Made by a program: the position numbers and the translations under genes
Assembly: GCA_037442745.1 (NCBI GenBank)
Contig: JBBIPP010000003.1
Span: 38,692 to 102,691 of the forward strand
DNA: 64,000 nucleotides
Origin: an archaeon
GTDB lineage: Archaea > SpSt-1190 > DYHY01
Direction: 5' to 3'
In this document: positions 1 through 64,000 of the stretch, in pieces
Layout of the letters: the number at the start of each line of letters is the position of its first letter
Position numbering within the stretch: the first letter of the stretch is position 1
Notes under the pieces: model-generated
The model's input: only the letters and a program-made list of their open reading frames with translations
Told to the model about the DNA's origin: nothing
Database searches by the model: none

Positions 1-74
1 TGCTATTGCGAATCCTGCGTCCATTTTGTTCTCTTATTTCGGGTGCTTCCGGATTTAAGTTTACTCATCGGGGT

Positions 75-1595
75 TCAGCCTTTGAGAACGCCCATTGGCC
101 GGAGCTTTGCGACAACTCCGGCAATTCCCGCCCCTCCGGAGACTCGGGCGACTTCGTCAACATCCTTGTAGCTCTCCGGCGCCTCTTCGGCTATTGACCT
201 CCGGGAGGCTGATTTGACAATAATCCCCCTGCCTTCAAGGGCTCGGACAATGTCATCCCCTCTGTTCCTCCGGAGAGACTCGCCCCTGCTCATTATTCTT
301 CCTGCGCCGTGGGCGGTCGAGCTGAAGCTCTTCTCATGAGAAGTAGTTTTCCCCACAAGGACGAAGCTTCCGGTTCCCATGCTTCCTGGAAGTATTGCCG
401 GCTGGCCGACCGCGCGGTACTCCTCTGGGAGCTCCTTTCTTCCGGGGCCAAGAGCCCTAGTCGCCCCCTTCCTGTGAAGGTAGCATTTCCGCCCCGAGTG
501 CTCTTCTATTTTCGCAATGTTGTGACAGACGTCGTAGAGGAGGGTCATTCCGAGCTTTTCCGCATCCGCCCTGAAAACTTCGGAGAACGCGTCCCTTATT
601 CCTGACGTTATCTCCTGCCTGTTTGCGAAAGCGAAATTGACTGCTCCCGACATTGCCGAGAAATAACTTTCGCATTCCTTCGAGTGTGCGGGCGCATATG
701 CTAGCTCCCTATCCGGGAGTCTTGAGAGCTCTTCTGGAAATTTCCCCTCAATTGCGCGCAAATAGTCTGAACATGTCTGGTGCCCCAGTCCCCTTGATCC
801 GCAGTGAACCATTATAACTGCCTGGCCTTCTTCGAAGGAGAATGCTTTCGCGCTCTTGGGGTCGAGAATTTCTGATACCCTTTGGATTTCCAGGAAATGG
901 TTTCCTGCCCCTAGTGTCCCTAGCTGGTCTTTTCCCCGCTTTTTCGCATTGTCAGATACCTTGTCTGCGCGGGCGGAGGTCATTCTTCCTCTCTCCTCGC
1001 AAAATTTGGAATCCCCGCGAAGCAGGGGCTTGGAGAGTGCTTTTGAAAATATTCCCTCTTCCAGCACGCTGTCAATTTCCTTATTGGAAAGCTTTCTTTT
1101 CGATCCTCTTCCTACGCCGGAAGGCACCCTTTTGTTCAGGGCCTCGAGAAGGGGCTTTATTTTCTGGAAAACGTCCTCTGCCCGGAGGCAGGTTCTTATC
1201 AGACGGACACCGCAATTGATGTCATAGCCGATTCCTCCGGGGGAAATTCCGCCTGTTTCAATGTCAAGGGCAGCAACACCCCCTATCGGAAACCCGTATC
1301 CCTCGTGGGCATCTGGCAGTGCAACAGGGGGCGCTACTAGGCCCGGTAGGGTTGAGATGTTTGAGAGTTGCCGAAGGGTCCGGTCGTTTCTCATTTTCTC
1401 TAAAAGAAGCTCGCTTGCAATCAGGCGCGAGTGGGAGTTCATCCCGGCAACGGCTCCTTTGGGAATAATCCATTCGAATTCCGATGCCCGCTCAATTGGA
1501 ATATCTCTCGAATCGCTTGGAGTTTTCCGGCGGGGTTCCCGGCAGGGTTCCCGGCAGGGTTCTTTTTTGCTTTCGGTTGGGATGTTTGAATCCAT
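75..1595 (-). CDS. rtcB: RtcB RNA-splicing ligase
   Basis: Motifs LPDAHEGYGFPIGG, GYDINCGVRL, GNHFLE, HCGSRG, HNIAK, HRKGAT and HGAGR; adjacent to archease. Confidence 0.96.
   Translation of the reverse strand: MDSNIPTESKKEPCREPCREPRRKTPSDSRDIPIERASEFEWIIPKGAVAGMNSHSRLIASELLLEKMRNDRTLRQLSNISTLPGLVAPPVALPDAHEGYGFPIGGVAALDIETGGISPGGIGYDINCGVRLIRTCLRAEDVFQKIKPLLEALNKRVPSGVGRGSKRKLSNKEIDSVLEEGIFSKALSKPLLRGDSKFCEERGRMTSARADKVSDNAKKRGKDQLGTLGAGNHFLEIQRVSEILDPKSAKAFSFEEGQAVIMVHCGSRGLGHQTCSDYLRAIEGKFPEELSRLPDRELAYAPAHSKECESYFSAMSGAVNFAFANRQEITSGIRDAFSEVFRADAEKLGMTLLYDVCHNIAKIEEHSGRKCYLHRKGATRALGPGRKELPEEYRAVGQPAILPGSMGTGSFVLVGKTTSHEKSFSSTAHGAGRIMSRGESLRRNRGDDIVRALEGRGIIVKSASRRSIAEEAPESYKDVDEVARVSGGAGIAGVVAKLRPMGVLKG
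1527..1562. repeat. In-frame 12-bp tandem repeat (CCGGCAGGGTTC x3, one mismatch) in the rtcB 5' extension
   Basis: Seen directly; encodes EPCR-EPCR-EPRR. Confidence 0.8.
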
Positions 1596-1667
1596 TTGTG
1601 TTTTCGGACAATGAGGAACGTGGCTATAAGGGTTTCTTTATTCCGTAGCGGTGCGCCCGACCATCAG

Positions 1668-2153
1668 TCAGATGTCAAGTAACGCTCTGCAGACAACTGA
1701 CCCGTCCTTTTTGCGAACAACTGACATTCCGTGATATGTGACTGCCTTGACAATGTATATTGCTTCGTGCTTTTTCTCGGAAATCCGCTCGCCGTATGCG
1801 ATGCAGTCGAACTCGCCAGCTTTTCTTTTCTTGACCGAGAACTTGGAGAAAAACATCCTTTCAGAATCCGCGAGGAAAATGAGCCTGTCCAAAAAGTCGT
1901 AGAGAACGGTTATCTCGTCGCCCCTTGGGGAGATTGTGAATTTCCTCTTTTTATTCGGGGAAACGAGCGAGAGATTCGTCATTCCCGAGAATGCCGCGAG
2001 CCCCGCGTTTTCAAGGGCAGTTTCAAAGTCTTTTCCGTTCGACTCGAACTCGAGATCGGTAGTGTGCCTGAGGAACCGGAACCTACTTTCTCTTTTTCCT
2101 TTTCGGCTTGAGCTTGGCTTTTTCTTCAATTTTTTCCGCCTCCCCTGCAACAA
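1668..2153 (-). CDS. Archease (RtcB cofactor)
   Basis: FRFLRHTTD near the N-terminus, VKAVTYHGM and terminal LLDI; next to rtcB. Start is uncertain (TTG overlapping the upstream gene). Confidence 0.9.
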   Translation of the reverse strand: MLQGRRKKLKKKPSSSRKGKRESRFRFLRHTTDLEFESNGKDFETALENAGLAAFSGMTNLSLVSPNKKRKFTISPRGDEITVLYDFLDRLIFLADSERMFFSKFSVKKRKAGEFDCIAYGERISEKKHEAIYIVKAVTYHGMSVVRKKDGSVVCRALLDI

Positions 2154-2661
2154 CGTCCGCTATTTTTTCAGTATATCTTGAGAGGTGCTTGTAGAACACC
2201 TTTCCCGAATCCCAAAAGAGCGAAAGCGAGAAAATCAGGAATGCGAAAAATATTATTGTCGCAAGAGTAGGACCGGCAACTGGTATAAGGGCAATTGTTC
2301 CGGGAATTATTGGGGTGAGGACTATCAGGAAAACCGCAATAACAACTTTCTTTATTGCCTTTCTGAAATTCGCTCCCTCGCCTTCGCGCGCAAGCCCGGT
2401 TGAGGTGAGTAAAAGTTCGGAGATCCCTTCCGCAAGTGAAACGAGGTCTTTTGAAACGGATATTGCGAAATATCCAATCACAATTATCATTGAGATTATT
2501 ATCATAAAGCCTGCTGACATGTGGGAACCGGGTATTGCTGCGCCCATGCTCTGGACTGCTGGGGAAATGAGCGTTGCAATGAACCAGATTGAGAACATTA
2601 CCGCAAGGTTGAGCATTATTCTCGGGAGCTTTTTGCGAAGTTTTTCGGAAAGTTTCTGCAT
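2083..2661 (-). CDS. Hypothetical membrane protein (about 4 TM helices)
   Basis: Hydrophobic helices begin after the ATG at 2661 (MQKLSEKLRKK); the longer ORF extension upstream looks non-proteinaceous. Confidence 0.7.
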   Translation of the reverse strand: MQKLSEKLRKKLPRIMLNLAVMFSIWFIATLISPAVQSMGAAIPGSHMSAGFMIIISMIIVIGYFAISVSKDLVSLAEGISELLLTSTGLAREGEGANFRKAIKKVVIAVFLIVLTPIIPGTIALIPVAGPTLATIIFFAFLIFSLSLFWDSGKVFYKHLSRYTEKIADVVAGEAEKIEEKAKLKPKRKKRK

Positions 2662-2696
2662 CGGTTGATTGTTGGGGAGAGGATATTTAGAGTTTT

Positions 2697-3056
2697 CTAG
2701 ACTCCGCTGGTCCGGGTCCTTATTAGTGGATTGTATAATCGGAAGCTCGGAAGAGAGGGTACGAGGTTCCCTATTGGGGCCCCCTCCCCGTCCGGAGACG
2801 CCCCCGAGACAAGGGCGCTCCCCGGAACGGGGAAGAAAGCTGACAAGGGGACTTGGGAGCGCTCGGCTGGGTTTACAATCGAGACTGTCCCGCAAGAGGA
2901 GCACTGGTGCACCCTTGTCTTGTTTCGGCTGATTCGTGTTTCCGAACCGCCTCTGCCACATCCAAAGAGGCTTGTGGTTGTGGAGGAACCTCCAACTAGC
3001 CAATACTTGCCGCATTTCCTGCAAGACTGGAGTTGGGTTGTTTCCATTCCAGACAT
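2697..3056 (-). CDS. Possible small zinc-ribbon protein
   Basis: Two CxxCG knuckles (CRKCG, CSSCG); low-complexity C-terminal half. Confidence 0.35.
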   Translation of the reverse strand: MSGMETTQLQSCRKCGKYWLVGGSSTTTSLFGCGRGGSETRISRNKTRVHQCSSCGTVSIVNPAERSQVPLSAFFPVPGSALVSGASPDGEGAPIGNLVPSLPSFRLYNPLIRTRTSGV

Positions 3057-3261
3057 TGTCCTGTCCGGGCATATAGGGAATTGGAGGGAGGAGTTTTCCG
3101 GTATTCGGCAAGGATTGTTGTTATTTTGCCTGATATTGTGGATCTGTCGTTGAAGTGTGGCAGAGGCGTAGCAGAGGTCTGAACTCGGACGAAGGAAATC
3201 TGGCTCAAGTCAGGCAGAATTGAGAAATTAATTTATTCGTTGATTTCTGTTTTCCTGCTGA

Positions 3262-3801
3262 ATGGAAATTCCCGAGCCCGGAGAAATCTACGACCCTTCG
3301 GAAGATTCCGCCCTTCTTGTGGGAGAAATCCTCTCCGGAAAATATTCGGGGGAGACTGCGTGCGACATGGGGACTGGCTCAGGAATTGTCGCAAAGGCTC
3401 TCGCAAAATTCTTCGGGAGAGTTGTTGCAGTTGACATAAATCCGAGGGCACGGGAATCGTTCTCTTGGGAGGATGCGGAAAAAATCTCCTTTGTTGAAAG
3501 CGACATGTTCTCAAAAGTCAGGAAGGAAAAGTTCGACCTGATTGCATTCAATTCCCCATACCTTCCGGGGTTCGAAGACAGGAGGTGGTCTTGCGGGGAC
3601 GGGGAAGTGCTTGTCCGGTTCCTCTCGGATGCAAAAGAGTTCCTCTCTGAAACAGGCGAAATCCTTTTTCTGGTCTCATCCCTTACGCCGGAAACCGTTC
3701 TTTCTGAGGCGAGAAAACTCTACGCAGTGTCAATTGCGTCCGAAATGCGGCTCCCGGGGTTTGAGACGCTCTTCCTCCTGAGGCTTTCCCCTATCAAGTG
3801 A
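3262..3801 (+). CDS. HemK2/N6AMT1-like SAM-dependent protein methyltransferase
   Basis: IYDPSEDS, DMGTGSG (motif I), DIN, and FNSPY (NPPY variant). Confidence 0.85.
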   Translation: MEIPEPGEIYDPSEDSALLVGEILSGKYSGETACDMGTGSGIVAKALAKFFGRVVAVDINPRARESFSWEDAEKISFVESDMFSKVRKEKFDLIAFNSPYLPGFEDRRWSCGDGEVLVRFLSDAKEFLSETGEILFLVSSLTPETVLSEARKLYAVSIASEMRLPGFETLFLLRLSPIK

Positions 3802-5416
3802 CGTTATAGAAAACGAACCCCTCGGGCGACCTTGAAACAACCCGGTCAGAGAATGTTTCCGAAATTCTCCTGCATTGGCCCTCCTCGAACGGGGGGACTG
3901 TGCACCAAAAACCGTAATCGAATACAATGCAGGGATTTCCCTCACGTATTCTGGCCGAGAGCTCGGGATTTTCAATATACCAGGGCTGCGCTGTCGAATA
4001 GCCCTCATTCGCATATAGCGAGGTTACGTGGCTCACAATTAGGCACTCATTCGGAAGGTTCCCCCTTGAAATCTCTAGGAGCGCATAATCCCTGTAATCC
4101 CGTGCCATTTTGGCTTCAGCAATTTCCGGGCCCTGTCTTGAAACTTGGGGGAATGCGTAATAGAAGGAGGATACTATCAGGAAGACTGCGAGAATTATTG
4201 CGCCGTTTCTGGAAAGAAGTCTCCCAAAGGCTCCTGCGAGGAGGGCGAGAGCCGGATAATATGAGAGGGCATATCTCACGTCCGCCCCGTATTTGACGCT
4301 TCCCGCATAGAAAAAGCAATAGAGGAGGAAGAAGGAGAGGAACGCTACTGAAAGGAAAATTGCTTGTTTTGGGAGGAAGAGCCCCTTTTTCGGGACAAGC
4401 ATTGTCGCAAGCCCGACAAGGGAGAATATTGTTAGGGAAATCGGGTGGACTGATACTTCCGGATAGCCGAAAAGGAGGAATTTCGAATTAACGGGGAATA
4501 TTTGAAGAAAATTGTCTATTGAGAATTTATCGAGATCTCCTGCTCCCCAATCGCTTCCCTTTCCAGCAATTGATATGTGGATTAGCGCTATTGAGGACAA
4601 GGCAAGGGCGAGCGCAATGGAGAGAGAAAGGTGGAGGATGTTCGCCGGAAGGCTGGCCCGCCTCCATGGGTAGAACAGAAGGGCTCCGAGATAGAAAATC
4701 GGGAAGAATAGGATTCCTTCCGCCTTTGTCTGGACGAGGAAGGAGAGGGCTGTTGAGAAGAGGAAAAGAGCCCTAAGGGAGCCGGTCTCCCTGAAAAGCA
4801 TCAGGGTGGCAAGCGAGAGGAGAAAGAAGAAGAGCATTGTCGGTTCGGCCGCGGCAGTCATTGACCATTCGATGAAAACTGGAACTGCGGAGAGCGCTCC
4901 GGCCGAGACTATTCCCGCTGACTCTTTTCCGAATAGAAGGGTCCCAGAGACGAACGCGAGAAAAATCGAGAGGGCGGGAAATATTGTCGAGATTATTAGT
5001 TGCCCCCTCTCCGCTCCGAACAGGGAGACGGCCCAGCCAAGGACGAACGGATGCGACGATGGCGCCTTGTTCATTATGCAGTCGACGCAGTCGCCCTTCT
5101 CGGCATAGTTGCACATGCATGCCTGCATTCTCTCGGCAATGTTCTTTCCGGTGTTCAGATACAAGTCCTCGTCAAAAAATATCCTGCTTGTGAGGGGGAC
5201 GAATGCCGCCCTGAAGGCAATGAATATCAGGATTATTGCGAATATTGCCGCTGCGCCCTTCCTCGACACTTTTCTCCTCAGAACCTTGTATGCGAGGCCG
5301 GAGGAAAGAGTCAGGAGGATGACAGTTATCGCGAGACCGGCATAGAGGAGAATCGGCTCTCCCCGAATTATCAAGGTTTTTTCGAATTCCGTTGCCGGAA
5401 AAAGCTCCCCAGTCAC
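3794..5416 (-). CDS. GT-C fold membrane glycosyltransferase (PMT/ArnT, GT39-like)
   Basis: Multi-TM protein; FFDEDLY loop after the first helices; TKAEG and VRYALS; end of the aglB operon. Confidence 0.75.
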   Translation of the reverse strand: MTGELFPATEFEKTLIIRGEPILLYAGLAITVILLTLSSGLAYKVLRRKVSRKGAAAIFAIILIFIAFRAAFVPLTSRIFFDEDLYLNTGKNIAERMQACMCNYAEKGDCVDCIMNKAPSSHPFVLGWAVSLFGAERGQLIISTIFPALSIFLAFVSGTLLFGKESAGIVSAGALSAVPVFIEWSMTAAAEPTMLFFFLLSLATLMLFRETGSLRALFLFSTALSFLVQTKAEGILFFPIFYLGALLFYPWRRASLPANILHLSLSIALALALSSIALIHISIAGKGSDWGAGDLDKFSIDNFLQIFPVNSKFLLFGYPEVSVHPISLTIFSLVGLATMLVPKKGLFLPKQAIFLSVAFLSFFLLYCFFYAGSVKYGADVRYALSYYPALALLAGAFGRLLSRNGAIILAVFLIVSSFYYAFPQVSRQGPEIAEAKMARDYRDYALLEISRGNLPNECLIVSHVTSLYANEGYSTAQPWYIENPELSARIREGNPCIVFDYGFWCTVPPFEEGQCRRISETFSDRVVSRSPEGFVFYNVT

Positions 5417-7137
5417 CTGCGTTTCCCGGTCCCTTTTAGCTCAATATGTATCCCTTCGGCGAACATATGGCGAGTCTTTGTGCGCTCCTGCATTTCGAGG
5501 GCTTCCCTGATATTTGAGACTATCGGGTCCCCGTGGTAGTTGAAGCTAGTGTTAAGGACGGCTCCCGTTCCGGTGGATTTCTTGACTGTTGATATCAGGC
5601 GCATGTACTCTGGGTTCTCAGACCCGACCATCTGGGGGCGGGCGGACATATCGACGTGTATTGCGGCCGCAAGCCTTTTCTCCCCGAGGAGGGAGCAGGA
5701 ATATCCCATTGTCATGAATTTGTCCTCTATTCCGTCATAGTCCGTGAAAAGCTTCTTCGCTTCGGTCGCGAGTATTGACGGACAGAAGGGTTGATACCAA
5801 TTCCTCTCCTTTATCCTCAGGTTGAGCTTGTTTTTCACGTCAATGGAGTCCGCGGGCGCGACAATGCTCCTGTTGCCAAGCGCCCTTGGGCCGTATTCCA
5901 TCCTTCCCTGGAAGAGGAAGAAATAATCGTTCTCCTTTGAGAGGATTTCGGAGGCCTCCTTCTGCCACCTTCCCTTGCGGTTGACGGACCAGGAGAATTT
6001 GTTCTTGTTTTTCTCGAGGAAATCAATTATTTCGCCCTGTCCGTTTGGGCCGGGCCCGAAATAGACTGATTTCAGTTTTTTCTTCTGGGGATTTCCGGCA
6101 ACGAAAAGCGCGGCACCCAGGGCTAGCCCGCCGTCCCCCATATGAGGGAAAACGAACCAGTCCTTCAAGGACAGTTCTGAGCGTATTCTCTGGTTGAGCT
6201 TGATGTTTGATGCAATCCCTCCCGACCACGAAATTCCCTTCGCGCCAGTCTCCTCCTGCGCATTCGAAAAAAGTCTCAGTATGTTCTTCTCGAGGGTCTC
6301 TTGGACCATTCTTGCGAAATCCTCTGGCGGAGTCCTCCATGCTAGGCGCTCTAGGAAATTGTACTGCGCTATCGGGTTCAGCTTGGCCTTGATTGAGAGG
6401 CCGTCGACTGAGAAGAGCCCTTCCATCCTGTTCCCTGTCTTGTGGGAATAGTCGGCCAAACTCATCAGTTTCCCCTCGTCTTCGAGTTCCCTCATCCCGA
6501 GGACTGTTGTCGCCTGCTCGAAGAAGATTCCTATGGAATTCCCGGCAGAAGTCTCGCCTATTCTGGCGATTTTTCCGTCCGCGCAATAGTTGACAGTTGA
6601 TGAGACTCCGTCGCCCAAACCGTCCATTGTTATGCAAACTGACTCGTCCATTCCGGAGGTGTGGTATGCCGCGGCTGCGTGGGCAACGTGGTGGTCAACG
6701 GAATGGAGCCTGAATTTTTTGAATCCCGCTTTCCTGAGAGTCCTTGTAATGTGCGCCCTGTTGACCGCTTTCAGGACGCCTCTTGGCTCTGTCGGCTGGC
6801 CGAGAGTGAACTTGAGATATCTCTGCAAATTGTGGAAACGTGGGCGGTCGATTTTCCTTCTCCTGAAAAGGTAGTATTTGTCGGCAATTATTGGAAAAAC
6901 CCGGGAGGCTGTCTTTGTCCAGTCAGTTGTCGAGAAAGCAATGTCTGTCACATCCTCTTTTTCCGCGTGCGCGAGTTCTAGGCACGCCCCTATTGATAGG
7001 TGGGGGAACCCCGAGTGGAGCTTTTTCCTTGATAGGCGCTCCTCGTTCACTGCCGAGAGTATTTTCCCGCCATAGTCTGTCAGCGCAGCGCCAGCGTCAT
7101 GCCCGTCCCATATTCCGAGAATTTTTCCTTCCGCCAT
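5413..7137 (-). CDS. O-carbamoyltransferase, NodU/CmcH/TobZ family
   Basis: GHDAGAAL, EERLSRKK, HHVAHA, DGLGD, EGKLM, GRMEYGPRALGNRSI, HVDMSARPQ and LNTSFN. Confidence 0.93.
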   Translation of the reverse strand: MAEGKILGIWDGHDAGAALTDYGGKILSAVNEERLSRKKLHSGFPHLSIGACLELAHAEKEDVTDIAFSTTDWTKTASRVFPIIADKYYLFRRRKIDRPRFHNLQRYLKFTLGQPTEPRGVLKAVNRAHITRTLRKAGFKKFRLHSVDHHVAHAAAAYHTSGMDESVCITMDGLGDGVSSTVNYCADGKIARIGETSAGNSIGIFFEQATTVLGMRELEDEGKLMSLADYSHKTGNRMEGLFSVDGLSIKAKLNPIAQYNFLERLAWRTPPEDFARMVQETLEKNILRLFSNAQEETGAKGISWSGGIASNIKLNQRIRSELSLKDWFVFPHMGDGGLALGAALFVAGNPQKKKLKSVYFGPGPNGQGEIIDFLEKNKNKFSWSVNRKGRWQKEASEILSKENDYFFLFQGRMEYGPRALGNRSIVAPADSIDVKNKLNLRIKERNWYQPFCPSILATEAKKLFTDYDGIEDKFMTMGYSCSLLGEKRLAAAIHVDMSARPQMVGSENPEYMRLISTVKKSTGTGAVLNTSFNYHGDPIVSNIREALEMQERTKTRHMFAEGIHIELKGTGKRR

Positions 7138-7848
7138 TTATCTTGAAAACGCCTCCTTTGCAATTGTCCGGAGTATTATAAATCCATCCCTGAAAGTCCG
7201 GAGATTCCCTTCCCCGTGGAGCCTGAGCTTTTCATAGCTTGGGACCTCGCAGATTTTCATTCTCTCCTTTGCCGCAAGTATTGATATCTCAGTCTCAATT
7301 CCGAACCCCCCGCTAGCGAGCTTTGGAGAAAGGGTTCGGGCCGCTTTGCGGGAGAACGCCCTGTATCCGTAGCAGAGATCTGTGTATTTCGTCCCCCAAA
7401 TAAGGTTCACGAGGAAAACGAATAACTTGTTTCCGAGAAAGCGAAGGACTGTAATGTCTCCGCTCCCGCCTCCCTGAATGAACCGTGAGCCCATCACGAC
7501 GTCAAACCCCCGTTTTTCTATCCGCTCGACCATCCTGTTTATTTCTTCCGCTGAATGGGAGAAATCTGCATCCATTATCACTATTGTCCTCCCGCGAGAG
7601 GCTTCAAGGCCCTTCTTTATCGCGGCACCCTTGCCAATTGAGTCGTATATTATTCTCGCTCCTTTTTTCCTTGCAAAGGAAACTGTCCCGTCCCTAGAAT
7701 GTCCGTCGACAACAATTATCTCGCAGTCCTTTTCCTTGACCGATTTCGAGATGTCTTCAAAGACTCTCGGGAGGTTCCTCTCCTCGTTTAGGGTAGGTAT
7801 TACTATTGAGAGCCGGGGAAGTTTTCGCTTTTTTGCCATATTTTCCAT
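7138..7848 (-). CDS. GT2 polyprenol/dolichol-phosphate glycosyltransferase (DPM1-like)
   Basis: IVIPTLNEE, VVDGHSRDGT, MDADFSH, GSRF and TDLCYGYRAF. Confidence 0.88.
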   Translation of the reverse strand: MENMAKKRKLPRLSIVIPTLNEERNLPRVFEDISKSVKEKDCEIIVVDGHSRDGTVSFARKKGARIIYDSIGKGAAIKKGLEASRGRTIVIMDADFSHSAEEINRMVERIEKRGFDVVMGSRFIQGGGSGDITVLRFLGNKLFVFLVNLIWGTKYTDLCYGYRAFSRKAARTLSPKLASGGFGIETEISILAAKERMKICEVPSYEKLRLHGEGNLRTFRDGFIILRTIAKEAFSR

Positions 7849-7852
7849 TTTT

Positions 7853-10528
7853 CTATATCACGTAGAAGCTTTTCGCGAACCCGTTCGAAAACACTTCCCT
7901 GAACCTCTCCGTTCCCGCGCCGTCGAGAATGTATGTCCGGGTGAAAATGTTCCTGTCACCGCCTTTTGTTGCGTAAATTGCCGCGCCCGGAATTAGTATT
8001 GCGCTTCCGGAATCCAGCTGGGCGCCGGACGAGTTTGTCTCAAAAACCCCGTCATAAGTAGCAATTGAGGAAAGTACTGCTGCGCCCGCCTGTCCGGACA
8101 CCCCTATTAGCGGGAGGGCAGTCCCGTTCTGGTCAACAATTGCAATGAAATATCCTCCGGAGGAATATATTCTTCCCTTGCCTAGCAGGGTGTCGGAATC
8201 CCTCAGATATGGGAACACTGCGTATTGGACGGGACGAAGGCCTATGCTTGAAGCCGCCGACATTTTTCCTATCATTGTGGAATCGTGCGTCATTAGCCTC
8301 GGGGGCTTTAGCTTGTTCTCAAAAGGGGAGTATCCGAAAATTAGATTTCCTCCTTCGGCCCGGAGATACGGCTCTATTCTTGTCTTGTCCCCGACCCTCT
8401 CAAGGGAGACTTCCCCTTCGTTGAAAGGCGTTGTCAAGCCTATCTGGACTGTGCTAATTTCGCCAGCCTCGGGAACCTGGACTTGCCCTTCCCTGCCGGA
8501 ATAGACCTCCCTATAATTCACAAGGAGTTTGGCTGAATATTCGCCTTCCGGGAGTTCTGAGAGGTTGACGGAATATCCGGAGCAGGTCTTTTGCCTTGGT
8601 CCGGGATTGTCCCCGACGCATTCGCCCTTGATTAATGTCTTTTCGGGAAGGAAGCGGGGATAGAAATCCTCCGCATAAACCTCGTTGGAATATTCGTATG
8701 TCTTGTCCCCTTTTGAAAGGGTGAGAGTGACTATTGGATAGTGCATTGTTGTCATCCAGTCGGCCGCCCTGTTCTCGTCAGAATCAGTGAACATTAGCCC
8801 GAGCTCTTGGTTCATTTTCAATATCCTGTTTCCGCCGTCGGCAACAGATGGCCTCCTAGCGAAATACTGTATCCAGTAGCCATAGTCCCACCATGCGAGA
8901 ACCGGGCTCTCTTTTGCGAGGTTCTGGTCGCTCCATTTGAAGTTCTCGAACCATTCGGAATTGACAGATGTCCTTATTCCCGAAGCGGAACTGAGAACAG
9001 TTGGATAGAGCTGGACGAATATTGCGAGGACAATGAATGCGGCAGCCCATTTGGGAGCGGATTCGGGAAAATTCCTCGAAATTGCCCCTATTGCAATTGC
9101 AACTCCCGCAAGCCCGAGGAAAATATAGACAAGAATAGGCTCTTTCGAGAATCCGGCGAACAGGAATCCTGTTGAGACAAGAATCCCCCCGAAAATCAGG
9201 GACAGCGACTTGTTCTTCGAGTTGCGGTATAGTGATGTTATTGCCTGGCCTGCGGCGAACGCGACTATTGGCGCAAGGCTAACGAAAAACCGGACGCCCC
9301 TGCTCGCAGAATAGAGGTTGAATGCAAGGAGGCAGGCAGTCAGCAAATCCTCGTCCCTCTTTGAGAAGAAGAGTGCAGGGAAAATCCCTAGGGAGAGCGC
9401 GAAAACAAGCCCAAGCTGGAGCCAATATGTGTTCGCGCCCTGGGCGAATGCTGGCTCCCATGGGAATGCCCATGAGGTCGGCTGGTTCTCGCCAACCGTC
9501 CCTCCGTGGATCGAGTATCTAAGGGGGTTTGAGAATTGGCGGGTTATTGAGGAGACTGTTTCAACAGGGTTGTTTCCTGTTGCAAGGAGGATTACGAGTC
9601 CGGCAAGGAGAGTGGCCACAACCGAAAGCCAGAGGAGGGTGCTGTTGGAAAGCTTTTTTTTCGGGAAAATTCTGTCAGAATATCTGAAGAAAAGATATGC
9701 TATTACCGGAAATGCCGTTGCTCCGTATAATGCGAGGTTCAGGGACGATTTCGCGAAAACGAGTCCTCCTGTGTTCCCATACCACAGGCGCATTATTACT
9801 GGAAAGATGACAAATGGGATTGTTCCAAGAACATTCGCTTTTGCCCTGTACCTAAATGCCTGGACTGCCGTGAAAAGCAGTACAGGAGCAACATAGAGAA
9901 CGTATGAGGAAAGGGAGAGGGCGGCGAGCCCCATTGATATTCCGGCAAATGCCCCGAAAATCAGTATTGAGCCGATTCTCTCCTCCTGAATATATCTGTA
10001 AACGAAATAAATGGAGATTGTCATTAAGAAGAACGCGGCAGTGTCCTTGTCAGTGAATCCGGCAACTGACCGAAACATTGCGCCCGGAACAATTGCGAAA
10101 AGGAGCGCTCCTATGAACCAGTCCTTCCCCGCCCTGTATCCTAGATAGGCGAGAACAATTACAGTCAGTATTGTGAATATTGGCGCATACCATTTGGACG
10201 CCGATTTGACTCCCTCGAAGGTTGAAAGGCAAAATGGGTTTATTCTGCAGAGGAATGCGACGGAATATGTCGGGACATGGTAGTCCCCTCCGTCATATAT
10301 CAGGGGGTAATACCGGTCAGTCTCGGAAGAGGGCAGTTCCCCTGTTCTGATAATTTCCTCCGCCTTGTTATGGAAATACATTGTGTCGAACTCGAGAAGG
10401 TGCGGGTCGTCTAGGCTCTGTAGCCTCGTGAATAGTGTGAGAAGTATTGTTGCAAAGACTGCCAGAATCGCGAGTATTCTTGCGAAATTTGCTCTTTTTT
10501 TGGGAAACTTGTTTTCGCTCTCTTGCAT
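7853..10528 (-). CDS. aglB: Oligosaccharyltransferase AglB (STT3)
   Basis: WWDYGYW, EFD loop, DKD, TVGE (TIxE-like) and multi-TM N-terminus. Confidence 0.95.
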   Translation of the reverse strand: MQESENKFPKKRANFARILAILAVFATILLTLFTRLQSLDDPHLLEFDTMYFHNKAEEIIRTGELPSSETDRYYPLIYDGGDYHVPTYSVAFLCRINPFCLSTFEGVKSASKWYAPIFTILTVIVLAYLGYRAGKDWFIGALLFAIVPGAMFRSVAGFTDKDTAAFFLMTISIYFVYRYIQEERIGSILIFGAFAGISMGLAALSLSSYVLYVAPVLLFTAVQAFRYRAKANVLGTIPFVIFPVIMRLWYGNTGGLVFAKSSLNLALYGATAFPVIAYLFFRYSDRIFPKKKLSNSTLLWLSVVATLLAGLVILLATGNNPVETVSSITRQFSNPLRYSIHGGTVGENQPTSWAFPWEPAFAQGANTYWLQLGLVFALSLGIFPALFFSKRDEDLLTACLLAFNLYSASRGVRFFVSLAPIVAFAAGQAITSLYRNSKNKSLSLIFGGILVSTGFLFAGFSKEPILVYIFLGLAGVAIAIGAISRNFPESAPKWAAAFIVLAIFVQLYPTVLSSASGIRTSVNSEWFENFKWSDQNLAKESPVLAWWDYGYWIQYFARRPSVADGGNRILKMNQELGLMFTDSDENRAADWMTTMHYPIVTLTLSKGDKTYEYSNEVYAEDFYPRFLPEKTLIKGECVGDNPGPRQKTCSGYSVNLSELPEGEYSAKLLVNYREVYSGREGQVQVPEAGEISTVQIGLTTPFNEGEVSLERVGDKTRIEPYLRAEGGNLIFGYSPFENKLKPPRLMTHDSTMIGKMSAASSIGLRPVQYAVFPYLRDSDTLLGKGRIYSSGGYFIAIVDQNGTALPLIGVSGQAGAAVLSSIATYDGVFETNSSGAQLDSGSAILIPGAAIYATKGGDRNIFTRTYILDGAGTERFREVFSNGFAKSFYVI

Positions 10529-10616
10529 TTCGTCCGTTTGGCTCTTCTTGGGTGTTTTTTAAAACCTTTTTAGGGGAATTGTGTTTTAAAGCCGGGAAAC
10601 CCCCCGTTTTCGGCAG

Positions 10617-11576
10617 ATGGGGCGACCGAGTTTCGTTGTTAGTGGTGGGGCGGGGTTCGTTGGTTCCGCGCTTGTCCGGGAGATTTTGGAATCCAGAAAA
10701 GGAACGCAAGTCATTGTAATTGACAATCTTTCCTCGGGGAAAAAGGAGAACATCCCTCCGGGAGCCTTCTTTTTGCCGATTGACCTCGCAAAAGAGTCTC
10801 CCGGCGAGATTTCCAGAGCAATTTCCGGAGCGGAAACTGTCTTCCATCTTGCCTCAAACGCCTCCGTTCCGAGAGGCGGAATTAACAGGTTCTTTGATTT
10901 GAAGAACAATGTCGAAGGGACTGTTAGGCTCCTTGAGGCGTGCGCGCTTTCGGGAAGCGTGAAAAGAATTGTCCTTGCATCGAGCTCCGCAGTATATGGT
11001 CTTCGGGCGGGGAGACGTCCCTCAGAGACCGCTCCTTGCGAGCCAATATCAATGTACGGGGCGTCGAAGCTCGCCTGCGAGGGGTATTTGTCCGCGTATT
11101 GCAACAATTTCGGGTTCGAAGGAAGCGTTTTCAGGATTGCGAACATTGTAGGAAGGGGGCAGGAGAGAGGCATTCTCCACGACATTTTCTCAAGGAAAGG
11201 CGACTTGGCTCTCTTCGGAAATGGCGCTGAGAAAAAATCCTATTTGCACGTGAATGACTGCGTTTCGGGAATTCTTGCGGGCGCCTTTTGGGGAGGCGCT
11301 GTTCCGGGGAAGGTGGAAACTTTCAACCTTGGCTCGGATTCGGCAATCTCCGTAAAGGCGCTGTCAGCAATTGCCCTCGGGGAAATCCGCAGGAAGACTG
11401 GGCGTTCGCCCGCCCTCTCTTTTTCGGGAAAACCGAGTTGGCCGGGAGACGTCCCTGAAATGCGCCTAAATTGCAGAAAGCTGAAAAGCATCGGCTGGAT
11501 CCCTGAACTAAAAAAGAGCGCGGATGCTATTGAGCGTGCGGCAGAGGAACTTTCGGACAGGTGGCTTGGAAAATGA
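10617..11576 (+). CDS. NAD-dependent sugar epimerase/dehydratase (GalE-like)
   Basis: GGAGFVGS, DNLSSG, SSSAVYG and YGASK. Confidence 0.9.
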   Translation: MGRPSFVVSGGAGFVGSALVREILESRKGTQVIVIDNLSSGKKENIPPGAFFLPIDLAKESPGEISRAISGAETVFHLASNASVPRGGINRFFDLKNNVEGTVRLLEACALSGSVKRIVLASSSAVYGLRAGRRPSETAPCEPISMYGASKLACEGYLSAYCNNFGFEGSVFRIANIVGRGQERGILHDIFSRKGDLALFGNGAEKKSYLHVNDCVSGILAGAFWGGAVPGKVETFNLGSDSAISVKALSAIALGEIRRKTGRSPALSFSGKPSWPGDVPEMRLNCRKLKSIGWIPELKKSADAIERAAEELSDRWLGK

Positions 11577-12460
11577 AAAGAAAAATATCTGTTATCTGCA
11601 CTGTCCGAAACGAGGAGAGTGCGCTGAATGCGCTCGTTGATTCCATTCTTTCCCAGAAAAGGTTGCCTGATGAGATAGTGTTCGTTGACGGGGGGTCTGT
11701 TGACCGGACGCTTGAAATCCTGAAAAGCTATGGAAAAAAGCTCCGGGTAATCTCGAGCCCCGGGGCGAACATTGCCGAGGGGAGAAACATTGCAATAAGG
11801 AGCGCGAAGGGGGAATGGGTTGCCTCAATTGATGGGGGATGCGTTGCGGACAAAGACTGGCTACTGAATCTTGAGAGGAAAATGTCGTTTGCTGATGTTG
11901 TCTCTGGCGCATATCTTCCTATTGGAAAAACTCGATTCGAAAGGGTTCAGGGAAGAGTTGTCGTGAAGAACCCGGAGAAGTTGGATTCGAAGAGTTTTCT
12001 TCCATCCTCCCGCTCAGTTGCTTTCAAGAAATCCGTCTGGCTTGCTGTCGGGGGCTATCCTGAGAACACATATACTGCGGAGGACACCCTTTTCGACATG
12101 AAACTGAAGCGGGCGGGCTTTAGGTTCGCTCTTGCGAGGGACGCGATTGTTTTCTGGAGAATGAGAGCGACCCTTTCAAAATTCGCAAAACAATTCTTCC
12201 TTTATGGCAAAGGGGACGGAAAAACCGGGCTCGTTTTCCGGATGCCGTTGAACCTCGCAATGGCAACCTGTTTCCTTCTAGCTTTTGCTCTCTTGTTCCT
12301 CGGGAATTTCTGGCTCCTTGGGGCAATTATGGGGGCGCTCGTTCTTGTGGGATTTTCAAAATCCCGGTCAGTTCAAGAATTCCCGATTGCCCTTCTTTTA
12401 GTGTCTGTGAAGAGGATTGCATATTCGGTGGGCGTTTTTTGGGGGCTTGTCCAAAAATGA
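11573..12460 (+). CDS. GT2 glycosyltransferase with C-terminal TM helices
   Basis: VRNEE, VDGGSVDRT, VGGYPE and AED; ATG at 11573 overlaps the upstream stop. Confidence 0.88.
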   Translation: MKRKISVICTVRNEESALNALVDSILSQKRLPDEIVFVDGGSVDRTLEILKSYGKKLRVISSPGANIAEGRNIAIRSAKGEWVASIDGGCVADKDWLLNLERKMSFADVVSGAYLPIGKTRFERVQGRVVVKNPEKLDSKSFLPSSRSVAFKKSVWLAVGGYPENTYTAEDTLFDMKLKRAGFRFALARDAIVFWRMRATLSKFAKQFFLYGKGDGKTGLVFRMPLNLAMATCFLLAFALLFLGNFWLLGAIMGALVLVGFSKSRSVQEFPIALLLVSVKRIAYSVGVFWGLVQK

Positions 12461-13689
12461 AATTTCCCGGACCATCCTCCTTCGTGGGGAAAAAAAAGGA
12501 TGCAATATTCCTCTCGGGTGCGAACCTGATGAATTATGCCCTCTCAATGCTTGCGGGGATTGTTGCCGCGGGAATTCTCGGGCCGGAGCAGTACGCAACA
12601 AAGGTTCTTGTTTTCTCAATTGTCGGCCTTGTGGCATCGTTCTCCGACCTCGGAATATCCTTTGCCGTAATGAAGGATGGCGGGGGAAAGGGTGGCTCCA
12701 GGACGTTCTCATCGGGCTTGTGGCTGTCAATAATTTCCGGCGCAGTGTTTTTCGTACTCTTGTTCCCCGCATTCGTTCTTGTTGGCAGGGGATATGGAAT
12801 ATCTGAACCCTTTCTCTTTGCAATCTATGCGGGAACCGGGCTACTAAAGCAGATCTCGTCAATAGGATATTCCTACCTTGTTTCGAGGGAAAGGGCGGGG
12901 GTTGCCGCTAGTCTAAACGCGGTTGCCGGAATTTCCTACTTAATTCTGGTCTTGGCGCTCACGTGGGCTCTTGGGCTTTTCGGATTCTTCCTTGCGGTCT
13001 TCCTCTCAAGCCTTCTAGACGCCTCTCTGAAACTTTTTTGGGCTTTCCGCGAACTGGGAAGGGCGCCCATTGCTTTTTCGGGATTCGGCCCTATTGAAAA
13101 ATCGATTGTTACAACAGGGCTTGCCTCGACAGGAATGAGTTTGCTTTCATATGTCGCGCTGAATTCCTCGAAGTTCGCGCTTGGTCTCCTGTCAGACAGG
13201 GCCATTGTCGCATATTTCGCAATAGCGCTCCTTCCAATATATCCCATAATTGTAGTTTCCGGATCAATTGCTTCGAGCATTGTCCCAAGAGTCAGGAGGG
13301 CGCGGGGAAATGAAAGAATGAGGCTTGTCGGAAAATCTCTCCGCTATTCCGCTCTTGCCGGATTTGGGATAGCCTCCATTGCAGTGCCCGGCTATTGGAT
13401 TCTGACAAACGCGTTCCTTCCAAAATACTCGCCTTCGCTTGCGCTCCTCGCGTTTCTTGCGGTTCCGATAGCTATTGAAGGTGGAATTAGCTCTATTTCG
13501 GCAACATTCCTATTGGCAATGGGCCGGAACCGGGAGGCGCTTTTTGCAAGGGCTGTCGGAGTTATCCCGATTCTGGTTCTGGGGCCGATCTTGACTTTGC
13601 AGTTCGGGGTCTGGGGGACAATTGCCGCTTTTTGGGCAGGCTCCCTTCTTGGGGGGGTTCTCCTCCTGAGAACAGTCCTGAAGAATTAA
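12457..13689 (+). CDS. Oligosaccharide flippase (Wzx/MOP family)
   Basis: About 12 TM helices, LGPEQY and SDLG motifs; in a glycan operon. Confidence 0.82.
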   Translation: MKFPGPSSFVGKKKDAIFLSGANLMNYALSMLAGIVAAGILGPEQYATKVLVFSIVGLVASFSDLGISFAVMKDGGGKGGSRTFSSGLWLSIISGAVFFVLLFPAFVLVGRGYGISEPFLFAIYAGTGLLKQISSIGYSYLVSRERAGVAASLNAVAGISYLILVLALTWALGLFGFFLAVFLSSLLDASLKLFWAFRELGRAPIAFSGFGPIEKSIVTTGLASTGMSLLSYVALNSSKFALGLLSDRAIVAYFAIALLPIYPIIVVSGSIASSIVPRVRRARGNERMRLVGKSLRYSALAGFGIASIAVPGYWILTNAFLPKYSPSLALLAFLAVPIAIEGGISSISATFLLAMGRNREALFARAVGVIPILVLGPILTLQFGVWGTIAAFWAGSLLGGVLLLRTVLKN

Positions 13690-14795
13690 CGCAGTCTGCC
13701 AGAGAGGACTTGCTCGTATATTTTCCGGTATTTCTCAATTACGGTTTTTTCCGAATGGAATTTCTCAATATGCTTTCTCGCGGAAATCCTGTCCGAGTGC
13801 TTTAGGGACCGGACAGCCGAAAAGAACCCGGCTTTGTCCCTGAACTCCTTTATCGGAGCTCCCTTTTCGCATCCGCAATCTCCTGATACTCCGATAACTG
13901 GGACTCCTTCGGCCATTGATTCAAGGCCGTTATATCCAAGCCCCGCGGGCTCAAAAGTCACAATTGCCGACATTTTTGAGACTGCTCTTCTGACCTCTGC
14001 CGGGCTGGGGAGCCTGTAGAAAAATATCTTCTTCTCCGCGCCCTCCTTTTTTGCAAGGGCTTTTAGGGAGTTCTCGAGGGGCCCATATCCTATAATGTGA
14101 AGTTCCGCTGATTTGTCAATTTCGCGGGAATATTGGGCGAACCAAGACACTAGCGTGTCAAGACGTTTCAAGGGTATGTATCTTGAAACTGAGCACAATC
14201 GCGTCCTATCGGGCGCTTTCCCGGGGCTTTTGGCGATTTTTGAGACCGCGTGCTGTATAACGACTTTTTTGTCCGAATATGGATATATTTCTGAGAGCAT
14301 TTTGGTGTTGAAAACGAGGAGTTCGCTTCGGCAAGCGGCAATTTCCGAGATCTTCCTGGCCAAACTGGATGCAACAATTGATTTTGGGAATTTCCTCCCG
14401 GAAAACATTTTTGAGGCATAGTTTAGGCTCCCGTGAACGTGGGTTACTGTCGGCTTTTCGCAATACATTGAGTATATTTCCCCGTTTGCGTGGCAGAGGT
14501 CGAACTTCCCCTTCCGGAAAATTGCCCGGATTTTTGGGCGAAGAATCGGGATGTTCAGGAGATGCTCTAGGGACACGGGATCCTTTGACGGATAGAACCG
14601 CGTCCTTGTTGCAAAGAGCGCGCGTTTTTCCTTCGCCTGGGCTTCCTGAGCGGGCGAGCAGATGAACGCGTTTTCATGAGATATTTTCGCTCGGGAGAGG
14701 GCAGAGTTGTGCCAAGAGAAGAATGTCTCTACTCCTGCAGGCTTGAGGGAGCCATCGGGAAGATAGGGATAATGGGTGAGTGTGAGGAGGTTCAT
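13686..14795 (-). CDS. GT4 glycosyltransferase
   Basis: GVE, HVHG, SRYIPLKR, IIGYGP and ESMAEGVPVI. Confidence 0.85.
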   Translation of the reverse strand: MNLLTLTHYPYLPDGSLKPAGVETFFSWHNSALSRAKISHENAFICSPAQEAQAKEKRALFATRTRFYPSKDPVSLEHLLNIPILRPKIRAIFRKGKFDLCHANGEIYSMYCEKPTVTHVHGSLNYASKMFSGRKFPKSIVASSLARKISEIAACRSELLVFNTKMLSEIYPYSDKKVVIQHAVSKIAKSPGKAPDRTRLCSVSRYIPLKRLDTLVSWFAQYSREIDKSAELHIIGYGPLENSLKALAKKEGAEKKIFFYRLPSPAEVRRAVSKMSAIVTFEPAGLGYNGLESMAEGVPVIGVSGDCGCEKGAPIKEFRDKAGFFSAVRSLKHSDRISARKHIEKFHSEKTVIEKYRKIYEQVLSGRLR

Positions 14796-14851
14796 TACAG
14801 GTTCCAACTTTTCGCCTAGTATTTAAAATCTGGAGGTGGATTTCCACGGAA

Positions 14852-15149
14852 ATGAGAATACTTCATGTCACGCCCTTTTTTTCTCCCCATATTGGCGGGG
14901 TCGAGAGACACGTCCTTGAGGTTTCCCGGTGCCTTGCTGAAAAGGGGCATTCCGTCTCTGTCTTCACTGTCGCCCATGAAAAGGGGCTGTCTGAGAGGGA
15001 AACTATCGGACGAGTCAGGATAATCCGCGCCCCTTTCTGGGGAATGGGGTATTTCTCACGTCTCTTTTCGGCTTGGTGGTTTGTCATCAGGAACTGGAAG
15101 GAATTTCGGGAGTTCGACATAACCCATCTCCATGATTTTCCTGCTTTCG
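14852..15149 (+). repeat. Direct repeat of 17402..17660 (GT4 5' ends)
   Basis: Identical apart from 2 substitutions and a 39-bp deletion in copy B. Confidence 0.95.
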
Positions 15150-15904
15150 CCTGGCTCCTCTTTCTTCCGGAAAAAAAGACAATCACTTTCCATGGGTATG
15201 AAAGGGACCCTGTGACTCTCAAGCACAAGGTATTGAGGAAGATTGCCGAAAAATTCACCCGCTCGAACTTTTGCGTTGGAACGCATCTTGTCGGGCATTA
15301 TGGCACGGCCTGCCCGAAAGAGAGGATATTGGTTGGCGGGGTTGATTCCGGAAAAATCAAAAGGCGGGCAGTTCCCTTCCGGAAAAAGGAACGGAAGAAA
15401 ATATTGTTCCTTACGCGCCTCGCATGGGATACCCAGATAAGGGAATTCGTCCTCGCAATGAGGCACCTTCCCGGGTTTTCCCTCGAAGTTTATGGGGAAG
15501 GCCCTTTGAAAGAAGAGCTGACAAAACTCGCGAAAAGCGAGCGCCTTAAAGTTCGGTTCCTTGGAAAATGGCCGGGCGACTCTAACGACCTCTTCAGGAA
15601 ATACAGGTTCGTCTTTGCCGCGCGACAACTGACAATTCTTGAGGCTCTCGGGAACGGGGCAATTGTCTTCTCAGTCCACACATCGGAAATAATGAAAAAT
15701 CTCCTTATTGGAATGGGTTCCCCGAGGGAAACCCACATTCTTACGGGCTCGGTCGGGGAGCTGGCAGAGCGCTTTAGAGAAATTGCAGGGGAGCCGGAAA
15801 ACTCCCTGCTCCTGCGTTCGGAGAAGGGGAAAAAATACGCCCTCTCGTTCGATTGGGAAAAGATTGCAAATAGCTATCTGAGGGAGTATTCCCGGATTCT
15901 CTAA
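14852..15904 (+). CDS. GT4 glycosyltransferase (copy A)
   Basis: MRILHVTPFF-GGVE-H-LAEKGHSVSVFT, TFHG, GEGP, LEALGNG and FDWE. Confidence 0.88.
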   Translation: MRILHVTPFFSPHIGGVERHVLEVSRCLAEKGHSVSVFTVAHEKGLSERETIGRVRIIRAPFWGMGYFSRLFSAWWFVIRNWKEFREFDITHLHDFPAFAWLLFLPEKKTITFHGYERDPVTLKHKVLRKIAEKFTRSNFCVGTHLVGHYGTACPKERILVGGVDSGKIKRRAVPFRKKERKKILFLTRLAWDTQIREFVLAMRHLPGFSLEVYGEGPLKEELTKLAKSERLKVRFLGKWPGDSNDLFRKYRFVFAARQLTILEALGNGAIVFSVHTSEIMKNLLIGMGSPRETHILTGSVGELAERFREIAGEPENSLLLRSEKGKKYALSFDWEKIANSYLREYSRIL

Positions 15905-15913
15905 GGACAACTT

Positions 15914-16309
15914 TCACTTCTTTGCAAGGTTCGCGATTGTCTCCGCAATGAATTCCGCGTCCGCTTCCGAGACTGATGCGTGGACAGGAAGAGCCAACAC
16001 CTCTTTTGCGGCTTTTTCGGCCTGCGGGAGAATCTGGGCGTTCCATTCAGAATAGGATTTCTGCTTGTGAACGGGTATCGGATAGTGGATTCCTGAGCCT
16101 ATTCCCTTCTCTTTTAGTTTTTCAATAAGGGCGTCCCTGTCAAGGCCGTATTCGTCCGGGAGAACGCGTATAACATACTGGTGGAAAACGTGCTTCCTTC
16201 CTGGGAGGACTTTTGGGACAATAATTCCCGGGACTTTGGAGAGGCGGGCGGAGAGTATTTTCGCGTTCCGTCCCCTTGTCCAGTTCCTGTTATCGAGATG
16301 AGTGAGCTT
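15914..16309 (-). pseudogene. 3' fragment of a DegT/DnrJ/EryC1/StrS sugar aminotransferase
   Basis: Manual minus-strand translation gives KLTHLDNRN..HVFHQYVIRV..RDALIEKLKEKGIGSGIHYPIPVHKQ..LPQAEKAAKEVLALPVH..KK*; no start codon and no PLP-lysine region; absent from the ORF track. Confidence 0.85.
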
Positions 16310-17405
16310 CTTTGTCGCGTTCGCGGACCTCGGGATACAGTTCTCCCTTCTAAGAGAGATTGGGAGCAGAAAATCCGAAAAAGCCAGGCGTTTCCTCCTT
16401 TCAAGGGGTCTTGCGATAAACTCTCTGACTGTTTTTGTTTTCTACTGGGTCGCCCTCTTGGCGTTCATCCCTATTGGGCGCGCTTATGGAATAGGAAACC
16501 CGTTCTTCCTAGTTTCCCTCTCTGCTGCATTCAGCATAAAGCAGATTGCCGCCCTCCTATTCTCATATTCTGCGGGAAAGAGGATGTTCAAACAGCTGTC
16601 AGAAGCAATTGTCCTCTCGGCAATTGCGTATTCCGTCCTAGCAATATTTCTGACAATGCTCTTCGGAATAAGAGGACTTTTCTGGGCGATTCTTGCCGGT
16701 TCGATAATAGACGCGTTCCTAAAGGCTGGAATGGTGAACTTGCGCACGGCGGACGTCTGGGCCCTTGGAAAATCCTTCTTCAGGTTCGGCTCGCCTGAGG
16801 ACAGGCTTCTCGTCTCCGGAGGTCTTGTTTTCATGGCATCAACCTGGTTCGCAACTGCGCTTCAGAATTATGACGACCTCATTCTGGGGGCTTTCCATGA
16901 AAAAGGGCTTGTGTCGTATTATGCAGTTGCATACCTCCCGATTTTTCCGATGCTTGTTGCAGCAAACTCAATATTCGCAGCACCCCTTCCGGGAATCTCT
17001 TCCCTCTCTGGGCCCGAAAAAAGGAGGGTTTTTGGCAAGTCCGTGAAATACGCCTGCCTCGTCTCTTCCGCCTTGGCCATTGCCGGAATTCCCGCATATT
17101 TCTTTCTGACTGAATTCTTCCTCGAGAAATACGCGCTCTCAGCGACTCTTCTGACTTTCCTCGCAGTCCCGTTCATAATAGAGTCCGGCGTGAATAACAC
17201 AACAGTCAATTTCCTGATTGCGTTCGGCATGAACCGCGTGTCCTTTGCAATGAGGGGGATTCAGCTAACCATCTCGGTCATATTCGGCTTCTTCCTGATA
17301 AGGGAGTTCTGGATATGGGGAGCGGTCGCCTCCGTCTGGATGAGTTCTCTTTCAGGTCTTGCCCTCTCGGCTTTCTTCTACTTCAAGGGAGAATTTTTCA
17401 AATGA
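16302..17405 (+). pseudogene. 5'-truncated flippase (paralog of 12457..13689)
   Basis: Begins at FVAFADLGI, which matches about residue 60 (ASFSDLGI) of the intact paralog; the first TM segments are missing. Confidence 0.7.
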
Positions 17406-18412
17406 GAATACTTCATGTCACGCCCTTTTTTTCTCCCCATATTGGCGGGGTCGAGAGACACGGCCTTGAGGTTTCCCGGTGCCTTGCTGAAAAGGGGCTG
17501 TCTGAAAGGGAAACTATCGGACGAGTCAGGATAATCCGCGCCCCTTTCTGGGGAATGGGGTATTTCTCACGTCTCTTTTCGGCTTGGTGGTTTGTCATCA
17601 GGAACTGGAAGGAATTTCGGGAGTTCGACATAACCCATCTCCATGATTTTCCTGCTTTCGTATGGGCATTGCCACTCTTCGGGAAGAGAGCAATTACTTT
17701 TCATGGTTTTGAGCACGACCCGCCCAAGTTCTATAACAAATTGCTGAGGAAACTCGCGGAAAAGTCTGTCGGCTCCGTTTTCTGCGTGGGAAAATATCTT
17801 AGGAGAATTTATGGCACGAGATGTCTTGACAAGAACATAATTGTCGGGGGGGTTGAATGGAAGAGATTCTCGGGCAATAGGAAAAGGATAAGGAATAAGA
17901 TTGTTTTTCTGAGACGCCTTGAAGGGGACAACCATCCGTTGGAGTGTATTGAGGCGCTTTCCGGAACGGGAATCGGAATAGATTTCTACGGGAAAGGCTC
18001 TCTCGTCGCAAAGGCAAGGGCGTTTTCTGTTGAACGGGGGGTTTCGGCGAGATTTTTCGGAGAAACAAAACATCCAGAAAATATCCTTCCCAGATACGAA
18101 CTGGCTTTTGCGTCAAAACAGCTCGCAATCCTCGAATCCCTTGCTTCCGGATGCGCCGTATTCTCGCTTCACTCTAGCAACCTCCAAAAAGAGCTTTTGA
18201 AAGGAATGGGTCTTCCGAGAAAAGTGGTCGCGGATTTCCTGGTTTCTGACATCAAGAAGGCTGGGAGAGAAATTTCCGCGAGAATGATATCAGGTGGCGG
18301 GACCGGTTCCGGGATATCTTTCCGGAGAAGGCTTGCGAGAAAGTTCGGCTGGGAGAAAGTTGCCGATACGTACGAGAGGGAATACTTACGTCTGTTCAAT
18401 GACCTTCCCTGA
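17402..18412 (+). CDS. GT4 glycosyltransferase (copy B), probably inactivated
   Basis: The 5' 259 nt are nearly identical to copy A but lack 13 codons (HSVSVFTVAHEKG); LESLASG. Confidence 0.75.
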   Translation: MRILHVTPFFSPHIGGVERHGLEVSRCLAEKGLSERETIGRVRIIRAPFWGMGYFSRLFSAWWFVIRNWKEFREFDITHLHDFPAFVWALPLFGKRAITFHGFEHDPPKFYNKLLRKLAEKSVGSVFCVGKYLRRIYGTRCLDKNIIVGGVEWKRFSGNRKRIRNKIVFLRRLEGDNHPLECIEALSGTGIGIDFYGKGSLVAKARAFSVERGVSARFFGETKHPENILPRYELAFASKQLAILESLASGCAVFSLHSSNLQKELLKGMGLPRKVVADFLVSDIKKAGREISARMISGGGTGSGISFRRRLARKFGWEKVADTYEREYLRLFNDLP

Positions 18413-19400
18413 AAACCTCGATCTTGTTCGTCCGCTCGAGCCATTTCTTGTATTTGGATATTTCCCTTAGATAGTCTGGAAAGATTTCCGAGAGTCTTGA
18501 GGGCGCGCGGGAATCTTTTTCTAAGACGAGCGGGTCGAGGAACCTTGCTTTTCTAGAGATTACATAGTCCCATTTTTTGTCGTTGAATTTTATTCTGGTC
18601 CTCTTCGATATGAGGGAGAGTTTTTCTCGTATTTTGAAGTTGGAATTCCTGACAAGCTTCGCCATGAACTCCTTTTCGGTCAGCTTCGTCAAGTCCTCCC
18701 CAGTTATTATCCCTATCCTCAGGCCTTCGGCGATTGCTTCTGCGAGGAATTTCGAGAAAGTGTTTTGGATCGGGCTCGCCCATTCAGAATAGGAGAGCTG
18801 GAGATATTTCTTAGATGCTAATAGGGCATTTCTCATCCCGGAGAACGCGAACATCCACCTTCCCCCGAAATCCAGCATCTTGACAGATGCAAGTATCCTC
18901 TCCGCTTGGACCCTTGAGAGCTTACCGACAGTCACCCCGTCCCTGAGGAAATAGTCTATCCTGTCTGCCGAAAGATCTGGGAGCTCTGCCGTGAGAAGGG
19001 GGTTCTCCCCCCTGATAACTTCCTTCAAGCTCAATCCGTGCCTTGAGAGTATCCCGGGGATTTCCGACGATTCGAGCGTTGCCTCGAAAATCTTGTCATG
19101 GTAGCTCTTCTCATCGCTATCGAATATCTTGTCAATCACGTGGGAGAATACTGTATGGGAAATGTCGTGGAGGAGCCCGGCCAGACACTCTTCCCTCGGG
19201 GCTCCGAACAGGACAAGTATGTGATAGACTCCTATCGAATGTTCGAGCCTTGTCGTGTTCTTGTGGGGATCCGAGAGAACGACAGCGCCGTATTGGTTTA
19301 TCCCAGAGAGTCTCCTCATCGACTTGGACCTTATTATCGCCTCTGCCAGGGGATCGGATATTGAAATCCTTCCATAAACCTTGTCGTTCAGGGAAAGCAT
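18396..19400 (-). CDS. HD-domain phosphohydrolase (YdhJ/SAMHD1-like)
   Basis: RLSGINQYG, TRLEHSIG, LLHDISH..FSH and ADRIDYFLRD. Confidence 0.9.
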   Translation of the reverse strand: MLSLNDKVYGRISISDPLAEAIIRSKSMRRLSGINQYGAVVLSDPHKNTTRLEHSIGVYHILVLFGAPREECLAGLLHDISHTVFSHVIDKIFDSDEKSYHDKIFEATLESSEIPGILSRHGLSLKEVIRGENPLLTAELPDLSADRIDYFLRDGVTVGKLSRVQAERILASVKMLDFGGRWMFAFSGMRNALLASKKYLQLSYSEWASPIQNTFSKFLAEAIAEGLRIGIITGEDLTKLTEKEFMAKLVRNSNFKIREKLSLISKRTRIKFNDKKWDYVISRKARFLDPLVLEKDSRAPSRLSEIFPDYLREISKYKKWLERTNKIEVFREGH

Positions 19401-19512
19401 TCTCTTCGGAAAGGTTTTCCTGAAAAGGGTTTAATAAACTGTTCCTAGAAGCGTCCCGGTAAGAAGGCATACATAATTGTTTAAAAGGCTGCTACGGTTC
19501 TTCTGGGAACAT

Positions 19513-20331
19513 ATGACTATTCGCCAAGGATTTTTCAGGAAAAGGGATTTCGTCGCGGTGATTCTTGCGGGCGGAGAGGGTTCAAGGATAGGACTCCCAT
19601 TTTCCAAATGCCTCCTTCCGGTTGAGGAAGGCAGACCCCTCCTCCTAAAGCACATCAACTATCTCCATAAGGCAGGGATTAAAGAATGGATTTTCGTGAT
19701 AAATCCTGCGCAGACGGACATATTGAAGTTCATTGCGAAGGAGACTCCGGAGGACACACGCTACCACATCGTCCTTCAGCCGGCTCCGGTCGGGATATCG
19801 GAGGCCCTGATGCGCGCGATCCCCTACATTCAGGAAGCGGACAACGCGATGGTCCTCCTTCCGGACACTTACATGAACGGGGAGAACCCCTACGAAAAAT
19901 TGAAGAAGGCGCATACAGCGGAGAAATCTCCTGGAGGGGTAACGCTCTGCCTCTGGTCGAAGGAGAACAATTTCGGAAGCCTCGATTTCGTGAAAACATC
20001 GGGAAATGTCTGGACTGAAATCGACCCGACCTTGAAGCACGACAGCAAGGGTTGGGGCTGGGGAGCGATCGCGTTCTCCGTTGATTCCCTCGCATCGAAG
20101 GAGAACCCATTTATACAGAAGGTCTATGGAAGAAACGAGAAAGTGATTGACAACATGGGCCTCCTCTTCACCGAAGTCAGGAAAACTGCGCTCATGCTTC
20201 CCTACAAGTATTGCAAGGTGAAAGGGGACCGGATTGACTGCGGGACAATCGAGGGCTTTACAAAGGCAGTCAATTATGTCGGGCGAAGGGTCGGAGCCAA
20301 AGGGAAAGCACTAATAAAGAAAAGGAATTAG
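19513..20331 (+). CDS. Sugar-phosphate nucleotidyltransferase (RmlA-like fold)
   Basis: AVILAGGEGSR, K-LLPV, Q-APVG, LLPD and DCGT. Confidence 0.8.
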   Translation: MTIRQGFFRKRDFVAVILAGGEGSRIGLPFSKCLLPVEEGRPLLLKHINYLHKAGIKEWIFVINPAQTDILKFIAKETPEDTRYHIVLQPAPVGISEALMRAIPYIQEADNAMVLLPDTYMNGENPYEKLKKAHTAEKSPGGVTLCLWSKENNFGSLDFVKTSGNVWTEIDPTLKHDSKGWGWGAIAFSVDSLASKENPFIQKVYGRNEKVIDNMGLLFTEVRKTALMLPYKYCKVKGDRIDCGTIEGFTKAVNYVGRRVGAKGKALIKKRN

Positions 20332-20338
20332 TTGGAAA

Positions 20339-21454
20339 TCAGTTTTTCCTCTCTGAGACTGCGAGAATTTCCCGCTCGATCTCTCCTGCTATCTTCTCCC
20401 ATGAAAATTTTCGGGCGAATCCCCTCGAAATCCCGGGAACTCCCTTATTCTTGAGCGCCCTCTTCGCATTTCCTATCTGCTTGAAAAATCCCGCTTTTCC
20501 ATCGGAGAGGAATCCCGCCGGTAGAGGGGCAGTTACTTCGGGGAGGGACGCGGAATTCAATGTGACTGATATTTTTCCGCATGCGGAGGCCTCGAGGGGA
20601 GGGATGCCGAATCCTTCCCAGGAGGACGGATGGAGATAGATGTCTAGGGCGTTGAAGAATCCGTTCAGGTCCTTCTCTGGGAGGTTCTTAAGAAGGATCG
20701 CCCTTTTTCCTAGGGAATTTTTCTCGATAAAATCGAGATATTCCTTTTCCAGCTCCCCGCCGCCCGCAATCGCAACAGTTACCGACTTGTCAAGTAAGGC
20801 ATATTCCAGGAGATACTTGTGGTTCTTGTAGGGGACAAACCTCCCGATTGTTCCGAGGAAGAAGGCCTTCCTCGGCACTCTGTATTTTCTCCGGAAGTTC
20901 TCTCCTTCTTTTTTGGATGGCTTCAGCCGTTCGGTGTCAATTCCGCAGTAAATCAAGCCATCCGACTTTCTAAAGTAGATTGCTTTCAGCTGACGCTCCA
21001 TGTATTCGGAACAACATATGTTTCTTTTCGCGAGGAAAACCGTCGGGAATCCCGAAAGGTAGTTGTCTATCCAGCGGAGGGGATTTTTCAGAAACTCTGA
21101 GAAAACCGTGACTTGCCCCCAATAGTAGTTTATAGTCGGGATTCCGGAGAGAACTGCCGAGTTCGAAAGGATTGAGGTGTATGTGAATATGATGTCTGGG
21201 GAAATTTCTTTTATTTTATTCGGATAGAGGGAAAATTGCCTTATCCTTCCGAGAAAGGCTCCGCCATAAGGAACTGTTTCCGTTTTTATCCCCTCCTTCC
21301 TGATTAAATCAATCATTTCAGGCCGTGTGTTCTCGGAAAAGGTCAGGATTGTGACATCGTGGCCCTTTCTTCTCATTGCCCTCGCTGCCTCAAAAATGAA
21401 TCTTTGTTGCCCTGTCATAGATTTTGCGCTTGTGAGGGTGAAGAGTATTTTCAT
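20339..21454 (-). CDS. GT4 glycosyltransferase
   Basis: MKILF..GHDVT, GRFVPYKN and PSSWEGFGIPPLEA. Confidence 0.92.
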   Translation of the reverse strand: MKILFTLTSAKSMTGQQRFIFEAARAMRRKGHDVTILTFSENTRPEMIDLIRKEGIKTETVPYGGAFLGRIRQFSLYPNKIKEISPDIIFTYTSILSNSAVLSGIPTINYYWGQVTVFSEFLKNPLRWIDNYLSGFPTVFLAKRNICCSEYMERQLKAIYFRKSDGLIYCGIDTERLKPSKKEGENFRRKYRVPRKAFFLGTIGRFVPYKNHKYLLEYALLDKSVTVAIAGGGELEKEYLDFIEKNSLGKRAILLKNLPEKDLNGFFNALDIYLHPSSWEGFGIPPLEASACGKISVTLNSASLPEVTAPLPAGFLSDGKAGFFKQIGNAKRALKNKGVPGISRGFARKFSWEKIAGEIEREILAVSERKN

Positions 21455-22455
21455 TTCGAGACCTTCCTTATTATTGTCGATGCAATTAATTTCGCAGAGT
21501 TCGAAACAATGCAAAGAGGCCGTGCGACCGGCGCGAGGAGCCTGCTGGAAAGCGCTGTTTGGAAAAAGGTTCCGCCGAATTCCTTCGTTGAAAATTCCCT
21601 TATCTTCTCGGCAATCTCCCGGTTTCCCAAGGCAACGTTCTTCTCATACAGCCTGTCGGCAAGCTGTCGGGAACGGGAGATTATTTCTTCCCTTGACGGG
21701 ATTTGAAGCCTTTTCGCGTGTTTCAGCGCCTCGAGATAGATCCTGTGGGTTTCCTCGAGATACATCGCATCCCGCCCAAACGAGATATTCGTCTTCCTAA
21801 TTATGTCGGTTGCCAGAGGCTCTTTTATGTATGCTATTTTCTTCCCTGATAGAACTGTCAAGAGAAAGAAATAGACGTCGAACGCCGCAGGGTATTTTCT
21901 GGGAAACCCCCCTATCTCCTTGAAGAGGGATTTCCGGAAAACTAGGGTCGTTATTCCTAATTCGAACCTGTTGCTCCAGCCTTTCACTAGAAGGACTTTG
22001 ATGAAGTCGTTCTTTCCGAGCCTCTCCGGAATGTCAAAGACCCGCCTCTCTGAATATTTTCCGTCTTCGGTCGCCCTATAAAACCCCGAACAGACAATCC
22101 CGACATCCGGTTCCCGCTCCAGGATATCCAATGCCTTGCCGAGAAGCGTTGGCTCGTAGATGTTATCGTCGTGGAAAAGGGCGATGTATTTCCCGCGTGC
22201 GCCCTTTGCCGCCTCGTTGAAGTTCTCGAGCTGGAGTATTTTCTTCGGATGTATCTTGAACCGGACACGTGGATTTTTCAGCCCGCGCAGGTATTCCGCA
22301 GTGTCGTCATTTGACGCGCTGTCGGAAACAAATATCTCAAAGCTCCGCTCGGGCCTTGCCTCGGAGAGGAAAAATCTTACGTTCTTTTCGAGGAGCTCCC
22401 GACGGTTCATTGTCGGGATGCATATGGAGATTTCCGGATGTTTCCTTTCCGGCAA
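21451..22455 (-). CDS. GT2 glycosyltransferase
   Basis: ISICIPTMNR, VSDSASNDDT, FHDDN and IGGF; TTG start. Confidence 0.88.
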   Translation of the reverse strand: MPERKHPEISICIPTMNRRELLEKNVRFFLSEARPERSFEIFVSDSASNDDTAEYLRGLKNPRVRFKIHPKKILQLENFNEAAKGARGKYIALFHDDNIYEPTLLGKALDILEREPDVGIVCSGFYRATEDGKYSERRVFDIPERLGKNDFIKVLLVKGWSNRFELGITTLVFRKSLFKEIGGFPRKYPAAFDVYFFLLTVLSGKKIAYIKEPLATDIIRKTNISFGRDAMYLEETHRIYLEALKHAKRLQIPSREEIISRSRQLADRLYEKNVALGNREIAEKIREFSTKEFGGTFFQTALSSRLLAPVARPLCIVSNSAKLIASTIIRKVSK

Positions 22456-22461
22456 ACTGCA

Positions 22462-23517
22462 TCAGTTCTCCTCTAGTGTCCCGCGCTTCACTTTCTCGAA
22501 ATCGGCAGATACCATTCTTTTCACGAGCTCCTTGAAAGCCACTTTCGGCTTCCAACCGAGCTCTTTTCTCGCCTTTTCAGGGTTCCCTATAAGATGCTCG
22601 ACTTCTGCCGGCCTCATGTTGTCAGTTGTCGACACTATTAAAATTTGTCCTGTCTTTTCGTCGAATCCTTCCTCTTTTCCGCTCTTGTCCTTCCGCCAGG
22701 AGAGCTTCCAGCCGAGCTCCTTCGAGGCCTCTTCCGCGAACTCCCTCACGCTGTGGCACTCGCCGGTCGCAAGAACATAGTCGTCCGGGCTCTTCGCCTG
22801 GAGAATCCTCCACATCCCCTCCACATAATCGGGTGCATATCCCCAGTCTCTCTTCGCGTCGAGGTTCCCTAGATCTAGGGGAATCTTCCTCTCGCCCAGT
22901 TTTATCCTGGAGAGCTCTATTGTTATTTTCCTTGTAACGAACTGCGGGCCTCTCCTCTCGCTCTCGTGGTTGAATAATATTCCGTTGACAGCGAACATTC
23001 CGTAGGACTCGCGGTAGTTCTTCACTGCCCAGAAAGCGAAGAGCTTTGAGAACCCGTATGGCGAACGGGGATAGAACGGGGTTTTCTCTGTTTGGGGAAT
23101 TTCGACAGCTTTCCCGAATAGTTCCGAGGTCGATGCCTGATAGATTTTCGTCTTCAGGCAGGACTGCCTGACCGCTTCCAGTAGCTTTAAGACTCCAAGG
23201 CCAGTCGCTTCGGCAGTCTCTATCGGCATGTCGAAGCTCGCTTTCACATGGGATTGCGCGGCGAGATTGTATATCTCGTCGGGCTTGGTTTTTCTCAGGA
23301 TTGAGAGTATTGACATTAGGTCCGTCAGGTCCCCGTAATGGAGATGGAAGTCTGGATTGTCCCTTATCGCTCCTATGCGCCAGGAAGTCGTCGCGTCAGA
23401 CCTCCGGACAAGGCCGTGGACAACGTATCCTTTCGAAAGGAGAAGCTCCGCTAGATAAGAGCCGTCCTGGCCAACAACGCCGGTTATCAATGCGGACTTT
23501 TTCTTCGGATTGAGCAT
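22462..23517 (-). CDS. gmd: GDP-mannose 4,6-dehydratase
   Basis: [41 protein letters not shown] and RDWGYA. Confidence 0.97.
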
Positions 23518-23541
23518 GGAAATCCCCCGTCCCCTCTCGTT

Positions 23542-24651
23542 TTATAATTTGTCCCGCTTTCCGGGGAGAATTCTTCCTATTTCAGCCGCTATCTGGGTGG
23601 CAGACCTGCCCTCTCCGAAAGCCAGTCTGGCGTTCCTGGCTATTTTCCATTTCCCGGCTTTTGCCTTCTTCAGGTGATGGGCAATTTCCTCCGGGACAAT
23701 TGAGCGAACGGACGCCCCTGTTCTCTCAGCCTCCGTCCTCTCGGAATGCCTCCTGAACTGGATTGACGGGACTCCGAGATAGCACGCCTCTTCTGTCTCC
23801 CCTCCGGCGTCGGTCAGTATTGCCGTCGCGTTCGAAAGGAGGGAAAGGAACTTTTTCTGTGGGAGGAATCCTTCAGTCCGGGCAGTTTTTGGAATTCTTA
23901 TTTTGAACTTCTCGGCCTGCCTTTTCAGGTTCTCGGGAAGTATCAGTATTGTCGGAAGGGGCGAGAGCTCAATTGCCCTGAAGAAATTCCTGATCCGCTC
24001 CTTGCTCGTTATGTTCTCGTGCCGGTGGAGCTTTGCAATTGCGTATTTGCCCTTGGGAATTTTTGCGGATCCCTTGGATTTCTTCGAGCGCAAGACATCG
24101 ATATTCGTGTTCCCGGTAACGAATATCCTTGACCTCTGCTTCCCCTCAGAGAGGAGGTTTTGCGCCGAGTGCCGGGTCGGGCAGAAGAAATAGTCTGAGA
24201 GGGAATCTGCAAGGCGCCTTGAGAGCTCTTCGGGGAAAGGCTCTCTTGCGCTCCCGGAGCGGAGTCCTGCCTCAATGTGCGCAAGCTTCTTTCCGACAAG
24301 TTTCGCACCGATTGCCCCGGCAGTTGTTGTCATTGTGTCTCCGTGGACAAGGACAAGGGAGATTTTCCTGTCTTCCGAGAGTTTTTTCGAAACCCATCCG
24401 ATTGCCCGAAGAGCCCAAGTCCCCGCCGAGAGCTTGGATGAAAACCTTCCCCTTCCCCGGGCAGAAGAGTCAAAGACGTGCTTTGGCGGGCGCATCTTGT
24501 TCTCTTTTAGGGCGTCCTCGATATTGTGCTGGCCTGTGAAGAATATTTCGTATGGAATTCTCCTTTTCTCAAGTTCGGAGACTATTGGGGAGATTTTTAT
24601 GAGTTCAGCAATTGTTCCTATTACGAATGCGGCTTTTTTGCCGGGGCTCAT
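23542..24651 (-). CDS. wecB: UDP-N-acetylglucosamine 2-epimerase family protein
   Basis: TGQH, VHGDT, HIEAGLRS, PFPEE, TGN, HRHEN and TDAGG. Confidence 0.88.
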   Translation of the reverse strand: MSPGKKAAFVIGTIAELIKISPIVSELEKRRIPYEIFFTGQHNIEDALKENKMRPPKHVFDSSARGRGRFSSKLSAGTWALRAIGWVSKKLSEDRKISLVLVHGDTMTTTAGAIGAKLVGKKLAHIEAGLRSGSAREPFPEELSRRLADSLSDYFFCPTRHSAQNLLSEGKQRSRIFVTGNTNIDVLRSKKSKGSAKIPKGKYAIAKLHRHENITSKERIRNFFRAIELSPLPTILILPENLKRQAEKFKIRIPKTARTEGFLPQKKFLSLLSNATAILTDAGGETEEACYLGVPSIQFRRHSERTEAERTGASVRSIVPEEIAHHLKKAKAGKWKIARNARLAFGEGRSATQIAAEIGRILPGKRDKL

Positions 24652-26117
24652 TCGGAGCCACCTGTGTATCTCAGGACAATTGAGCCCGCCCCTTGGGAAT
24701 TGACGAACTGCTTTTCAATTGCGAAGAGGTCCGGATATTTCGAGGCAAGGGCGAGGGCATACTTGGGCTGGGCCCAGTCGTAATTGTTCACCTCAAGATA
24801 TTCCGCCTCCCCTCTCTTGAGTTGCTCGAGAAGAGCCTCTTCTGTTTCCGGAAATGCTCTCACTTGCCCGTTGTGGAAGAGGGAGACAATCCTATATGCC
24901 CCTGCGAAAACCCTCTCCCCTTGCGCGTTCCGGGCGAGCCACTCCCCGGAATATTCTATCTCGACATATCCGCCCTTCTTTGAGTTGTGCATTCCTTCGC
25001 CGACTGAATAGGAAAAAATCGAGAACCCGATTATTGTGATTGCAAAGAGCGCGCGCCCGGCTCCCTTGTTTTTTAGGAACTTTTCGATCGGAAACATTGC
25101 GAGGTTCGCTAGGGAAATTGAGAGAACGGGGAGTATTGACACAAAATATCTCGCATCATAGGGGATTCCCGCAAGGCGCGAAACGGGTGAGAATATTACA
25201 AACGCGAGGAGGGGGAAAAACAGCTCGCTCTTCCTGAACAATGCAAGCCCAGAAAGGGAGGCTAGAAAGACAATAATGTGCAGTTGAACAAACCGCATTG
25301 ACTCCAAGAAATTCCCCAAGTTTGAGAACGCCATTTCAAGATAGTTACTGGAAGCCCCGGAATATACCCCGAGAAGTCCTGTTCCTGAAACAGCAAGCCA
25401 GATGCCGACAGGGACAACTACCGAAACCAAAAACGCTCCGAGGGAAAGGAACTCCTTTCGCGCTCTTTTGGATGAAAAATGAGACGCCAGGAAAATTAAC
25501 GCAAGGCTTGGGAGGTTCGGAAGACGTATCAAGTATCCGAGAGCAGCAATTAGGCCGAAAAGCCCCGCCCTCTTCGGGTTTGGGCTCTCCAAATAATATG
25601 ACGCAAAGAGAAGCCCTCCTGCGCAAATTGCCGAATCGTAAATGTCTAGTAGCGCTCTCGCGGAATAGAAGAAAAAAATGTGGTTGAACGCTAGGAGGGC
25701 CGATGCTCCGAGGGAGACAGTCTCGCTCTTTGAGAGCTTTTTTGCTAGGAAATATGTGAAAACAATTGAGGAGAGCGCGGCAAGAATTGTCGCAAGGTAG
25801 AAAGGGGTTTTTGAAAACTCACCGCCTGAGAGAAGAATGATTGCTGATGAAAGCAAAGGCAGGCCCGGAAATATCCCTTTTTCCTCTCCCAATACGAGGC
25901 CGTTTCCGGAAAGGAAATTCTTCGTTGCCCCCAGATAGAGCGCTTCATCGGGCCAGAGCCCGTGAGATTCGAGAGCGTTTGGGAGGATAAGAAAAAGGAA
26001 AATCGCAAGAATTGCGAGAAAAATTCGGCCGGAGGGGATTTTTCCGGCTACGTCGGGGGGTTCGCTAGATTTCGCGCTGTTTTCTGGGATTTTTCCAGGT
26101 TTGTTTGAGTAGGACAT
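24648..26117 (-). CDS. GT-C fold membrane glycosyltransferase (GT39/PMT-like)
   Basis: WPDEALY after TM1, many TM helices, LLD and ARYF. Confidence 0.75.
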   Translation of the reverse strand: MSYSNKPGKIPENSAKSSEPPDVAGKIPSGRIFLAILAIFLFLILPNALESHGLWPDEALYLGATKNFLSGNGLVLGEEKGIFPGLPLLSSAIILLSGGEFSKTPFYLATILAALSSIVFTYFLAKKLSKSETVSLGASALLAFNHIFFFYSARALLDIYDSAICAGGLLFASYYLESPNPKRAGLFGLIAALGYLIRLPNLPSLALIFLASHFSSKRARKEFLSLGAFLVSVVVPVGIWLAVSGTGLLGVYSGASSNYLEMAFSNLGNFLESMRFVQLHIIVFLASLSGLALFRKSELFFPLLAFVIFSPVSRLAGIPYDARYFVSILPVLSISLANLAMFPIEKFLKNKGAGRALFAITIIGFSIFSYSVGEGMHNSKKGGYVEIEYSGEWLARNAQGERVFAGAYRIVSLFHNGQVRAFPETEEALLEQLKRGEAEYLEVNNYDWAQPKYALALASKYPDLFAIEKQFVNSQGAGSIVLRYTGGSE

Positions 26118-26170
26118 TCAGAGCCTTTCCTTTCGGGTGTTTTTTTAAAGTTCCCCATGTTTCGGGCGAA

Positions 26171-27562
26171 ATGGAACTCTTAAACCCCCCGAATGCGAGG
26201 GAACTGCTGCCTGTCGAAATAAACATCCGGGTCCTTGAAAGGGAGTGCGCGAAAGGCGACTTTGTCCCCCTTATCGTAACCTCGACCAAGCCGGATTTTT
26301 ACAAACAGGCTCCTCTCTTCTCCTCTTTCGAAAAGCGGGGGCTCCCTTCAGTCGCCCTCCACACGGGCCAGCATTTTGATTCCCTTCTCGGGCACGGCCT
26401 CGACGAGTTCGGGATACGGGAGAGGATTGGAATTGACCTTCGGGTGAGGGGTGGGCTCTCGGAAAAGACCTCTGAGGTTGTGGCAAAGCTCTCCCAAGTC
26501 GCGAACTTCCTTTCTGGGAAATTCCCCGGAAAAACATTCCTGCCAATCGTACACGGGGACACCCATTCTGCAGGAATAGTCCCACTTGGCTGGATGTTTG
26601 CGACTAACCAGAAATGCGCTCAGAACGAAGCTGGACTTCGCTCAATGCAGCCATCTTTCAGGAACGCCAAAAACAACAGCAAGTTCCTCTCCGACCAGTT
26701 GAACGAGAAAAACTGGGTCTTGAACAGAACGGAACCCTTCCCGGAGCAGTTCGACACTTTTATCGGGAGCGCGGCGTGCCACTATCATTTCGCTCCGGTC
26801 TCCCTGAACAAGGAAAGCCTTGTAAGGGAAGGGTATCCGGAGAAAAACATTCCGGTTGTCGGGAACTCGGTTGTCGAAGCTTTCAGGCTTGCCGGAAAAA
26901 GGCGTCCCGAAAAATCCGTTTTCGAGGATTATCCTGTTCTTGAAAAAGGGGATTGGATTAGGGTCGATATACATAGGAGGGAGAATCTTCTCCCCGGGAG
27001 GTTCCTCGCAATAATCGGGGCGGTGAAGCGCCTCGTAAAAAGCGGCAGGAACGTAATTTTCATTGAAATGAATGCGAACAAGTTCGCGATTGACAGGCTC
27101 GGACTCTCGGCGGAAATTGGAAAGCTGAAATCTGAGAAGAATTTCCTCTATACCGGACTCTGGCGGGAATATGGCTCGGTTGTCGAGTTCCTAAAGAGTG
27201 GGAACTGCCGGGCTGAACTGACTGACAGCGGAAGCATGCAGGAGGAATTGAACGAACTGAAAAAGCCCCTCTCAATAACTTGCAGGTTCTCTACCGACAG
27301 GCCCGAGACAATTTTCTCGGCAGGAACGAACATATTGGCCCCGCCAATAAGCGCGGACTATCTCAATTCCTTCGTTTCCTGGATTCTTTCAGGGGAAAGG
27401 GCAGACAAGCTGATTTCAAAAGGAAGGCGCCTTTATGGGAAAGCGCCGTCCAAGAAAATTGCCGATTTCCTCTACCGGAGAAGAAAGGATCCCGTTTTCG
27501 AATGGGCGCATGAGCGGGCAGGGGCGAAATATCGGGAGACTGCCAGTGGCTATTTCCTCTGA
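26171..27562 (+). CDS. Second UDP-N-acetylglucosamine 2-epimerase family protein
   Basis: HTGQH, VHGDT, EAGLRS, PFPEQ, VGNS, HRREN and TDSGSMQEE; ATG at 26171. Confidence 0.88.
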   Translation: MELLNPPNARELLPVEINIRVLERECAKGDFVPLIVTSTKPDFYKQAPLFSSFEKRGLPSVALHTGQHFDSLLGHGLDEFGIRERIGIDLRVRGGLSEKTSEVVAKLSQVANFLSGKFPGKTFLPIVHGDTHSAGIVPLGWMFATNQKCAQNEAGLRSMQPSFRNAKNNSKFLSDQLNEKNWVLNRTEPFPEQFDTFIGSAACHYHFAPVSLNKESLVREGYPEKNIPVVGNSVVEAFRLAGKRRPEKSVFEDYPVLEKGDWIRVDIHRRENLLPGRFLAIIGAVKRLVKSGRNVIFIEMNANKFAIDRLGLSAEIGKLKSEKNFLYTGLWREYGSVVEFLKSGNCRAELTDSGSMQEELNELKKPLSITCRFSTDRPETIFSAGTNILAPPISADYLNSFVSWILSGERADKLISKGRRLYGKAPSKKIADFLYRRRKDPVFEWAHERAGAKYRETASGYFL

Positions 27563-28518
27563 CCAGTTAGAAGGACTTTGGGGAAAAAAACAAGGCCAGC
27601 AAGAACAACCGGCCAGAAAGCGACAACCCGGTCTATCAGCACTGCTGCGACAGCTTCAGTCCCAGAGATTCCGATTGCCCCGTAAATTGCCGTGGAGGAG
27701 AGTTCTACTGCGCCAATTCCCCCGGGAATTGCGGAAATTACCCCTATTATTATTGAGAGGGAGAATGCCTGAGCAATCAAAAAAGGGTTTTGGATTGAGC
27801 CGGTTATTAGGGAGAATATCAGGGAAATTCTTGAGAATTCGAGCGCCCAAATCGCCCCCGAATATGCGAGCGCTCCAGGAACCCCTTTCGGCGAGAAAAG
27901 CTTGTCCCCTTCCGTCAGGTCCCCTTCAGTTCGGAAAGTTTTCCTGAACGCCCGTGAGAGTATTGCCCTCCTAGTTTTCCTTATGAACAGGAGCCCGGTT
28001 ATCAGGACAATTGCTCCCGCAAGCCCGATTGCCGGGACTGCGAGGGAAAGCCTGCCTTCTCCGAACCTGGAAAGGAACGCTAGGGCGAATGTTGTGACGA
28101 ATAAAAAGTCGAAAACCCGCTCATAGAAAAGGAGAAGCATTGCCTTTGCGGAGGGGATGTTTTCAGTCTTCTTGTATATCAGGACTCGGGTGAGCTCCCC
28201 TGATTTCGCGGGAGTGACAAGGCCTGCCGCAATTCCGACAAGGAGAGCTTTGGCTTTTCCGAACAAGGTTGTTCTTGTTTTTCCAGAAATTTCCCTTGAG
28301 AAATAGTCCCATCTCTTCACCCTGAGAAGGATTGAGAGAAAAGTCAGGGCAGTTAGCCCGGCAAGATAAATTGGGGAGATTCTTCCGGCAATATCGAGGG
28401 TTTTTTCCGAATCCCCGAAAAAGAAAAAGGCGCCTATTGACGCAACGAATAGGAGCCCGACTCCTGCTGAAAAGAGGGCTATTTTCCTCCAGGAAACGGG
28501 GTTGTTCCTTTCCGCCAT
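27550..28518 (-). CDS. UPF0104 / lysylphosphatidylglycerol-synthase TM-like flippase
   Basis: LRVKRW, TPAKSGE..R, ERVFD, PGGIGAVE and IDR. Confidence 0.85.
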   Translation of the reverse strand: MAERNNPVSWRKIALFSAGVGLLFVASIGAFFFFGDSEKTLDIAGRISPIYLAGLTALTFLSILLRVKRWDYFSREISGKTRTTLFGKAKALLVGIAAGLVTPAKSGELTRVLIYKKTENIPSAKAMLLLFYERVFDFLFVTTFALAFLSRFGEGRLSLAVPAIGLAGAIVLITGLLFIRKTRRAILSRAFRKTFRTEGDLTEGDKLFSPKGVPGALAYSGAIWALEFSRISLIFSLITGSIQNPFLIAQAFSLSIIIGVISAIPGGIGAVELSSTAIYGAIGISGTEAVAAVLIDRVVAFWPVVLAGLVFFPKVLLTGQRK

Positions 28519-28542
28519 TTTTGAAAAGCCCTGTTTAGCCCT

Positions 28543-29283
28543 TTATTTATAAGTCCATTTTCCGGGAAGAACGCATCCGGACAAGAGCCCTTCCCGCGTC
28601 AATTCGGGAAAAACATCAAGCTCAAGGCTTTTTGCCGAGTCGGGTATTTTCGAGAAAATCTCCTGCGTGAACGCGAATATTCCGACGCTAATGAGGTGGC
28701 TCTCTGCTTCCCTCGGCTTTTCGTTGAATGAGGTTACTTTCCTTCCGGAAAGGCCGACAACCCCAAACCTGGTTGGTTTGTCAACAGTTGTAAGCGCGGC
28801 GGTTCCGAGGGAATTCGTGTTAGTGTGGAAATCTATGAATTCCCCGAGGTCGAACTCGAAGAAATTGTCGCCATATATCAGGAGAAAGTCCCCGTCAATC
28901 TTGCCTTTGAGTTTCTTCAGGGCAGATGCTGTGCCGTTCCTATCCTTTTGCTCAACATATTTTATATCAATTCCCGAAACTCCGGAAAGCGCTTCTTTTA
29001 TCCTAAAACTAAGCTCTGTCAGTGTGCAAATTGTCGCTTTAGTTACCCCCTTTTTCCGGAGGAAAGCCATTATGTTTGTTATTGTCTGGCGACCGCCAAC
29101 ATCTTCAAGCGGTTTTTCGTCCCCGATAAGTATTACTGCGGGAAAAGTCTCTGAAATTAGGTATTTCTCGAGAAGAGTCTCGATTGTCCTAGACCTGTTG
29201 GACTCCCTTTTCCCTGCCCCTGAGAGGGCGTCAACCCGCTTTATCAGTTCCTCCTTCAGGGTTATTGATATGCGCTTTCTCAT
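28543..29283 (-). CDS. RHH (CopG-like) DNA-binding domain fused to a degenerate nucleotidyltransferase domain
   Basis: N-terminal RKRISITL..ELIKRVD..NRSRTIETLL; C-terminal KPL..V, GTA, YGD, FGVV and FNEKP; GGxGxR loop missing. Confidence 0.8.
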   Translation of the reverse strand: MRKRISITLKEELIKRVDALSGAGKRESNRSRTIETLLEKYLISETFPAVILIGDEKPLEDVGGRQTITNIMAFLRKKGVTKATICTLTELSFRIKEALSGVSGIDIKYVEQKDRNGTASALKKLKGKIDGDFLLIYGDNFFEFDLGEFIDFHTNTNSLGTAALTTVDKPTRFGVVGLSGRKVTSFNEKPREAESHLISVGIFAFTQEIFSKIPDSAKSLELDVFPELTREGLLSGCVLPGKWTYK

Positions 29284-29338
29284 TGGGCGGGGAAATACCA
29301 AAGTTTTTTATTTATAAAAGCAGTCTAAAAACTTCCAA

Positions 29339-30436
29339 ATGAAGGCTATTGTTCTTGCGGGGGGGAAAGGGGAAGATCTCTACCCTCTGACTCTCACGCG
29401 ACCCAAGGCGCTCGCGACAATACTGAACCAGCCGATAATTGAGAGAATAATTGACAACATGCCCAAGGAAATTGACAAGATTTTCATTGCAACCGACCAC
29501 ATGGCAGGGGAGATCAAAGCGCTTTTTTCCTCAAAAGAGATGAAGCGAAAAATGGGCAGGAGAAAAATATGTGTTGTTGAGGAGGATAGGCCACTTGGGA
29601 CTGCCGGGTCAATAAAGCGTTTTGAAAAGGAGATAACCGAGACGTTTCTTGTTGTCCAAAGCGATGTTGTCTCTTCAGTCGACTATTTCAAGATGATTGA
29701 TTTCCATAGGGAGAGCGGGTCAATTGCGACAATGTCTTCATTCAAGGTGAAAAACCCGATCGATTACGGGATTCTCGGGGTAAATGAGGAAGGGCGCGTA
29801 ATGAAATTTCTCGAAAAGCCGAAAATTGACCAGGTCTTCTCGACAGTTATCAATGCGGGGGCGTATGTTTTCGAAAAATCCATTTTCGAGGAAATCCCGG
29901 CGCATGGGGTGTGCGATTTTTCGGGAGACGTCTTTCCCCGGCTTATACGAAAAGGGGGGATTGTCTCCGCATTCGAATTCAAGGGTTTGTGGATTGACAT
30001 AGGCTCGTTCAACAACTATCTTGATGCCCACAAAAACCTTCTTGAGCGGTCAATGACTTTTTCAATTTCGAGCAAATCTTCTGCTAGTACAGTTCCCCCT
30101 GTTCTCATAGGCTCCGGTGGAAAAATCGGCGCATGCACTCTTGGTCCGGGAGTCTCTATAGGGAACAATGTGAAAATTGGCAAAGGTGCGAAAATCTCGA
30201 ATTCAGTCATCTATGACGGGGTCTCGATTGGGGATGGCTGCCTAGTAAAGGAGAGCGTTCTTGGGAAAGGGGTTGTCCTTGGGAAGAATGTTGTTGCAGT
30301 GAACACCCTGATTGGGGATGGCGCAAAAGTGAAGGACAAAATAAAGATAGGCGCCCAGAGCAAAATTTGGCCGAAAACGAAGGTATCAAAGGATGTTCCT
30401 GAAAAGGAATGGTTCGGTTTCCTCAAGGAAGATTAG
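29339..30436 (+). CDS. Mannose-1-phosphate guanylyltransferase-like protein with LbH domain
   Basis: MKAIVLAGGKG..LYPLT..RPK, PLGTAG, YG, FLEKP, INAG, WIDIG and hexapeptide repeats. Confidence 0.88.
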   Translation: MKAIVLAGGKGEDLYPLTLTRPKALATILNQPIIERIIDNMPKEIDKIFIATDHMAGEIKALFSSKEMKRKMGRRKICVVEEDRPLGTAGSIKRFEKEITETFLVVQSDVVSSVDYFKMIDFHRESGSIATMSSFKVKNPIDYGILGVNEEGRVMKFLEKPKIDQVFSTVINAGAYVFEKSIFEEIPAHGVCDFSGDVFPRLIRKGGIVSAFEFKGLWIDIGSFNNYLDAHKNLLERSMTFSISSKSSASTVPPVLIGSGGKIGACTLGPGVSIGNNVKIGKGAKISNSVIYDGVSIGDGCLVKESVLGKGVVLGKNVVAVNTLIGDGAKVKDKIKIGAQSKIWPKTKVSKDVPEKEWFGFLKED

Positions 30437-31835
30437 TTCTGTTCAGTTTGGCTTGAATTTGGCTTGTTATTTCCTCGTCAACCCTTTTGCAGAAATTCTG
30501 TAGAGATACTTTCGGAATTGATGCACCTGCCGCAATGTCGTGGCCCCCTCCAAGGCCCCCGAACTCTCCGGAGACTTTTCTCATTATTTTCGAGAGCTCC
30601 AATCCGTCCTTCACAAGCTTTCTTGTCCCCCTTGCGGAAATTTTGTATTCGTTCTCCCCTTGGGAGCTTGCCACGAGGAAAACCCGCTCGGAATCAACCA
30701 GCCTTGAACTTAGGGCAATTCCCGCGACAATTCCTATTATTGTCGGCTTGATTTCGTCCAACTGCAAGAGCTGGACTGTTTTCCCAATTGGCTCAGTTCC
30801 CTTTGAAAGCAGAAGTTCCAATGCCTTGCTGAGGTTTTCCCTATGGAGAGCCAACAGTTCCCTTGTTTTGGCAAATGCGCTTCCCCTCTCTCCCTGGCAG
30901 ACTTTGATTCCCAAAAGAGCCTCTTCATTCCGTCCGCATGCGTTTAGGAGAGTTGAGAACTCCGTCGCATCTCGGAGCTCGGTTCCCTTGGGCTCGTTCG
31001 GGAAAACATAGTATTCGGAGATAATTCTTTTCAGCTCCCAGGGAAGGAGCCCTGCCTGTATTCCATATTGGTAGAGCCCGGTAATTAGGGCAGTTTTTCC
31101 TTCGGGAGAAAGCTCTGAGTATGTCAGTTCGTTTGGAATGCCAAGTTTCTCGAGAAATTTTACGGCTCCCTGCGGATTTCCGGATAGCCCCTTGAAGAAA
31201 GGGTCAGTTGCAGTTGAGAGGAGGTCTGGGAGCTTTCTGGTCTCCCTTCCGAAGAAAGACACTCCTTTCTCCGCTCTGACAGTTCCCAGTTTCTCCCCGA
31301 TTTCGAGTATTCTCCGGTTGAGGCCAATCAGGCCTTCTTGTCCTTGGACATCTCCGACTGCTCCGGTAATTGCCAAAGGGGCATTCTCCGGAATTTCTGA
31401 AATTTCCAGGGAAACTAGGAAAGCCAGTCCTGCGCCAGAAACTTCTTTCGACCCGGAAAACCCATGTTCAACTGCGTTCAAATGGACAATTCTTTCGGGC
31501 AAATCCGCTTTCTCCGGCTCGTGGTGGTCTATTATTACCGATTTTCCGGGCAAGTGTTCGGAAATAAGTGATATTTGTCCGCTTCCGAGATCCGTGAATA
31601 TTGTTTCCCTGTCTTTCGGAACAAGGAGAATTGTTTCCCTATCCAACTGCCTTATTGGAACTAAAAGGGGGTTTTTGCCTATTTTTTTCAAAGTTCGGTC
31701 AATTATTGCCCCTGCACACAGCCCGTCAGCGTCAATGTGCGTTACAATTGTCGGGGATTCAAAACTAGCTATTGTCAGAGCAGTTTCCCTGACTTTGTTC
31801 CAAAACAGCTCCGGATTTTCTTTGTTTTCAGGCAA
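30423..31835 (-). CDS. recJ: Archaeal RecJ/Cdc45-like DHH phosphoesterase
   Basis: HIDADG, TDLGSG, IDHH, SGAG, GAVGD, LLNACGR and GGGHDIAAGA. Confidence 0.9.
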   Translation of the reverse strand: MPENKENPELFWNKVRETALTIASFESPTIVTHIDADGLCAGAIIDRTLKKIGKNPLLVPIRQLDRETILLVPKDRETIFTDLGSGQISLISEHLPGKSVIIDHHEPEKADLPERIVHLNAVEHGFSGSKEVSGAGLAFLVSLEISEIPENAPLAITGAVGDVQGQEGLIGLNRRILEIGEKLGTVRAEKGVSFFGRETRKLPDLLSTATDPFFKGLSGNPQGAVKFLEKLGIPNELTYSELSPEGKTALITGLYQYGIQAGLLPWELKRIISEYYVFPNEPKGTELRDATEFSTLLNACGRNEEALLGIKVCQGERGSAFAKTRELLALHRENLSKALELLLSKGTEPIGKTVQLLQLDEIKPTIIGIVAGIALSSRLVDSERVFLVASSQGENEYKISARGTRKLVKDGLELSKIMRKVSGEFGGLGGGHDIAAGASIPKVSLQNFCKRVDEEITSQIQAKLNRTNLP

Positions 31836-31893
31836 ATTGGAAAATATGTCCAGTTGGTTCTATTTGTGGTTTTCTGGGAAATTCAGATTGGGT

Positions 31894-32640
31894 TCAGGAA
31901 GTTTTCCCGTCTCCGAGAACATAATAGATGCGCTCTGACAAGCCCCCCCAAGAGAACCCGCCATTAATTTTCTTCTTCTCAGCAATTTTGAAAATTCCTT
32001 CAGCAACCCCTTTTCCTAGATGATAATAAGTAAGCCGTAGGGAAAGCCTTCCGTATCTGCGGTTGTATTTTTTGTTAATTTCATATCCATAAATTGGTGT
32101 TTCTTCTCCTAGTAAAATTTCAGCAATATTGTCTCTTATTTTATGTCCAGTTTTAACTAGTTTTTTCATTTCTCTTGGAACTTTTCCTTCCTTGTCGAGA
32201 ATTCCTTGCCTTATGTTTGAGCTTGTCAGGGGGAGTTTGTTCTCCCCATAGGTCAAAGGAATTTCAATTCTCATCAAAGGCATTAATCCTGCTTCCTGCC
32301 GGAGAGAGTTCAGCTCGCCAATCTGATCCTTTCCGAACGAGTTTCCTTCTCCAGTTGCAATTAACTGAAGAGATTGATAGGATTCTATTGTTTTGTAATA
32401 ATTGTCGTTGATTGATATTATTTGAAATTCTATATTCCTTCCGGACAAGTAATTCTCGAGCTGGCGCATTCTCGTCTCAAATGTCTGGATCGCATTCCCT
32501 TCGGCAAAGTCAATGCAGACAAGGAGGTTTTTTGATAATGCAGTTAGTTTGTCAAGGAAGTCTCTCTGACCTTTGTGGAGAAAGTCAAAAGTTCCAAAAC
32601 AGGCAATTGTTGGATTCTTTTTTTCTCCGGAATTTTCGAT
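31894..32640 (-). CDS. Phosphopantetheine adenylyltransferase-like domain fused to a C-terminal winged helix; probable ATC start
   Basis: The frame stays open upstream of the track's ATG (32469) up to 32640 and encodes IACFGTFDFLHKGQ; R-EAGL-PL and TSSNIRQG follow; wHTH region YGYEI..YYHL..SWG..YYVLG. Confidence 0.7.
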   Translation of the reverse strand: MENSGEKKNPTIACFGTFDFLHKGQRDFLDKLTALSKNLLVCIDFAEGNAIQTFETRMRQLENYLSGRNIEFQIISINDNYYKTIESYQSLQLIATGEGNSFGKDQIGELNSLRQEAGLMPLMRIEIPLTYGENKLPLTSSNIRQGILDKEGKVPREMKKLVKTGHKIRDNIAEILLGEETPIYGYEINKKYNRRYGRLSLRLTYYHLGKGVAEGIFKIAEKKKINGGFSWGGLSERIYYVLGDGKTS

Positions 32641-32709
32641 TTATCCTCTCCCTCCTTCTCTTCTTTGGGAAAATGATTTTTCTGGGAGTCTTGCTATGTA
32701 TATATAATT

Positions 32710-32889
32710 TTCCATATGGAAATAATGGAAATAACAACAAAAGAATCCAACTTTCCATCCGAAATGTTGGAGAGAGTATCAAAAAATTCCAGTGGAAATG
32801 AAGGTTGTCCCAAAGAGAATCCAAAATCTTCCACAGGAAACAAAGGTCAAACAACAACAATAATTAAAAACCCTTTCTTCCAATGGAAA
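32710..32889. other. Probable replication origin with ORB elements
   Basis: TTCCAGTGGAAATGAAGG (32787), TTCCACAGGAAACAAAGG (32829), TTCCAATGGAAA (32878), TTCCATCCGAAATG (32753) and palindrome TTCCATATGGAA (32710); AT-rich; directly upstream of cdc6. Confidence 0.82.
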
Positions 32890-32919
32890 AATCCGAGAAC
32901 CGGAGTTGAAGAAATAATA

Positions 32920-34122
32920 ATGCAGAGCTCTTTGAGGGAAATGTTCAATGCATATCTCGACAGGCAATCCATTTTCCTCAACAAGAATGCATTGTCAGAT
33001 ACCTATCTTCCGGAAAACCTTGTCCACAGGGAAGGGGAGCAAAAACAGATTGCCGGAATTCTTCTCCCCGCTCTACGTGGGGAAAAGCCCTCGAACCTCT
33101 TCATTTACGGAAAAACCGGGACTGGGAAGACTCTGGGAACCCGGATTGTTTGCTTGGAACTGGAGAAATTCTCCATTGCCCGGAACCTGCCATTGAAGGT
33201 TGTTTATGTCAATGCCCAGATGAAGAAAGTTGCAGATACAGAATATCGGCTAATTTCGAATTTGGCAGGCCAGTATGGGGCAACTCTCCCGCCAACAGGG
33301 CTCCCTACTGAGAAAATCTATCGCGAATTCATCAAAGCAGTCGAGAATGAAAAGTCCCTTTCAATAATTGTAATTGACGAAATAGACACCGTTGTACAGA
33401 AATGCGGGAATGAATTCCTTTACAATTTGACAAGAATTAACAACGAATTGACAAAATCAAGGGTAAGTGTTATTGGGATAACAAATGACTTGAAGCTCCT
33501 CTCGAACATTGAGTCAAGAGTAAAGTCAAGCCTCTCGGAGGAAGAGCTTGTTTTCAAGCCATATAACGCAAACCAATTGAACGACATTCTTTCTACTCGG
33601 GCGGAAATTGCGTTCGCTCCCGGAGTAATTGACCAGTCAGTAATTCCCAAATGCTCCGCATATGCAGCAAAAGAGCACGGAGATGCAAGAAGAGCTCTCA
33701 ATTTATTGAGACTCGCTGGAGAGATTGCTGAACGGAGCGCTTCCCCAAGAATAGAAGCTGAACACGTTGACCTAGCGCTGGAAAAGCTTGATATTGACAC
33801 TGTTGTCGAATTTGTGAAAAGCCAGCCTCTCCAGTCAAAAGCTGTCCTATACAGCATAATTTCATTGGAAAACTCGAAACCAGACTATACTACCGGGGAT
33901 ATTTACGAGAAATACCGCTCAGTCTGCGAAATATTCAGGCAGAAATGCCTTACCCAAAGAAGAGTATCCGACCTGATAAATGAACTGACTAGCGTCGGAA
34001 TTCTTGCGGCACGCGTTGTTTCCAAGGGAAGATATGGGCGGAGCAAGGCAGTTGACTTGTTGGTAAAGGGCCCTGCTTTGGACAAAATAACGAAAGCAAT
34101 TTCCTCCGAAGTTGCCTATTGA
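32920..34122 (+). CDS. cdc6: Orc1/Cdc6 replication initiator
   Basis: YLPENLVHRE, Walker A GKTGTGKT, Walker B IVIDEID, HGDARRAL and wHTH GRYGR; ATG at 32920. Confidence 0.96.
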   Translation: MQSSLREMFNAYLDRQSIFLNKNALSDTYLPENLVHREGEQKQIAGILLPALRGEKPSNLFIYGKTGTGKTLGTRIVCLELEKFSIARNLPLKVVYVNAQMKKVADTEYRLISNLAGQYGATLPPTGLPTEKIYREFIKAVENEKSLSIIVIDEIDTVVQKCGNEFLYNLTRINNELTKSRVSVIGITNDLKLLSNIESRVKSSLSEEELVFKPYNANQLNDILSTRAEIAFAPGVIDQSVIPKCSAYAAKEHGDARRALNLLRLAGEIAERSASPRIEAEHVDLALEKLDIDTVVEFVKSQPLQSKAVLYSIISLENSKPDYTTGDIYEKYRSVCEIFRQKCLTQRRVSDLINELTSVGILAARVVSKGRYGRSKAVDLLVKGPALDKITKAISSEVAY

Positions 34123-34210
34123 ATAGGTTAGCCCCCCGGTCTCCCCAACCAGCCATCTCCTCTAACATACCCAAGAAATAAAAACAAAGGCCCAAGCAGT
34201 TCTTCCGGAA

Positions 34211-35701
34211 ATGGCGGAGGGGGGCGACTGGGGAAAAAAACAGGGAATAGAGTCCCTTGTTGTTTCTCTGCTCTCAAAAGGAATAATGATTGCCCCGGAC
34301 GCCCTCGATTTCCTGAAAATACATCCGGAAAAACTCGCTTCAATTGACCTTGATTCCCTAAATGGCGTGCTTTCTCTTGAGAACCTAAAGAACGCCAACT
34401 ACCCCATCCCGGAAGTGGAAGAGTTACCAACTCCCCGGGAGGACGAAGGAGCCCGGATTCTCTATGACTATGCCGAGAAATTCGATATGAAAGGGGAATT
34501 GTCCGATTTTACCAACCATTTCAACGACAGGTACAGGAACCTGTCCGAAATGCTGAAAACCCGGGCTGAACTGAAAAACCTCTCCTCAGTCAACCGGCTC
34601 TCGTCAATCAAGGAAAGGGAGGAGGTGTCAATAATAGGTATTGTTGATTCCAAAAGGGAGACAAGGTCCGGCCATTATATTGTGGAGGTCGAAGATCCGA
34701 CAGGAGTTGCGAAAATTCTCCTCTCGAAGAACAGCCAGACAATAAAGAAAGCTGACGAGATTGTTGAGGACGAGGTAATTGGAATAACCGGAACTGCCTC
34801 AAAAGAGCTTCTATTTGCGGAGGAGGTTATTTTTCCGGACATCCCCCAAATGGGCGCCTGGCCGGGAAAAGGCAAGAACGTTGCAGTAATGATTTCGGAT
34901 GTCCACATAGGTTCAAAGCAGTTCAGGCACGACTATTTCGACAACTTGGTCAACTGGCTGAACTCGAATAACGAGGTTGCGAGAAGAGTTAAATATCTCC
35001 TTGTCGCAGGCGACGTTGTCGACGGGGTTGGGGTTTACAAAGGCCAGCAAAAGGACCTTGCAATAACTGACATTGTCGGGCAGTATTCTGCGTTCGCCGA
35101 CCTCCTTGACCGGCTGAATAAAAATATAAGAATATTCGTTTCCCCCGGAAACCACGACGCTTCAAGGGATTCCGACCCCCAGCCGGCAATACCAAAGGAA
35201 TTCTCAGAAGCAATCTATTCCCTGAAAAATGTTTCAATGATATCCTCCCCGGCAGTTGTCCAGCTTGACCGAGTCAATTTCCTAATATATCACGGAACTG
35301 CCCTAGATAGCGTTATTGCCTCAATTCCTTCCCTCCGGAAAACCGGCTATGACAATCCCCACCAAGCAATGATCCAGCAGTTGAGGAAAAGGCACCTTAT
35401 CCCGAGCTATAACGACATGTCAAGAATGTTTCCCGACGCGACTGACGAGATGGTAATAAAGACACTTCCGAACGTTTTCCACTCAGGCCATGTCCACAAG
35501 CTCGGGTTTTCGGCTTACAGGGGAATTAAGGTAATAAATTCCGGGACATTCCAAGACAGGACCTCTTTTCAGGTCAAAGTCGGCCACCACCCCCAGCCCG
35601 GAAAAATCCCATATATTGAGCTCGGGACGGGAGCTGTGAATGTCCTTGATTTGACTAACGAGGGGGAAGGCGGGCCGACAATCAGGGAGGAGGTTTTCTA
35701 G
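34211..35701 (+). CDS. polB: DNA polymerase D small (exonuclease) subunit DP1
   Basis: OB-fold EDPTG; phosphoesterase motifs SDVHIGS, GDVVDG, PGNHD, YHG and GHVH. Confidence 0.95.
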   Translation: MAEGGDWGKKQGIESLVVSLLSKGIMIAPDALDFLKIHPEKLASIDLDSLNGVLSLENLKNANYPIPEVEELPTPREDEGARILYDYAEKFDMKGELSDFTNHFNDRYRNLSEMLKTRAELKNLSSVNRLSSIKEREEVSIIGIVDSKRETRSGHYIVEVEDPTGVAKILLSKNSQTIKKADEIVEDEVIGITGTASKELLFAEEVIFPDIPQMGAWPGKGKNVAVMISDVHIGSKQFRHDYFDNLVNWLNSNNEVARRVKYLLVAGDVVDGVGVYKGQQKDLAITDIVGQYSAFADLLDRLNKNIRIFVSPGNHDASRDSDPQPAIPKEFSEAIYSLKNVSMISSPAVVQLDRVNFLIYHGTALDSVIASIPSLRKTGYDNPHQAMIQQLRKRHLIPSYNDMSRMFPDATDEMVIKTLPNVFHSGHVHKLGFSAYRGIKVINSGTFQDRTSFQVKVGHHPQPGKIPYIELGTGAVNVLDLTNEGEGGPTIREEVF

Positions 35702-38700
35702 ATGGCTGATGAGATAAAACTCCCAGCATCCTCCAAAGGAATTAATTCCTATTTCAGGGCAATTGAGGAGGAAGTCAACAGGGAATATTCAATTGCGAAA
35801 AAGGCGAGGGAAGCCTGCCTTGACCCGACGAATAGAGTTGAAATTGCCCTGGCATCGGACGCGGCCGCCCGGGTAGAGGGGCTCTTGGCAACAATTTATC
35901 CGAGTTTCGAGAATTCAGGGCTTGCTGAGAGAATCCGGGAACTGGAGAAAAAATTCGGCAAGGGCTCGGAGAGAATATCTCTCCAGATTTCCCAGGACGT
36001 TTTCGAGGAGAGGTTCATAAAATTCCCGACAATTGAGGAAAGGATAGAGGCAGGAGTGAGGGTTGGAATGGGCCACTTGACTCTGGGAATAGTCACCGCT
36101 CCTTTGGAAGGGATTACCAAAGTGATAACGAAACCCTCCAGGAGCGGGGGGAAATATGTTTCAATATATTTTTCTGGGCCAATAAGATCGGCTGGAGGGA
36201 CTGCGGCTGCGTTCGCGGTTCTCATTGCCGACTTTTTGAGGAAAAAAGCTGGGTTCTCGGAATACGACCCTGACGAGAGCGAGCTTGAAAGATATGTGGC
36301 GGAAATCGACGACTATGACACCAGAATTGTCAATCTTCAATACAGAATCAAGGGGGACGAGGTCCGGTTCCTGGTGAGACATATTCCTGTCGAGATTTCC
36401 GGGGACCCGACTGAGGAGGACGAGGTAATTGCCTTCAAAGATTTGCCGAGAATTGAGACGAACAGGATCAGGGGAGGGATGTGCTTGGTTGTTTCCTCAA
36501 TTGGGCAGAAATCCACGAAACTTATCAAGAGAATCAAGAGCTATGGGGAGGAATTCAACCTGACAAACTGGCTCTTCCTCGAGGAATACGAGGTTCTGAA
36601 GAAAAAGCTCAACTCAGTCGATTCCGAAAAAGTCCAGGCGGAAAAAAAAGCGGACGGACCAGAACAGAAACTTGTCCCGAATTTCGCTTTCATGGAGGAC
36701 GTCCCGGGGGGAAGACCGATTTTTTCCTTTCCATCAACTCCCGGGGGCTTTCGCCTCCGTTATGGCAGGTCTAGGAACACAGGATTCTCGACTGATGGCA
36801 TCCATCCGGCAACAACCGCAGCCCTCTCAGACTTCATTGCAATAGGAACTCAGCTGAAAATAGAAAGACCGGGCAAGGGCTCTACCGCAGTCCCGGTCGA
36901 TTCAATAGAACCTCCGACAATTCTATTGACCTCCGGGGAAGTTGTCCGAGTCGAGGACCCGAAAGTTGTAAGAGAACTCCTGACATCCAAAAAAATCAAG
37001 GAAATCCTCTTTATCGGGGACATTCTTGTTTCCTATGGCGATTTTGTCTCTAACGGCCACAAGCTTGTTCCCGTCGGCTATACTGAGGAGGAGTGGATTG
37101 GAGAGCTCCGCAAGTCAATAGAATTGGGCGGATTCGTTCCTGAAACAGCTTCTCAGTTCATTGAAATCTCCACTTTGCGGTTCCTAGAAATCCTAGAAAG
37201 TCCCCGAAGCATTGCCTTCTCAGAGGCGGTCCAAATCGGAACGAAAATGAAGATCCCCCTCAATCCGAAATATATCTATTTCTATCACCGGGTTTCACCC
37301 GAGAACATCCGCTCCCTTGCCAAGGCAATAGCCGATTCAGGAAACAATCCCACTCTCAAAATAGAGAACAAACCAGAATTGAAAAGGCCCCTTGAATTGA
37401 TGTGCTTTCCCCACAAGCTAGGCCCAGACGGGCGGATAACAGCGTCTGAAGAGGATGGCCGGGCGCTAATTTTCACATTCGGCTTGGAATCGGACAGGGA
37501 CGCTATTTTCCAGGCTCCGGAAGAAGATGAGACTGCGCTTTCCCTGTTGAACAAGGTATCGAAGCTGAAAATCAAGGACAAGGGCGGGACATACATCGGG
37601 GCGCGAATGGGGAGGCCCGAAAAAGCCGAAAGAAGGCTTCTTGACGGACGCCCCCAAGTTCTTTTCCCAGTCGGCCAGGCAGGCGGAAGGTTGAGATCAG
37701 TCAACGAAGCAGCAAAAACAATTTACAATGCGCCCGTTGCATACAGGATCTGTTCAACCTGCGGGAAGAGGAACATTTTCCTCAAATGCGCCTGCGGAGG
37801 GGAGACAACCCAGAAGAGGGTTTGCGCAATTTGCCAGAAAATAACCGACGAACCCGTTCATTGCAATGTTCCGACCGGGTTTTCGACAATGGCTGACATT
37901 AGCCTTGAAAAGCATATCAAAACAGCCGAAGCCAAGCTAAATGAGAGGGTTCCTTCCCTAATCAAAGGAGTCAGGGGGCTTTCAAGCAAATACAAGATTC
38001 CCGAAAGAATTGAAAAAGGAGTTCTCAGGGCGAAAAACAATCTGTTCGTCAATAAGGACGGGACAATAAGGTTTGACTCTACAGACTTGCCACTGACACA
38101 TTTCAAGCCAAAAGAAATTGGGACAAAGGTAGAAACCCTCCTGAAGCTAGGATATGACAAGGATGTTGACGGAAAACCCCTTTCAAGCGATGATCAGATA
38201 TTGGAACTAAAGCCCCAAGACATAATTCTCTCGGACTTTGAGGACACTAAAAGGCAGATAATGAGCGGGGCGGACTATTTCGTCCGGATAGCTAACTATG
38301 TTGACGAGCTTTTGGTGAAATTCTACGGCCTTGAACCATATTACAACATATTGACAAAGGAGGATTTGGCCGGCCATTTGGTAATAGGCCTTGCCCCCCA
38401 CACCTCGGCAGGGATTGTCGGGAGATTAATCGGGTTTAACAAGGCAAGGGCTGGCTTTGCCCACCCAATGTTCCATGCAGCGAAAAGAAGGGACTGCGAT
38501 GGGGACGAGGATTCCGTCCTGTTGCTGATGGAAGCGCTCCTCGATTTCTCGCGGGAATTCCTTCCATCAACTAGAGGCTCCTCGACAATGGATGTTCCTC
38601 TGGTCTTGACAACAATCCTAGATCCGGCGGAGGTCGACGACCAAGTCCATGAGTTAGATATTGCGCGGGTTTACCCGACTGAACTATATGACAAATCCCG

Positions 38701-39256
38701 GGACTATCTTCCCCCCTCTTCCCTGGAAAAACCGATTGAGAGAATCAAGCACAGGCTAGGGAAAGAGGGCCAATATGAGGGGATGTGGTATACCCACGAG
38801 ACATCAAGCATATTGAACGGGACGTCAATAACAAGATACCGCTTCCTGGGAGCAATGGTCGAGAAGGTTACCGAGCAATTGGAACTGGCGGAGAGGGTGC
38901 TTGCAGTTAACGAGCACGACGTTGCCAACCTGGTTCTCTCAACGCACTTTATCCGTGACATCAAGGGGAATATGAGAACCTTCTGCCGGCAGTCCTTCCG
39001 GTGCATCAAATGCAACGCGAAATACAGAAGGGTCCCCCTTGCCGGGAAATGCATGAAATGCAAAGGAAAACTAGTCCTGACAGTCCACCAAGGGACGATT
39101 GAGAAATATCTCGAAGCCTCGAAGAAAATCTCCGAGAAATACAACGTTCCTCCGTATATGAAGCAAGAATTATTGATTCTTCAGAAAAGGCTGTCCGCGA
39201 TGTTTGGGAAGGAGAACCAGAAGGGGTTGGACGAGTTTTTTGGGAAGGTTTGTTGA
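35702..39256 (+). CDS. polC: DNA polymerase D large subunit DP2
   Basis: GPIRSAGGT, GGFRLRYGRSR, RMGRPEK, LAPHTSAG, AKRRDCDGDED and C-terminal Zn fingers; no intein. Confidence 0.97.
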   Translation: MADEIKLPASSKGINSYFRAIEEEVNREYSIAKKAREACLDPTNRVEIALASDAAARVEGLLATIYPSFENSGLAERIRELEKKFGKGSERISLQISQDVFEERFIKFPTIEERIEAGVRVGMGHLTLGIVTAPLEGITKVITKPSRSGGKYVSIYFSGPIRSAGGTAAAFAVLIADFLRKKAGFSEYDPDESELERYVAEIDDYDTRIVNLQYRIKGDEVRFLVRHIPVEISGDPTEEDEVIAFKDLPRIETNRIRGGMCLVVSSIGQKSTKLIKRIKSYGEEFNLTNWLFLEEYEVLKKKLNSVDSEKVQAEKKADGPEQKLVPNFAFMEDVPGGRPIFSFPSTPGGFRLRYGRSRNTGFSTDGIHPATTAALSDFIAIGTQLKIERPGKGSTAVPVDSIEPPTILLTSGEVVRVEDPKVVRELLTSKKIKEILFIGDILVSYGDFVSNGHKLVPVGYTEEEWIGELRKSIELGGFVPETASQFIEISTLRFLEILESPRSIAFSEAVQIGTKMKIPLNPKYIYFYHRVSPENIRSLAKAIADSGNNPTLKIENKPELKRPLELMCFPHKLGPDGRITASEEDGRALIFTFGLESDRDAIFQAPEEDETALSLLNKVSKLKIKDKGGTYIGARMGRPEKAERRLLDGRPQVLFPVGQAGGRLRSVNEAAKTIYNAPVAYRICSTCGKRNIFLKCACGGETTQKRVCAICQKITDEPVHCNVPTGFSTMADISLEKHIKTAEAKLNERVPSLIKGVRGLSSKYKIPERIEKGVLRAKNNLFVNKDGTIRFDSTDLPLTHFKPKEIGTKVETLLKLGYDKDVDGKPLSSDDQILELKPQDIILSDFEDTKRQIMSGADYFVRIANYVDELLVKFYGLEPYYNILTKEDLAGHLVIGLAPHTSAGIVGRLIGFNKARAGFAHPMFHAAKRRDCDGDEDSVLLLMEALLDFSREFLPSTRGSSTMDVPLVLTTILDPAEVDDQVHELDIARVYPTELYDKSRDYLPPSSLEKPIERIKHRLGKEGQYEGMWYTHETSSILNGTSITRYRFLGAMVEKVTEQLELAERVLAVNEHDVANLVLSTHFIRDIKGNMRTFCRQSFRCIKCNAKYRRVPLAGKCMKCKGKLVLTVHQGTIEKYLEASKKISEKYNVPPYMKQELLILQKRLSAMFGKENQKGLDEFFGKVC

Positions 39257-39269
39257 GAAGAAAGGAGTT

Positions 39270-40280
39270 TGACGCAAGCACGGAATTGCCCTGTCCTAAA
39301 GGGTCCGCCGAGGCAGAACAAGAAATAAAGGACAGCCAAACTTATTCTCTATGTTGTTTGCGTTTCCCGAAGGATTACCCGGAGGAGACTATTTGAAATC
39401 AGCTTATCCCGACAAACCTTGTTTAGAGACGAATCCGCGGGGCGGGACAACCAATCTTGTAGAAAACCCGTTTCTTCAAGTCTCCAAACAGGGCAAAAAT
39501 CCATTCAAAAGATACAAAAGATAAACCCCTATTTGGCCAGAGTTTTTGATTAGAATAACGGAAAATCACAGAAACGCGTTTAAAAAACGAATAATTAGGC
39601 GTATTGGTGTTGGACGAATATTTCAATAATGCGTTTGCTTCCAAAATAGCGCCGGTTGTCGGGCGCTCAAGCAAGCCAACTATCCTGAACGCGATTTGTT
39701 CCCAATAAAGTATTTAGATAAAACAAGGCTCAAAAGTCTCGTGGATTATTTTTCGAAATCAAAATGTTTGGGCTTCTCCAAATTGAAAGAAGAAAATATT
39801 TACCACGCAAAAAGCCTCCCGGGCTACGACAGGGCGACAGAATTCATTGACAGGCATTTTTCCGATGAGAAAATAACGGCACATCCCTTGGGAAATTGAA
39901 CCAGACAGGAAACACAGCGTCCCACACCGGTCGATTTTCATTCCGGAAACCGGAGAATTTGTCTGCGTTGCGGTCTTCGGCCTTATGACCTAAAACAAAT
40001 CTGCAAAATAGGCTTTCGCCACAAACCCAAGTTCTGGGGACAGATCCTCGCATCCGAAGAAGCAAGGCGCATAATTGAATATGCATTCGCCTCTCCGAAA
40101 GCAAAAGAGCAATTTTCAGGAACAGTCCGAAAAACGACAAATCCCGGAACTCGCCGAAAAACCTTGTATTTGAATTCACCCAAGAAGAATTCCACAAGCA
40201 AACTAGGCCAACGCATTCTTCACGTATCCAGAAAAACACCGAATTCCAAGAAATTTTATTTTGTCAGTCAAACAGCTCCT
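39270..40280 (+). pseudogene. ORF-poor 1-kb stretch, probably a decayed gene or genes
   Basis: Short plus-strand segments broken by stops and frameshifts, one wHTH-like (TAKLILYVV..ITRRRLFE.SLSRQTL). Confidence 0.3.
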
Positions 40281-40289
40281 CCAAGAAAC

Positions 40290-41117
40290 TCAAGCAGGAT
40301 TCTTCTCAAAGAGCCTCGCCCCCTTCGCCAAAGCCAGAGCAGAAAAAATCAGCGCGTTCACAATAACAACCGTTCCCGATGCCGCGAAATCGAACCTATA
40401 TGCGACAACAAGCCCACAGATTACCGAGAAAATGGCAATCCCCGCAGAGAAAAAGAGCGTCTTTTTGAAACTGGTCTTTAGCTGAAGAGCTGAGCTTGCC
40501 GGGAGTATTATCAGGGCAGATGCCAGAAGAATGCCGACAACCTTCATTGAAATTACAATCGTCGCGGCAGTGAGAAGGACAAGAAGGGTGTTCAATGCTC
40601 CGACCTTTATCCCGCCAACCTTTGCCGACTCTTCGCTGAACGTCAGGTAGAAAAAGTCCCAATAGAACAGGAGAAGGATTGCCATTACGGCAGTCGCAAG
40701 GGCAACAGAGATTGCCATTTCGGACGCTTTTATCGCAAGAATGCTCCCGAAAAGATAGCTCATTATGTCAACATTCAGACCGTTCGCTGCGCTGGCAATG
40801 AAAATTCCTATCCCAAGGCTTACGTGGCTCACAAGCCCAATTGCATTGTCGCTTTGGAGGCCGGCAGAATCCTTCAGCTTCAATATCCCAAGAGCCCCCA
40901 GAAAGGCGAATAGAAGAGCGGAAACGACCGGATTTATTCCGAACAAAATCCCTGCCGCGACCCCCCCGAAAGATATGTGCGCGAGGCCGTCCCCTATCAT
41001 CGAATACTTGCGAAGGACGAGGAAGGTTCCTAGAAACGAGCAGGCAATTGCAACGAAAATCCCCGTCACAAAAGCCCTCTGCATGAAAGGATAAGAGAGC
41101 ATTTCAATAAACATCAT
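40290..41117 (-). CDS. znuB: Zn/Mn ABC transporter permease
   Basis: FMQRA, GDGLAH, YLFGSIL, VGILL and ASG. Confidence 0.93.
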   Translation of the reverse strand: MMFIEMLSYPFMQRAFVTGIFVAIACSFLGTFLVLRKYSMIGDGLAHISFGGVAAGILFGINPVVSALLFAFLGALGILKLKDSAGLQSDNAIGLVSHVSLGIGIFIASAANGLNVDIMSYLFGSILAIKASEMAISVALATAVMAILLLFYWDFFYLTFSEESAKVGGIKVGALNTLLVLLTAATIVISMKVVGILLASALIILPASSALQLKTSFKKTLFFSAGIAIFSVICGLVVAYRFDFAASGTVVIVNALIFSALALAKGARLFEKNPA

Positions 41118-41881
41118 TCCCCCTCCCCCTGAACAGACCTGTCAAGGCACAAGGCGTGCTGGTGCATCTGCTTGTCGTGCCCCTTGTCGCGGGCGCAAAA
41201 CTCCGAGTGCGTCCCGTAGAATTCCATCCTCTGGTTGAGATATGCTATTTTGTTGACATGCCCGGTTATCTTTCCCGTATCGTGCGTGACTAGGACTATT
41301 GTGAGTCCCCTTTTATTGAGGGACCCGAGAAGGGAGTAAAAGCTCTTTTGGGTTGCCGGGTCTATTCCAGTTGTCGGCTCGTCAAGAAAAAGAAGCTCTG
41401 GGGAATAGACGAGCGCCTTTGCTATCATTACCCTCTGTTGCTGGCCTCCCGAGAGCTCGCCTATCCTGCTCCCGGCACGCTTTTCCATACCAACAAGCTT
41501 CAGCGCCCTGATTATCAGCTTCTCATCGCCCTTGGCGAAGGATTTCGGGAACTTTTTTGCGGGAACAAGGCCGGTAAAGACAATCTCCCTCACAGTTGCA
41601 GGAAAGGAAGGGTCTATTGCGGTCGCTTTTTGCGGGACATATCCTATCCGCGACCAATCCGAAAAGGAATCCAGGGGCTCCCCGAAAAGAAGTATTTTCC
41701 CTCTGGAAGGGGGGATTATTCCCAAGAGGAGCTTTAGCAAAGTCGTCTTTCCGGACCCGTTCGGCCCTATTAGCCCGACGAAATCCCTCTTGAGGATTTC
41801 AAAGGAAACATCAGAGATTGCTGAGCTGTTCCCATATCCGAAAGACAGGCCAATTGCCTCAATTATTTTTCTTTTAGACAT
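41114..41881 (-). CDS. znuC: Zn/Mn ABC transporter ATPase
   Basis: GPNGSGKT, IGYVPQ, LSGGQQQR, LDEPT, VTHD and His/Cys tail. Confidence 0.93.
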   Translation of the reverse strand: MSKRKIIEAIGLSFGYGNSSAISDVSFEILKRDFVGLIGPNGSGKTTLLKLLLGIIPPSRGKILLFGEPLDSFSDWSRIGYVPQKATAIDPSFPATVREIVFTGLVPAKKFPKSFAKGDEKLIIRALKLVGMEKRAGSRIGELSGGQQQRVMIAKALVYSPELLFLDEPTTGIDPATQKSFYSLLGSLNKRGLTIVLVTHDTGKITGHVNKIAYLNQRMEFYGTHSEFCARDKGHDKQMHQHALCLDRSVQGEGE

Positions 41882-41888
41882 TCAATAC

Positions 41889-43283
41889 TCATTCGCAATT
41901 CAAGGCAGTCTTAAGGCTTTCCAAATTTCTTTCCATTAGGGAAACAAAAGTAGCCCCGCTCTCGAGTTCCGATTTCATCAGGTTGTGTCCCGGGTTGAAA
42001 ACCAGAATCTTCGCTCCTGTCTCCTCAGCAATTGCCCCGGCAAGCCGTGGGCTAACCAACTCCTCGAAGAGTATATGAGAGGCTCCGCTTTCCCTCATCT
42101 CGTCAACAAGCTCTTTCATTTTTCCGGGAGTTGGTTCGCTATCAGGCGATATCCCGTAAGCTGAATGAAAAGTCAGGTTGTATTTGTTCGCAAGATAGGC
42201 ATATGCGTTGTGCCCTCCGGTAATGAACGTCCTTGTCTTGCATCCGGAAAGGCTCTCTGAATATTTCTCGTCAAGTGCCCTTAGGGCTTGGGAATATTCC
42301 TCTGCCCGCCAAGCGTAGTATGAGGCGCCCTCTTTGTCGACTTTTGAGAGCTCTTCCGCAAAGGCAATTGCAAGGCTCGCATAGTTTTCAAAGTCGAGCC
42401 AGAAATGCGGGTCATATTCCCCGTGATGGTGGCGATGCCTTTCTGCGGTTTCAGGCTCAGTCACTGTCGGCTCGACATCGTTATTACCAGAATCCTTGAA
42501 GAAGTGTTCCTTTCCCTCGAACTCTGTCGGCATGTGCTCTGTGAAGAAAGCGTAATTGCCGTCCTTTTCAATTACAACGGGGAACTTTGTTTCGTCTTTT
42601 GAGCCGTCAAATTGCAGGAGATATGCAGTTTCTTTCGGCGCAAGAGCCTCACCACCCGCCATTTCTAAGGGCTCAGAAGCAATCAGCTCTTCCGCCCTCG
42701 CTTTGGCAGATTTCAGGTCGTCCGATTCCAATATCACCATTTTCATTGCAGGGTCTGCGTAATTTCCATCCACTTTTGAAAAGGACAATTCATATGTTCC
42801 TGCCTTGAGCCCAAAAAGCCCCGCCCATTCAAAGGAATGCCTTTCCACCTCCGCCGCTTTATGCTCGTGTGAATGCCATTCTTCTCTCTCGGCCGATTTC
42901 AAAAGACTCACTTTTGAGCTAGCGTCAACAAGCAAAAGCTTTCGGTTGCCCGCCCCTTCGACAATATCGTGCGCCCAGGGCTCCATTCCGGCCCCTACAT
43001 AGAAGAACACATCGGCCTTGTTTATTTCAACTATGTCCGAGGGCTTTGGTTCGAAAGTATGGGGCTCGGCTCCCGGAGGGAGGAGAAGAGAGACGGAAAC
43101 CCTCTCGCCGCCAACCTGCCTCCCAAGTTCATAGAGCGGAAAGAGCGTTGCCACAATCCGGGGCTTCTCCTCTTCCCCCCTTTTCGAGCCTTCAGGAAAG
43201 GGAGCCGATGCCTGCCAGGCGAAAATGCCCGCTGAAAGAACAACCAAAACGGCAACTAGAAAGACCAAGGTTCCTTTTCTCAT
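41889..43283 (-). CDS. znuA: Zn/Mn ABC transporter substrate-binding protein with an inserted domain
   Basis: EPHTFEP, DPHFWL, GHNAYAY, EPT and FEE; N-terminal anchor; insert of about 125 aa in the His-rich loop. Confidence 0.9.
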   Translation of the reverse strand: MRKGTLVFLVAVLVVLSAGIFAWQASAPFPEGSKRGEEEKPRIVATLFPLYELGRQVGGERVSVSLLLPPGAEPHTFEPKPSDIVEINKADVFFYVGAGMEPWAHDIVEGAGNRKLLLVDASSKVSLLKSAEREEWHSHEHKAAEVERHSFEWAGLFGLKAGTYELSFSKVDGNYADPAMKMVILESDDLKSAKARAEELIASEPLEMAGGEALAPKETAYLLQFDGSKDETKFPVVIEKDGNYAFFTEHMPTEFEGKEHFFKDSGNNDVEPTVTEPETAERHRHHHGEYDPHFWLDFENYASLAIAFAEELSKVDKEGASYYAWRAEEYSQALRALDEKYSESLSGCKTRTFITGGHNAYAYLANKYNLTFHSAYGISPDSEPTPGKMKELVDEMRESGASHILFEELVSPRLAGAIAEETGAKILVFNPGHNLMKSELESGATFVSLMERNLESLKTALNCE

Positions 43284-43312
43284 TCCAACCCGGCGATGCA
43301 CGTATTTAAAAT

Positions 43313-43331
43313 GCTATTGATTACCATTATC
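43313..43331 (-). promoter_or_regulatory. Fur-family (Fur/Zur/Mur) operator beside the TATA box (43303-43310) of znuA
   Basis: Minus strand GATAATGGTAATCAATAGC matches 16/19 positions of GATAATGATAATCATTATC. Confidence 0.65.
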
Positions 43332-43757
43332 AACAAAGCGACGAAATCAAGAAAAACTCGCCAAAAGGCATCAACCTCCCACAATATAGGGAATCTGGAA
43401 TGGCTCTTCTCCGCCGACCTATTTGAAAAGGCTTCGAGAAAGGACAAGAGCATTGTGATTGCGACAGTCTATCGTTTCTCAGTGATTCTTCTTCCTTCTT
43501 CCTTCTTCCAGCGAAAGCAGTTTCTCACAGGAAACGACCATTATTGCCAAGACAGTGACTATTGCCAAAGCAATTGGAATTCCGACAGCGGCAATTTCCC
43601 CACGGCAACATGTTCCAATGTCAAGGTGAGAGTCCCTCCCAAAGCGCTATTTCGTTGAACTGTCTTGTATGAAGTCTTTCCCGAAACCTCTTTCGGAAAA
43701 CCGTTGTTGCAAGGGCGCCCGCAGTCGGTGCGCTATAGCACGCCAGTTTTTCCCCTT

Positions 43758-44729
43758 TCACATTCCCAAAACATATGCGAAAATCAACGGAGCGACAATT
43801 GTGGCGTCTGATTCTATAATGAACCTTGGGGTTGTCTTCCCAAGCTTCCCCCACGTTATCTTCTCGTTCGGGACAGCCCCCGAGTAAGAACCATAGCTTG
43901 TTGTGGAATCGCTTATCTGGCAGAAATATCCCCAATATGGAACGTCAACCTTCATGTCCTGCTTAAGGAGGGGAACGACGCAAATCGGGAAATCCCCGGC
44001 AATCCCCCCGCCTATCTGGAAGAACCCGATCTCCGAGCCCTTTGTCTCCTTTGTGTACCAATTGACAAGTTCCTTCATGTAGAAGAGCCCGCTTTTCACA
44101 ATGTTCATGTCCTTTATTTTCCCAATAAGGTTGTTTGCGACGAAAATGTTCCCGTTTGTAGAGTCCTCCCATCCCGGGACGAAGAGAGGAAGCCCCCTCT
44201 CGGCAGCTGCGAGAAGCCAGGAATCTTTCGGGTCTATCTGGTATTCCCCTACCAATTTCCCTGACAGCAAAAGACGATAGAAATACTCGTGTGGGAGGAG
44301 GGGCTCGCCCTTTTTCTCCTGCTCCTGCCAGAGAGCAAGGAGATGTTTCTCAATCTTCCTGAAAGCGACATCCTCAGGAATGCAAGTGTCAGTGACCCTG
44401 TTATAGCCCTCCTCGTATAGGGCTTCCTCGTCCTCGTCAGAGAGGTTCCTGTAGTTTGGCAACCTTTTGTAATGCTTGTTCGCTATCAGGTTGTAGACAT
44501 CCTCTTCAAGGTTCGCGGCAGTGCAGGTTATTGCATGGACCTTGCCTTGCCGTATCATCTCTGCCAAGGTTTTCCCAAGCTCAGCAGTGCTCATTGCGCC
44601 TGCAAGAGTCACCATCATTTTCCCCCCCAGTTCAAGATGTTTTCCGTAAGCCTCCGAAGCGTCAACAACAACCGCAGAGTTGAAATGCCTGAAATTGGTT
44701 TTCATAAAGTTTCCTACAGGTCCTAGCAT
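43758..44729 (-). CDS. Deoxyhypusine synthase-like protein (bacterial-type clade)
   Basis: AGAMSTAELG, NLEED, YNRVTD, GWEDST, IGGG and YSGAVPNEKITWGK (catalytic Lys). Confidence 0.9.
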   Translation of the reverse strand: MLGPVGNFMKTNFRHFNSAVVVDASEAYGKHLELGGKMMVTLAGAMSTAELGKTLAEMIRQGKVHAITCTAANLEEDVYNLIANKHYKRLPNYRNLSDEDEEALYEEGYNRVTDTCIPEDVAFRKIEKHLLALWQEQEKKGEPLLPHEYFYRLLLSGKLVGEYQIDPKDSWLLAAAERGLPLFVPGWEDSTNGNIFVANNLIGKIKDMNIVKSGLFYMKELVNWYTKETKGSEIGFFQIGGGIAGDFPICVVPLLKQDMKVDVPYWGYFCQISDSTTSYGSYSGAVPNEKITWGKLGKTTPRFIIESDATIVAPLIFAYVLGM

Positions 44730-44825
44730 ATTTCGCAAGAGTGCCCAACAACTCCTAAATAAATATTACCCGGAAGAAAATCGTGCTACAATAATTATAA
44801 AAGCGGAGGAAAGTGGCACGATGGG

Positions 44826-45218
44826 ATGGCGCGCATTGCCAGGTTCGGCGTGAGCTTCGACAGGAAGCTTCTCAGGCTGTTCGATTCATTTGTCCGCGCG
44901 AAAGGATACAAGAACAGATCGGAGGCTCTCAGGGATCTTGCGAGGGAGAAACTGCGAAAAGAAGGGGGCAAGGAGCGGCGAGGCATAGTGAATGTTCTCT
45001 TCAACCCGTGCCTTGAGAAGGGAAAGGGGTCAGTAGGCTCAATTGAGACAGGATACAACTGCCTGATAGAGGGAATAACCCGCAAATATATTGACAGGAA
45101 CCTCTGTAGCGACATTATCCATTTCTCAGGGGAGGCGAAGATTGTTGAGAAAATGTCTCAAAGAATAAGGGAAGCTCCCTCGGTAAGGGGATTTAGAATC
45201 GAATTTTTCAAGAAATGA
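44826..45218 (+). CDS. nikR: NikR-like RHH regulator with degenerate nickel site
   Basis: RFGVSFD..LL..FD..GY.NRSEALRDL followed by an ACT-like C-terminus. Confidence 0.8.
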   Translation: MARIARFGVSFDRKLLRLFDSFVRAKGYKNRSEALRDLAREKLRKEGGKERRGIVNVLFNPCLEKGKGSVGSIETGYNCLIEGITRKYIDRNLCSDIIHFSGEAKIVEKMSQRIREAPSVRGFRIEFFKK

Positions 45219-45267
45219 AAAACGACCTGCATTGACTTTCCTCCTCTTCTCTAGGGCTTTTTCGGTC

Positions 45268-45453
45268 TTACAAGCAAAGGCGACCAATGACCAATAATGT
45301 CGCGCCTAGAATAGCCCACCAAACAATATCGGCAACAACAATCCGAATATACCCGCCCCGAGCCAAAAGCCGAACCAATCCAATCACTGAATACAGGCCG
45401 ACAGGAACATTGAGCGGAACTCCGAGAATTACTTCCTTGCGATAAAGAATTTT
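45268..45453 (-). pseudogene. Possible LysE-family exporter remnant
   Basis: Manual translation ILGVPLNVPVGLYSVIGLVRLLARGG..VADIVWWAILG resembles the LysE N-terminus; no start codon, truncated. Confidence 0.35.
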
Positions 45454-45680
45454 TCAGGACAAATCAAAAGCCCTCAGAAAAGCCGGATTCCCGGGAGAAA
45501 TCAGCCCCAAATCATTCGAAGCCGACAACCCTTCACGAATCCCGCATCTGAGAAGAAACTGCCCGGACTATCCCCAAAAAGCGGAAAAAGCGAAATTCCG
45601 GAGAGTGAAAAACCTTTCCAGAATTGATGCCGACGGAATGTGGCAGGTCAGGGACAGGATAAAAGCCAGGGTCAGCTAAA

Positions 45681-46031
45681 TTATTCACTAAGGCTCGTTT
45701 CCTCTCCCTTTGGGGAATCTTCTTCCTTTCCCACATTCCTGATTTTCTTCGCTCCGATTCGAAGAGCCCCGCATTTGGGACAGACATCAACCCCTTCGGT
45801 TTCTTCCCAGCCGAATCCGCATTTTTCAGAGGAACAGTAAAAGACGCCTTTACCCTCTCCCGAGGGCATTGAGTTGCACCGCGGGCATTTCAAGCCTTCC
45901 CTCAGTTCCCAGCCCCACCCGCACGACTTGTTCGAACAATAGACCATCCCGAATCTCAAGCGCTCCTTCTGCCTGACACGCTTTGCCTGCGCAATTGCGG
46001 CAGAAAGAGGCTTTGTTTTCCGTCTTCCCAT
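45681..46031 (-). CDS. Double zinc-ribbon protein
   Basis: Two repeats of YC-x4-CG[WF]GWE-x5/6-CP-x-C. Confidence 0.75.
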   Translation of the reverse strand: MGRRKTKPLSAAIAQAKRVRQKERLRFGMVYCSNKSCGWGWELREGLKCPRCNSMPSGEGKGVFYCSSEKCGFGWEETEGVDVCPKCGALRIGAKKIRNVGKEEDSPKGEETSLSE

Positions 46032-46079
46032 TGGGGAAAAACAACGGAAACCGGGCTTTTTAATTCATTCCAACAAAGC

Positions 46080-46337
46080 CTATTTCAGGTTCTGCCCATA
46101 TGCGCCCGAATCAAAGTCATATTCGCTCTTGACAGCCCGCTTCTTGAAGAGAACGGAGGCAATGAAGAGGAGGGCAATTCCTATTAGCAAAAGGTCCCTG
46201 GACGCCAAAATTATGGCAACAATGGCCGCAAGGAAGAAGAACGAGACCATTTCCGAGAACTCGTTCGTAATAATTTTCCCGAAGAACATAAAGAAGAAAA
46301 TCATGCCGACAATCAGGAGGAGCCAAATCCATTCCAT
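46080..46337 (-). CDS. Small membrane protein
   Basis: MEWIWLLLIVG.., about 3 TM helices, preceded by an SD-like GGGGA. Confidence 0.65.
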   Translation of the reverse strand: MEWIWLLLIVGMIFFFMFFGKIITNEFSEMVSFFFLAAIVAIILASRDLLLIGIALLFIASVLFKKRAVKSEYDFDSGAYGQNLK

Positions 46338-46421
46338 CAATTCCCCTTTCCGGGCTTGCTTAAAATTACTTTGCCTTTTTATGGCAGTTATAGTTAAAAA
46401 CACTTGATAAACCCTCTTTCA

Positions 46422-47423
46422 ATGGCAAAATCCCTTTCAGGAACAGGCTCCTTAATCGAGAATTTCAAGGGAATTTACGAGAGAAACTACAAGAAATTCT
46501 TCATAATCCCGGCAATTGCAGTAATCTTCTGCCTCGCAGTTCTCGGAATGAACTATCTGGAGACCGGGGAATTCGTTTCCAAGGGAATAGACCTCCGGGG
46601 CGGGACAATAATAACAATTGACGGCGCGTCCTTTTCCTCAGGATCCTTGGACGAAAAAGCCCTCCGCTCGGAAATTTCCGCATCCCTTGCAATCAGGGAA
46701 AGCGAGCTATCAGTCGGGAAAACAACCACCTTTTCCGAAGGAGGAATGAAAATCGCGTCAGTCCATGTCGAAGCCCCGCCAAAAGTGGATTCCACCCTCC
46801 TGATAGCGTCCCTTGAAAGCGCCCTTTTGACCCAAGGGTTCCGGACGAACTCTTCCGAATATAACTTGAAAATTGTGGGGCCAGCAGTCGGAAAAGCTTT
46901 CCTGACAAACACATATATCGCGCTCCTGCTCGGCTTCATTTTCATCGGGGCCGTCATTTTCACGCTTTTCCGCAACACAGGGGGGCTGAAGGAATATGCG
47001 AACAAAAGCCACTTTGTTATGCTGACTGTTATTTCCTGCATTTTCTTCGATTTCCTAGGTGGCCTTGCGGTAATGAACCTCTTCGGGATAAAGTTCGCGC
47101 CCCTTACCTTGGCATCCCTCCTAATGCTTATTGGCTTTTCAATAGACAGCGACATTCTGATAACAACATCCGTCCTGAAAAAGCACGAGGGTCGGCCGGT
47201 AGACCGGGCGTTCTCCGCAATGAGGACCGGAATAACAATGGTTGTCGCGGCTTCCGCAAGCCTTCTCGCTCTCCTATTTCTCTCGGGTTCGACCGCAATT
47301 AGGGACATGACAATAATCCTTCTCGGAGGCCTGATGTTTGACCTCATTCACACATGGTTCACTAACCTTGGAATACTATTCTTCCTTGCCGAGAAATCTT
47401 CCAAGGAGGCAGTCTCCCAATGA
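46422..47423 (+). CDS. secF: Protein translocase subunit SecF
   Basis: GIDLRGGT, VGP, LMLIGFSIDSDIL and D..TWFTN. Confidence 0.93.
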   Translation: MAKSLSGTGSLIENFKGIYERNYKKFFIIPAIAVIFCLAVLGMNYLETGEFVSKGIDLRGGTIITIDGASFSSGSLDEKALRSEISASLAIRESELSVGKTTTFSEGGMKIASVHVEAPPKVDSTLLIASLESALLTQGFRTNSSEYNLKIVGPAVGKAFLTNTYIALLLGFIFIGAVIFTLFRNTGGLKEYANKSHFVMLTVISCIFFDFLGGLAVMNLFGIKFAPLTLASLLMLIGFSIDSDILITTSVLKKHEGRPVDRAFSAMRTGITMVVAASASLLALLFLSGSTAIRDMTIILLGGLMFDLIHTWFTNLGILFFLAEKSSKEAVSQ

Positions 47424-48733
47424 ACTGGAAAAGGCTTTTGACAAACTGGAAAGTAGTGTTCGCCCTTGCAATAATTGCCCTTTCAATTTTTGTGGTTTCG
47501 CCGAGAATTGGCCCGAACGGCTGGGAAACCAACATCAAAAAGGGGTTTGATCTCGAAGGCGGAGTGCGGGCAATCCTTTCCCCAGAAACCGAGGACAGGC
47601 AGATAATCGGGGACACAATCGAGATTCTACGCCAGAGGCTCAATATCTACGGGCTCCGGGATATCAAGATCAGCACTGCAAGCGACCTCACAGGAGAAAC
47701 CTACATAATTGTCGAGGCGGCAGGCCTCGACGAGGACGACATCAGGAACGTTGTCGCAAAGCAGGGAAAATTCGAGGCAAGGATTGGGAATTCGACAATT
47801 TTCTCGGGTGACGACATTGTCGTTGACGCATACAGGAACGCAATATCCAACGTCAAAGACTATTACGAATACTATATTGCGCTCCGCGTGATAACCCCTG
47901 ATGCGTCCGAGCGCTTTGCAGTCGAGACGAACAGGCTCTCGGTTGCTTTCTCGGACTTTGCCACGGAAAGCGGATACCTGAATGAAACCCTTGACCTCTA
48001 TATTGACGGGACGAAAACGAGCTCCCTTCAGATTTCAGCAGACCTGAAAGGACGGGTTTTTGACAGCCCGGTCGTTCAAGGGGCAGCCCAGACAAAGGAA
48101 GAGGCCCAGACAAGAATGGAGCAGATGAAAGCGCTTCTCCAGTCTGGCTCCCTTCCGATAAAACTCGAGCTCTCGGCAGTCGAGAAAGTCTCCCCAATTC
48201 TCGGAGGCACTCTCCTGAAGAACGTGATGTTCGCGGGAATTCTCGCAATTCTTGCTGTCGGAATTGTAATTTTCATCAGATACCGCTCCCCTGAGATAAC
48301 CGCAATAATGATGGCAACGGTCTTTGCGGAGGCTCTGATTGTCCTTGGAATTTCGGTAATAATAGGCTGGCAGCTGGATCTCTCAGCAATTGCCGGAATA
48401 ATAGTCTCCTTAGGTACGGGGATAAACCAGGAAATAATAATGGTTGACGAGTATTTCCTCTACGGCGCAGACAAGAAGAAGCTCTCATTCAAGGAAAAAA
48501 TAAAGCAGGCGCTCTTCATAATATACGCGGCTTTCGGAACTGGCATTGCGGCAATGCTTCCGTTGGTGTTCATAGGTCTTGGCGCTGTCCGGGGTTTCGC
48601 AATAACAACTCTAATCGGGATGGCGGGAGGGGTTTTCATAACAAGGCCAGCGTTCCTCGCTGCCTTGGACGAGTATGTCTCCAATTCCCCGGATAAGAAA
48701 GGGGAAACTGAAGCGGACAAGCCAGCTGCCTGA
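47420..48733 (+). CDS. secD: Protein translocase subunit SecD
   Basis: GFDLEGG, RLN.YGL, SGSLP, LDL.AIAG..GTG and GFAITT. Confidence 0.93.
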   Translation: MNWKRLLTNWKVVFALAIIALSIFVVSPRIGPNGWETNIKKGFDLEGGVRAILSPETEDRQIIGDTIEILRQRLNIYGLRDIKISTASDLTGETYIIVEAAGLDEDDIRNVVAKQGKFEARIGNSTIFSGDDIVVDAYRNAISNVKDYYEYYIALRVITPDASERFAVETNRLSVAFSDFATESGYLNETLDLYIDGTKTSSLQISADLKGRVFDSPVVQGAAQTKEEAQTRMEQMKALLQSGSLPIKLELSAVEKVSPILGGTLLKNVMFAGILAILAVGIVIFIRYRSPEITAIMMATVFAEALIVLGISVIIGWQLDLSAIAGIIVSLGTGINQEIIMVDEYFLYGADKKKLSFKEKIKQALFIIYAAFGTGIAAMLPLVFIGLGAVRGFAITTLIGMAGGVFITRPAFLAALDEYVSNSPDKKGETEADKPAA

Positions 48734-49072
48734 TTACTCTGAAAGGGAGAGAATTGCTTTTGCAATATCCCCGTTAGCCCCTTCAAGAGCTCTTTTAGCT
48801 TCCTCGAGTGATTTTCCCGTTTTCTCTGCGACAATCGCAGAATCCTCTTCCGAGAACTTGTCAACTCCCTCTCCTCCGGATAAGGAAGCGCCAACCTCGA
48901 CAACGTTCCCCGAAATCTGAAAAGTTGTCTGGCCCATTACCTGCATTTTCATTGCGGACGGGCTCTCAATAACCAGTTTTTTCCCGCCGGAAAGGAATAT
49001 TTCTGCCCGCTCCGCCCGGAGCTCTTCGGTGCTCATCTGCTTCATTATTTTCTGGAGATTTCGTACATCCAT
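48734..49072 (-). CDS. nac: Nascent polypeptide-associated complex protein
   Basis: KIMKQM..E-L, MGQ.TFQI.G and UBA-like tail GDIAKAI. Confidence 0.9.
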   Translation of the reverse strand: MDVRNLQKIMKQMSTEELRAERAEIFLSGGKKLVIESPSAMKMQVMGQTTFQISGNVVEVGASLSGGEGVDKFSEEDSAIVAEKTGKSLEEAKRALEGANGDIAKAILSLSE

Positions 49073-49470
49073 TATTTCCAATCCGCCTGTTTCACGTATT
49101 TAGCAATTATCACAGGAATCGGCGAATTGTCGAAAACATAGCTCCCGGTCTTTCCCAAAGGGGAGCTCCCGTCCTCTACAGTTGCCCCGATTACAAGATA
49201 ATCATACCCTTTCTTCGCCTCGGCAAGTATTGAATCCCCCGGATTCTCTGTTTCAATCCGGATGAACTTGACATCAATTGCGAAGGTTTCCTCAAGCCGG
49301 CTCTTTATTTTCGCAATTATCCGGAGCTGTTCCTCTGTTTGTGGAACGCCCCGCCTCCTTGCGGAGAAAACGACTGTCTGGGCGTTCAATTCCCTTGAAA
49401 GGAGCCCGGCAACGTCCCCTGCCTCGAAATCATTGAGCGTTCCCTTTAGCGGAAGGAGGACTTTTCTCAT
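49072..49470 (-). CDS. Universal stress protein (UspA family)
   Basis: KVLLP, P...IL.EA, YD.LVIG and LG.T...V...SP.PV. Confidence 0.8.
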   Translation of the reverse strand: MRKVLLPLKGTLNDFEAGDVAGLLSRELNAQTVVFSARRRGVPQTEEQLRIIAKIKSRLEETFAIDVKFIRIETENPGDSILAEAKKGYDYLVIGATVEDGSSPLGKTGSYVFDNSPIPVIIAKYVKQADWK

Positions 49471-49578
49471 GTGCCAAAGGGGGCAACCGCCAGCTTTTTA
49501 TTCTTTTCCGAAAGGATGCGCTTCCTTGTGGATGATGACTCTGCGCTGACGATCGGGCCCAATGAAACGTGCCCGGAA

Positions 49579-50802
49579 ATGAATGAGATTTTGAGTTCTG
49601 ACACTTGCAAGCCGTTCATGACAGGGAGCCTTCCGGGAACTGGCGGGGTTTTCAAGGCAACTCCCGAGGATTTCGTTGTTGAGGAAATCCCCGCGTTCCA
49701 GTTCTCTGGAACCGGCGAGCACCTAATTCTCCTTGCCGAAAAAAAGGGAATAACAACCCAGAAAGCGAAGGAGATTTTGGCCCGGGCTTTCGGAGTGTTC
49801 GACGAAGCGGTCGGTTTTTCCGGAATCAAGGATTCCTATGCGCTGACCCGCCAGAATTTCTCAGTCCACACGAGGGAAAACGCCCCCCACCTAACCCTTC
49901 CCCCGAACCTGAGGATAATTTCGACAACCCGCCACATCCACAAGCTCCGTGCGGGAATGCTCTCCGGGAACAGGTTCGATATAATTGTCCGCGGAGCAAA
50001 GTCTCCGGAAAACGCGGGGCCAATATTGGAGGAAATTTTCAAAAGAGGGCTCCCCAACTATTATGGCGCCCAGAGGTTCGGAAGCCTTAGGAACGTCTCC
50101 GGAATTGTCGGCTCCTTCCTTGCAAAGGGGGATTTTGAAAACGCCCTCCGAGCATATGTTTCGGAGACCGGAGAATCCGAAAGCGAGCAGGTGAAGAACG
50201 CCCGGAAGCTTTTCTTGGAGAGCGACTTGAAAGGCGCCCTCAGAGAGTTTCCCCGCACAAATGAATACGAAATCCGCCTGATATTGAACCTTCTCTCCGG
50301 GGATTCTCCCGAGAAAGCTTTCAGGAAGGCAATTCCAAGAAACCTCATCCGCCTATTCGTTTCGGCAGCCCAGTCCCAAGTGTTCAACGAAATTCTTGCG
50401 AAAAGAATCGAAACAATTGACAAATTCATTGAAGGGGATATCGGAATGTTCTCAAAGGGCGTGACATTCTTCAAAAAAACCTCCCCGGACGACCCCCGGC
50501 TGAAGGAGAAGAAAGTCTCTCCTTCCGGACTCTTGTTCGGAGCAAAAGTCCCCCTTGCAGAAGGGCTCGCAGGGGAAATAGAGAGGGTTGCCCTCGAAAA
50601 ATTCTCAATAAAGGAATGGGACTTGCCAGGATTCAGAAATCTCCCGTTCTCGTTCGACCTGGACGGCTCAAGAAGGCGCCTGCGGGAAATTCTCCCAGAG
50701 CCACCCAAAGCAGAACTGCTCGGGGAAGGAACGCTCCGGCTAAGGTTCACCCTTCCGAAAGGCACATATGCGACGGAACTGCTGAGGGAAGTGATGAAAT
50801 AA
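49579..50802 (+). CDS. truD: tRNA pseudouridine(13) synthase TruD
   Basis: PEDF.VEE, GIKD..A.TRQ, GNRF, NYYG.QRFG and F.LP.G.YAT. Confidence 0.94.
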   Translation: MNEILSSDTCKPFMTGSLPGTGGVFKATPEDFVVEEIPAFQFSGTGEHLILLAEKKGITTQKAKEILARAFGVFDEAVGFSGIKDSYALTRQNFSVHTRENAPHLTLPPNLRIISTTRHIHKLRAGMLSGNRFDIIVRGAKSPENAGPILEEIFKRGLPNYYGAQRFGSLRNVSGIVGSFLAKGDFENALRAYVSETGESESEQVKNARKLFLESDLKGALREFPRTNEYEIRLILNLLSGDSPEKAFRKAIPRNLIRLFVSAAQSQVFNEILAKRIETIDKFIEGDIGMFSKGVTFFKKTSPDDPRLKEKKVSPSGLLFGAKVPLAEGLAGEIERVALEKFSIKEWDLPGFRNLPFSFDLDGSRRRLREILPEPPKAELLGEGTLRLRFTLPKGTYATELLREVMK

Positions 50803-50806
50803 GGGA

Positions 50807-52171
50807 ATGGCTAATGTGAAGAAGACTCTTTCCGAATGGGGGCTCCTGCTACCAATTCTCGCATTCGGCATTTTCCTCAGAGTCTGGACGAACCCGACCC
50901 CATTGACAGGGATAATAGGCGCTGACGGGCTTTTCCATTCCTGGCTTGTGTCGGAAACGGTTTCATCCGGCGCATTCCCGTCAGTCGACCCCTTCTCATG
51001 GGGGGGCCGGCAGGTATCGTATTTCCCAGGATTCCATTTTCTCTTCTCGGCAATTCTCCTTTCATCGGGAATCTCAAATTTCCTTTCCCAAGGGTTCGTC
51101 TTCTCCCTTGCCGGGCCAGCCCTTTTCTCGCTTGCGTTCTTCGCCCTAGCGGTTTTCTCGAAAAAGTCCGCAATACGCCCGGAAATAACCTGCGCAATAT
51201 TCTCAGCAATCCCTATACTCTTCTGGAAGACTTCAATGAATTTCCTCCCGGACGCCCTGACAATCTCTCTTGCGGTTTTCCTCCTGTTCATTGAGAAGAA
51301 TTCCCCCGGGCCCCTCACGTATTTCCTCCTCCTGGCAGGAGTCCTTTCCCACCCAATATTCGCGCTCGTGTCAATTGCCAGTCTTGCATACGGATTGAGA
51401 AAGGGTTTTTTCGCCCGCGCCCTCCTGACATTCTCTCTCGCAATCCTGACAGCAGTTGCGATAATATTTTTCATTGGGAAGACGATGCCACTGCCGTCCC
51501 CGGATTCAGTATTGGCCCAAGGAATTCCCGAACGCATGAAAGCCGAGATTTTCGAGGGGTTTGATGTCGGAAAAATAGCATACAGAATTGGCCCATCGCT
51601 TCTCCCATTTCTTCTGGCTTTCCCAGCAAGCTTCTTTGGGTTCCTCTCTTTCCTTGTCCCGGCAGGGCTTCGGATAATTGAGCTTGACAGAGTCCTCATT
51701 TTCTCGGCAATCCTCCTCATCCCTGTAGCTGCAACATTCATATCGAAAAGGAAGAGGTTCGCCCAGACCCTGTTCGTTTTGGTAATTCTTGCATGGGCGC
51801 TATTCTCAATGAAAGCGCTCTCGTGGGCTCCTCTCTCAAGGGAGGATTTCAATTCCCTTGGATGGATTTCCGAAAATTCCGAAATTTCCCGCCCAATCCT
51901 CTCCCTTCCCGGAGACGGATATTCTGTAGCGTATCTTTCGAAAAGGAAAAACTCGATTGACGGGAGGTTTTCCGGGTCAAGCGGAGGAGACGCCCGCCTT
52001 GACGCTGTTTTAAGGTCAATAGAGGATCCTTTGGCCAATCCGCCCCCTTCTGGCGAAAGGCACCTTCTGATATCCTCAAGAACCTCCCAAATCTCGCCGG
52101 CTGGGGAATGGTCCCTAATCTGCGAGAGCAAGGGGAATGAAGGGGTTTATTCCTCCCCTTATAGAATGTAA
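50807..52171 (+). CDS. Multi-pass membrane protein, probable GT-C/STT3-like fold
   Basis: GADGLFH loop after TM1, YFPGFH, many TM helices and a soluble C-terminus (WI.EN). Confidence 0.6.
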   Translation: MANVKKTLSEWGLLLPILAFGIFLRVWTNPTPLTGIIGADGLFHSWLVSETVSSGAFPSVDPFSWGGRQVSYFPGFHFLFSAILLSSGISNFLSQGFVFSLAGPALFSLAFFALAVFSKKSAIRPEITCAIFSAIPILFWKTSMNFLPDALTISLAVFLLFIEKNSPGPLTYFLLLAGVLSHPIFALVSIASLAYGLRKGFFARALLTFSLAILTAVAIIFFIGKTMPLPSPDSVLAQGIPERMKAEIFEGFDVGKIAYRIGPSLLPFLLAFPASFFGFLSFLVPAGLRIIELDRVLIFSAILLIPVAATFISKRKRFAQTLFVLVILAWALFSMKALSWAPLSREDFNSLGWISENSEISRPILSLPGDGYSVAYLSKRKNSIDGRFSGSSGGDARLDAVLRSIEDPLANPPPSGERHLLISSRTSQISPAGEWSLICESKGNEGVYSSPYRM

Positions 52172-52213
52172 GAAAAGAGTTAAAACCCGTTTTTACTGGG
52201 TTTCCCGAAGAAA

Positions 52214-53521
52214 ATGCTCTCGTCCGGAACTGCCCTGTCCTATGGGGTGCTCGCCTCTTTCTTCATTTTCCTCTATTGCGCGTTCTACTGGATATTCGTT
52301 TTTTTCGAGGAAACCTCGAAGAAAGCCTCCGCCGAAAAGAAGGCGCGCGATTCGGCATTTTCACGGGCACCCTTCCCGAAGGTCACAGTCCTCATCCCGG
52401 CATACAATTGCAAGAGGACAATTGAAAAGGCAATTGATTCCTGCTTTGCCCTCGATTACCCGAGGGACTGCATTGACCTGATTGTAATTGACGACGGCTC
52501 CACTGACGGAACCGGGAAATTGCTCGAGGCCCTCAGGAAGAAGCGCAAATTCTCCCTAATAAGGAAGAGGAACTCGGGAAAAGCGGACGCTCTCAATTTT
52601 GCCCTCCCCCGAGTAAAGACCACTTTCGTATCCTGCCTCGATGCGGACAGCTTCTTTCGCCCCGGGGCAATGAAAGCCCTCTTCTCGGAAATTTCCGGCC
52701 GGCCGGAGATCGCTGCAGTCGCATCTTCAATAAAGGTCCATTCCCCGAAAACGGAGCTTGAGAAAATACAGCGCCTCGAGTATTTCTTCTCAATATATCT
52801 CCGCCGTCTGATGGGACGGATAAACGCAATCTATGTTGTCCCGGGCCCAGGGAGCCTCTTTAGGACAAAAATTCTCCGGAAGCTTGGTGGGTTTGATACA
52901 GAGAACCTGACCGAAGACATGGAAATAGCTTTCAGGATAAAGCGGGCGGGATATTCGATTGGGAACGCCCCGGACGCCGAAGTCGACACAATTGCTCCGA
53001 AGAGCCTAATGTCCCTTGCCCGCCAGAGGACCCGCTGGTATGCCGGATATTTCCAGAACGTCGAGAAATACCGAGACGCAATCCTGAACCCGAAGTTCGC
53101 TGAGCTGGGCCTCTTCATAATCCCGATAAATTTCGCGCTAATAGTCTCAATGACAATAATTTTCACTAGCTTCGTATACGAGAACCTTTCCTCAATTGCC
53201 GATTTCTCAAGGAGGGTTTATCTTGCGGGCCTCGACGCATTCATTTTCAAGCTCCCGGATCTGCTGAATCTGTTCTACTCAATGAACGTGCTAAATGTTT
53301 TCGGCACAATGTTTTTCGTCCTCGGATTCTTCGTAATATACGCGAGCTTCAAGATGTCAAAGGAGACCTTTTTCGGCAGTAGGGAGAACATCCTAGATTA
53401 CGTACTATACACAATATTTTACTTTCCAATGGTTTCCGTATTCTATTTAATGTCGGTGTTCTACTACATTGCAAAGAGGAACAGGGGACTGAAATGGCGG
53501 GCTCAGAATTTTCACTATTGA
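52214..53521 (+). CDS. Processive GT2 (cellulose synthase/PgaC/IcaA-like)
   Basis: DDGSTD, GKA.ALN, DAD, TED and QRTRW (D,D,D,QxxRW). Confidence 0.92.
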   Translation: MLSSGTALSYGVLASFFIFLYCAFYWIFVFFEETSKKASAEKKARDSAFSRAPFPKVTVLIPAYNCKRTIEKAIDSCFALDYPRDCIDLIVIDDGSTDGTGKLLEALRKKRKFSLIRKRNSGKADALNFALPRVKTTFVSCLDADSFFRPGAMKALFSEISGRPEIAAVASSIKVHSPKTELEKIQRLEYFFSIYLRRLMGRINAIYVVPGPGSLFRTKILRKLGGFDTENLTEDMEIAFRIKRAGYSIGNAPDAEVDTIAPKSLMSLARQRTRWYAGYFQNVEKYRDAILNPKFAELGLFIIPINFALIVSMTIIFTSFVYENLSSIADFSRRVYLAGLDAFIFKLPDLLNLFYSMNVLNVFGTMFFVLGFFVIYASFKMSKETFFGSRENILDYVLYTIFYFPMVSVFYLMSVFYYIAKRNRGLKWRAQNFHY

Positions 53522-54177
53522 GGCATTTTTTGGTGCTCGCGCTCACCGTGTTCGTGTTCTTTGCCGGAATCTCCCTAGGAGCCCTCCTCAACAAGGGACA
53601 GGTGTCCGCTCTCGAGGAGGAGATTTCATTCTTCCGGGAGACTGGGGAGGCTGTCCAGTCCTCGAGCATGATGGCCGACGAGTTCGAAGGCGAGCTCGGA
53701 TGCGAGATACTGACGCGGGAGATTTACCGCCAAGGGGAAACCCTCGACAGCATCTCGGCTCATCTTTCAGAATACGAGAAATCCAGGAAATTCGGAGAAT
53801 CCTTCATTGTTCTCAAGGAAAAATACGTCTCCCTTCTCGCGCGCGACTGGCTTTTTGCGAGGAAGGCTCTCCGGCAGTGCCCTGGCGAGGAAAAGCCGTT
53901 CGAGACAATACTCTACTTTTACACCAACGACAATTGCCATTCCTGCACTGACCAGGGAGTTGTCCTCGATGTCATGAAGAAGAAATTCGGCGACCGCCTC
54001 CTGATATTCTCACTGGATACTGACATCAAATCAATCGAAGCAGCTGCCCTGAAAAGGGCATTCAACATAACGGAATATCCCTCAATTGTAATAGGAAAGA
54101 CGGTTTTTCCGGGATTCTCCTCGAAAGACTCGATTGAGAAGGCGCTCCTCGAAGGCCAAGCCCTCCCGCCCGCCTAG
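53494..54177 (+). CDS. Membrane-anchored thioredoxin-fold protein
   Basis: N-terminal TM, coiled region, YFY...CHSC and YPSIV. Confidence 0.75.
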   Translation: MAGSEFSLLRHFLVLALTVFVFFAGISLGALLNKGQVSALEEEISFFRETGEAVQSSSMMADEFEGELGCEILTREIYRQGETLDSISAHLSEYEKSRKFGESFIVLKEKYVSLLARDWLFARKALRQCPGEEKPFETILYFYTNDNCHSCTDQGVVLDVMKKKFGDRLLIFSLDTDIKSIEAAALKRAFNITEYPSIVIGKTVFPGFSSKDSIEKALLEGQALPPA

Positions 54178-54213
54178 AAAAAGTTATATTCAGTCCGGGG
54201 ATCCGGTCTATTG

Positions 54214-54798
54214 ATGCAGGAGGTCCGAAGGCAGGCAATACATCTGATTGCGTTTAGCCTCTGCGCTTTAATGGTGTTCTACCTCCCCCTCCAATTGGTT
54301 ATTTTCGCAGTCTCCTTCTGCCTGGCGTGCGCGATAATCGGGGGGCTTGCTGTGAAATTCGGGCTCGAAGAGAGGATTTTTCCGAAAGGCTTTCGGCCAA
54401 TCTCCTCGATTTACTACCGCTCAGACAAGGGGCGGGCCTCGGCGAAGAAATTCCCATTCTATGGAGCGATAATCGGTCTTGCGGGAATCCTAGCATCCCT
54501 CCTAATTGTCGGCTCCCGCGCATACATTCCGATACTGATACTTGCCTGGGGGGATTCCGCATCAACGCTTGTGGGGATTTATTTCGGAAGAACGAAGCTG
54601 ATTGCCGGCCGAAGCCTTGAAGGGGCAATAGGATTCTTCCTAGTTTCCCTAATACCCCTCTTCATTGCAACCCCTCTCTCAGAAGGGAAAATATTTTTCC
54701 TTGCTCTTGCGGCAACCCTGACCGAGATATTATCCCCAATCGACGACAACCTGACAATTCCGATTGTCTCAAGCTTTCTGATAAAGCTTCTTGCCTGA
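54214..54798 (+). CDS. Dolichol/phytol kinase (SEC59, CTP-dependent) family protein
   Basis: RQAIH, WGDSASTLVG, RSLEG and DDNLTIP. Confidence 0.88.
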   Translation: MQEVRRQAIHLIAFSLCALMVFYLPLQLVIFAVSFCLACAIIGGLAVKFGLEERIFPKGFRPISSIYYRSDKGRASAKKFPFYGAIIGLAGILASLLIVGSRAYIPILILAWGDSASTLVGIYFGRTKLIAGRSLEGAIGFFLVSLIPLFIATPLSEGKIFFLALAATLTEILSPIDDNLTIPIVSSFLIKLLA

Positions 54799-55597
54799 TA
54801 TTTCCCAAAAAATGTTCAAAAAATAGAAATTCGGACCGGAAAAAAGAGCAAGCCCCCAATTTAGAGGCCTACTCTCTGTTTTTTCATCCTTTTCATCCGT
54901 CTTCTTCTTTTTTTTCTCCATTTCCAACGGCTCTTCTGGCCCTGCCGTTTTTTCCATGGATGTGAAGTCTTTGTCATCTTGTTGTTTTCGGGGCTGTTTT
55001 TGTGGTATAAAAGCCTTTCCAACAACCCTTTGCGAAAGGCCTGACCAAAAGCAAGAGGTCGTTGCGACCGCTTTTGCGAAAGAAAAACCCCTCCTAAATT
55101 CCCAAGAGAGCCCCTTTCAAATAAGCTGTTCTGTCAACCTTGCCGCAAATTCCCGGGAAAAAATAATCCAAGAGCTTTTTGCACGCCGAAAAGCTAACCT
55201 GCTCTTTTGAAACGCCGATTTCCTTTAATAATTCCCGCTGCAACAACCTCCTTGTTTTCGTCCGGAGAATCCCGAAGGAACCTCAATTCATCGAGAAGAT
55301 AGGAATCGAGAAGATAAATTGTGCGAAAAGCTCGCCACCTGCTTTTTAGCAATTCGCCATCTTTAGTGAAATAGCCCTCGGCCAATCCGTACATCAGCAC
55401 AGGCTTTCGTAAAGTTTCAGGCGGACTCCCCTGCAAGGGACTTGCGCTTTTCGCTCCAGCCGCTGGGTTTCGATTCGTTCAACCCAAGGAGCCTCGCCAA
55501 TGCTCGGGAACCCAATGCGAAAATCAAGTCCGTCCTCTGGACGGGCCGGTTTTCTTTTTCCCCGAAGGCTTTTTCCTTTTCAAAAGAAAAAGGGATC

Positions 55598-55674
55598 TGG
55601 TGGACCCGCTGGGATTTGAACCCAGGTCAAAGGCTCCGCAAGCCCCCATGCTATCCAAGCTATACCACGGGTCC
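55598..55674 (-). tRNA. tRNA-Arg(GCG), CCA encoded, no intron
   Basis: Acceptor stem GGACCCG/CGGGTCC + ACCA; anticodon loop UU-GCG-GA; T arm CUGGG-UUCAAAU-CCCAG. Confidence 0.93.
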
Positions 55675-55733
55675 GGTGCTTTGAATAATGAAAAACGCCC
55701 ATTTATAAGTTTCAGGGGAACGAGGAATTTTCA

Positions 55734-56618
55734 ATGGTTTCTCCCCAAATTCTCTTCGGAATCGGAGCAATGCTCCTCTGGGCATTGGCAGACATTTTAG
55801 CAATATTCGCAATCAAGAGTGCCGGAAACAGAAAAGCCTTGATATATTCCCAAGCAGTGTCAGCATCCCTTTCAATAATACTTTTTCTTGTCCTAAGACC
55901 CGAATTTTCCCTGTCTGCCAAAGAAGCCTCCCTCTTCCTTCTCTGCGCAACCTTGAACGGCGCAGGGTTCTTCTTTTTTTACAGGGCAATTGAGACGGAC
56001 AAGGCTTCTATTGCCTTCCCCTTGGCATATTCCTGGTCGGTAATTGCCGCAATTCTTTCAATAATTTTTCTCGGGGAAAGGCCCGCTCCTCCGGTTTTCG
56101 CGGGAGCGCTCCTAGTTTTCTTCGGGGGTGTTTTTTCCGAACTGAGGGAAGGGGGGCTGAAAAAATCCACTCTCTCCCTTTCCAATTCCGGAGTTTTCCT
56201 CTCGGCAATTCTCTGGGGAATTGCATACACGATTTTCACTCCCCTGGAAAAGGTTGCGGGGGCAGTTCCTTCAACATTCATCCTGAGAGCTCTCTCCTTT
56301 CCGGCAGTTATTTTCCTGCTATTTGTTGCTTTCCCGAAAAAATCCCCGCAAATTCCCCAAAAAAGGCCCTCCCTTCCGAACACATATCTTCTTTTCCTAG
56401 GAGTCGGTCTCTTTGAACTGTTGGCAGCGCTCTCCTACACTTTCGGAATACACTCTGGAGAAACCTCAATTGTCGCCCCCCTTTCCGCCGGAGCCCCTGC
56501 CCTAATAGTCCTCTTTTCAATATTCGCCTTGAAAGAGCGCTTATCGAAAAGCCAGGTTGCGGGAATATCAATGGTTCTTCTCGGAACGTTCCTTGCATCC
56601 CTTGCAAGCGCCCTCTAG
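55734..56618 (+). CDS. EamA/DMT family transporter
   Basis: Two 5-TM repeats ending LGERP and LKERL. Confidence 0.88.
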   Translation: MVSPQILFGIGAMLLWALADILAIFAIKSAGNRKALIYSQAVSASLSIILFLVLRPEFSLSAKEASLFLLCATLNGAGFFFFYRAIETDKASIAFPLAYSWSVIAAILSIIFLGERPAPPVFAGALLVFFGGVFSELREGGLKKSTLSLSNSGVFLSAILWGIAYTIFTPLEKVAGAVPSTFILRALSFPAVIFLLFVAFPKKSPQIPQKRPSLPNTYLLFLGVGLFELLAALSYTFGIHSGETSIVAPLSAGAPALIVLFSIFALKERLSKSQVAGISMVLLGTFLASLASAL

Positions 56619-56662
56619 CAATATTTCAAATGTTTTATAAATCGGCCAAAGAGCCAATCAGA

Positions 56663-56839
56663 ATGGCATTACATCAGGAAAAACCCTGCATCTCGTGCGG
56701 GAAGAAAATCTCTGCAATCAAAGGCAGTTTGACATTCAAGTGCCCGTCCTGCGGGGACGAGACAATCTACCGGTGCGCTTCGTGCAGGTCAGCCGGAAGA
56801 GCATATGTCTGCAATGGGTGCGGATTCGGTGGCCCCTAA
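56663..56839 (+). CDS. DUF1610 / HVO_2753-family Zn-ribbon protein
   Basis: CISCG, F.CPSCG, I.RC..CR and Y.C..CGF.GP; directly upstream of EF-1beta. Confidence 0.9.
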   Translation: MALHQEKPCISCGKKISAIKGSLTFKCPSCGDETIYRCASCRSAGRAYVCNGCGFGGP

Positions 56840-56840
56840 A

Positions 56841-57152
56841 ATGGACGCTCCCACTCAGCCAAAAAAGGACAAAAAGCCGACAAATGTTATTGTCGAATTC
56901 AAAATAATGCCTGAAGGGCTGGAAGTCGACCTCCCCGGAATTGAGGGGAAATTGAAAGGAATGGGCGCCCAGTCAATCCAGCAAAAGAACGTTGCATTCG
57001 GCCTAAAGGCAATCCACGCGATTTTCGCAATACCCGATTCAGAAGGAGGCGAAATGGACAGGGTTGAGAAGGAAATTCTCGCAATTCCCGGAGTCGGCGG
57101 AGCGGAAGTTGTTAACATGGGAAGACAAGTCGAAATGGACGATTTCCAGTAA
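56841..57152 (+). CDS. ef1b: Archaeal elongation factor 1-beta
   Basis: KIMPE..EVDL and VAFGLKA. Confidence 0.92.
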   Translation: MDAPTQPKKDKKPTNVIVEFKIMPEGLEVDLPGIEGKLKGMGAQSIQQKNVAFGLKAIHAIFAIPDSEGGEMDRVEKEILAIPGVGGAEVVNMGRQVEMDDFQ

Positions 57153-57185
57153 ACCTATAAATAACCAGAAAGCGAATCAGTTTCT

Positions 57186-57926
57186 GTGGAGAACCCAAGG
57201 CATATTGTCGAAATAGTAGAGACCAAATTCGTCAAGCTCGATTCCCCTATTGTTATTGAGGGCTTCCCATCAGTTGGGCTAGTTGGCTCAATTGCAACAG
57301 AATATCTGGCAACAAAGCTCGAAATGGAGGAAATAGGTTTTCTGAGATCTGACAGGCTCCCGCCAGTGACAATTGTAAAGGACGGAGTTCCAAAAACCCC
57401 CATACGTCTATATGCGAAAGACAACCTCATTGTTTTCGTCTCGGACACCGCAATCCCGGAGAACCTCACATATGAGATTGCCCGGACAATTGTTGCCTGG
57501 TCCAAAAAGCACGGAGCGAAAAGGATAATATCAATCGGAGGAATTGCAAGGGAGGAAAAGCCCGCAGAGCAAAAGCTATATGTTGTCGGAACCGACTCCG
57601 CAGAAATAAACGAAATTGTCGAAAAGCAGAAAGCAACCCCAATAAAGCTGGGGTTCTTGACAGGCCTTCTGGGAGTCCTTCTGGTGGAGTCAATGGAGAA
57701 CTCGATTCCAGCCCACGCATACCTGACCGACGCTTTCATTGATTCCCCGGACCCGAAAGCCGCCGCAAAAACCCTCGACGCAATTGCAACAGAGCTCGGC
57801 CTCTCAATTGAGACAGCGTCCCTTGTCCAGACTTCGGACAAGATTGAGAAGAAAATCAACCAGCTGATGACCCAGACAAAAAAGCACATTGACGAGTCCC
57901 ACGCATATCCGAGCGTCTACGGGTGA
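57186..57926 (+). CDS. PAC2-family proteasome assembly chaperone
   Basis: IEGFPSVGLVGSIA..L, PIRLY, SIGG and PDPKAA. Confidence 0.9.
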   Translation: MENPRHIVEIVETKFVKLDSPIVIEGFPSVGLVGSIATEYLATKLEMEEIGFLRSDRLPPVTIVKDGVPKTPIRLYAKDNLIVFVSDTAIPENLTYEIARTIVAWSKKHGAKRIISIGGIAREEKPAEQKLYVVGTDSAEINEIVEKQKATPIKLGFLTGLLGVLLVESMENSIPAHAYLTDAFIDSPDPKAAAKTLDAIATELGLSIETASLVQTSDKIEKKINQLMTQTKKHIDESHAYPSVYG

Positions 57927-58125
57927 GTCCTCCCGCGAATTCCCCAGTCGAACTCCCATGCATCAATTCACGTTCGGAAAGGATTAATGAAATCTTACTT
58001 TCAACCAACGAAAAACCCGTACGCAGTCAGAAAAACAAATCGGAAGGGAAACAAAAAACACCTTTTCCACTAAAACCCGGAAAATTTTTATTAACAGGCA
58101 TCCCTTGTACATCAACAGAGCTTAG

Positions 58126-61100
58126 ATGGCGGAAAACAAGGCAATATTTGACGGATTTGCGAACAAGTATTCACTGCAAAAAACGCTAAGGTTCGGGCTT
58201 ATTCCCGACTCCGAAAGCAAAAAATGGATTGAAAAAAACCTTGTAATTGAAAAGGACGAAAAGCTTGCCGAGGAATACAAGAAAGCCAAGAAAATCATCG
58301 ACAAGGTTCACAAGGCATTCATTGAGAGCGCCCTTGAAAAGCTGAAATTGAACGAAAAAGCCCTCACCGCCTTCGAAAAAGAGACTGCCAAGACAAAGAA
58401 GGAACGGGACAAGAAGACAATAGAGAAAATACAGGCTTCCTTGAGAAACGAGGTTGCAGATTCGTTCAACAAGGACAAGGAAGAATTCAAAGCAATGTTT
58501 TCCGAGAAAATGATAAAGGAAAACGCCCCCCGCTTCTGCAACACTGCTGAAGAAAAGGCGACAATGAAACTATTCGACAACTTCACGACATATTTCAAGG
58601 AATTCCATAAGAACAGAAAAAACATCTATTCCAATGAGGCAAAGGCAACCTCAATTGCTTTCAGGATTGTGCACGAAAACCTGGTCACATTTGTCGACAA
58701 TCTCAGGATATTCGCAAAAATAAGGGAGGGCGGTCTTGACCTTGACAAGGCCGAGTATGAGCTGAAAAGCATTTTAGGAAAAGAAAAAATCGAAAAGCTA
58801 TTCTCAATAGAATATTTCAACAAAGTTCTTTCCCAGGGCGGAATAGACTTTTACAACAGAATAATCGGGGGCGAATTCGAGGAAGGCTCAAGAAAGAAAA
58901 TCCGCGGACTAAATGAACTCATAAACCTCCACAACCAAAAGGAACGAGGCAAGCTCCCCCGTTTCAAACAACTCAAAAAGCAGATTCTAAGCGACAGAAA
59001 GAAATCCCTGGATTTCGGATTTTTGGATGATTCGGAGCTTCTTCAGGCAATTGAAGAGTTCTACTTGAAGGAACTTTCCGATGAAAACGGCAAACGGACG
59101 CCCGAAATGCTAAGGGCGCTATTTGAACGGGCTGAAGAATTCGATATTGAAAAAATACACCTGAGAAACGACAGCACCTTGAGGGAACTTTCGAACAAAT
59201 TGTTCGGCGACTGGTCAGCAATAGAAAACGCCCTTTCAGAGCATTACGAAAAAGAAAATCCGTCAAAAGACACGAAAAAATACGAAAAAGACAAGGAAAA
59301 ATGGCTCAAGCAGGACCAATTCCCGATAGCAACAATAGAGACGGCGCTTTCCTTATATGAACACGAAAAAGTCGACAAGGGAAAATGCAAGGGGCTATTT
59401 TTTAGGCAGTTTTCCTCGTTCAAAAAGGAAGAGGACGACAAGGAGAACTTGCTTGAGAGACTCGAGATTTCCTACAATAGAGCAAAGCCGATCCTTGAGA
59501 ACAAGTCGCCCGGAAACAGGCTTGCTTCAGACGAACAGGCAAAGGGAAAGCTGAAAGCCTTGCTGGACGCCCTGATTGACATTCTCCATTTTGTCAAGTC
59601 CCTCCGCCTGAAAGACGCGGCAATTTCCGACAAGGACTATTCCTTCTACGGGGAATTCGACCCGCTTTTTGAAAGGCTTGACGGAATAGTTGGGATTTAC
59701 AACAAGACACGGAACTATCTGACGAAAAAGCCCTACAGCACCGAGAAAATAAAGCTCAATTTTGAGAACTCTGTCCTGTTAGGTGGCTGGGATAGAAACA
59801 TAGAAGACACCAAGGGAGGAGTTATTTTCAGAAAAGATGGCCAGTTTTATCTCGGAATAATAAACAAAAATAACAAAACAATATTGAAGAATCCTCCGAA
59901 GGCAAAGGATGGAGAAGTTGCCTTTGAGAAGATGTTTTACAAATTAATACCTAACCCTGCCAGAGACCTTCATCACACAATTTTATCAAAAAAGAGAAGT
60001 GCTAAATATAAACCAACAAAAACCCTCCTTGAAAAATACGAACAAAAAAAGCACATCAAGGGCGACAATTTCGACAAGAAATTCTGCCACGAGCTGATAG
60101 ATTTCTTCAAGGAATCGATAAAGAAAAACCCCGATTGGGAGACTTTCAACTTCAAATTCTCCGAGACATCTTCATACGAGGACATTAGCGGATTTTACAG
60201 GGAAGTTGGACGACAAGGCTACAAGGTTGTTTTCGAGAGAATTCCCGCAAGCTACATAGAAACCCTTGTCAAGGAGGGAAAGCTCTACCTTTTCAAAATA
60301 TGGAGCAAGGACTTTTCCAAAGACAGCAAAGGGACGCCGAACATGCACACCCTGTATTGGAGGGCGCTCTTTGACGAGAAAAACTTGAAAGAGCCTATCT
60401 ACAAGCTTAACGGAGAGGCCGAAATGTTCTTCAGGAAAAGGTCGGTCGAGCCCAAAATAACGCACCCAGCGGGAAAGCCGATACCCAACAAGAACCCGGA
60501 CAACCTCAAAAAGGAAAGCGTCTTCAAATACGACCTGATAAAGGACCGGCGGTATTCCCTCGACAAGTTCCAGTTCCACGTTCCGATTACTACGAATTTC
60601 GGGAGCGAAGGGCAGGAATTTATTGACTATGATGTCCGGGACGCGATCAAAAAGAGTCCAGTCAGAATAATAGGAATTGACAGGGGGGAACGCAATCTCC
60701 TCTATCTCTCAATGATTGACGAGAACGGGAAAATTCTACTGCAGGAATCCCTGAACAAAATAACCTCCCTCTATGGCGGGGGAAAGAAAACAACCGACTA
60801 CAATTCACTCCTTGCAAGAAGCGAGGCTGGGCGGGACGAGGCAAGACGGGATTGGAAAAAAATCGAGAACATCAAGGAAATCAAGGAAGGCTACCTGTCC
60901 CAAGCAGTCCATAAAATCGCGACTCTAATGGTCGAGAACGAGGCAATTGTCGTAATGGAGGACTTAAATTCCGGCTTCAAGAGGGGGCGAACTAAGGTGG
61001 AGAAGCAAGTCTACCAAAAGTTCGAGAGAATGCTGATTGAAAAGCTAAACTATCTTGTTTTCAAGAAACGTTCTCCCGAAGAAGCGGGAGGATTGAGGAA

Positions 61101-61845
61101 CGCCCTCCAATTGACAAGCAAGTTCAAGAGCTTCGAGAAGCTCGGAAAACAGAGCGGATTTCTGTTCTATATTCCGGCGGCAATGACAAGCAAAATTGAC
61201 CCGGTAACCGGGTTTGCCAACGAGCTCAACCCGAAATACGAGAGCGTCGGCAAGTCAAAAGAGTTTTTCTCCAAGTTCGAGAGAATATCTTACAACAGCA
61301 AAAAGAACTGGTTCGAGTTTTCGTTCGACTATTCGAATTTCAAGACAAAGGACGGGCTTGAAGGGAAATGGGTTGTATGCTCAACCCCGCACGAACGATT
61401 CTATAGGAATGGCGGAGCCAAGGGCGGAGCCAAGGGCGAAACTCTCCCGATGAACGCGAACGAAGAGCTGAAAAAATTGTTCGGGGAATTCGGGATTGAA
61501 TATTCAACTGGGGATTGCCTGAAGAAGGAAATAGTTTCAAAGGATTCGAAGGAGTTCTTCAAGAAACTAACCCGGGTTCTTGCGTCAATCCTGTCCCTCC
61601 GGCAGAACAACGGAAAAACTGGGCAGGATGAGCAAGACTACATACTTTCGCCAGTGGAACCCTTCTTCTGCTCCCTTGACGGAAAAGACGGGCTTCCAAA
61701 GGACGCCGACGCAAACGGAGCATATAACATTGCTAGAAAAGGCCTCCTGGCAGTCCGCCAAATAAGGTCTGCAGAAGACCCGAAAAAGGCCAGATTGGCA
61801 ATCCGCAACAAAGAGTGGCTGGAATTTGCGCAGGCAATGAAGTAA
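58126..61845 (+). CDS. cas12a: Type V-A CRISPR effector Cas12a (Cpf1)
   Basis: KYSLQKTLRFGL; RuvC motifs IGIDRGERNL, VMEDLN and DADANGAYNIA; RNase-site region NMHTLYW / KLNGEAE / FHVPI. Confidence 0.98.
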   Translation: MAENKAIFDGFANKYSLQKTLRFGLIPDSESKKWIEKNLVIEKDEKLAEEYKKAKKIIDKVHKAFIESALEKLKLNEKALTAFEKETAKTKKERDKKTIEKIQASLRNEVADSFNKDKEEFKAMFSEKMIKENAPRFCNTAEEKATMKLFDNFTTYFKEFHKNRKNIYSNEAKATSIAFRIVHENLVTFVDNLRIFAKIREGGLDLDKAEYELKSILGKEKIEKLFSIEYFNKVLSQGGIDFYNRIIGGEFEEGSRKKIRGLNELINLHNQKERGKLPRFKQLKKQILSDRKKSLDFGFLDDSELLQAIEEFYLKELSDENGKRTPEMLRALFERAEEFDIEKIHLRNDSTLRELSNKLFGDWSAIENALSEHYEKENPSKDTKKYEKDKEKWLKQDQFPIATIETALSLYEHEKVDKGKCKGLFFRQFSSFKKEEDDKENLLERLEISYNRAKPILENKSPGNRLASDEQAKGKLKALLDALIDILHFVKSLRLKDAAISDKDYSFYGEFDPLFERLDGIVGIYNKTRNYLTKKPYSTEKIKLNFENSVLLGGWDRNIEDTKGGVIFRKDGQFYLGIINKNNKTILKNPPKAKDGEVAFEKMFYKLIPNPARDLHHTILSKKRSAKYKPTKTLLEKYEQKKHIKGDNFDKKFCHELIDFFKESIKKNPDWETFNFKFSETSSYEDISGFYREVGRQGYKVVFERIPASYIETLVKEGKLYLFKIWSKDFSKDSKGTPNMHTLYWRALFDEKNLKEPIYKLNGEAEMFFRKRSVEPKITHPAGKPIPNKNPDNLKKESVFKYDLIKDRRYSLDKFQFHVPITTNFGSEGQEFIDYDVRDAIKKSPVRIIGIDRGERNLLYLSMIDENGKILLQESLNKITSLYGGGKKTTDYNSLLARSEAGRDEARRDWKKIENIKEIKEGYLSQAVHKIATLMVENEAIVVMEDLNSGFKRGRTKVEKQVYQKFERMLIEKLNYLVFKKRSPEEAGGLRNALQLTSKFKSFEKLGKQSGFLFYIPAAMTSKIDPVTGFANELNPKYESVGKSKEFFSKFERISYNSKKNWFEFSFDYSNFKTKDGLEGKWVVCSTPHERFYRNGGAKGGAKGETLPMNANEELKKLFGEFGIEYSTGDCLKKEIVSKDSKEFFKKLTRVLASILSLRQNNGKTGQDEQDYILSPVEPFFCSLDGKDGLPKDADANGAYNIARKGLLAVRQIRSAEDPKKARLAIRNKEWLEFAQAMK

Positions 61846-61866
61846 GCAGAATTCCGTCGGGGAAAA

Positions 61867-62424
61867 ATGGAGAACCCCATATCAATATCGAGCCTGAACG
61901 ACTTTGTCTTCTGCCCGAGAAGCATCTACTTCCACAACCTCTACTATTTCCTCGACGAGGGAACATACAAAGACGTTCCCCAGGCAAAGGGCCGGGCAAG
62001 CCACGAAACAATAGAGTCCGGGAAATATTCTTCCAAAGCAGGGATTCTGAAGGCAATTTCGGTGTATAGCGAGGAGCTGGGGATTGCCGGGAAGATAGAT
62101 CTGCTAGATCTCGAGAAAAAGACCTTGATAGAGCGCAAGCGCAAAATATCTCAGCTATATGAAGGATACCTTCTTCAGGTATATGCGCAGTATTTCTGCC
62201 TGATTGAGATGGGCTTTTCCGTCGAGAAAATAAAAATACACTCGGTTTCCGACAACAAGACCTACGACATTCCGATTCCCGGAGAGGCCGAAAAAGCCCG
62301 GCTCAAGGAAATTCTTCTGAAAATGAATTCCTACGACCTCGCCTTCCCCTTCTCGCAGAACCCGAAAAAATGCGCCGGGTGCATATACAGGAACGCGTGC
62401 GACATTTACGAAAATGATGAGTAG
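61867..62424 (+). CDS. cas4: CRISPR-associated Cas4 (type V-A)
   Basis: LNDFVFCPRSIY, GKID, ERK, QVYAQ and C..C.Y...C. Confidence 0.95.
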   Translation: MENPISISSLNDFVFCPRSIYFHNLYYFLDEGTYKDVPQAKGRASHETIESGKYSSKAGILKAISVYSEELGIAGKIDLLDLEKKTLIERKRKISQLYEGYLLQVYAQYFCLIEMGFSVEKIKIHSVSDNKTYDIPIPGEAEKARLKEILLKMNSYDLAFPFSQNPKKCAGCIYRNACDIYENDE

Positions 62425-63382
62425 ACCCGATTTTCTGGCCAAGCAAATAGTGCTCGTCGAGACGAGTTCCTCAATGAAGTTGCGGATCAAGAACTCCAAC
62501 ATGGTCTTGGAGGATTGCGAGGGAAAGACTGCGCTTCAGAACTCGATGCACAGAATTTTCCTGATATTCGTCCTAGGAGAGACTTCAATAACCTCAGTTT
62601 TCATAAAGGAGGCGAAAAAGCACGCAGTCCCGGTAATCTTCCTGAACTACAACCTGAAGGCATACCACGCGGTTTTTCCCGACGACCGGGGGAATTTTCT
62701 CCTGCGAAAAAAGCAGTACGAGTCAAAGGACAATTTCGCAATAGCGAAAAAAATCGTCCTAAACAAGTCGGAAAACCAGCTTTTCCTAGCCAACTCACTA
62801 AGATACAAGACCTTGGAGGAAGCGGAAGCAATCGAGAAACTCAAGGGGCTGATTAGCCAGGTGGCGACAGCCAAAGACGACAAGGAACTTTTGGGAATTG
62901 AAGGGAACATATCCCGGCTCTATTTCGCAACATATTTCAAAAACATGGACTTTAAGGGAAGGCAGCCAAGATGCAAGGCTGACCCGATAAACCTGCTTCT
63001 CGACATAGGATATCACTATTTGTTCAATTTCATCGAAGCTAACCTCAGGCTCTACGACTTTGACCTCTACTGCGGAGTCTACCACAAATTTTTTTACCAG
63101 AGAAAATCACTCGTCTGCGACATAATAGAGCCATTCCGGCCAATAATAGACCGGCAAGTCAGAAAAATGCATAATTTGGGGCAAATGAAGGAAGACCGGT
63201 TCGAGTCAAGGAACGGGCAGTTCTACCCCAAGCCCGAGCACTCGAAAGAGTTTTCCGCAATTTTTATGAAGGAAATTCTCGCCCACAAGGAGGAAATTTT
63301 CCTTTATGTTCAGGCCTATTACCGGGCGTTCATGAAAGGGAAGGACATCTCCCAATACCCGGAGTTTTGGATGGAGCAATGA
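62414..63382 (+). CDS. cas1: CRISPR-associated Cas1
   Basis: LLGIEG, R.PR..D..N.LLD.GY and H..FY.RKSLVCDIIEPFR. Confidence 0.96.
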   Translation: MMSRPDFLAKQIVLVETSSSMKLRIKNSNMVLEDCEGKTALQNSMHRIFLIFVLGETSITSVFIKEAKKHAVPVIFLNYNLKAYHAVFPDDRGNFLLRKKQYESKDNFAIAKKIVLNKSENQLFLANSLRYKTLEEAEAIEKLKGLISQVATAKDDKELLGIEGNISRLYFATYFKNMDFKGRQPRCKADPINLLLDIGYHYLFNFIEANLRLYDFDLYCGVYHKFFYQRKSLVCDIIEPFRPIIDRQVRKMHNLGQMKEDRFESRNGQFYPKPEHSKEFSAIFMKEILAHKEEIFLYVQAYYRAFMKGKDISQYPEFWMEQ

Positions 63383-63385
63383 AAA

Positions 63386-63658
63386 ATGCTCATATTGACA
63401 TACGACATACAGGACAATCGGCTCAGGACAAAGTTTTCGAACTTTGTTTTGCAATACGGGGAACGCCTACAATACTCCGTTTATGAAATAAGGAACTCTC
63501 CGAGGATATTGGAGCTGGTCAAATTCGGGATAAAAGAAAAATTTGAACGCAAATTCGGACAGGGGGATAGCGTAATAATTTTCAACATAAAGGAAACCTC
63601 CGAAATATTGCGTTTTGGAAATGCCAAAAACGCGGAAACGGACCTCTTGATTTACTGA
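63386..63658 (+). CDS. cas2: CRISPR-associated Cas2
   Basis: YDI..NRLR and RLQYSVYE. Confidence 0.95.
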   Translation: MLILTYDIQDNRLRTKFSNFVLQYGERLQYSVYEIRNSPRILELVKFGIKEKFERKFGQGDSVIIFNIKETSEILRFGNAKNAETDLLIY

Positions 63659-63877
63659 GTTGCAGACCCCTGTCTTAATTTCCTTCCGGGAAAAAGCGGA
63701 AAAACCCAATCTTTGCGGGTCTTGGGCGCCCAAATACGAAAAAACTAAAAACAACTCATTAAGAAATCTTGCCATCAGTCCGGAAAAATGAGTCTTGGAG
63801 TCGCTTCCAGGACGAGGCACAGAAGACCTAATTGCTGGATTTATCGCATTTCAGCAAAAAACCAAGACGCCGGACGG
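63659..63877 (+). promoter_or_regulatory. CRISPR leader
   Basis: Non-coding stretch between cas2 and the first repeat. Confidence 0.7.
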
Positions 63878-64000
63878 GTCTAGAGCTCTGGTCTAATTTC
63901 TACTATTGTAGATCCTGAAAACGGGTTAAAAGCGCGAAAGTCTAGAGCTCTGGTCTAATTTCTACTATTGTAGATGGACGACAGGTTCGACGAATGATTG
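63878..64000 (+). CRISPR. Type V-A CRISPR array (truncated by the window end)
   Basis: 36-bp repeat GTCTAGAGCTCTGGTCTAATTTCTACTATTGTAGAT at 63878-63913 and 63940-63975; 26-bp spacer CCTGAAAACGGGTTAAAAGCGCGAAA; partial second spacer 63976-64000. Confidence 0.97.

What the first reader, a model, noticed from the sequence alone, without database searches (positions are those of the whole stretch)
59761..59990. Cas12a with naturally rewired PAM-reading residues; a non-TTTV PAM is predicted
Seen: the protein reads LGGWDRNIEDTK and YKLIPNPARDLHHTILSKK. Known: LbCas12a reads MGGWDKDKETDY and YKLLPGPNKMLPKVFFSKK, where K538, Y542 and K595 (As K548/N552/K607) read the TTTV PAM. By-eye alignment gives K538->I559, Y542->K563 and the minor-groove LKL lysine K595->H617. 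The first two resemble the engineered RVR variant (K538V/Y542R). All three RuvC acidic residues and the crRNA-processing His are intact. Inference: an active nuclease with an altered PAM, of editing interest.
Basis: partly seen in the sequence, partly recalled or inferred. Interest (0 to 1): 0.9.

Follow-up and report, generated by a model that had tools for sequence, protein, structure and literature searches.

The report
Archaeal Cas12a with rewritten PAM-reading residues
An intact Cas12a gene-cutting enzyme in a small archaeal genome has lost both lysines that normally read the TTTV target-flanking motif, which may change which DNA sites it can cut, though no natural target could be found to show this.

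Summary
ORF 58126-61845 (+) is a full-length Cas12a (1239 aa), followed by cas4, cas1, cas2 and a canonical Cas12a repeat array. The catalytic and RNase residues are intact.

New context:
- One close relative (87% identical) shares the Ile/Lys/His set. The next (85%) is fully canonical.
- Of 31 substitutions assigned to the stem branch, 16 fall in residues 541-645, about 8% of the protein. They hit sites that are 92-98% conserved.
- Across 150 diverse Cas12a representatives, His at the PI lysine position occurs 17 times. A Val/Lys/His trio recurs in three other sequences, in two separate parts of the tree.
- H617 sits at the lysine that the anti-CRISPR AcrVA5 acetylates.

The altered-PAM inference stays untested. 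Searches with seven spacers found no protospacer. PdCas12a lacks the WED lysine and still prefers TTTC, and natural type V PAMs are reported as conserved.

Verdict: a real, uncommon natural variant of a known enzyme, with about even odds of a non-TTTV PAM. Interest is moderate.

The parts
58126..61845 (+). cas12a (type V-A effector), 1239 aa, intact
   Evidence: ORF. Pfam RuvC_1 4.7e-100, REC1 9.8e-66, REC2 1.9e-50, NUC 6.1e-38, PI 3.8e-29. PDB phmmer E=0 to ReChb, 1e-277 to 6iv6 (Mb), about 1e-276 to Fn and 1e-256 to Lb.
59746..60060 (+). Divergence hot-spot, residues 541-645 (WED-II loop plus the N-terminal PI domain): the PAM-reading module
   Evidence: In a sliding window, identity of P0002 to P0004 falls to 37-70% only here, against 93-97% in the flanks. 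Of 31 stem-branch substitutions, 16 lie here; binomial P=6e-10.
59782..59814 (+). WED loop GGWDRNIEDTK: G553 (As S542), I559 (As K548/Lb K538/Fn K613) and K563 (As N552/Lb Y542)
   Evidence: In the panel of 150 representatives, the 559 position is K in 130 and the 563 position is N in 105.
59938..59994 (+). LKL segment of the PI domain, YKLIPNPARDLHHTILSKK: R613, D614, H616 (conserved Pro position) and H617 (Lb K595/Mb K635; As K607/Fn K671 by recalled equivalence)
   Evidence: In the panel the 617 position is K 123, H 17, R 9, G 1, and the 616 position is P in 147 of 150. The segment is modelled as a helix over residues 611-619, with block pLDDT 92-94.
58582..58623 (+). REC1 PAM-proximal loop FTTYFKEFHKNRKN: T155 (As T167) retained, K158 (As S170), K162 (As E174/Lb D156)
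   Evidence: Gap-free phmmer alignments to the Lb and As chains. P0003 and P0004 have Glu at 162. Lys occurs here in 17 of 105 full-length representatives.
60463..60543 (+). Pre-crRNA processing residues H780, K789 and K806
   Evidence: They align with Fn H843, K852 and K869; codons checked.
60679..61710 (+). RuvC catalytic residues D852 (IGIDRGER), E945 (VVMEDLN) and D1195 (DADANGAY)
   Evidence: E945 aligns with Fn E1006, which is Q in the inactive mutant 5nfv.
61867..62424 (+). cas4
   Evidence: Pfam Cas_Cas4 4.6e-10.
62414..63382 (+). cas1
   Evidence: Pfam Cas_Cas1 2e-53.
63386..63658 (+). cas2
   Evidence: Pfam CRISPR_Cas2 6.5e-13.
63878..64000 (+). Start of the CRISPR array: 36-nt repeat ending AATTTCTACTATTGTAGAT, spacers of 26-29 nt. 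It runs off the contig and continues at the end of contig C9 (6 more repeats, with a 120-N gap)

Best explanation
This is a working type V-A CRISPR-Cas locus (cas12a-cas4-cas1-cas2-array). It was acquired horizontally by a small-genome archaeon. On a recent branch, its Cas12a had the two protein elements that read the PAM duplex rewritten. In the WED loop, the major-groove lysine became Ile (I559), and a Lys (K563) appeared four residues downstream. This matches the geometry of the engineered K548V/N552R pair. In the PI domain, the minor-groove 'LKL' helix changed from NKMLPKVFF to ARDLHHTIL. The inserted lysine is now His (H617), with an Asp (D614) one helical turn before it. In this genome's copy, a Glu-to-Lys change in REC1 (K162 = As E174) adds a positive charge near the PAM. 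I infer that the enzyme still needs a 5' A/T-rich PAM. A His in the minor groove can still donate a hydrogen bond to T-O2 or A-N3 and would still be hindered by the amino group of G. I also infer that the base preference at -3, and perhaps -2, is shifted or relaxed relative to TTTV, towards TATV/TWTV as in RVR. The likely driver is an arms race at the PAM-binding cleft: viral PAM escape, or anti-CRISPRs that attack the cleft. AcrVA5 acetylates exactly this lysine, and AcrVA1 mimics the PAM. Shown here: the identity of the gene, the residue mapping, intact catalytic sites, clustering of the substitutions, and their convergent recurrence. Inferred: the PAM shift, the Asp-His pairing, and the selective driver.
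For: Residue mapping comes from formal alignments. The fragment 500-760 folds with mean pLDDT 89 and matches the Cas12a WED-PI region of ReChb, Lb2, Fn and Lb at TMq 0.72-0.79 for most of these chains. The closest relatives form a natural series. P0003 is 87.3% identical and has I/K/H. P0004 is 84.8% identical and has the canonical K/N/K and NKMLPKVFF. Of the 84 sites where P0002 = P0003 but P0004 differs, 31 are assigned to the (P0002,P0003) stem. Sixteen of those 31 lie in residues 541-645, a rate about 11 times higher than in the rest of the protein (binomial P=6e-10). They replace residues that are 92-98% conserved among 117 relatives, namely K559I, N563K, L608I, G610N, N612A, K613R, M614D, K617H, V618T, F619I and F620L. 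No sampled donor is closer in the module: P0004 is 58% identical and the next best is 47%. A Val/Lys/His trio also occurs in P0210, P0213 and P0235. These sit in two other parts of a tree built without the module columns, while the nearest neighbours of this clade are K/N/K. Among 105 full-length representatives, loss of Lys at the WED and PI positions co-occurs: 8/6/12/79, odds ratio 8.8, P=7e-4, not corrected for phylogeny. Asp at 614 goes with H/R at 617 in 6 of 9 cases, against 20 of 141 otherwise. In the AsCpf1 saturation screen, most hits for TATC and TGTC PAMs were substitutions at K548, and K548V was the most active at TATC (10.1101/091611, passages). N552R makes new hydrogen bonds to the -3 base (PMC7261169, passages). 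K595/K635 is the residue that AcrVA5 acetylates (PMC7556299, passages).
Against: There is no direct PAM evidence. Searches with the 7 usable spacers found 0 protospacers in the genome itself, the 17 genomes of the phylum, IMG/VR, JGI metagenomes (one spacer only) or GenBank phages. PdCas12a has Asn at the As K548 position and still strongly recognises only ATTTC. [quoted passage not shown] Bioinformatically inferred type V PAMs are described as highly conserved in nature (10.1101/2025.01.06.631536). His at the PI lysine position occurs in 17 of 150 representatives and Lys at 162 in 17 of 105, so each single change is an ordinary natural alternative. The third RVR change (Arg at As S542) is absent, since the protein has G553. 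The co-occurrence statistics ignore phylogeny, and branch supports for the deep nodes of the tree were not examined. No DNA was available for P0003 or P0004, so dN/dS could not be computed. Import of the module by recombination from an unsampled lineage is therefore not excluded.
Confidence: 0.5

Rival explanations
1. The PAM is the same and only the contacts differ. The enzyme still prefers a T-rich TTTV/TTV PAM. Under this reading, His (with Asp614) takes over from the minor-groove Lys, and K563 and K162 replace the lost charge. The rewrite was then selected mainly because it removes the lysine attacked by acetylating anti-CRISPRs, or changes the surface bound by PAM-mimic anti-CRISPRs.
For: H617 occupies Mb K635/Lb K595, which is the AcrVA5 target (PMC7556299). 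PdCas12a, with Asn at the K548 position, keeps TTTC. His or Arg sits at this position in 26 of 150 diverse representatives, which is easier to explain if the basic PAM is kept. Natural type V PAMs are reported as conserved.
Against: Substitutions at K548 opened TATC/TGTC recognition in AsCpf1. The co-occurring aliphatic and Lys pair mimics the specificity-switching V/R pair and arose repeatedly together with His. No AcrVA5-like gene was looked for or is known in viruses of this archaeal group.
Confidence: 0.3
2. The PAM is relaxed or promiscuous. Loss of both base-reading lysines, together with extra non-specific positive charges (K563, K158, K162, K622, K623), gives a nuclease with weak PAM discrimination, for example NTTN, YYN or near PAM-less.
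For: The E174R-type change is part of the enAsCas12a variants (10.1101/2024.09.27.615316, passage); that it broadens the PAM is recalled, not read. K162 is that position. PiCas12a, with Ser at the K548 position, is promiscuous. Stem-branch changes E622K and S623K add charge next to the LKL helix.
Against: P0003 shares the I/K/H set but keeps Glu at 162, so the extra REC1 charge is not part of the shared design. A PAM-less effector risks cutting its own array. There are no data from this protein.
Confidence: 0.12
3. Target binding is degenerating. The substitutions, especially H616 at the nearly invariant proline and the loss of K617, cripple PAM binding, so the locus is on its way to inactivation.
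For: Position 616 is Pro in 147 of 150 representatives and never His. That the PI lysine is essential is stated in PMC7556299.
Against: The ORF is full length with all catalytic and RNase residues intact. The adaptation genes are intact and the array holds at least 8 repeats. P0003 carries the same core set and is 92-100% identical outside the module, which points to purifying selection. The model keeps a confident helix.
Confidence: 0.05

Closest known systems
LbCas12a / AsCas12a / FnCas12a (canonical type V-A effectors, TTTV or TTV PAM)
   Same: Same domain order (REC1, REC2, WED, PI, RuvC, Nuc), the same RuvC D/E/D and RNase H/K/K, the same repeat handle (AAUUUCUAC-N4-GUAGAU) and the same cas4-cas1-cas2 neighbours.
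   Different: The WED lysine (As K548/Lb K538) is Ile. As N552/Lb Y542 is Lys. The LKL helix reads ARDLHHTIL instead of NKMLPKVFF, so the minor-groove lysine (Lb K595) is His and the preceding Pro is His.
Engineered AsCas12a RVR (S542R/K548V/N552R) and LbCas12a G532R/K538V/Y542R, TATV PAM
   Same: An aliphatic residue at the K548 position and a basic residue at the N552 position.
   Different: There is no Arg at the S542 position (G553), and Lys rather than Arg at the N552 position. The PI lysine, which RVR keeps, is also replaced. The variant is natural, not engineered. Its PAM is unknown.
PiCas12a and PdCas12a (Prevotella ihumii / P. disiens)
   Same: Both are natural Cas12a without Lys at the As K548 position: Ser in Pi and Asn in Pd, per PMC7261169 passages.
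   Different: Their replacements are polar, not aliphatic. The passages read do not report a change at the PI lysine. Their PAMs were measured: Pd mainly ATTTC, Pi promiscuous.
Unnamed metagenomic Cas12a P0210, P0213 and P0235
   Same: All carry the Val/Lys/His trio at the same three positions.
   Different: They are only 31-39% identical overall, have different LKL sequences and keep the Pro. None carries a name in the sources.
MbCas12a/LbCas12a as targets of the anti-CRISPR AcrVA5
   Same: H617 aligns with the acetylated lysine, Mb K635/Lb K595.
   Different: There is no lysine here to acetylate. Whether any such anti-CRISPR acts in this host is unknown.

Membership tests
Cas12a (Cpf1), type V-A effector | Single split RuvC domain with catalytic D/E/D, plus a Nuc domain | tested here: met
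   Pfam RuvC_1 4.7e-100 and NUC 6.1e-38. D852, E945 and D1195 align with Fn D917, Fn E1006 and Lb D1180.
Cas12a (Cpf1), type V-A effector | WED-domain pre-crRNA RNase residues (Fn H843/K852/K869) | tested here: met
   H780, K789 and K806 align in a gap-free stretch.
Cas12a (Cpf1), type V-A effector | REC1, REC2 and PI domains in Cas12a order | tested here: met
   Pfam REC1, cas_Cpf1_2nd and Cpf1_PI-like. The fragment model matches the Cas12a WED-PI region at TMq up to 0.79.
Cas12a (Cpf1), type V-A effector | 36-nt repeat with a 3' stem-loop handle (UCUAC-loop-GUAGAU), spacer downstream, no tracrRNA | tested here: met
   The repeat GTCTAGAGCTCTGGTCTAATTTCTACTATTGTAGAT occurs in 8 copies over two contig ends. 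A tracrRNA was not searched for.
Cas12a (Cpf1), type V-A effector | Adjacent cas4-cas1-cas2 adaptation genes | tested here: met
Cas12a (Cpf1), type V-A effector | Conserved PAM-reading lysines (As K548, As K607) and a T-rich 5' PAM | tested here: not met
   The lysines are replaced by I559 and H617. The PAM itself could not be determined, as no protospacer was found. These lysines are typical rather than definitional: 20 of 150 and 27 of 150 representatives lack them.
RVR-type (TATV-reading) Cas12a variants | Aliphatic residue at As K548 and basic residue at As N552 | tested here: met
   I559 and K563.
RVR-type (TATV-reading) Cas12a variants | Arg at As S542 / Lb G532 | tested here: not met
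   The protein has G553.
RVR-type (TATV-reading) Cas12a variants | Cleavage preference for TATV | not testable with these tools
   This needs a PAM library assay or protospacer flanks.

The most novel reading that the evidence does not exclude
The combination of an aliphatic residue and a Lys four residues on in the WED loop, with an Asp-His pair in the LKL helix, is a second natural way for Cas12a to read its PAM. It has evolved convergently at least two or three times. It specifies a non-TTTV motif (TATV/TWTV-like) and also removes the lysine that acetylating anti-CRISPRs target. The 105-residue WED/PI module would then be an arms-race hot-spot that can flip between the two states in proteins that are otherwise about 85% identical.
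Probability: 0.3. Interest if true: 0.7.

Novelty: new variant of a known kind. Interest (0 to 1): 0.5.

Why it matters
Cas12a editing and diagnostics are limited by the TTTV PAM. Nearly all altered-PAM versions are engineered, often at a cost in activity. This locus supplies a matched natural trio: two proteins with the Ile/Lys/His set and one canonical sister, all about 85% identical. That allows a clean module-swap experiment on how PAM specificity is encoded.

If the PAM is shifted, the trio gives a naturally optimised scaffold and a design rule (the Asp-His wedge). If the PAM is unchanged, it shows that the 'essential' PI lysine can be replaced. It would also suggest natural resistance to lysine-acetylating anti-CRISPRs. 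Either result is informative. However, natural PAM variation among Cas12a orthologs is already documented, so this refines what is known rather than adding a new principle.

Tried and rejected
Protospacer and PAM inference gave nothing.
- The array is split between the end of contig C3 and the end of C9. It yields 7 usable spacers: S1, a partial S2, S3, S4, S5, S7 and S8. One more is lost in a 120-N gap.
- There are no self-matches at 5 or fewer mismatches.
- Exact scans of viral contigs gave 0 hits in all 8 scans: whole S1 and S3, and the first 20 nt of S4, S5, S7, S8, S2 and S3.
- The first 23 nt of S1 in metagenome contigs gave 0 hits.
- One of the three array pieces (the one holding S3-S5) was searched against the 17 genomes of the phylum. 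Only arrays and chance matches with E above 0.29 came back. The pieces holding S1, S2, S7 and S8 were not searched there.
- All three array pieces against GenBank phages, blastn at E up to 10, gave only repeat-like sequences and chance hits. The best was a 24-nt match with one mismatch in a Salmonella phage ligase gene, E=0.7.
- The plasmid collection was not searched.

No close relatives with DNA were obtained. The search for related loci with P0002 in metagenome contigs matched 143 pattern stretches, none a relative. P0003 and P0004 exist only as proteins from Logan assemblies. Their arrays, cas4/cas1 genes and codon-level selection therefore could not be examined.

I tried to learn the PAM of a natural His-bearing Cas12a (L068, a Phocaeicola MAG).
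- Its array against phages gave 4 records, all chance-level at E=0.09.
- Against 401 genomes of its family, the repeats swamped the search, and only 2 candidates per genome were scored.
- Two partial matches (25/29 and 23/29) of one low-complexity spacer turned up in another genome, with 5' flanks CATA and CCTA. I rejected these as too weak.

The pairwise tblastn tabulation of the 80 GTDB loci is unreliable at the LKL segment because of alignment shifts, visible. I rely on the MAFFT panels instead.

Recombination from a sampled donor is rejected. Within the module no protein is closer than P0004. An unsampled donor cannot be excluded.

Literature:
- A search for K607H, K595H, K671H, K548I, K538I and K613I found 8 papers, none about Cas12a.
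- A search in PMC8986864 for the PAM-contact terms found nothing.
- Supplements are closed. Document S1 of PMC7261169 (an ortholog alignment) and the supplementary mutant heat-maps of 10.1101/091611 may show whether Ile at K548 or His at K607 was ever measured. I could not see them.

Full report
**What is there.** Window 59761-59990 translates in frame to FENSVLLGGWDRNIEDTKGG...YKLIPNPARDLHHTILS. It lies inside ORF 58126-61845 (+), 1239 aa. Pfam finds the five Cas12a domains: RuvC_1, REC1, REC2, NUC and PI. phmmer against PDB sequences gives E=0 to the resurrected Cas12a ReChb, 1e-277 to the 6iv6 chain (MbCas12a), about 1e-276 to FnCas12a and about 1e-256 to LbCas12a. Downstream lie cas4 (61867-62424), cas1 (62414-63382) and cas2 (63386-63658). 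A CRISPR array follows, with a 36-nt repeat that ends in the canonical Cas12a handle AATTTCTACTATTGTAGAT. The contig ends inside the array, which continues at the end of contig C9. In all there are 8 repeats and a 120-N gap.

The host genome is 1.14 Mb in 20 contigs, 94.5% complete and about 49% G+C. It is archaeal: the archaeal SSU model scores 1442.7 bits against 1112.8 for the bacterial model. Upstream genes are archaeal housekeeping genes, namely an EF-1 GNE-domain protein and a PAC2-family protein. Only this genome holds a Cas12a among the 5 genomes of its order and the 17 of its phylum. The nearest named relatives are in Methanosarcinales and Bacteroidales MAGs, at 53% identity or less. 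The cas12a gene is somewhat lower in G+C, at 41-46%. The locus therefore looks horizontally acquired.

**The observation.**
- In the phmmer alignment to LbCas12a (chain 6kl9_A, native numbering), GGWDRNIEDTK pairs with GGWDKDKETDY, and YKLIPNPARDLHHTILSKK pairs with YKLLPGPNKMLPKVFFSKK. This gives K538->I559, Y542->K563 and K595->H617.
- The native-length As chains start at 519 against segment residue 1. This puts I559 at As K548 and K563 at As N552, assuming the single gap of that stretch lies further on; the As alignment was not printed.
- The MbCas12a chain places H617 at K635.
- In REC1, gap-free alignments put T155 at As T167 (retained), K158 at As S170, and K162 at As E174/Lb D156.
- The catalytic residues are in place: H780/K789/K806 = Fn H843/K852/K869, D852 = Fn D917, and E945 = Fn E1006. 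The inactive mutant chain 5nfv shows Q in that last column. D1195 aligns with the Asp of Lb NADANGAY. Codons were checked.
- A model of residues 500-760, built from an alignment of 40 sequences, has mean pLDDT 89. It keeps a confident helix over 611-619 and matches the WED-PI region of solved Cas12a structures, with TMq 0.78-0.79 to the two ReChb ternary complexes and 0.72-0.77 to most Lb2, Fn and Lb chains. Because the alignment is dominated by canonical sequences, this shows only that the fold is compatible.

**How unusual it is.** Among the 120 nearest proteins listed of 3312 hits, 4 lack Lys at the WED position and 5 lack it at the PI position. Only the query and P0003 lack both.

A broader panel gives a different picture. 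It consists of the best 150 of 717 representatives of 50%-identity clusters, taken from a search with residues 530-700.
- WED position: Lys in 130 of 150.
- N552 position: N 105, Y 22, K 7, R 2.
- PI position: K 123, H 17, R 9, G 1.
- Position 616: Pro in 147 of 150, and never His.

So each single change is an uncommon but ordinary natural alternative. Only H616 is unique to this protein. Lys at position 162 occurs in 17 of 105 full-length representatives.

**What is new about the context.** First, there is a natural allelic series. P0003 is 87.3% identical and shares I/K/H (GGWDMNIERVKGG; NPARDLPHTIL). P0004 is 84.8% identical and is fully canonical (GWDKNKEADN; NKMLPKVFF).

Second, the difference is sharply local.
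- In 30-residue windows, identity of P0002 to P0004 is 93-97% on both sides but falls to 37-70% across residues 541-645.
- I polarised changes with P0005 and the consensus of 117 relatives. There are 84 sites where P0002 = P0003 and P0004 differs. Of these, 31 are assigned to the stem of (P0002, P0003), 24 to the P0004 branch, and 29 are ambiguous.
- Sixteen of the 31 stem changes lie in the 105-residue module (binomial P=6e-10).
- They replace residues that are 92-98% conserved: K559I, N563K, L608I, G610N, N612A, K613R, M614D, K617H, V618T, F619I and F620L.
- Within the module, P0004 is still the closest outside relative, at 58% against 47% for the next. This fits accelerated change in place better than import from a sampled donor. 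Without DNA for P0003 and P0004 I could not compute dN/dS or exclude an unsampled donor.

Third, the solution recurs.
- Val/Lys/His at the same three positions is found in P0210, P0213 and P0235.
- I built a FastTree of 108 full-length sequences with the module columns left out. P0210 and P0213 are sisters in one place. P0235 sits inside a separate clade that carries His. This clade is nested among K/N/K proteins.
- Supports for the deep branches were not examined, so I count at least two origins and probably three.
- Loss of Lys at the two positions co-occurs (8/6/12/79 among 105; odds ratio 8.8, P=7e-4).
- Asp at 614 accompanies H/R at 617 in 6 of 9 cases, against 20 of 141 otherwise (P=9e-4).
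- These tests ignore relatedness and overstate significance.
- D614 lies one helical turn before H617. From this I infer, without showing it, an Asp-His pair that keeps the His protonated as a lysine substitute.

**What it probably does.** Established knowledge comes from passages read in PMC6546366, 10.1101/091611, PMC7261169 and PMC7556299.
- Cas12a reads the PAM through major-groove contacts from WED and REC1, and through a PI lysine inserted in the minor groove.
- In the AsCpf1 saturation screen, most hits for TATC and TGTC were substitutions at K548, with K548V the best at TATC.
- N552R creates new hydrogen bonds to the -3 base.
- S542R/K548V/N552R reads TATV.

On this basis the Ile/Lys pair is expected to shift or relax position -3. 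A minor-groove His should still favour A/T over G/C. I therefore commit to an A/T-rich PAM that is not TTTV, of the TATV/TWTV kind, at about 50%.

Several facts count against this.
- PdCas12a has Asn at the K548 position yet strongly recognises only ATTTC. [quoted passage not shown]
- A large bioinformatic survey describes natural type V PAMs as highly conserved.
- The S542R equivalent is missing.
- There is no direct datum, because no protospacer was found for the 7 usable spacers.

**Rival readings.**
- About 30%: the PAM is unchanged, and the rewrite was selected because it removes or reshapes what anti-CRISPRs attack. H617 sits exactly at the lysine that AcrVA5 acetylates.
- About 12%: PAM discrimination is relaxed.
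- About 5%: DNA binding is decaying.

The driver (anti-CRISPR or PAM escape) and the outcome (shifted or unchanged PAM) are partly independent questions.

**Novelty and verdict.** The gene is a member of a very well known family. Natural PAM diversity among Cas12a orthologs, and natural loss of the WED lysine, are both in print. In the searches I ran I found no description of three things. They are a natural Cas12a with His at the PI lysine position, the recurrent aliphatic/Lys/His trio, and a local burst of substitutions in the PAM-reading module between near-identical proteins. The supplements that might bear on this are closed.

I class it as a new variant of a known kind, of moderate interest (0.5). 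The matched trio P0002, P0003 and P0004 makes it directly testable.

Noticed in passing
L100 1501-1538 (MK170447.1 14858-14895, Methanosarcina virus MetMV): An intergenic solitary Cas12a-type repeat (TAAATTTCTACTATTGTAGAT) is followed by about 45 nt and a hairpin with a T-run. It could be a virus-borne solitary repeat or mini-array, or an RNA anti-CRISPR. Weaker repeat-like hits also occur in Microviridae and Capybara microvirus records.
   Followed up: partly
window 63878-64000; G000 contig C9 64606-65094 (minus strand): The CRISPR array is split over two contig ends, and a 120-N scaffold gap swallows at least one spacer. The true array is longer than the window shows.
   Followed up: yes
G011:C25:11066-11705 (L008, L013): Another small archaeal genome of the same class has an array at a contig end with repeats about 68% similar to this one. 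No Cas12a was found in that genome with P0002 as query.
   Followed up: partly
L057, L073, L076, L083; L068, L092, L074; L022, L075, L080, L094: The LKL segment of natural Cas12a is far more varied than the textbook NKMLPKVFF. Forms seen include ALPMGFGAFVRKC, AKSLWHVFF, YRQLFHVFF and NxxLPR.
   Followed up: partly
L068 9428-9456 against G019:C250 and G019:C254 (L134, L135): One spacer of a His-bearing Phocaeicola Cas12a array has two partial matches (25/29 and 23/29) in small contigs of another Bacteroides genome, with 5' flanks CATA and CCTA. The sequence is low-complexity and there are only two matches, so no conclusion is drawn.
   Followed up: partly
window 58582-58623: Only this genome's copy has K158, E159 and K162 in the REC1 PAM-proximal loop, where P0003 and P0004 have T/A, G and E. 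K162 is the position of the activity-enhancing E174R/D156R engineering changes.
   Followed up: yes
window 55601-55674 (-) and 56805-57926 (+): A tRNA gene (Rfam, 50.6 bits), an EF-1 GNE-domain gene and a PAC2-family gene lie directly upstream of cas12a. The locus therefore sits in ordinary chromosomal context, not on an obvious mobile element.
   Followed up: no

What the first reader, a model, noticed from the sequence alone, without database searches (positions are those of the whole stretch)
59771..60020. PAM-interacting segment of cas12a is compositionally foreign: possible natural PAM-module swap
Hand counts: 59771-60020 is about 36% GC with 2 CpG in 250 nt. The left flank 59521-59760 is about 47% GC with 13 CpG, and the right flank 60061-60300 is about 42% GC. 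The segment uses TTA/AGT/GAT/TAT codons where the flanks prefer C-ending codons. It covers the WED-II/PI residues that are altered. Inference: recent intragenic recombination imported a PAM-recognition cassette from another cas12a, which would be a route to PAM diversification.
Basis: partly seen in the sequence, partly recalled or inferred. Interest (0 to 1): 0.75.

Follow-up and report, generated by a model that had tools for sequence, protein, structure and literature searches.

The report
Mosaic PAM-reading block in archaeal cas12a
A CRISPR nuclease gene (cas12a) in a small archaeal genome contains a roughly 276-base stretch with foreign-looking codon usage, exactly where the protein has lost both lysines that normally read the target-adjacent DNA motif, so this block was probably replaced and the enzyme may recognise different targets.

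Summary
Window 59771-60020 has 36% GC and 2 CpG. The flanks have 47.5% GC with 13 CpG, and 42.5% GC with 11 CpG.

The dip sits at synonymous sites. GC3 is 0.35 over codons 550-641, against 0.59 expected from the amino acids. Lys/Asn/Ile content does not explain it. It is extreme on three scales:
- within the gene: 6 of 5000 shuffles reach it;
- within the genome: 2nd of 484 long ORFs;
- among 79 other cas12a genes: 1 of 1970 grid windows is as low.

The tract coincides with the block where the two closest homologues part ways. P0002 shares the odd block at 80% identity. P0003 keeps the canonical one, at 54% identity there against 87% elsewhere. P0001 and P0002 have lost both PAM-reading lysines: FnCas12a K613 corresponds to I559 and K671 to H617.

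Recombination is inferred, not shown. No donor was found. The block still groups with P0003 (support 94/90). No DNA of P0002 or P0003 was reachable, and read mapping was closed.

Best reading: a replaced block from an unsampled, AT-richer cas12a (about 0.5). Main rival: an in situ adaptive burst (about 0.27). The event is not demonstrably "recent". Interest is moderate.

The parts
58126..61845 (+). cas12a (type V-A effector), 1239 aa, intact ORF
   Evidence: ORF, translation. Pfam finds REC1, REC2, PI, RuvC and NUC, all far above their cut-offs. The best solved relative is ReChb (8qwd) at E=0, followed by FnCas12a and LbCas12a.
59773..60048 (+). Mosaic tract, codons 550-641 (WED-II PAM loop through the first part of the PI domain). 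Low GC3 (0.35), 3 CpG, and a burst of amino-acid change relative to P0003.
   Evidence: for composition. for divergence. The boundaries have a support interval: start at codons 540-574, end at codons 631-644.
59782..59823 (+). WED-II PAM loop, codons 553-566 (GGWDRNIEDTKGGV). I559 replaces the conserved lysine (FnCas12a K613, AsCas12a K548). K563 sits at the AsCas12a N552 position.
   Evidence: PDB alignments. This column is K in 116 of 117 other homologues and in 79 of 79. The role of K613 comes from a passage of PMC6507119.
59935..60048 (+). PI-domain lysine-helix block, codons 604-641 (FYKLIPNPARDLHHTILSKKRSAKYKPTKTLLEKYEQK). R613 sits at FnCas12a K667 and H617 at FnCas12a K671 (AsCas12a K607). 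This block has the lowest GC3 (0.24).
   Evidence: Alignments. GC3 is 9 of 38 against 22.1 expected, reached in 0 of 20000 simulations. 15 of the 16 residues 612-627 differ from P0003. The K671 column is K in 109 of 117 homologues and 77 of 79.
61411..61438 (+). Perfect 12-nt tandem duplication (GGAK-GGAK) in the NUC region. It accounts for P0001 being 4 aa longer than P0002 and P0003.
   Evidence: Tandem repeat finder. There is a 4-residue gap in P0002 and P0003 at P0001 positions 1095-1098.
61867..62424 (+). cas4
   Evidence: Pfam Cas_Cas4.
62414..63382 (+). cas1
   Evidence: Pfam Cas_Cas1, E 2e-53.
63386..63658 (+). cas2
   Evidence: Pfam CRISPR_Cas2, E 6.5e-13.
63878..64000 (+). Start of the CRISPR array: two identical 36-nt repeats (63878-63913 and 63940-63975), one 26-nt spacer and a partial spacer. 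The contig ends here and the array continues at the end of contig C9.

Best explanation
This is a complete type V-A CRISPR locus (cas12a-cas4-cas1-cas2-array) in a 1.14-Mb archaeal metagenome-assembled genome. Its cas12a is a mosaic.

A tract of about 276 nt (codons about 550-641, window 59773-60048) spans the WED-II PAM loop and the lysine helix of the PI domain. It was most likely replaced by homologous recombination or gene conversion with a divergent, AT-richer cas12a allele. That allele would belong to the same poorly sampled sub-clade. The crossovers would lie in the conserved motifs that flank the tract (KKPYSTEKIKLNFENS upstream, YEQKKHIKGDNF downstream).

The event happened in the ancestor of the P0001 and P0002 lineages, or the tract was exchanged between them. 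P0003 keeps the original canonical block.

The replacement removed both conserved PAM-reading lysines (K to I559, K to H617). It also put basic residues at neighbouring positions (K563, R613). The enzyme is therefore predicted to read a PAM other than the canonical TTTV. It is also predicted to lack the lysine that acetylating anti-CRISPRs target.

Shown here: the composition break, the co-located single-branch burst of protein change, and the changed residues.
Inferred: recombination as the cause, the AT-rich donor, the changed PAM, and anti-CRISPR escape.
For: (1) The synonymous shift is not due to amino acids.
- GC3 is 32 of 92 in the tract, against 54.3 expected.
- At the 52 residues identical to P0003 it is 19, against 31.5 expected (P 5e-5).
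- The flanks are normal: 0.57 over codons 510-549 and 0.74 over codons 642-680.
- FYMINK and GARP content is unchanged relative to P0003.

(2) The rest of cas12a (GC3 0.59) and cas4, cas1 and cas2 (0.53-0.64) match the genome (0.557, sd 0.052). So only the tract is foreign.

(3) Other cas12a genes are mostly AT-rich. The rows printed from the 79 GTDB genes (23 of 79) have GC3 mostly 0.23-0.47, with two higher. An ordinary cas12a donor would therefore produce exactly such a dip.

(4) The dip is the most extreme of 80 cas12a genes at this position. On the fixed grid, 1 of 1970 family windows is as low.

(5) The protein change is a burst on a single branch.
- In 87 residues, 27 sites have P1=P2 but differ from P3, against 4.3 expected from the rest of the protein.
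- The P1-only and P2-only changes are 5 and 4, against 5.4 and 3.7 expected.
- The P1-P3 path is 1.68 in the tract against 0.16 outside it. The P3-P4 path is 1.26 against 1.13.

(6) 15 of the 16 consecutive residues 612-627 are replaced. This lies in a helix that is at least 90% conserved across the family at N612, K613, P616, K617 and F619.

(7) The composition minimum and the divergence maximum coincide: offset 6 of 1156 positions. Outside the tract, divergence and GC3 are uncorrelated (rho -0.06).

(8) The tract is unlikely to be an assembly artefact.
- The exact P0001 protein is held by both NCBI and Logan, on 2 contigs.
- P0002 carries the same architecture on 2 Logan contigs.

(9) The locus looks functional. 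The ORF is intact, the RuvC motif residues D852, E945 and D1195 are invariant, and there is an array with 7 spacers.
Against: - No donor was found. Only P0001 and P0002 match the tract in the 5.8-billion-protein index. There was nothing in JGI metagenome contigs or GTDB genomes. The best identity among 117 + 79 other Cas12a proteins is 48%. These searches need shared exact words, so they only exclude close donors.
- The tract alone still groups with P0003 (94/90), and it keeps clade-specific motifs (GQFYLGIIN, NPPK) in its middle. A single tree ((P1,P2),P3) is not rejected by the rest of the protein (p-AU 0.379). So there is no significant phylogenetic incongruence.
- The middle block 567-603 is only moderately shifted (GC3 0.41 against 0.59, P 0.011). 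The WED block 550-566 is not significantly shifted (P 0.17).
- The tract is shared with P0002, which differs from P0001 by 12% outside it. An old import should have been partly ameliorated. P1 and P2 also differ somewhat more in the tract (17 sites, 10.6 expected).
- cas12a genes in general show a small GC3 deficit here (family mean z -0.55 to -0.72).
- No DNA of P0002 or P0003 was available, and no reads, so no dS profile or breakpoint test exists.
Confidence: 0.5

Rival explanations
1. The PAM-reading elements underwent an episode of adaptive change in place, by ordinary point mutation. The driver would be phage PAM escape or anti-CRISPR pressure acting on the P0001/P0002 stem. The codon shift would be a separate or secondary local effect.
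For: - The segment tree keeps P0001+P0002 next to P0003 (94/90), with a very long stem of 1.37, or 0.73 under LG+G4.
- Clade-specific motifs are retained inside the tract.
- The changes concentrate on the two known PAM-contact elements.
- No donor was found.
- Jacobsen et al. 2020 (PMC7261169; abstract and sections 19 and 21 read) document PAM diversification between Cas12a proteins that are more than 95% identical. They propose selection by PAM-escape phages or anti-CRISPRs.
- P1 and P2 differ slightly more in the tract than expected (17 sites against 10.6).
Against: - Selection on amino acids does not predict low GC3 and CpG loss at residues that did not change (19 of 52 against 31.5 expected, P 5e-5).
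- Outside the tract, diverged and conserved residues differ in GC3 by only 0.05 (0.546 against 0.597). Divergence and GC3 are uncorrelated there.
- Replacing 15 of 16 consecutive residues of a nearly invariant helix by single steps is unusual.
- The terminal branches evolve at the normal rate.
Confidence: 0.27
2. The tract is an assembly chimera. The contig would join reads of two related cas12a genes from different organisms in the sample, through shared conserved k-mers.
For: - The genome is a metagenome-assembled draft of 20 contigs.
- The tract is flanked by stretches that are identical at protein level in all three relatives, which could provide graph junctions.
Against: - The identical 1239-aa protein is recorded from two sources, NCBI and Logan, on 2 contigs.
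- P0002 has the same flank-tract-flank architecture with a diverged (80%) version of the tract, on 2 Logan contigs.
- The genome holds no second cas12a copy or alternative allele.
Confidence: 0.06
3. The dip is a chance compositional fluctuation in a naturally variable, weakly codon-biased part of cas12a, with no special history.
For: - GC3 is heterogeneous along the gene (0.49-0.76).
- The family shows a mild GC3 deficit at this position (mean z about -0.6; 7 of 79 genes at z of -2 or below).
- The coordinates were chosen by eye.
Against: - 6 of 5000 shuffles reach the dip.
- It ranks 2nd of 484 ORFs in the genome.
- 1 of 1970 family windows is as extreme on a fixed grid.
- It coincides with the divergence block (P about 0.011).
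- The region is not fast-evolving in general: P0003 against 117 others is 0.516 in the segment and 0.493 in the rest.
Confidence: 0.07
4. The tract reflects either a DNA- or RNA-level element embedded in the gene (an AT-rich promoter, antisense RNA or pause site), or a compensated frameshift that re-read the old sequence in another frame.
For: The tract is AT-rich. A frameshift pair would change every residue in a run and move old second positions to third positions.
Against: - There are no promoter-like sites (0 found, 0.7 expected; the scan uses a bacterial sigma-70 consensus, so it is weak for an archaeon). No Rfam family matches in the tract.
- The genome has no second copy and no template repeat for a diversity-generating element.
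- The alternative frames of 59740-60080 score 14-23 against the P0003 canonical blocks, while the real frame scores 48 and 69. The one short LP..F match is 4 codons out of register.
- A frameshift cannot explain low GC3 at conserved residues.
Confidence: 0.04

Closest known systems
Canonical Cas12a (FnCas12a, LbCas12a, AsCas12a; closest solved structure ReChb, 8qwd)
   Same: - It has the same five Pfam domains.
- It is about 51% identical to ReChb over the full length.
- The RuvC motif residues are invariant.
- It has the cas4-cas1-cas2 genes and a 36-nt repeat ending AATTTCTACTATTGTAGAT.
   Different: - Both PAM-readout lysines are absent. The PMC6507119 passage states that K613 and K671 of FnCpf1 are responsible for PAM readout. 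Here they correspond to I559 and H617.
- FnCas12a K667 corresponds to R613, and AsCas12a N552 to K563.
- None of the 79 GTDB homologues lacks both lysines. In the other set of 117, only 1 lacks the first lysine and 8 lack the second.
Engineered AsCas12a variants RVR (S542R/K548V/N552R, TATV PAM) and RR (S542R/K607R, TYCV PAM)
   Same: P0001 naturally has a beta-branched hydrophobic residue at the K548 position (I559), a basic residue at the N552 position (K563), and a non-lysine at the K607 position (H617). The mapping comes chain coordinates. The variants and their PAMs come from a PMC6507119 passage. The N552R contact is described in PMC7261169 section 21.
   Different: - The S542 position is Gly (G553), not Arg.
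- H rather than R sits at the K607 position.
- About 40 further differences surround these sites.
- The PAM of P0001 is unknown: no protospacers were found for 7 of 7 spacers.
PiCas12a versus PdCas12a (Jacobsen et al. 2020, PMC7261169)
   Same: These are closely related natural Cas12a proteins with different PAM profiles. The WED-loop residue at AsCas12a K548 is Ser or Asn in them, not Lys. The authors propose selection for PAM diversification, possibly driven by anti-CRISPRs (sections 19 and 21 read).
   Different: There the difference is a handful of point substitutions (5 of 57 in the PAM-interacting domain), and no compositional or block signal is reported. Here about 40 of 92 residues change in one block, with a codon-usage break.
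Divergent PAM-interacting domains among near-identical Cas9 proteins (Nme1/Nme2/Nme3Cas9; St1Cas9 strain variants)
   Same: It is the same idea: the PAM-reading module differs sharply between otherwise very similar effectors. This is recalled (Edraki et al. 2019), not read here. only listed related papers. The abstract of PMC6961573 (listing) mentions St1Cas9 strain variants with distinct PAMs.
   Different: Those are Cas9 proteins with a C-terminal PI domain. No equivalent natural block replacement in Cas12a turned up in my searches: none of the 12 papers listed (33 matched at least 4 of the 5 terms) held 'intragenic recombination', and one search found nothing relevant. These searches are narrow, so this is not proof of absence.

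Membership tests
Cas12a / type V-A CRISPR-Cas | Domain architecture REC1-REC2-WED/PI-RuvC-NUC in a single protein of about 1200-1300 aa | tested here: met
   Pfam REC1 (E 1e-65), REC2 (2e-50), PI (4e-29), RuvC (5e-100) and NUC (6e-38). Full-length matches to solved Cas12a chains.
Cas12a / type V-A CRISPR-Cas | Intact RuvC catalytic motif residues | tested here: met
   D852 (GIDRGE), E945 (EDLN) and D1195 (DADANGAY) are invariant in a 17-sequence alignment. That these three are the catalytic residues is recalled, not tested.
Cas12a / type V-A CRISPR-Cas | Adjacent cas4-cas1-cas2 and a CRISPR array whose repeat ends in the Cas12a 3' stem-loop handle | tested here: met
   Cas4 and Cas1, Cas2. The 36-nt repeat ends ...AATTTCTACTATTGTAGAT, with 2 copies in the window and 6 on contig C9. 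That this 3' end is the usual Cas12a handle is recalled; GTAGAT as the shared repeat end is stated in PMC7261169 section 21.
Cas12a / type V-A CRISPR-Cas | Two conserved PAM-readout lysines (FnCas12a K613 in WED, K671 in PI). This is a typical feature, not a strictly defining one. | tested here: not met
   I559 and H617 occupy these columns. K is found there in 116 of 117 and 109 of 117 homologues, and in 79 of 79 and 77 of 79.
Cas12a / type V-A CRISPR-Cas | T-rich 5' PAM | not testable with these tools
   None of the 7 spacers has a match in the organism's own genome (5 or fewer mismatches) or in IMG/VR (exact prefixes of 20-22 nt).
Mosaic gene formed by intragenic homologous recombination | Compositional discontinuity confined to the tract and independent of amino-acid content | tested here: met
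Mosaic gene formed by intragenic homologous recombination | Phylogenetic incongruence between the tract and its flanks | tested here: inconclusive
   - Tract: (P1,P2) at 100/99, and joined by P3 at 94/90. A P2+P3 grouping is rejected (p-AU 0.0006).
- Rest of the protein: an unresolved trichotomy ((P2,P3) at 53), and P1+P2 is not rejected (p 0.379).
- P3+P4 on the tract is not rejected (p 0.169).

Mosaic gene formed by intragenic homologous recombination | An identifiable donor lineage for the tract | tested here: not met
Mosaic gene formed by intragenic homologous recombination | A jump in synonymous divergence, or statistical breakpoints, in nucleotide alignments with close relatives | not testable with these tools
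There are no close relatives in JGI or GTDB DNA.

The most novel reading that the evidence does not exclude
Cas12a alleles in little-sampled small-genome archaea exchange the WED-II/PI PAM-reading block as a cassette. This one produced a natural Cas12a with a lysine-free PAM readout (Ile/His, with new Lys/Arg neighbours). It would recognise a non-TTTV PAM and be insensitive to anti-CRISPRs that mimic the PAM or acetylate the PI lysine. That would be a Cas12a counterpart of the Cas9 PI-domain swaps.
Probability: 0.3. Interest if true: 0.7.

Novelty: new variant of a known kind. Interest (0 to 1): 0.5.

Why it matters
PAM choice limits where Cas12a can cut, and phages escape by mutating PAMs or by inhibiting PAM reading. 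Most known natural Cas12a PAM variation comes from a few point changes. A block-wise replacement of the PAM-reading elements would show that Cas12a specificity can also evolve in modules.

This trio gives a ready-made natural experiment: P0001 and P0002 with the odd block, and P0003 with the canonical block in an otherwise about 87-89% identical protein. It can test which residues set the PAM.

The enzyme lacks both canonical lysines yet appears to be maintained under constraint. That makes it a candidate for a new PAM specificity and for resistance to lysine-targeting anti-CRISPRs. If the cause turns out to be in situ adaptation, it is still a strong example of episodic selection on PAM readout.

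Tried and rejected
- **Amino-acid content as the cause.** Rejected.
- **A general link between lower conservation and lower GC3.** The effect is too small: 0.05 in this gene and a mean z of about -0.6 in the family.
- **A second copy, template repeat or cassette of the tract in the genome.** None found by blastn or tblastn.
- **A compensated frameshift.** Rejected.
- **An embedded promoter or RNA family.** Nothing found. The promoter scan uses a bacterial consensus and the host is an archaeon, so this is weak.
- **Donor search.**
  - The region-restricted and stand-alone word-index searches found only P0001 and P0002. P0003, at 54% identity, was not even retrieved, so these searches see only close relatives.
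  - JGI metagenome contigs gave no result with the whole protein or with the tract.
  - GTDB genome contigs gave no result with the tract.
- **cas12a in kin genomes.** 40 relatives were searched. Only one weak 55-residue match turned up.
- **PAM from protospacers.** 7 of 7 spacers had no hit.
- **Tree tests.** One AU test (P0003+P0004+P0054+P0006) did not finish in time and is not used. The trees used the first 60 or the first 20 of the 120 proteins returned; the other 60 or 100 were left out for run time.
- **Gene set.** In one search, 79 of the 80 GTDB loci gave an ORF of at least 1100 aa and were used; 1 was dropped.
- **Papers.** Supplementary files were not consulted. Document S1 of PMC7261169 (the alignment with AsCas12a) could bear on the residue mapping.

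As a result read laying could not be used, and there was no read mapping and no DNA of P0002 or P0003.
- The look-up of encoding contigs was not called, because its description says it is closed.
- One search failed on an off-by-one coordinate. I corrected it.
Full report
**What is there.** The finding lies inside a 1239-codon ORF, window 58126-61845 (+). Pfam identifies it as a Cas12a, with REC1, REC2, PI (residues 612-699), RuvC and NUC domains. It matches solved Cas12a chains over its full length; the best is the reconstructed ReChb (8qwd), followed by FnCas12a and LbCas12a.

Downstream lie cas4, cas1 and cas2. A CRISPR array follows, with a 36-nt repeat that ends AATTTCTACTATTGTAGAT. Two copies sit at 63878-63975, where the contig ends. 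Six more sit at the end of contig C9, giving 7 readable spacers in all.

The genome is a 1.14-Mb draft in 20 contigs, 94.5% complete. It encodes ribosomal protein L21e, which rang only in the four archaeal control genomes. So the host is an archaeon. That it is a DPANN-type archaeon is my inference from the genome size.

| Stretch | GC | CpG |
|---|---|---|
| 59771-60020 | 36% | 2 |
| 59521-59760 | 47.5% | 13 |
| 60061-60300 | 42.5% | 11 |

The dip is a third-position effect. GC3 falls to 0.33-0.35 over codons about 554-639, against about 0.59 in the rest of the gene. GC1 and GC2 stay ordinary.

I shuffled synonymous codons among identical amino acids across the gene. The observed 84-codon GC3 minimum was reached in 6 of 5000 shuffles. 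Two or fewer CpG in the region occurred in 0 of 1000 shuffles, and anywhere in the gene in 17 of 1000.

Maximum-likelihood change points put the tract at codons 564-641. The support intervals are 540-574 for the start and 631-644 for the end. Nearly every amino acid with a codon choice contributes; for example Pro CCT is 3 of 5 inside against 1 of 31 outside.

**Three wider nulls.**
- *The genome.* The genome's 484 ORFs of 250 aa or more have a mean GC3 of 0.557 (sd 0.052). cas12a as a whole (0.574) is native-like. Its internal dip of 0.24 is the second largest of the 484. cas4, cas1 and cas2 have GC3 0.53-0.64.
- *The family, at the homologous segment.* I fetched 80 cas12a loci from GTDB genomes; 79 gave a usable ORF. 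The amino-acid-conditioned z-score for the homologous segment has mean -0.57, sd 1.12 and minimum -3.30. This gene scores -5.01, on coordinates chosen post hoc.
- *The family, on a fixed grid.* This gene scores -4.05 at codons 560-651 and ranks 1 of 80 there. Among 1970 gene-windows from the 79 other genes, one is as low (-4.07).

The family does show a mild deficit at this position (mean z -0.55 to -0.72), as it does at the N-terminus. This is far too small to explain the dip, and the PI region is not special family-wide.

**The tract is also a block of protein divergence.** The 5.8-billion-protein index holds only two close relatives: P0002 (87% identity) and P0003 (85%). The next is at 53%.

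| Comparison | Segment 550-636 | Rest of protein |
|---|---|---|
| P0001 vs P0003 | 0.54 | 0.87 |
| P0001 vs P0002 | 0.80 | 0.88 |
| P0003 vs 117 other Cas12a (mean) | 0.516 | 0.493 |
| P0001 vs 117 other Cas12a (mean) | 0.39 | 0.49 |

So the region is not generally fast-evolving. P0003's block is the canonical one, and the block shared by P0001 and P0002 is the derived one.

Site patterns make this sharper. In the 87 residues, 27 sites have P1=P2 but differ from P3, against 4.3 expected from the other 1152 sites. The P1-only and P2-only changes are 5 and 4, against 5.4 and 3.7 expected. Sites where all three differ number 8, against 1.5 expected. This is a burst on one branch, followed by roughly normal rates.

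The 84-codon window of greatest P1-P3 divergence starts at codon 550. The window of lowest GC3 starts at codon 556. That is an offset of 6 among 1156 positions, or about 0.011 if the two were independent. Outside the tract, divergence and GC3 are uncorrelated (rho -0.06).

**Which residues changed.** HMMER alignments to solved chains give the mapping below, using a native-length FnCas12a chain. The AsCas12a equivalents follow from the native-length AsCas12a chain coordinates in the same call.

| P0001 residue | FnCas12a | AsCas12a |
|---|---|---|
| I559 | K613 | K548 |
| K563 | - | N552 |
| R613 | K667 | - |
| H617 | K671 | K607 |
| K623 | K677 | - |

A review passage states that K613 and K671 of FnCpf1 are responsible for PAM readout. 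The same passage states that AsCpf1 S542R/K548V/N552R reads TATV PAMs and S542R/K607R reads TYCV PAMs (PMC6507119, passages seen).

Conservation of these columns:
- The K613 column is K in 116 of 117 other homologues and in 79 of 79.
- The K671 column is K in 109 of 117 and 77 of 79.
- None of the 79 GTDB homologues lacks both lysines.

P0002 shares I559, K563, R613 and H617. P0003 keeps K, N, K and K at these positions. Between P0001 and P0003, 15 of the 16 consecutive residues 612-627 differ. This lies in a helix whose N612, K613, P616, K617 and F619 are at least 90% conserved in the family.

P0001 thus naturally carries a hydrophobic residue where the engineered RVR variant has Val, and a basic residue where RVR has Arg. 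From this I infer an altered PAM, but did not test it. None of the 7 spacers found a protospacer in the organism's own genome or in IMG/VR.

**Recombination or in situ change?** The key discriminating result is. Within the tract, the 52 residues that are identical between P0001 and P0003 have GC3 0.37 (19 observed, 31.5 expected, P 5e-5). That is as low as at the 40 changed residues (0.33). The immediate flanks are normal: 0.57 for codons 510-549 and 0.74 for codons 642-680.

Selection on amino acids cannot lower GC3 and strip CpG at unchanged residues. Imported DNA from an AT-richer gene can. Such genes are the norm in this family: the rows printed from the 79 other cas12a genes (23 of 79) have GC3 mostly 0.23-0.47, with two higher.

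The low-GC3 run also extends about 8 codons past the last amino-acid difference, into the conserved LLEKYEQKK. The tract is bounded by two strongly conserved motifs. That is where crossovers between diverged homologues would be expected, but this is inference.

Against recombination:
- The tract alone still groups P0001+P0002 with P0003 (94/90, not starred), on a very long stem of 1.37 changes per site. The stem is 0.73 under LG+G4 with 20 rows.
- Clade-specific motifs (GQFYLGIIN, NPPK) survive in the middle of the tract.
- The rest of the protein gives an unresolved trichotomy, with (P2,P3) at 53. It does not reject P1+P2 (p-AU 0.379). So there is no significant incongruence.
- The tract's placement is itself soft. 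P0003+P0004 is not rejected (p-AU 0.169), whereas P2+P3 is rejected on the tract (p 0.0006).
- No donor was found anywhere I could search. All of these searches depend on shared exact words or on the sets in hand.
- The sub-blocks are uneven. GC3 is 0.24 in codons 604-641 (0 of 20000 simulations as low), 0.41 in codons 567-603 (P 0.011) and 0.47 in codons 550-566 (P 0.17). The imported part may therefore be shorter than the whole tract, or patchy.
- The block is shared with P0002, which is 12% diverged elsewhere. The event is therefore not demonstrably recent. A strong composition signal surviving that long requires either a very AT-rich donor or a later exchange between lineages.

A donor from the same poorly sampled sub-clade reconciles the tree with the composition. 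This sub-clade has only three members among 5.8 billion proteins. That reconciliation is my inference.

However:
- The exact P0001 protein is recorded from both NCBI and Logan, on two contigs.
- P0002 has the same architecture, with a diverged copy of the tract, on two Logan contigs.
- The genome contains no second cas12a or alternative allele.

A chimera is therefore unlikely.

**Other ideas tested and dropped.**
- A compensated frameshift: the alternative frames score 14-23 against P0003's canonical blocks, while the true frame scores 48 and 69.
- A template repeat or cassette elsewhere in the genome: none.
- An embedded promoter or RNA family: none, with the caveat that the promoter consensus is bacterial.

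**Comparison with what is known.** The gene is a member of Cas12a/type V-A by every defining feature tested. It departs in one typical feature, the two PAM lysines.

Natural PAM diversification between close Cas12a orthologues is in print. PiCas12a and PdCas12a are more than 95% identical and have distinct PAMs. The residue at AsCas12a K548 is Ser or Asn in them. The authors propose selection by PAM-escape phages or anti-CRISPRs, one of which acetylates a PAM-recognition residue (PMC7261169; abstract and sections 19 and 21 read). That case involves a few point changes, not a block with a codon-usage break.

Sharply divergent PAM-interacting domains among near-identical Cas9 proteins (the Nme1/2/3Cas9 case) are the nearest analogue. 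I recall that work and did not read it here; one search gave only a listing.

My two literature searches aimed at Cas12a recombination or mosaicism returned no paper describing a natural block replacement in Cas12a. In one search, none of the 12 papers listed (33 matched at least 4 of the 5 terms) held the phrase 'intragenic recombination'. These searches are narrow and cover open-access text only. The identity of the acetylated lysine (the AcrVA5 work) is recalled, not read.

**Verdict.** It marks a discrete block that carries a lysine-free PAM readout, shared by one of the two closest relatives.

- The most likely cause is replacement of the block by recombination with an unsampled AT-richer cas12a (about 0.5).
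- An in situ adaptive burst with an unexplained codon shift is the main rival (about 0.27).
- Chimera, chance and embedded-element explanations are minor.

The tract is a foreign module with altered PAM residues. 'Recent' and 'imported from another cas12a' remain unproven. The finding is a new variant of a known kind and is of moderate interest. It offers a clean natural trio for testing how the PAM-reading block sets Cas12a specificity.

Noticed in passing
window 31926-32750: This is the most GC-poor stretch of the whole window (GC 0.34-0.37). It lies between a DHH/DHHA1 (RecJ/GAN-like) gene at 30423-31835 (-) and an orc1/cdc6 gene at 32716-34122 (+). It is probably the archaeal replication origin.
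   Followed up: partly
G000 contig C9:21417-25214 (L083:418-4215): A 1266-aa ORF with no Pfam match has the largest intragenic GC3 dip of the 484 long ORFs in the genome (0.25 below its mean, near codons 1016-1100). It may be another mosaic gene.
   Followed up: partly
window 61411-61438: A perfect 12-nt tandem duplication (GGCGGAGCCAAG, 2.3 copies) encodes GGAK-GGAK in the NUC region. P0002 and P0003 lack exactly 4 residues at P0001 positions 1095-1098. So this is a P0001-specific slippage insertion, and it explains the 1239 versus 1235 aa lengths.
   Followed up: partly
window 63878-64000, and the end of contig C9 (minus strand, first ~490 bases): The CRISPR array is split across two contig ends, and its C9 part contains a run of N. 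This is the usual assembly breakage at repeats. The two contigs are presumably adjacent.
   Followed up: partly
cas12a residues about 805-846 (window about 60538-60663): This is a second cluster of sites where P0003 differs from P0001=P0002 (identity 0.70-0.78 against 0.90-0.93). It has no GC3 anomaly in P0001. It could be a change specific to the P0003 lineage or another exchanged patch.
   Followed up: no
loci L073, L063, L025 and L057 (cas12a of Bacteroidales/Prevotellaceae-type MAGs and a Segatella strain): These cas12a genes also show a GC3 deficit in the homologous WED-II/PI segment (z -2.9 to -3.3). The family mean there is slightly negative, but no more so than at the N-terminus.
   Followed up: partly
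window 57155-57926: Directly upstream of cas12a, two overlapping ORFs of about 245 aa lie on opposite strands. The minus-strand one has no Pfam match. A weak SNORA56-like hit at 57624-57756 (E 0.15, far below the gathering score) is most likely chance.
   Followed up: no
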